18,159 nucleotides of DNA from Opitutales bacterium (GTDB lineage Bacteria > Verrucomicrobiota > Verrucomicrobiia > Opitutales > JABSRG01), in the NCBI GenBank assembly GCA_049599475.1, contig JBMYOQ010000080.1, positions 1 through 18,159 of the forward strand. Reading direction: 5' to 3'. The notes beneath the pieces are model-generated. The model had not been told where the DNA came from and ran no database searches. It saw only the letters and a program-made list of their open reading frames with translations. The translations under genes and the position numbers were made by a program. This document shows, piece by piece, positions 1 through 18,159 of the stretch; the stretch's first letter is position 1; every line of letters begins with the position of its first letter.

Positions 1-51
1 GGTGCACTTTGACCCGCAAACGAGTGGTGCACTTTAACCCGCAAAATGACA
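1..51. mobile_element. Terminal end of an IS21-family-like insertion sequence (rest of the element outside the window)
   Basis: Two 20-bp direct repeats, GGTGCACTTTGACCCGCAAA (1-20) and GGTGCACTTTAACCCGCAAA (26-45), with one mismatch, followed by ATGACA ending at 51. Tandem subterminal repeats plus a ...TGACA-3' end are typical of IS21 ends. No transposase is visible. Confidence 0.75.
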
Positions 52-101
52 CGATCTCGCTTGATTGTTTCAGATAATTTCAGATCCATGGCCGTACACT
101 C

Positions 102-136
102 AAAAAGAGGCACCCGATTGGGATGCCTCTTTTTTT
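102..136. terminator. Intrinsic, probably bidirectional, terminator downstream of the DoxX gene
   Basis: AAAAAGAGGCACCC-GATT-GGGATGCCTCTTTTTTT: GC stem with one bulge, A-run and T-run on either side, 20 bp past the DoxX stop. Confidence 0.85.
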
Positions 137-156
137 AGTTTGAGTTGTGGTTAAGT

Positions 157-684
157 TTATTTTTGGAGGGATGTTGCGATCGCCTTGTCTGCGGAGAATT
201 TTCCGCCGCCTCCAATTATGAGGGCGATGGCTGTTCCTATGAAGAGGAGGGAGAACTGGATGCCTTCGCCGGCTTGGTTGCCGAACCAATTCATGAAGAA
301 GCCGTTGGGCAGTTGTACCATGAACATGGCTACGGCCATGACGACGGCTAGGGAAAGAGCGGCGACGCGGGTGCCGAGTCCGAGGACGAGTAGGATGGGG
401 GCGAAGAATTCTACCAGAATGGCTCCCAGGGCAAATGGGGTAGGGATGCCCATCTGTTGGGTGAAGAAGCCCATGGTGCCTTCGAATCCGTAGCCCCCAT
501 ACCAGCCGAGGAGCTTTTGCGCTCCATGTGGCCACATTGCCACTGCGAGTGAAATACGCAGGAAGATGCTCGGTGTGCTCGCGTCGGTCGCGAGGGCTTT
601 GATGAGGAGGCTTTTGATGCCTGATGCGCTCTGTTCGGGCGCGACGTTGGTTTCGATTGCGATGTCTGTGTTTGCTGTATTCAT
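157..684 (-). CDS. DoxX family membrane protein
   Basis: 175 aa with four hydrophobic segments and the motifs LRISLAVAMWPHGAQKL, EFFAPILLVLGLGTR and GGGKFSAD typical of DoxX. Confidence 0.92.
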   Translation of the reverse strand: MNTANTDIAIETNVAPEQSASGIKSLLIKALATDASTPSIFLRISLAVAMWPHGAQKLLGWYGGYGFEGTMGFFTQQMGIPTPFALGAILVEFFAPILLVLGLGTRVAALSLAVVMAVAMFMVQLPNGFFMNWFGNQAGEGIQFSLLFIGTAIALIIGGGGKFSADKAIATSLQK

Positions 685-740
685 AATATACTTACTTTTG
701 AGTGTTTTGATTAAAGATGGATTTCTGTTCAGTATTGGAA

Positions 741-1787
741 TTAAGCGCTTTTCTTGAGCGTTTGTTTTTCCGCGAGGATTTCTTTTACCCGAGGAATGAC
801 TTGAGTGCCGTATAGCTCGATGGACTGCATTAGGTGCTCGTGTGGCATCGGCCCTGTTGCGTATTTGAGGTCGAAGCGGTCGGCTCCCACGGCCTCGATG
901 GCGTAGGCGATCTTTTGCGCGACCGTTTCGGGCGAGCCTACGTAGAGGGAGCCGTGTTTTACCTCGGCTACAAAATGCTCCATGCTCATGGGCCCCCAGC
1001 CGCGTTCTCTGCCGATGCGGCCGAAGGCTTTGGCGTAGTGTGGCCAGAGTTCTTCAGCAGCTTGTTCGTCGGTAGCGGCAATGTGTCCGGGAGAATGGAT
1101 GCCGATGGATTGCATCGCGTGTCCATTCGCTTCGAGGGCCTGCTTATACACTTGTGACATGCCGGCGAAGCGAATCGGGTCTCCTCCGATAATGGCGAAG
1201 GCGATGGCGAGGCCTTGCTCTGCGGTGCGGTATACGGATTGCGGGCTTCCGCCCACGCCCCGGCGCATCGGGATTTTGCCTTTTTCTGTCTTTGGGTAGA
1301 CCTCGAGGCCGTCGAGCGATCCGCGTGTCGTGCCAGACCACGTTACTTCGTTTTCTTCGAGGAGTTTGAGCAGCAGATCAAATTTCTCTTCGAACAAGAT
1401 TTCGTAGTCCTTGAGCTCATACCCAAAGAGAGGGAATGATTCGGTGAATGAGCCGCGCCCGACTGTTATCTCAGCTCGTCCGTTGGACAGGGCGTCGAGG
1501 GTCGAGAAGCGCTGGAATACGCGCACTGGATCTTCGCTGGATAGCACGGTGACCGCGGTGCCTAGCTGGATGTCTTTTGTGACTCCGGCGATGCCCGCAA
1601 GAACCATGTCTGGAGCTGAGACGGCGTAGTCGTCACGGTGATGTTCACCGACATTAAAGTGGTCGATACCGAGCTGGTCTGCAAGTTGCGCTTGAGCGCT
1701 CACATCCCGAATTACTTGGGCGGCCGACTTGGCGTGGCCGTCGGTGGTGACTGTCATGTCTCCAAATGTATCTAGTCCAAATTTCAT
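741..1787 (-). CDS. LLM class flavin-dependent oxidoreductase (luciferase-like monooxygenase, Atu2307/SP_0267-like)
   Basis: 348 aa with GEHHR, LGTAVTVLSSEDPVRVFQRFSTLDALSNGRAE, GRGSFTESFPLFG and VGSPETVA. An AGAAAGGAAA SD-like sequence lies upstream on the minus strand. Confidence 0.93.
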   Translation of the reverse strand: MKFGLDTFGDMTVTTDGHAKSAAQVIRDVSAQAQLADQLGIDHFNVGEHHRDDYAVSAPDMVLAGIAGVTKDIQLGTAVTVLSSEDPVRVFQRFSTLDALSNGRAEITVGRGSFTESFPLFGYELKDYEILFEEKFDLLLKLLEENEVTWSGTTRGSLDGLEVYPKTEKGKIPMRRGVGGSPQSVYRTAEQGLAIAFAIIGGDPIRFAGMSQVYKQALEANGHAMQSIGIHSPGHIAATDEQAAEELWPHYAKAFGRIGRERGWGPMSMEHFVAEVKHGSLYVGSPETVAQKIAYAIEAVGADRFDLKYATGPMPHEHLMQSIELYGTQVIPRVKEILAEKQTLKKSA

Positions 1788-1858
1788 GTGTTTCCTTTCT
1801 TTTCACATATAATACGGGAACCCTCCGAATTCCGCTAATTCGCCTTTACATGTGTGGT

Positions 1859-1875
1859 TATACGTAAACTGTATA
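1859..1875. promoter_or_regulatory. LysR recognition site TATAC-N7-GTATA
   Basis: Perfect interrupted palindrome TATAC-GTAAACT-GTATA between the divergent LLM and LysR genes. It matches the T-N11-A rule and the ATAC-N7-GTAT consensus of BenM/CatM. Confidence 0.75.
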
Positions 1876-1884
1876 CCCCTGCGT

Positions 1885-2760
1885 ATGATTGATCGCATCC
1901 AGACATTCCTTGTTGTCATCGAAGAGGGTAGCCTCAATCGGGCAGCACTGCGCTTGGGGGTGACGCAGCCCACCTTGACCCGGCAATTGCAATCTCTGGA
2001 AGCTGAGCTGGGCGGAAGTCTAGTCGAGCGGGGCAACTGGGGAGTGCGTCCGACGAACCTGGGCTACTTGCTTCGGGATAAAATGGAGCCCATTGTCGAT
2101 GATTTCGAAGCCGCATGGAAGGAACTCCAGGCAGCTGGACGTGGACAGACTCAACGCTTGCGGGTAGGATACTTGGGCTTGTCGGCTGCCCGCTACCTCA
2201 ATCCCGCTTTGTCGGCCCTGCGCGAAGCCTTTCCCGATTTGAAACTCGAACTCCTGGACCTGACACCGGTCGAGCAAATCGAAGCTTTAGAGAGTGGCCG
2301 CTTGGATGTCGCCATGGTCGGACAAGAGGCCAAGACCATTTGTGATCAGTATCATACCATCTCATTTGCTAGGCTCTCGCTAAATGCAGCGGTTCCTCTG
2401 GGGCATCGGCTTGCCAGCAAAACCGAAGCACGGCTAATTGAGTTGAAAGGAGAACGTTTTGTATCGGCTCCCGATGAGCATGTGCCGGGACGTAATGCGT
2501 GGATTTCAAAGCTCTGTGCGAAGGCGGGTTTTAAAGCGCAATTCACTAGTGCGGCTACGAGCTTGGGAGAATCCTTTTCTTACGCGCTCAGCGAGGGTGC
2601 GATCTGTCTATTCCCGGATTACATCGAAGGCTCTCCGCCGCCTGGTTTGGTCTTTGTGAAGATCACAGATCCCGATGTGCGCTGGGAATACCTCGCTATG
2701 CGACCTGCTGGTAAAGGTTCGAAGCCTACGCTGAAGCTCTTTGAATTGCTAAAGTCGTAG
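1885..2760 (+). CDS. LysR family transcriptional regulator (aromatics-like BenM/CatM/HcaR substrate-binding domain)
   Basis: HTH FLVVIEEGSLNRAALRLGVTQPTLTRQLQSLEAELGGSL, then LRVGY and EQIEALESGRLDVA. Start placed at ATG 1885 rather than the ORF-track 1852, since LysR HTHs begin at the extreme N-terminus. Confidence 0.93.
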   Translation: MIDRIQTFLVVIEEGSLNRAALRLGVTQPTLTRQLQSLEAELGGSLVERGNWGVRPTNLGYLLRDKMEPIVDDFEAAWKELQAAGRGQTQRLRVGYLGLSAARYLNPALSALREAFPDLKLELLDLTPVEQIEALESGRLDVAMVGQEAKTICDQYHTISFARLSLNAAVPLGHRLASKTEARLIELKGERFVSAPDEHVPGRNAWISKLCAKAGFKAQFTSAATSLGESFSYALSEGAICLFPDYIEGSPPPGLVFVKITDPDVRWEYLAMRPAGKGSKPTLKLFELLKS

Positions 2761-2899
2761 AGCCGGTATTCTGGGAATGTCGCTACGTTTTGGGTGATGT
2801 TATCGGGGAGTCGATCTCTTATTGGGTCTTTCTCATGGCCTCGAGTTGATAGGGGCGGCGAGGGGCGGAATATTGGGTAGTAGCTGGGCGAAAACGCTG

Positions 2900-2971
2900 C
2901 CTACCGTCGCTCGGAGATCGGCCGCTACCATTGCTTGGAGATCGAGGGCTATCCTTACTTGGAGATTGGTG
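2900..2971. repeat. Three degenerate 24-bp tandem repeats
   Basis: CCTACCGTCGCTCGGAGATCGGCC / GCTACCATTGCTTGGAGATCGAGG / GCTATCCTTACTTGGAGATTGGTG, with a shared CTA-N6-CTYGGAGATYG core. Confidence 0.65.
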
Positions 2972-3090
2972 GCTGCCCCTATTATCCTCTTAAGGTTGCG
3001 ATATTTGGTGTCTGGGTGAGCCCGTGCCTCAGTGTTTTTAGGATCGAGAATTCGTATTTTGGGCGGCTGGTTTGTGTGCATATGCCTTAG

Positions 3091-3116
3091 GGGACGCTGA
3101 GATAGCGTCCCTCCCT
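3091..3116. repeat. REP-like palindrome
   Basis: GGGACGCT-GAGAT-AGCGTCCC perfect 8-bp stem followed by TCCCT, which reads as a GGAG foot on the minus strand. Intergenic, no U-tract. Confidence 0.5.
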
Positions 3117-3386
3117 AATCCTGAATCAGTGCCGTTGTTTGAGTGTTTCAGGATATCTAAATGAGGTTTCGTGAGTCGCTGTATATTTTCAGCAAATTTG
3201 TGTATATAATCGGCTTTAATTATTGTGATATTGATGATTTATGTTTCTTAAAGGCGATGGAGGGGGTGTTTGTGTGCAAATAATAATCATAAGCTTGAAG
3301 TTCTTTGCATCGTATTTTTGAATGATTTTACACGAATCAGAGCTTCACGCACTCGATTTGTGTCCATCACCATCACCATAGTTTAA

Positions 3387-6584
<3,198 letters not shown>

Positions 6585-6788
6585 ATACGATAGCGCGTGA
6601 TCGGGGGAGCTGTGATCGATGTCGAAACGGTGGGCAAGGACATATCGCGAGAGCCACAGGCGTGGCGAAATGCCTTGTACTGCCTCTGGGGCTGCCATCC
6701 ATCACATTGATCGAAATCGAGCCCTTCGGCGTGGGGTATCGAGAAAAAAGCTGACAACTGCTGCTGAATATGCCGCTTTCCCTATCCC

Positions 6789-7433
6789 ATGGCTAAGCAA
6801 TTACTGATATTCGACTGTGATTCCACCTTGAGCGAAATCGAAGGGGTGGACGAACTCGCGCGTCTGAAGGGGAGCGCGGTGTTTGAGGCATCGGAGGCCT
6901 TAACGCACCAAGCTATGAACGGTGAGGTCGAGGTAGAGGCCGTATTTGGGAAGCGCCTGGAGTTGATCCAGCCAACACTCGCGGATTGCTCTGTCATTGG
7001 CCAGAAATACATCGAAAAGATCGAGCCGACCGCGGAAGCTACGCTGGCACGTGCTCGTGAATTGGGCTGGACCCCGATCATCCTCTCCGGCGGTTTCGCC
7101 ATCGTTATCGAACCCTTGGCTAAGCTGCTCGGCGTCGAGCGCGTGGAAGCGGTGCCCTTGCAGTTCGATGAGGCGGGCAAATACGCCGGATTCGACTCAG
7201 ATTATCCGACCACGCGGAGCGGCGGAAAGCCCGAGGTCATCGAGCGGCTCAAGGCAGAATTTTCACCGGAAAAAATAGTGATGGTTGGCGATGGGGTCAG
7301 CGATTTGGAAACCGCACCGACGGTGGATCGCTTTATCGGTTTCGGGCGTTATACACCGCGTAAACGCGTGAAGGCAGAAGCTGAATACTTCGTATATGCC
7401 TTAGATGAGGTCATAGGCCTACTCGATTTCTAG
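6789..7433 (+). CDS. HAD-IB family phosphatase, phosphoserine phosphatase (SerB)-like
   Basis: Motif I FDCDSTL, EGVDELA, THQAMNGE, motif II LSGGF, motif III K (SGGKPEVI), motif IV VGDGVSD. Confidence 0.9.
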   Translation: MAKQLLIFDCDSTLSEIEGVDELARLKGSAVFEASEALTHQAMNGEVEVEAVFGKRLELIQPTLADCSVIGQKYIEKIEPTAEATLARARELGWTPIILSGGFAIVIEPLAKLLGVERVEAVPLQFDEAGKYAGFDSDYPTTRSGGKPEVIERLKAEFSPEKIVMVGDGVSDLETAPTVDRFIGFGRYTPRKRVKAEAEYFVYALDEVIGLLDF

Positions 7434-7506
7434 AGCAAGGATCGGCAGGCAGAAAGAAGCGGCGCCTTGGATAAGGGCTGTAGCTTCGCGTGAGCCCGGG
7501 CGTGAA

Positions 7507-8016
7507 TCAATCTTCAGGGAAATCCCGTAATTCACGCTCCTCGGTCTTCTTGGCTATATAGGCTGTGGAGCGGAATATGCACCAGCCAATGAACGAGGAC
7601 GCGACGATGAATATGGTAAATAATTCAAGCCAGCTAACCGAAGAATTTCTCAGCTGATCGCTTCGCATCAAGAGGAAGAACATAGTTAACTGAACCAATG
7701 CGATGGGCAGAAATATATAAAGAGCCTTCTTTTTGCGAGGTGTGGATTCATCGCTGTCAGGCATCTGAGGCACTCCCATGATCGCATTCAGGGCGAGGTA
7801 GAAAAATGTCATGAAAACGGCGATGAGTGTCTGTTGTGTCACCCCAATGCTGTGATATCTGTCGAAGGTGGGTACGCCGAAAAGATCCAGAAGATATTGG
7901 ATAAAGGACAGGGCGATAAATACATGGAATGAGATATACCCAGCTTTATTGCGTATCGCTATTGTACGCTCGTCCATGGTGGAGTTGTCTGAGTTAAAGA
8001 ATGTGAATCTGATCAT
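7507..8016 (-). CDS. Membrane protein with about four TM helices (DUF6773/DUF2178-like), partner of the XRE regulator
   Basis: 169 aa. N-terminal DERxxxIxxKA motif followed by hydrophobic helices. Start is 1 nt after the XRE stop (TAAtATG). Confidence 0.75.
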   Translation of the reverse strand: MIRFTFFNSDNSTMDERTIAIRNKAGYISFHVFIALSFIQYLLDLFGVPTFDRYHSIGVTQQTLIAVFMTFFYLALNAIMGVPQMPDSDESTPRKKKALYIFLPIALVQLTMFFLLMRSDQLRNSSVSWLELFTIFIVASSFIGWCIFRSTAYIAKKTEERELRDFPED

Positions 8017-8017
8017 A

Positions 8018-8227
8018 TTATTTTTGTTGGAGAGTTTCGGGCCAAAATAGATCGTCGAGAGTTTTACCTAAGGTAATAGATATTCGGATACATAGAGAGA
8101 GAGACGGGTTGAATTTACCCGCTTCTATGAGACCGATTGTTTGACGCGTCACTTCGCAGGCCTTCGCCAGCTCTTGCTGATTCATGCCCGCGGAGACCCG
8201 TGCGATTTTCATTTTATGGACAGCCAT
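8018..8227 (-). CDS. Small XRE/Cro-type helix-turn-helix transcriptional regulator
   Basis: 69 aa: KIARVSAGMNQQELAKACEVTRQTIGLIEAGKFNPSLSLCIRISITLGKTLDDLFW, a classic HTH_3 pattern. Confidence 0.93.
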   Translation of the reverse strand: MAVHKMKIARVSAGMNQQELAKACEVTRQTIGLIEAGKFNPSLSLCIRISITLGKTLDDLFWPETLQQK

Positions 8228-8257
8228 TAGACGGTGTGTAATGTTTAATATCCTAAA

Positions 8258-8275
8258 TGGAATATATATATTGCA
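8258..8275. promoter_or_regulatory. Probable operator of the XRE regulator
   Basis: Near-perfect 18-bp palindrome TGGAATATATATATTGCA (one mismatched pair), 30 bp upstream of the XRE start in an AT-rich promoter region. Confidence 0.6.
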
Positions 8276-8681
8276 TTATGTCAAATATAAATGTTTCTCT
8301 GGCGGGAGATAAAGGAGGCTGTTCTATGTTCTGCTATATTGCCGAATCGCGCCCAGATATATTGGCCCAGGAGCGTTGAAGGAAGGGCTGCACACTCTGT
8401 GAGGCGGTCGCAGCGATTAAGCTGAATAGGCGGCTACATCTGGGTGTCGACTATCTCTGAGAGCCCTAGCTTCACCGGAGTTTTTACTAGTGGGCCTGGT
8501 ATGCGGCGATGGAATGCCAGAATTTCGCTCCTAATGCCTGTGTCATACGCTAGTGCAATCTGCGGATGGTGAGCGAGGGCGAGGGGTTCGAAATGGCTGA
8601 CACGGCGTGGGGGCCGAAGCGTTCATCGATCAGATGTTCATATATTTACAGATTTATAGACGTGTAAGGGGTGTCCCTTGG

Positions 8682-8706
8682 TAAAGTTGGCCTCTCGTTT
8701 TCCGAG
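8682..8706 (+). promoter_or_regulatory. Possible sigma-28 (FliA)-like promoter for the kinase pair
   Basis: TAAAG at 8682 and TCCGAG at 8701 match the spacing of TAAA-N15-GCCGATAA, but only CCGA of the -10 element is conserved. Confidence 0.3.
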
Positions 8707-8738
8707 GTTTTAGAGAGGCCTTTTTGTGAGGCTTGCCG

Positions 8739-10175
8739 ATGAGATCCAAAATTCATAGAGGTTCTGCTCAAGGAAAGCCGTATCTGCTTTCGCTTGTTTG
8801 CTTTGTTTGCGTGCTATTGGCGATCCTTGCGATAAATTTGCGTGCTTTGGCGGTCACTGTTCGGGCTGCGAAGGAATACGATGCGTTGGTCCTGGAGTCG
8901 GAGTTGCATGTGAATGCCGGGAGTTCAGCGAGGCGCCTGTATTGGAATTCGAATCTGATCGTTCGAAAAATCAATCGAGGGGCGTTAGAGTTTGATGATT
9001 ACTCCGCTGAGCTGGATGATATGCTGTCCCAAATCGTATCCCGTTTGGAATATTTGAATGCGAGCGATCTGAGCACGCCTACGGAAAAGGCGATCATTGA
9101 GCGACTTTTAGCGGACCGCATTCCTCTATCGGAGGATGCTACCCGAGATCTCCTTTTGGAAAAGACGCAGAGTGATGATCGCACAGACGGAGCATTGTCT
9201 TCGCTTAATCGACCGAGAGTGTTACACGACCTCACGCGATTGCTGAAATCTTATCAGCGATCGGCAGTTCCCTATACGGAGGCTGCCGCGAGAAACCTCG
9301 AGCTAGTCCGATCCTCATCTCTCAAACAATGTATTGGCTCGGCCTTGGTGGGATTGTTGCTCCTGGTTTACTATGTTCGGGAACGCCTAAAAGCGGAGCG
9401 GACTCTTCGAGAAAGTCTAGCTCGATCGGAGTCGGCGAATGCGGAGAAACGGCAATTTTTAGCGAACATGTCTCATGAGACGCGCACTCCCCTAAATGGT
9501 ATTCTGGGGATGGCGCAATTGATTGAAATGGAGGATCTTACGGATGAGTCGCGGGTGCAATTAGAGGGCCTGCAGCGCAGCGGAGAAGCGCTTTTGGGTG
9601 TATTCGCGGATATAATCGATTATACTGATATCGAGTCGCCTGGTTTCGAATTGTCGGTGGATGATATAGACACCAGGCGTTTTTTCTGCGGGTTGGAAGA
9701 TTCTTTGGGCACTCGGGTCAATGAAGCGGGTGGGAGCCTGGATATGGTCCTGGTTGATCGTTTGCCGAAAACCGTCTGCGGCGATGCGGATCGTATGACT
9801 TCAATCCTCAGCCATTTGATCGATCGTGTGGTGGCGTTGGCAGAAAACGGGCAGATTGAGCTCCACGTAGACTGGAACCCTCGCGGTACAGACAGTTCTG
9901 CAAATTTGCTGATGCAGGTGCTATACGTGGGATCGGCTATTCCCGAAGAAACATGGGCTAGGGCGCTCGAGGCTTTTGTTCCCGATGGGGGGTCGGAGCG
10001 CATCGATGAGGCATACGCGGACATTGGTTTGTCGATCAGTAGGTCGCTCGTCCGCCGGATGGACGGGGAGCTGAAGGTATCTGATGATCAGGAGGGGCGT
10101 GCAGCCATCAATCTGTCGATCCCGATGGTCGAGAAATCTATCGTCGAACACAGGGAAGTCGAGGTGAGTGTATGA
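8739..10175 (+). CDS. Membrane sensor histidine kinase A: intact H-box, degenerate HATPase domain
   Basis: Two TM helices around an extracytoplasmic domain. H-box FLANMSHETRTPLNGILG (His codon 9474-9476). N, G1 and G2 boxes degenerate (HLIDRVVAL, VLYVGSAIP, YADIGL). GAGG lies 7 nt before ATG 8739. Confidence 0.88.
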   Translation: MRSKIHRGSAQGKPYLLSLVCFVCVLLAILAINLRALAVTVRAAKEYDALVLESELHVNAGSSARRLYWNSNLIVRKINRGALEFDDYSAELDDMLSQIVSRLEYLNASDLSTPTEKAIIERLLADRIPLSEDATRDLLLEKTQSDDRTDGALSSLNRPRVLHDLTRLLKSYQRSAVPYTEAAARNLELVRSSSLKQCIGSALVGLLLLVYYVRERLKAERTLRESLARSESANAEKRQFLANMSHETRTPLNGILGMAQLIEMEDLTDESRVQLEGLQRSGEALLGVFADIIDYTDIESPGFELSVDDIDTRRFFCGLEDSLGTRVNEAGGSLDMVLVDRLPKTVCGDADRMTSILSHLIDRVVALAENGQIELHVDWNPRGTDSSANLLMQVLYVGSAIPEETWARALEAFVPDGGSERIDEAYADIGLSISRSLVRRMDGELKVSDDQEGRAAINLSIPMVEKSIVEHREVEVSV

Positions 10176-11596
10176 CACACGCACGGAATCCGCTTCCGAA
10201 TGATCCGGAAGCAACGAAACCTGCCTGGCTCTCGCTCGGTTTGTTCTCTGTTGCGCTGTGTGCACTCATTGCCATAAACTTGGGTATCTTTGCTGAGAAA
10301 ATAAGCGCGGTGCACGAGCACGAAAACGCTGTCAAAGAGATTGAATCTCGGCGTGATGAAGGCGTGCTCTTAATCAGTATGGTGAAGCAGCAATCAGTTC
10401 ATTTCGAAGATGCAGCGCGCGCGGGCTTGGATTCGGAATTAGGTCAGAGGGCATGGGTTCGTTTTCAAGGGCTCACTGCCGAGGTGATTGCTGTTTTGGA
10501 GACTATGCAAGGCCGTCCGGACATATCTGAAATGCAGACTTCGATAATCGAGGAGTTGTTGGATGAACACATTCCCTACTATGAAGGTAAAACTCTCACG
10601 AGGCTTCAGAAAATGGGTGCAGCAGGTGTGACAACTCCGAGAAGAAACGCGACGGGAAGACGCACTCTCATACAGAATCTGCGGGAGCTCGAGGAGGAAA
10701 ATTACGCGGTCGTATCGCAGGCCGCCTTTAACGCAAGTCGAGAGCTCAGTGCGAGTTTGACCTCTAGTTACTATCAGATGGCTGGAATCATTTTCCTGGG
10801 ATTGTTTCTGGTAGCTTACTACGTGTATGAGCGCGTCGGAGTCGAACGCTCCCTGAGCCGAGCGGTCAGAAGATCGGAAGCCGGCAACATTGCGAAAGCC
10901 CAGTTTCTTAATTGCATCTCTAGAGACACCCAGGCTCCGCTCGAAGGTATTTTGAAGATGGCTCAGACGATCAAGACGAATGAGCTCAACGAAGAAACGC
11001 AACAGCATGTGGAAACGCTCAGAGGGAGTGGAGAAAACCTACTTGGGATCCTTACCGATATTGTTGAATATACAGAGACGGAATCTGAAGCCTTCGTATT
11101 GACAACGGATGACGTCCATTTTCAGGCCTATTTCGATAGGATCACCGCACCCTATCACGGGGCCGCGCAAGAAAAAGGAATTGCCTTCAAAGTAATGTAT
11201 GCCGGGGCCTTTCCGGAAACGATTCGGATAGCACCGGAAGAGGTTCGGAGCATCGTGAAGTCGCTTGTTGGCAATGCCCTGAAGTTCACCGAAGAAGGAT
11301 ATGTCACGATACTCGCGAAATGGTCTCCCGAGCGTAAACGCGTGCCTGCGACGCTCGATATCGAGGTCCATGATAGTGGGATAGGGGTTCCCCAGAATCA
11401 GCAGGATATGCTCTTTGATGTGTTTACTCAGGCTGATATGTCGGATACCCGCGACTTCGGGGGAACGGGAATTGGCCTCAGCATCTGTGCCGCGCTGACC
11501 CGCAAAATGGGCGGGACTTTGTCCGTCCGCAGTAATATGGGGAAAGGCTCTATTTTTACCGCGAAAATACCCGTTTCAAGTTGGAGCGGTGAATAG
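10172..11596 (+). CDS. Membrane sensor histidine kinase B: intact HATPase domain, H-box His replaced by Arg
   Basis: Two TM helices. H-box equivalent FLNCISRDTQAPLEGIL. Intact N (LVGNALKFT), G1 (VHDSGIG), F (LFDVFTQAD) and G2 (GGTGIGLSIC) boxes. ATGA overlap with the upstream gene. Confidence 0.9.
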   Translation: MTHARNPLPNDPEATKPAWLSLGLFSVALCALIAINLGIFAEKISAVHEHENAVKEIESRRDEGVLLISMVKQQSVHFEDAARAGLDSELGQRAWVRFQGLTAEVIAVLETMQGRPDISEMQTSIIEELLDEHIPYYEGKTLTRLQKMGAAGVTTPRRNATGRRTLIQNLRELEEENYAVVSQAAFNASRELSASLTSSYYQMAGIIFLGLFLVAYYVYERVGVERSLSRAVRRSEAGNIAKAQFLNCISRDTQAPLEGILKMAQTIKTNELNEETQQHVETLRGSGENLLGILTDIVEYTETESEAFVLTTDDVHFQAYFDRITAPYHGAAQEKGIAFKVMYAGAFPETIRIAPEEVRSIVKSLVGNALKFTEEGYVTILAKWSPERKRVPATLDIEVHDSGIGVPQNQQDMLFDVFTQADMSDTRDFGGTGIGLSICAALTRKMGGTLSVRSNMGKGSIFTAKIPVSSWSGE

Positions 11597-11814
11597 GCAA
11601 TCGGGAAGGTGCTCGACAAGCGATCAGTGGCGGCTTGACTGCCGGCCCTTTGATGTCTTTTGGGGATCAAATTGAAACCGCAGAAATGATTAGTACTGTG
11701 ATCAAGCCATCCGGAAGAGGGAACGATTTGCCTGAGAGTTCGGATGGCCGTATCCGGGTGAAGCATACAATCCATCACGCGGGCTATTAATGATACTGAC
11801 TGTTCTTCGATAAG

Positions 11815-12936
11815 CTAGCGCTCGACGATGAGCGTAAATTCCACCGGTGTTCCAATACGTACTTTGGTGCGATTCTCCATGCGGTATTTTGGAGTAGCTC
11901 GTATTTTATAGATGCCTCGCTGTGGAGTCCATGCGCGCGGCCAAACTTCGCGGTTTTTTCGGTCGCTATCCCGGAAAACATGATGGCCGGTGGCGCCGCC
12001 TTCGCTGCGAGTGCGCGTCTGCCCGACGTTGCCGCTTGATGAGGTGTGGGTGACTTCGATCTCCATATAGGTGTCATCCCGCATGCCAGAGGACTCCACG
12101 CGAATATTGAGATTCCGAGTCTCCAATGCAGACAAAGAAAGAGTAGCGCTGCCTGCAATATTTTCGAGTCCGTTTAAGGGCGTGTTTTGGTCTGCATTGA
12201 GGACTGTGTATCCGGAAATAGTCGGCGACTCTCCGCGTTCGACGCCGTCCTGGGTCGAGTAAGACACAAAGGATCCAGAGCCAACATCGAAGGTGTCTCC
12301 AGTCTGGCGTACCGTGAATTGGACGAGGCCTGAATCGACATGGAGATGCGTCTTTGAGGGGGCGGTGCTTACACTAAATTGAGTGCCGATTACGGTGATC
12401 TCAGCGTGGTCACTTTCGATCACAAGGGGGCGGTTTTCGGGTTGTTTAGAAACCTGTGCGTCGATGCTGCCGTCGTTGAGTCTGAGCCGCTTTTGTCCGG
12501 GTAGATCGGTAGAGGCCACGAGCTGGAGGCTACTTTTTTCCTGAATCGATATTTGGCTGCCATCTGCGTATGCGATTTGGATTGGATTTTTATCCGTTTG
12601 CAGCGAAGAACCGGGAGCGAGCTCTGAGCCGTCCGCCTGGATCGCTGTGCCTGCGAGGGGCGCTTCGCTTTCTGGGACTGATCCTTCAAAGCCGCGGAAG
12701 ACTGCGACTATCAATACACTGGCGATGGCGGCAATCGCCACTGATGCTGCGATCGCAAGCGGCCGACTGAAGAATGGGAATGGGATGCGATTGTCCTTTG
12801 GCTTCCCAGAGGAAGGCGTTGAGGCCTCGACATGATCGATGATAGCGCGCTCTACATTGGGCGGTCTATCTTCCCCGACAGCCTCGTCCAGGAGCATGTC
12901 CATGTATCTGTCTTTATGTTGGGAGTCGCTGCTCAT
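11815..12936 (-). CDS. FecR-domain anti-sigma factor with an extra C-terminal beta-rich domain
   Basis: Short N-terminus, one TM helix (LAIAASVAIAAIASVLIVAVF), FecR motifs YADGSQISI, LRLNDGSIDAQV, ITVIGTQFSV and LHVDSGLV. Located directly downstream of the ECF sigma. Confidence 0.88.
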   Translation of the reverse strand: MSSDSQHKDRYMDMLLDEAVGEDRPPNVERAIIDHVEASTPSSGKPKDNRIPFPFFSRPLAIAASVAIAAIASVLIVAVFRGFEGSVPESEAPLAGTAIQADGSELAPGSSLQTDKNPIQIAYADGSQISIQEKSSLQLVASTDLPGQKRLRLNDGSIDAQVSKQPENRPLVIESDHAEITVIGTQFSVSTAPSKTHLHVDSGLVQFTVRQTGDTFDVGSGSFVSYSTQDGVERGESPTISGYTVLNADQNTPLNGLENIAGSATLSLSALETRNLNIRVESSGMRDDTYMEIEVTHTSSSGNVGQTRTRSEGGATGHHVFRDSDRKNREVWPRAWTPQRGIYKIRATPKYRMENRTKVRIGTPVEFTLIVER

Positions 12937-12997
12937 TTTTGGGAATTAAAAAATGCTTCGTCGGTAAGCTGTTTTGTAGGGGCGCTACCCATATATG

Positions 12998-13537
12998 TCA
13001 TTTTTCCGAATTAGGGTTCGTATTAATTAAATTATTTTGAATGCAGTCATAGAGTTTTGCGCGTATGCGCCTCAGCGCCGTCTTTACGCCGTCCTCTCGC
13101 ATCTTCAATGTGAGAGCGATGGCTTGTCGGGATACCTTGCTCTTGTAGAATAGCTCGACGATACGAGTCTGTTTTTCGGGCAAGCGCTCTAGGCATTGTT
13201 TTAGAGCGATGATCTTCTGGGTCTCATCCTGTGTGTCGCCAGAACGTTCTACCCAGTAATCTTCGGCACTCTGAAGGAAATCGCTATCGTAGACCAGTTG
13301 GCTGCGCTTCTGTTTACGGCAGTGCTGATAAAAGACGTTTCGGGCAATGGATCTGAGCCAGGCGATGCGTTGAGAGGTGTCGGCTAGGTCAGGTTGTTTT
13401 TTCGCGTTGTAGGCCCCTATAAATGCGCTTTGCACCACCTCGCGCGCTGTAGATGCATCCGCTCCCATATATTTTACGTATCTGTAGAGCTCGTCTTGAT
13501 GAGCGATCACAAGCTCGCGAATTTGCTGCGAATTCAT
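12998..13537 (-). CDS. ECF-type sigma-70 factor
   Basis: 179 aa. Region 2 AREVVQSAF...WLRSIARN; region 4 LKQCLERLPEKQTRIVELFY...VKTALRRIRAKLYDCI. Confidence 0.93.
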   Translation of the reverse strand: MNSQQIRELVIAHQDELYRYVKYMGADASTAREVVQSAFIGAYNAKKQPDLADTSQRIAWLRSIARNVFYQHCRKQKRSQLVYDSDFLQSAEDYWVERSGDTQDETQKIIALKQCLERLPEKQTRIVELFYKSKVSRQAIALTLKMREDGVKTALRRIRAKLYDCIQNNLINTNPNSEK

Positions 13538-13822
13538 CTGTGAAGATACGGGAGAAGCATTCTATTTATGGGAATCAGTCGTGGCTGAGAGTGGCGTTGG
13601 TGTGGTTTGGCTTTGAAAGATTTCGGAAGATTTATGACCAGCTCAAGCTTGAAGTCTTCTGATGGGGATCTGTGAAGGCGCGAAGTGCATTTTGCTCAAG
13701 TTAAATTTTTTGGGAAAAAGTGAACCCTTTTACGGGTTTTCGACATTAGAGGGCGAACCCAACCCATATTTACACCCCTCAATGCTTGGAATGGCAGAAA
13801 GCGCCAGTCCGATTTCCCTCCT

Positions 13823-16663
13823 ATGCACACTTTCTATCCCTACTCATTTTCTAGGTATTTGGCAAAATTGTCGTCTCTGCTCTTGGTCTTGGCATCGTGT
13901 ATGTGGGCGCCCTGTGTGAACGCCCTGGTGGTCTACAAGGAGACGGGTGGCGTCCTTATGATGGACAATGAATTCGCGCCTGCCGGAGACCGGTGGGCAG
14001 TGGGGCCAGAGGATCCCGATGCGACTCCGGTGCGTCCAACATCGGATGATATTGTACCCAATAATTTTGGAGATTACTTTGGGGAAAATTACTACATGGC
14101 CACTCAGAATGATTTCCAGAATCCGGGCCGTGGACAGATTCTGGATTACCCGTTTATTTTGACGACCGCGAGTCGGTATCAATTCCAGATGCGGTCGATG
14201 ATCGGAATTGAAGACACTAGGAGTCCTCGATCGGAACACAACGACCTCTGGATGCGCCTACTGGACCAAGACGGAAATAGCATCGAGCGCCTCGATCTCG
14301 TCGATAATCATAACTCGGCGATTGATTATGACGACAATGGCGAGCCCTGGTACAAAGTGTATATGAATAAAAACAACAGGTGGGTGTGGGATACCCGCAA
14401 TGTTGATGGAAATGGACAACCGCTCTATTGGGACTTGGAAGCTGGGCAGGTGTATACCATTCAAATCAGTGCGCGTTCTCGTGGCCACTGTTTCGACCGC
14501 CTCATGATGTGGGATCGCTATGGAGACGTTATTTACGGGAAATCGGGTAATGGAAATGGCGAGACCTATCCTGCAGGACATCCCAACGAGGGAGAGGCCT
14601 TGGCTGATTACGTTCCCGTATCAGAAATCGTCGACCTCTCTGCATCCAGTACCGTGACCGGTGAATTGAAGCGATGGCACAAGGTCACGATTAATTTCGA
14701 AGGACCGGATACGAGTGAAAGTGCCACGCCCAATCCGTTCTTGGATTACCGCCTGGATGTTACCTTTAGGCATGCTGATACTGGGAAAATCTACACCGTA
14801 CCCGGGTACTATGCTGCCGACGGGGATGCGGCCAATACCGGAGCAACGGGTGGAAATATATGGCGGGCGCATTTCGCTCCCGATGAAATTGGCGACTGGT
14901 CCTACGCGGCTCGCTTTTTGGAAGGGACCAATGTCGCGGGCCTCGCCGATCCGACGACTATCGGAGCCGCGAGCAGCTATATCGATGGCATTTATGGCAA
15001 ATTTACGGTCGACGAAACAGACAAGAGCGGCCGCGATTTTCGTGGAAAAGGACGCCTTCAGTATGTTGGCGGGCACTACCTTCAACATGCAGGCAGTGGA
15101 GAATATTTCCTAAAGCAAGGGGCGGACTCTCCGGAAAATTTCCTCGCCTATTCGGGCTTCGATGGAAATTGGAAAACGGATGGGTATCGCGACGATATTA
15201 TCAAAGACTGGGCGCCTCACGTGCAGGATTGGGTGACTGGAGATCCTAGCTGGGGAGGGGGCGTTCATGGCAAAGGCATCATTGGCGCGATCAATTACCT
15301 CGCAAGTGAGGGATTAAACGGGATGTCTTTCCTTACATTTAACGTGGGTGGAGATGATCAGAATGTCTTTCCTCACATTGATTACGGAGTCTATGACCGC
15401 ATGGATGTCTCAAAGCTCGACCAGTGGGGCATCGTTCTCGATCACGCAACCCATCAGGGCATGTTTATGGATTTCAAAACTCAGGAAAAGGAGAACGAAA
15501 TCTTTCTAGATAATGGAGATGTGGGTACTCATCGTACCCTTTACTATCGCGAGCTGGTTGCGCGTTTTGGCCACAATCTTGGGCTCATGTGGAATTTGGG
15601 CGAAGAGAACGGCATTTGGAACAATACAAAGAACAAGCCCGAAGAGGAGTCGCAAACGACGGAGCAGCGGCATGCAATGGCCGATTGGTTCAACGCGAAT
15701 GATCCATACGGTCATCATATAGTTCTTCATAACGGACAGCCGGGTTGGGATATGCTCGGGCCAGACTCCAGCCTGACCGGGTTCTCGCTTCAGACCACGC
15801 GCGATGACTTTAGCCGAGTGCCCACAATGATCGCAAATTACATTAGCAGATCTGTCCAGGATGGTAAGCCGTGGGTGGTGACTTGTGATGAGCCGGGGCA
15901 AGCACGAACTGGAGTCCGGCCAGACAGCGATCCAGGTAATTCGCATGAAGACGGTCGTCGCAATGCAATGTGGGGGTGCATTATGAACCAGGGCGCAGGC
16001 AGTGATTATTATTTTGGATACGATTATGATCACTCCGACTTGTTCCTTACGGATTACCGAAGTCGTGACAATTGGTGGGACTACGCTCGCTACACTTTAG
16101 AATTTTTCGATAAAAAGGACCGAAATGGAGCCCAAATTGCACCGTTTTGGGAACTCACTGCGGATCATACCCTGATCAGTGATGATACCGTCGCTTGGTG
16201 CATGGCAAATTTGGGAAAAACCTACCTGGTATTTATTAAAGACCACACCAACACGATCACTCTCGATCTCTCTGCTGGCCAAGGAAGGTATGACGTATTC
16301 TGGTACAATCCACGCACGGGCGGTGATTTGCAGACGGGCTCCGTTGCCAGTGTCACGGGTGGAAACACGGTTGATTTAGGCGCCTCGCCAGATGGGCAAT
16401 CTGCAGACGACTGGGTGGTGGTTGTCCGAGAGGAAGACCTCACGGGGACTGCCACTGGCCTATCATTGATCGATACCACGGATGGGTCGGTCATCGAGGG
16501 ATACGCTGACCTTCAGGAAGGCCAAGTCATCAACTTGTGGGAATTGCCTAGCTCAGTTGGTTTTTCTGCACACATCGAGATTCTGGCGAATTTCGAAGGG
16601 CAGGGGTTTCGTTTTTTTTCAATGAAGACACTGCGGGCGGTGGCTCCGAGCCCACATTGGTAA
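13823..16663 (+). CDS. Secreted DUF5060-domain putative glycoside hydrolase, N-terminal part (frameshifted relative to its C-terminal part)
   Basis: Sec signal (...APCVNA|LVV), N-terminal CBM-like beta domain, DUF5060-like segment (GELKRWHKVTINFEGP, NPFLDYRLDVTF, WRAHFAPDEIGDW), TIM-barrel-like core (YYRELVARFGHNL..WNLGEEN, DEPG) and a collagen-binding-like domain (WYNPRTGG...DWVVVV). The last ~14 aa look like out-of-frame run-off. Confidence 0.8.
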   Translation: MHTFYPYSFSRYLAKLSSLLLVLASCMWAPCVNALVVYKETGGVLMMDNEFAPAGDRWAVGPEDPDATPVRPTSDDIVPNNFGDYFGENYYMATQNDFQNPGRGQILDYPFILTTASRYQFQMRSMIGIEDTRSPRSEHNDLWMRLLDQDGNSIERLDLVDNHNSAIDYDDNGEPWYKVYMNKNNRWVWDTRNVDGNGQPLYWDLEAGQVYTIQISARSRGHCFDRLMMWDRYGDVIYGKSGNGNGETYPAGHPNEGEALADYVPVSEIVDLSASSTVTGELKRWHKVTINFEGPDTSESATPNPFLDYRLDVTFRHADTGKIYTVPGYYAADGDAANTGATGGNIWRAHFAPDEIGDWSYAARFLEGTNVAGLADPTTIGAASSYIDGIYGKFTVDETDKSGRDFRGKGRLQYVGGHYLQHAGSGEYFLKQGADSPENFLAYSGFDGNWKTDGYRDDIIKDWAPHVQDWVTGDPSWGGGVHGKGIIGAINYLASEGLNGMSFLTFNVGGDDQNVFPHIDYGVYDRMDVSKLDQWGIVLDHATHQGMFMDFKTQEKENEIFLDNGDVGTHRTLYYRELVARFGHNLGLMWNLGEENGIWNNTKNKPEEESQTTEQRHAMADWFNANDPYGHHIVLHNGQPGWDMLGPDSSLTGFSLQTTRDDFSRVPTMIANYISRSVQDGKPWVVTCDEPGQARTGVRPDSDPGNSHEDGRRNAMWGCIMNQGAGSDYYFGYDYDHSDLFLTDYRSRDNWWDYARYTLEFFDKKDRNGAQIAPFWELTADHTLISDDTVAWCMANLGKTYLVFIKDHTNTITLDLSAGQGRYDVFWYNPRTGGDLQTGSVASVTGGNTVDLGASPDGQSADDWVVVVREEDLTGTATGLSLIDTTDGSVIEGYADLQEGQVINLWELPSSVGFSAHIEILANFEGQGFRFFSMKTLRAVAPSPHW

Positions 16664-17994
16664 ACTATGATCAGGACGCAAATGGCGGATACACCAGCAG
16701 TGCCGTGATCTTGTCTGAGGGAAACGGCGTGCAATTCCGTATTGTGCCAACCGATGAAAACGGTAGCGATGTGGCGGATGCCGCTATCACGATCAATGCA
16801 TCGGTTTCTGTCGTGCCTGAGCCACCTATCGAGAGTATCCGCTTAGTGGATACGGGGAATGATGGGGCCGTGATTTCCGGATATGAAGTCTTAAGCCAAG
16901 ACCATATCATTTTCTTGGATGAATTGCCTCTTAACACCGCGATAGAGGTGATGACCCGTGAACCGGAGAGCTTTGCCCGCACGCGGATTATCTATGGCAC
17001 CGATGCGAATGATGGCGGCACGAATACGGCCTTGGGTAATGACTGGGATGGCTCGGATGGATTTCTTTTCCCGGTGAGCTTTGTCGAGGGTGGCCCTTCG
17101 CTTTTACGGGTGCGCTCTTATGATCTCTTAAATAATCTCATCGAGCAGCTTGAATATGAGGTGTATGTCGTAAGCAGCGTCGGGAGTATCTCAATCTTTG
17201 ACGAAAGCTCGATTGTCAGTGGCCAAAACTGGCAAACTACGGCATTTGCAGGAGCGGATGGCGACACCGTGATTGCACCGGATAATACGGGGTTTTCCAT
17301 GAATTGGTCGGTCTCGGCCAGTGAAGGTGCAGGATATTATGAATTCGAGTTTGTGATCGTTAAAAATGACGGCGGCCCGGCGCGCGCATCGCTTGACTTT
17401 TACGTCAATCCGACTGGTGGTTCCGCGCCCGATGGAGTGCTTGCCACAACTCTGGATGAATTGACTACCCGATCGATGATTGTCTGGCTAGATGCTGGCC
17501 AAAACAGTATCGAGCTGCGCAATACAGACGGAGCGCAGGCACCCTTAATCGATACCATGAGTATTCGAAAAACGAAGAGTGCGCACTATTTTGACCAATG
17601 GCGTGGGGAATACCCGCAGGTGTCCAGCAGGGTTGTCACGGGAGCTATCTCAGAAGACGGAGGCCTTGTATCCGATGGTTTGGAATTTGCGTTTGGTGGA
17701 GCACTTGACAACGCGACCGATGACATGTCTCTCATGCCCATTCATGCGCATACCCTGGGAAGCGATGAGCCATACGTGGATGTCACCTATCTGCGCCAAA
17801 TTCATGCCTCACAACGCGGCATCGCCTACCATGTTGAATACACTCAGCATTTGGGCGGTGCATGGTCGATGGCGGGAGTTACTGAAGTAGGGCCCCGAGA
17901 GCCTGTCAGTGATGAGATCGAGCGCGTGACGGTAAGAGTCCCCGTGGATAGCCAAGCTCAATTGTTTACCCGCGTTCGTGTAGTCTTTGAGTAG
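16618..17994 (+). CDS. C-terminal continuation of the large secreted protein in the -1 frame
   Basis: Frame is open from 16552 and reads FNEDTAGGGSEPTLVNYDQ directly after the T8 run. It has no signal peptide of its own, repeats a module that begins before the shift, and ends in an FTRVRV-type terminal domain. Confidence 0.75.
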   Translation, partial: FNEDTAGGGSEPTLVNYDQDANGGYTSSAVILSEGNGVQFRIVPTDENGSDVADAAITINASVSVVPEPPIESIRLVDTGNDGAVISGYEVLSQDHIIFLDELPLNTAIEVMTREPESFARTRIIYGTDANDGGTNTALGNDWDGSDGFLFPVSFVEGGPSLLRVRSYDLLNNLIEQLEYEVYVVSSVGSISIFDESSIVSGQNWQTTAFAGADGDTVIAPDNTGFSMNWSVSASEGAGYYEFEFVIVKNDGGPARASLDFYVNPTGGSAPDGVLATTLDELTTRSMIVWLDAGQNSIELRNTDGAQAPLIDTMSIRKTKSAHYFDQWRGEYPQVSSRVVTGAISEDGGLVSDGLEFAFGGALDNATDDMSLMPIHAHTLGSDEPYVDVTYLRQIHASQRGIAYHVEYTQHLGGAWSMAGVTEVGPREPVSDEIERVTVRVPVDSQAQLFTRVRVVFE

Positions 17995-18094
17995 GGGAGC
18001 GGCGCCGCCTGTGTGCTGATTATGGGTTCACAGCGGAATGGCACTTCCTTTAGAGTATTTTCGGTAACCATTTACCTTCACCTTGCATCAAAGG

Positions 18095-18118
18095 GTAGAG
18101 CCCGTTGGCCCAACGGGC
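18095..18118 (+). repeat. GTAG-type REP-like palindrome
   Basis: GTAG-A-GCCCGTTG-GCC-CAACGGGC: GTAG foot plus a perfect 8-bp stem, intergenic. Confidence 0.55.
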
Positions 18119-18159
18119 ATGAGCGCGTTAGCTACATGCGGCTAAGGCCGAGTAGCGTC

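Follow-up and report, generated by a model that had tools for sequence, protein, structure and literature searches.

A tandem pair of reciprocally degenerate, GacS/BarA-like sensor kinases in an Opitutales bacterium and its possible function as an obligately heteromeric histidine kinase

The window, i.e., the entire stretch of 18,159 nucleotides analyzed here, comes from an uncultured marine Opitutales bacterium and carries on its forward strand two adjacent, co-directional genes for transmembrane sensor kinases that we call A (8739..10175; 478 aa from its ATG) and B (10172..11596; 474 aa). Both proteins share the same architecture of a first transmembrane segment (TM1), a periplasmic helical domain, a second transmembrane segment (TM2), a phospho-acceptor (DHp) domain and an ATPase (CA) domain, and both are devoid of a receiver domain. 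The start of A at ATG 8739 is backed by the alignment of its N-terminus and TM1 with B and the closest relatives, while an alternative gene call from one source (P0003) begins later and yields 454 aa. At 10162..10175, a putative translational coupling signal can be read from the sequence on the same strand: A GAGG at 10162-10165 lies 6 nt 5' of the ATG of B, and the TGA stop of A overlaps this ATG in an ATGA at 10172-10175, an overlap also given in the preliminary description of the locus. A promoter and terminator scan, in which counts were close to the shuffle expectation, found no terminator-like site between A and B, and an Rfam scan of 7900-8900 gave no match. An ECF sigma/FecR pair on the opposite strand lies closest to the two kinase genes, and a neighboring GH2 beta-galactosidase gene contains an in-frame TAG.

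Kinase A appears to combine an intact histidine side with a dead ATP site. Its sensor part (residues 1-236; 8739..9446), composed of TM1, a periplasmic sensor-like domain, TM2 and a linker, is followed by a DHp domain (residues 237-305; 9447..9653; HisKA 62.2 bits) with a canonical H-box that presents the phospho-acceptor His246 (CAT, 9474-9476) within FLANMSHETRTPLNG, as in other class I DHp domains. The H-E-T-R-T motif of this histidine-bearing partner retains both the H+1 Glu and the H+4 Thr of the HE/DxxN/T phosphatase motif, and the TM2-linker region and the DHp domain are 57% and 63% identical, respectively, to those of P0004, an intact relative introduced below. The CA pseudo-domain (residues 306-465; 9654..10133; HATPase_c 33.0 bits) is altered in all three ATP-binding boxes: The N-box reads HLIDRVVALAENG with Asn replaced by Arg363 (9825-9827), G1 reads YVGSAIP with Asp replaced by Tyr396 (9924-9926), and G2 reads AYADIGL with AYAD (10011-10022) in place of GGTG, which corrects the previously given YADI by one residue of register. 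The losses extend to the Lys of the N-box, the Arg of the lid and glycines of G2 and G3, and measured against 37 other kinases, the domain keeps 8/23 conserved polar or Gly columns versus 38/41 columns of the hydrophobic core (p=1.5e-6). An AF2 model of residues 223-478 (mean pLDDT 84.4) predicts a normal CA topology with block pLDDT values mostly between 81 and 96 in this domain and the lid alone low.

Kinase B appears to be the mirror image, with a dead histidine side and an intact ATP site. In its DHp domain (residues 242-310; 10895..11101), the acceptor position is taken by Arg251 (AGA, 10922-10924) within FLNCISRDTQAPLEG, and the H-box reads SRDTQAPLE with H, E, R, T and N all replaced (by Arg, D, Q, A and E); the HisKA score of 25.4 bits falls below the Pfam cut-off of 26.9 bits. 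Compared to 33 other kinases, this domain keeps 7/18 conserved polar columns versus 20/24 hydrophobic ones (p=0.004), and its heavily changed surface could also weaken dimerization. We considered the QQHVETL histidine, the sole histidine of this DHp domain, as an alternative acceptor and rejected it, since it aligns with a non-acceptor histidine of the intact relative P0242. The CA domain of B (residues 311-470; 11102..11581; HATPase_c 82.0 bits) has all ATP boxes in place, i.e., Asn368 (11273-11275), Asp401 (11372-11374), GGTGIG (11459-11476) and G3, and retains 20/25 of the conserved polar or Gly columns, every ATP and Mg ligand among them; a mere scaffold would not need such a full catalytic set. 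Sequence and Pfam comparisons thus bear out the lesions in the N, G1 and G2 boxes of A, the H-box lesion of B and the intact ATP boxes of B that had been noted before, and the reciprocal loss extends over more residues than were listed at the time.

The closest relatives of A and B are hybrid kinases of ca. 630 aa (P0004, P0242, P0243, P0297 and P0301) that are all intact and all carry a C-terminal receiver domain. In a tree of 15 cores (LG+G4), A and B are sister paralogues inside this family, with the topology ((A,B)89,P0004)92,P0242 and a support of 100 for the clade. Their branches are long (1.63 for A and 1.00 for B versus 0.32 for P0004), which is also compatible with relaxed selection. 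Both proteins end right after the CA domain, so that the earlier statement that they are full length holds for A and B relative to each other and fails relative to the five hybrid kinases. Neither a receiver remnant on the contig (by tblastn) nor a distinctive stand-alone candidate for a split-off receiver in the genome was found, the best genomic matches to the P0004 receiver, with 72-75 bits, being the receiver domains of further hybrid kinases. The sensor motifs QVQEWKNVL(I/L)RG and VRGIDR, invariant across the family, are lost in both proteins (QVQEWKNVLIRG and VRGIDR in the sensor part of A), and the family-invariant sensor positions number 33, of which A retains 12 and B 11, though the domains can still be aligned. 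Among solved structures, GacS (7z8n; 90 bits for A and 121 bits for B) and RetS (6dk7/6dk8) come closest.

Since A and B have lost opposite halves of a kinase while the rest of each is intact, they probably function only as a mixed pair. We give about an even chance to a heteromeric kinase in which, judging from these sequences, the ATPase of B would phosphorylate the histidine of A. The ancestor would have been a hybrid sensor kinase from a small family related to GacS and BarA that was duplicated in tandem; both copies would have lost the receiver domain and then subfunctionalized, with A keeping the phospho-acceptor DHp domain and reducing its ATPase to a folded pseudo-domain, and B keeping the full ATPase and giving up the acceptor site. 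A single, translationally coupled message would supply A and B in equal amounts, and the simplest assembly would be a mixed dimer with a four-helix bundle formed via the DHp domains, TM2 and linkers of both proteins. In this dimer, the CA domain of B would phosphorylate His246 of A in trans, and A~P would donate its phosphate to a receiver protein whose gene lies elsewhere; the HExxT motif of A may also dephosphorylate this receiver. Because each subunit has a folded pseudo-copy of the domain that it surrendered, the complex would hold a single ATP site and a single acceptor histidine. While the sequences themselves show the lesions, their reciprocal nature, selection on both frames and a retained fold signature, we infer that a heteromer forms, which way the phosphate moves and that there is a receiver partner, and autophosphorylation in trans is presumed for this family by analogy with GacS and BarA. 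Going further, we tentatively suggest, as something just short of an even call, that the pair is a naturally evolved, obligately heteromeric transmembrane sensor kinase of the HisKA type caught soon after the tandem duplication of a hybrid kinase.

Alternatively, A and B might be pseudokinase modulators in the manner of RetS or DivL that separately or jointly tune an intact kinase (e.g., one like P0004) or a response regulator, with A serving as phosphatase or phosphate sink, B as ATP-dependent scaffold and no phosphotransfer from B to A. DivL of Caulobacter and RcsD of enterobacteria are kinase-like regulators without a phospho-acceptor histidine that partner with another kinase, and they regulate or relay and are not known to donate an ATPase to the histidine of their partner; unlike B, neither is known to have a reciprocal ATP-dead partner next door. 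RetS, a member of the subfamily with the closest solved structures, is described to form a heterodimeric DHp bundle with GacS, for which the two kinases' DHp-DHp interface has been crystallized (PMC8498467, PMC12148439), and these reports have it inhibit GacS via this interface and by phosphate siphoning. The absence of receiver domain and family sensor motifs from both A and B as well as the phosphatase motif kept by A would fit such a role. Furthermore, a contig with the intact P0004 was found alongside the pair in this sample, with a comparable depth of 24.3 versus 21.7, so that the pair and an intact relative may be present side by side, though P0004 is absent from the binned genome. However, a scaffold would not be expected to keep 20/25 conserved catalytic polar or Gly positions as B does, and modulators would predict neither the exact complementarity of the lesions nor the translational coupling. 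We regard modulation of another kinase or regulator as unlikely.

A comparison of how the domains diverged bears on both the proposed heteromeric kinase and a second alternative, the decay of redundant copies. Looking at positions that do not vary among the five intact relatives, we find 23/26 conserved in the DHp and 15/35 in the CA domain of A, versus 15/26 and 31/35, respectively, in B (Fisher tests: p=0.0004 between the two domains of A, p=0.008 between those of B and p=0.0001 for the CA domain of A versus B). When P0004 serves as outgroup, a Tajima-type count agrees with this pattern, giving 8 A-unique versus 17 B-unique changes in the DHp domain and 42 versus 23 in the CA domain (Fisher p=0.009), as do domain-wise branch lengths of 0.35 (A) and 0.65 (B) for the DHp domain and 2.36 (A) and 0.86 (B) for the CA domain. 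The surviving domains are thus conserved at family level or better, whereas the dead ones have evolved at an accelerated pace. When point mutations were simulated up to the observed divergence, a frame the size of the CA domain remained free of stops in 0.9% of 2000 runs and a whole gene in 0/300, with a mean of 14 stops per gene, whereas the real frames are open over ca. 475 codons each; this simulation indicates that both reading frames are kept open by selection.

Decaying duplicates of a hybrid kinase that drift toward pseudogenes, with complementary lesions by coincidence, would be in line with the very long terminal branches, the singleton nature of the pair in this organism only, the missing receiver domains and sensor motifs of both copies and the in-frame TAG in the neighboring GH2 beta-galactosidase gene. 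Drift does not predict the loss of opposite functions, though, and the conserved surviving domains and a uniform GC content speak against it. Since the dead domains preserve their hydrophobic cores (38/41 and 20/24), have lost functional polar residues and lie in open frames, the pair looks like a case of subfunctionalization and not of decay, and we consider decay rather improbable.

The reciprocal lesions exceed chance expectation. Among 37 HisKA-type cores of this genome, the histidine is absent only from B and one unlinked hybrid kinase, the N-box Asn only from A, and for the G1 Asp, substitutions are confined to A (Tyr) and one other kinase (Asn). In other genomes, H, N and D are all present in 104/105 complete cores from 99 loci, a sample that is biased because the loci were picked by similarity to intact queries. 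Though the sequence derives from a metagenome and its assembly comprises 146 contigs, two other studies yielded contigs that show zero differences over 9668-9964, 9731-10026 and 11170-11407, i.e., independent runs match the N-box and G1 of both A and B, and a second assembly contains the same two proteins. Being free of differences from the window, the pieces that these runs contributed hold no variation for pN/pS. Sequencing or assembly errors or a chimeric contig are thus a highly improbable source of the lesions, even with the Arg251 codon of B covered by the probable source run only, given that each lesion involves many substituted residues and that AGA differs from the His codons at 3/3 bases, which upholds the earlier argument against a single-base error.

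Searches for further pairs of this kind covered 40 related genomes, 5.8 billion protein clusters, 1.84 billion representatives and two metagenome scans, and none of these contained an orthologous A/B pair. In the metagenome scans with A and B as queries, the search patterns occurred in 179 and 62 stretches, respectively, of which 0 encode a relative. A profile of 631 positions that was meant to be sensor-only returned 1,314,147 kinase and receiver matches because the full-length row of P0004 had stayed in; among the best 150 of these, six begin before profile position 31, namely P0242, P0243, P0297, P0301, A and B. A search of genome contigs with P0004 was swamped by the receiver-domain pattern, and none of the matches in the 80 loci kept begins before query residue 170, i.e., no sensor-level relative was among them. 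The pair may thus be young and confined to one species. A complex prediction, run only for the pairing of A 223-478 with B 228-474 and using a separate alignment for each, had scores of 0.30 and 0.26, with the mark set at 0.32. No response regulator, other receiver-domain gene or Hpt gene is encoded in the window.

In the literature covered, which excludes most subscription journals, we found no description of a reciprocally degenerate HisKA pair beyond FasBC, split CheA proteins, a two-kinase system of Mycobacterium tuberculosis and pseudokinases. Rather than CheA3/CheA4 and DivL, the precedents named at first, the closest ones are FasB/FasC and a mixing assay with GacS. For FasB and FasC of group A Streptococcus, the authors present evidence for heterodimerization and not homodimerization, find that H246 of FasC is required and its kinase domain dispensable while FasB provides DHp and HATPase, and propose that FasB phosphorylates FasC, which they call a pseudokinase, in trans (PMC12675982), an example of such a pair functioning in vivo. 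Like A and B, these are adjacent genes for sensor-kinase-like proteins with the same proposed division of labor, and the layout of A and B suggests that they are co-expressed as in a FasBC-type system. However, the Fas proteins belong to another kinase class with six predicted transmembrane segments and have a ComE-like regulator in their operon, and FasB retains a histidine (H284) where B has Arg251, with phosphorylation in cis not excluded for FasB. A and B instead are HisKA-type proteins with two transmembrane segments that derive from hybrid kinases, the loss is visible in the sequences of both, and they have no linked regulator across the 18 kb window.

For GacS, the variants H293A and G472A/G474A are each inactive and their mixture is phosphorylated, which documents autophosphorylation in trans as it is also described for BarA in the same report (PMC8498467). 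A and B would be the natural counterpart of this experiment within the same kinase subfamily, though the GacS variants are laboratory mutants of a single protein. RetS and GacS, in turn, differ from A and B in that their interaction is inhibitory, both also homodimerize, their genes are unlinked, and both are large hybrid kinases with receivers.

With CheA3 and CheA4, A and B would share the distribution of activities, a histidine protein without ATPase and an ATPase protein without histidine. In these CheA-class proteins of Rhodobacter sphaeroides, ATP binding and phosphotransfer reside on two proteins in a complex, neither of which autophosphorylates alone, and the report further suggests that histidine-bearing proteins with an HE/DxxN/T motif could be split bifunctional kinases (PMC3591291), to which A with its HETRT would conform. 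CheA3 and CheA4 miss whole domains, whereas in A and in B the missing domain persists as a folded, inactivated copy, and both are transmembrane sensors. The M. tuberculosis kinases Rv0600c and Rv0601c have the ATP-binding domain on one protein and the histidine domain on the other, with the domains physically split, not degenerate within two full copies as in A and B, and with the response regulator encoded alongside. Their adjacent genes share the single regulator TcrA (PMC3544749). Given the precedents of FasBC, split CheA and GacS mixing, the principle itself is therefore not new, and the arrangement is rare but already described; judging by their sequences, A and B would be distinct from FasBC as a HisKA-type pair of the GacS/BarA-like class with loss visible in both partners.

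Histidine kinases are commonly regarded as symmetric homodimers, with paralogues that tend to evolve away from mixing. If our reading of this pair, known from one uncultured marine organism, is true, duplication and complementary loss within the GacS/BarA-like class would have given rise to an obligate heteromer, a naturally occurring form of the complementation classically seen between an H mutant and a G2 mutant, with built-in asymmetry and possibly the switch-like behavior that has been predicted for split kinases. Such a pair would leave a signature that can be searched for elsewhere, with the H-box intact and the ATP site dead in one gene and the reverse in its neighbor, and A and B would offer a natural substrate for asking how an asymmetric kinase dimer signals and which structural or regulatory roles pseudo-CA and pseudo-DHp domains may have.

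Kinases A (8739-10175, + strand, 478 aa) and B (10172-11596, + strand, 474 aa) are neighbouring sensor kinase genes whose open reading frames share an ATGA overlap, with a GAGG 6 nt upstream of the ATG of B. Their products show 29% identity across 464 residues (E 8e-56) and can be aligned including their N-terminal halves, which identifies them as tandem paralogues, and both have a layout of transmembrane segment (TM), ca. 170-aa periplasmic region, TM, linker, H-box (DHp) domain and ATP-binding (CA) domain. Alignment to B and to relatives supports the ATG at 8739 as the start of A, while one source's gene call (P0003, 454 aa) begins 24 codons downstream at 8811 and truncates TM1. An 8-bp GC-rich hairpin followed by UUUUU (GGCCUCUC...GAGAGGCC; ca. 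8690-8727, + strand) ends 12 nt before this ATG and looks like a terminator or attenuator; its fold energy does not differ significantly from shuffles (z -1.4), and Rfam gave no match across its surroundings (7900-8900). Convergent with A and B lies a gene pair for an ECF sigma factor and a FecR-like anti-sigma factor (11815-13537, - strand) that has no evident functional link to them. Elsewhere in the window, a GH2 beta-galactosidase gene (3402-6584, + strand) is interrupted by one in-frame TAG at 5502-5504 between the part encoding the GH2 N, middle and TIM-barrel domains (3402-5501, + strand) and Bgal_small_N in the same frame (5535-6584, + strand), so the gene may be a pseudogene, or its stop may be read through or stem from a sequencing error.

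The preliminary description had proposed reciprocal lesions in the two kinases, and every codon that it named was confirmed on reading the sequence, though the G2 box of A, given there as YADI, reads AYAD. The claim as a whole is borne out and extends to more conserved positions than those named. The CA domain of A retains 8/23 conserved polar or glycine columns (compared to 37 other kinases), having lost Asn and Lys of the N-box, Asp and Gly of G1, the Arg of the lid and both G2 and G3, so that A combines a retained acceptor, including the H+1 Glu and H+4 Thr, with an absent ATP site. Conversely, the DHp domain of B retains 7/18 conserved columns (compared to 33 other kinases) and has the His, Glu, Arg, Thr and Asn of its H-box each substituted, leaving a complete catalytic domain with no acceptor. 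In Pfam, A scores 62.2 bits for HisKA and 33.0 bits for HATPase_c; B scores 82.0 bits for HATPase_c and 25.4 bits for HisKA, below the cut-off of 26.9. Contigs from the runs of two other studies match the window exactly across the N-box and G1 of A and likewise of B, and the Arg codon of B is covered by the probable source run only; runs with pieces of the window are labelled as seawater, marine and sediment metagenomes.

Among the 37 HisKA-type cores of this genome, the N-box Asn is absent in A alone, the G1 Asp is substituted only in A (Tyr) and one other kinase (Asn), and the acceptor His is missing only from B and one unlinked hybrid kinase. At 99 loci of other genomes, a sample biased by its collection through similarity to intact queries, 104/105 complete cores have all three residues. 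The second His-less kinase (contig C7 of this genome, 32222-33967, - strand; 4220-5962 of locus L118) is a soluble HisKA, HATPase_c and receiver hybrid in which Asn occupies the acceptor position and G2 deviates; its neighbours are PhoX and a metalloenzyme phosphatase, and no partner kinase is close by.

Such losses could also be plain decay, but the retained core, the predicted fold and the open frames argue against it. In the CA domain of A, 38/41 hydrophobic core columns are retained versus 8/23 polar ones (p=1.5e-6), and in the DHp domain of B 20/24 versus 7/18 (p=0.004). The AF2 model of A residues 223-478 (mean pLDDT 84.4) shows the normal topology of a helical hairpin and an alpha/beta CA domain, in which pLDDT drops under 50 only in the lid region (model residues 194-198) and at the C-terminal end. 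When point substitutions were simulated on the window's own coding sequence until the observed identity was reached, a rough approach that ignores indels and assigns all divergence to one lineage, 0.9% of 2000 runs left a CA-sized frame without stops, and 0/300 did so for the whole gene (mean 14 stops). GC content is even along the window.

The two paralogues have also diverged in different domains, as judged against five intact hybrid kinases of ca. 630 aa (P0004, P0242, P0243, P0297 and P0301). In an LG+G4 tree of 15 DHp+CA cores, A and B group together (support 89), then with P0004 (92) and P0242, in an enclosing clade with support of 100; terminal branches are 1.63 for A, 1.00 for B and 0.32 for P0004. 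Estimated per domain on this fixed topology, they are 0.35, 0.65 and 0.14 for DHp and 2.36, 0.86 and 0.37 for CA, respectively. In DHp, A is 63% and B 50% identical to P0004; in CA, the corresponding values are 28% and 40%. With P0004 as outgroup, lineage-unique changes number 8 in A versus 17 in B for DHp and 42 versus 23 for CA (Fisher test of domain by lineage, p=0.009; p=0.03 with outgroup P0242). Positions invariant in the five relatives are retained at 23/26 (DHp) and 15/35 (CA) in A and at 15/26 and 31/35 in B (p <= 0.03 in each of four contrasts). The sensor has changed in both, with 12/33 invariant positions retained in A and 11/33 in B and the motifs QVQEWKNVL(I/L)RG and VRGIDR, invariant in the relatives, gone from each.

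Neither 40 related genomes nor a 5.8-billion-cluster search, an exhaustive representative search or two metagenome scans yielded an orthologue of the pair, and the metagenome scans gave nothing related to it. The only full-span match in the 40 genomes is a 631-aa hybrid kinase of genome G002 that has no tandem partner, and a same-genus genome (86% complete) has matches at core level only. In the cluster search, the sole long match to A was P0004 (634 aa, 34% identity, 93% coverage) and none to B exceeded 61% coverage; among the best 150 matches of the representative search, the only ones that begin at the N-terminus are P0242, P0243, P0297, P0301, A and B. In each of the five relatives the H, N, G1 and G2 boxes are canonical and a receiver domain forms the C-terminus; A and B lack this domain, and the contig holds no receiver remnant. 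P0004 was not found in the binned genome; its contig (18,883 bp, run X1) comes from the same sample as that of the window at a depth of 24.3 versus 21.7 and may be an unbinned piece of the same organism or of a close relative. One of the top three matches to the receiver of P0004 is that of the His-less kinase on C7. Both in the window (13823-16663, + strand) and near the intact family member of G002 (locus L031, 680-2527, - strand), a glycoside-hydrolase-like gene with DUF5060 is located a few kb away from the kinase, a loose synteny that might hint at the stimulus of the ancestral sensor.

The reading of A and B as a heteromeric kinase is less novel than initially proposed, though no reciprocally degenerate HisKA-type pair was described in the literature that we searched. 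For the tandem pair FasB/FasC, the authors present evidence of heterodimerisation and report that FasC requires its His and can dispense with its kinase domain, while a DHp-HATPase fragment of FasB is sufficient (PMC12675982). Split kinases are also represented by CheA3/CheA4 and by the concept of His-bearing partners carrying an HE/DxxN/T motif (PMC3591291), and PMC3544749 makes mention of a two-kinase system in M. tuberculosis. By sequence, the closest solved relatives of the pair are GacS (7z8n) and RetS (6dk7, 6dk8), and the DHp hairpin of A aligns without gaps to 7z8n as well as to B. In GacS, phosphorylation returns when the H293A and G472A/G474A variants are mixed, which demonstrates a trans mode; trans action is likewise reported for BarA, and the DHp domains of RetS and GacS assemble into a heterodimeric bundle (all PMC8498467).

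In the heteromeric reading, A and B would form one mixed assembly in which the CA domain of B phosphorylates His246 of A in trans. The window contains no receiver or Hpt gene, and the genome elsewhere has six Hpt matches and many receiver domains. That the two proteins form a heteromer, that phosphate moves in this direction and that a receiver partner exists are all inferred, and we consider the heteromeric kinase a plausible, if unproven, interpretation that is the best single reading and stands at about an even chance of being correct. With B as an ATPase without acceptor and A as an acceptor without ATP site, a mixed assembly would be the simplest way for both proteins to stay useful.
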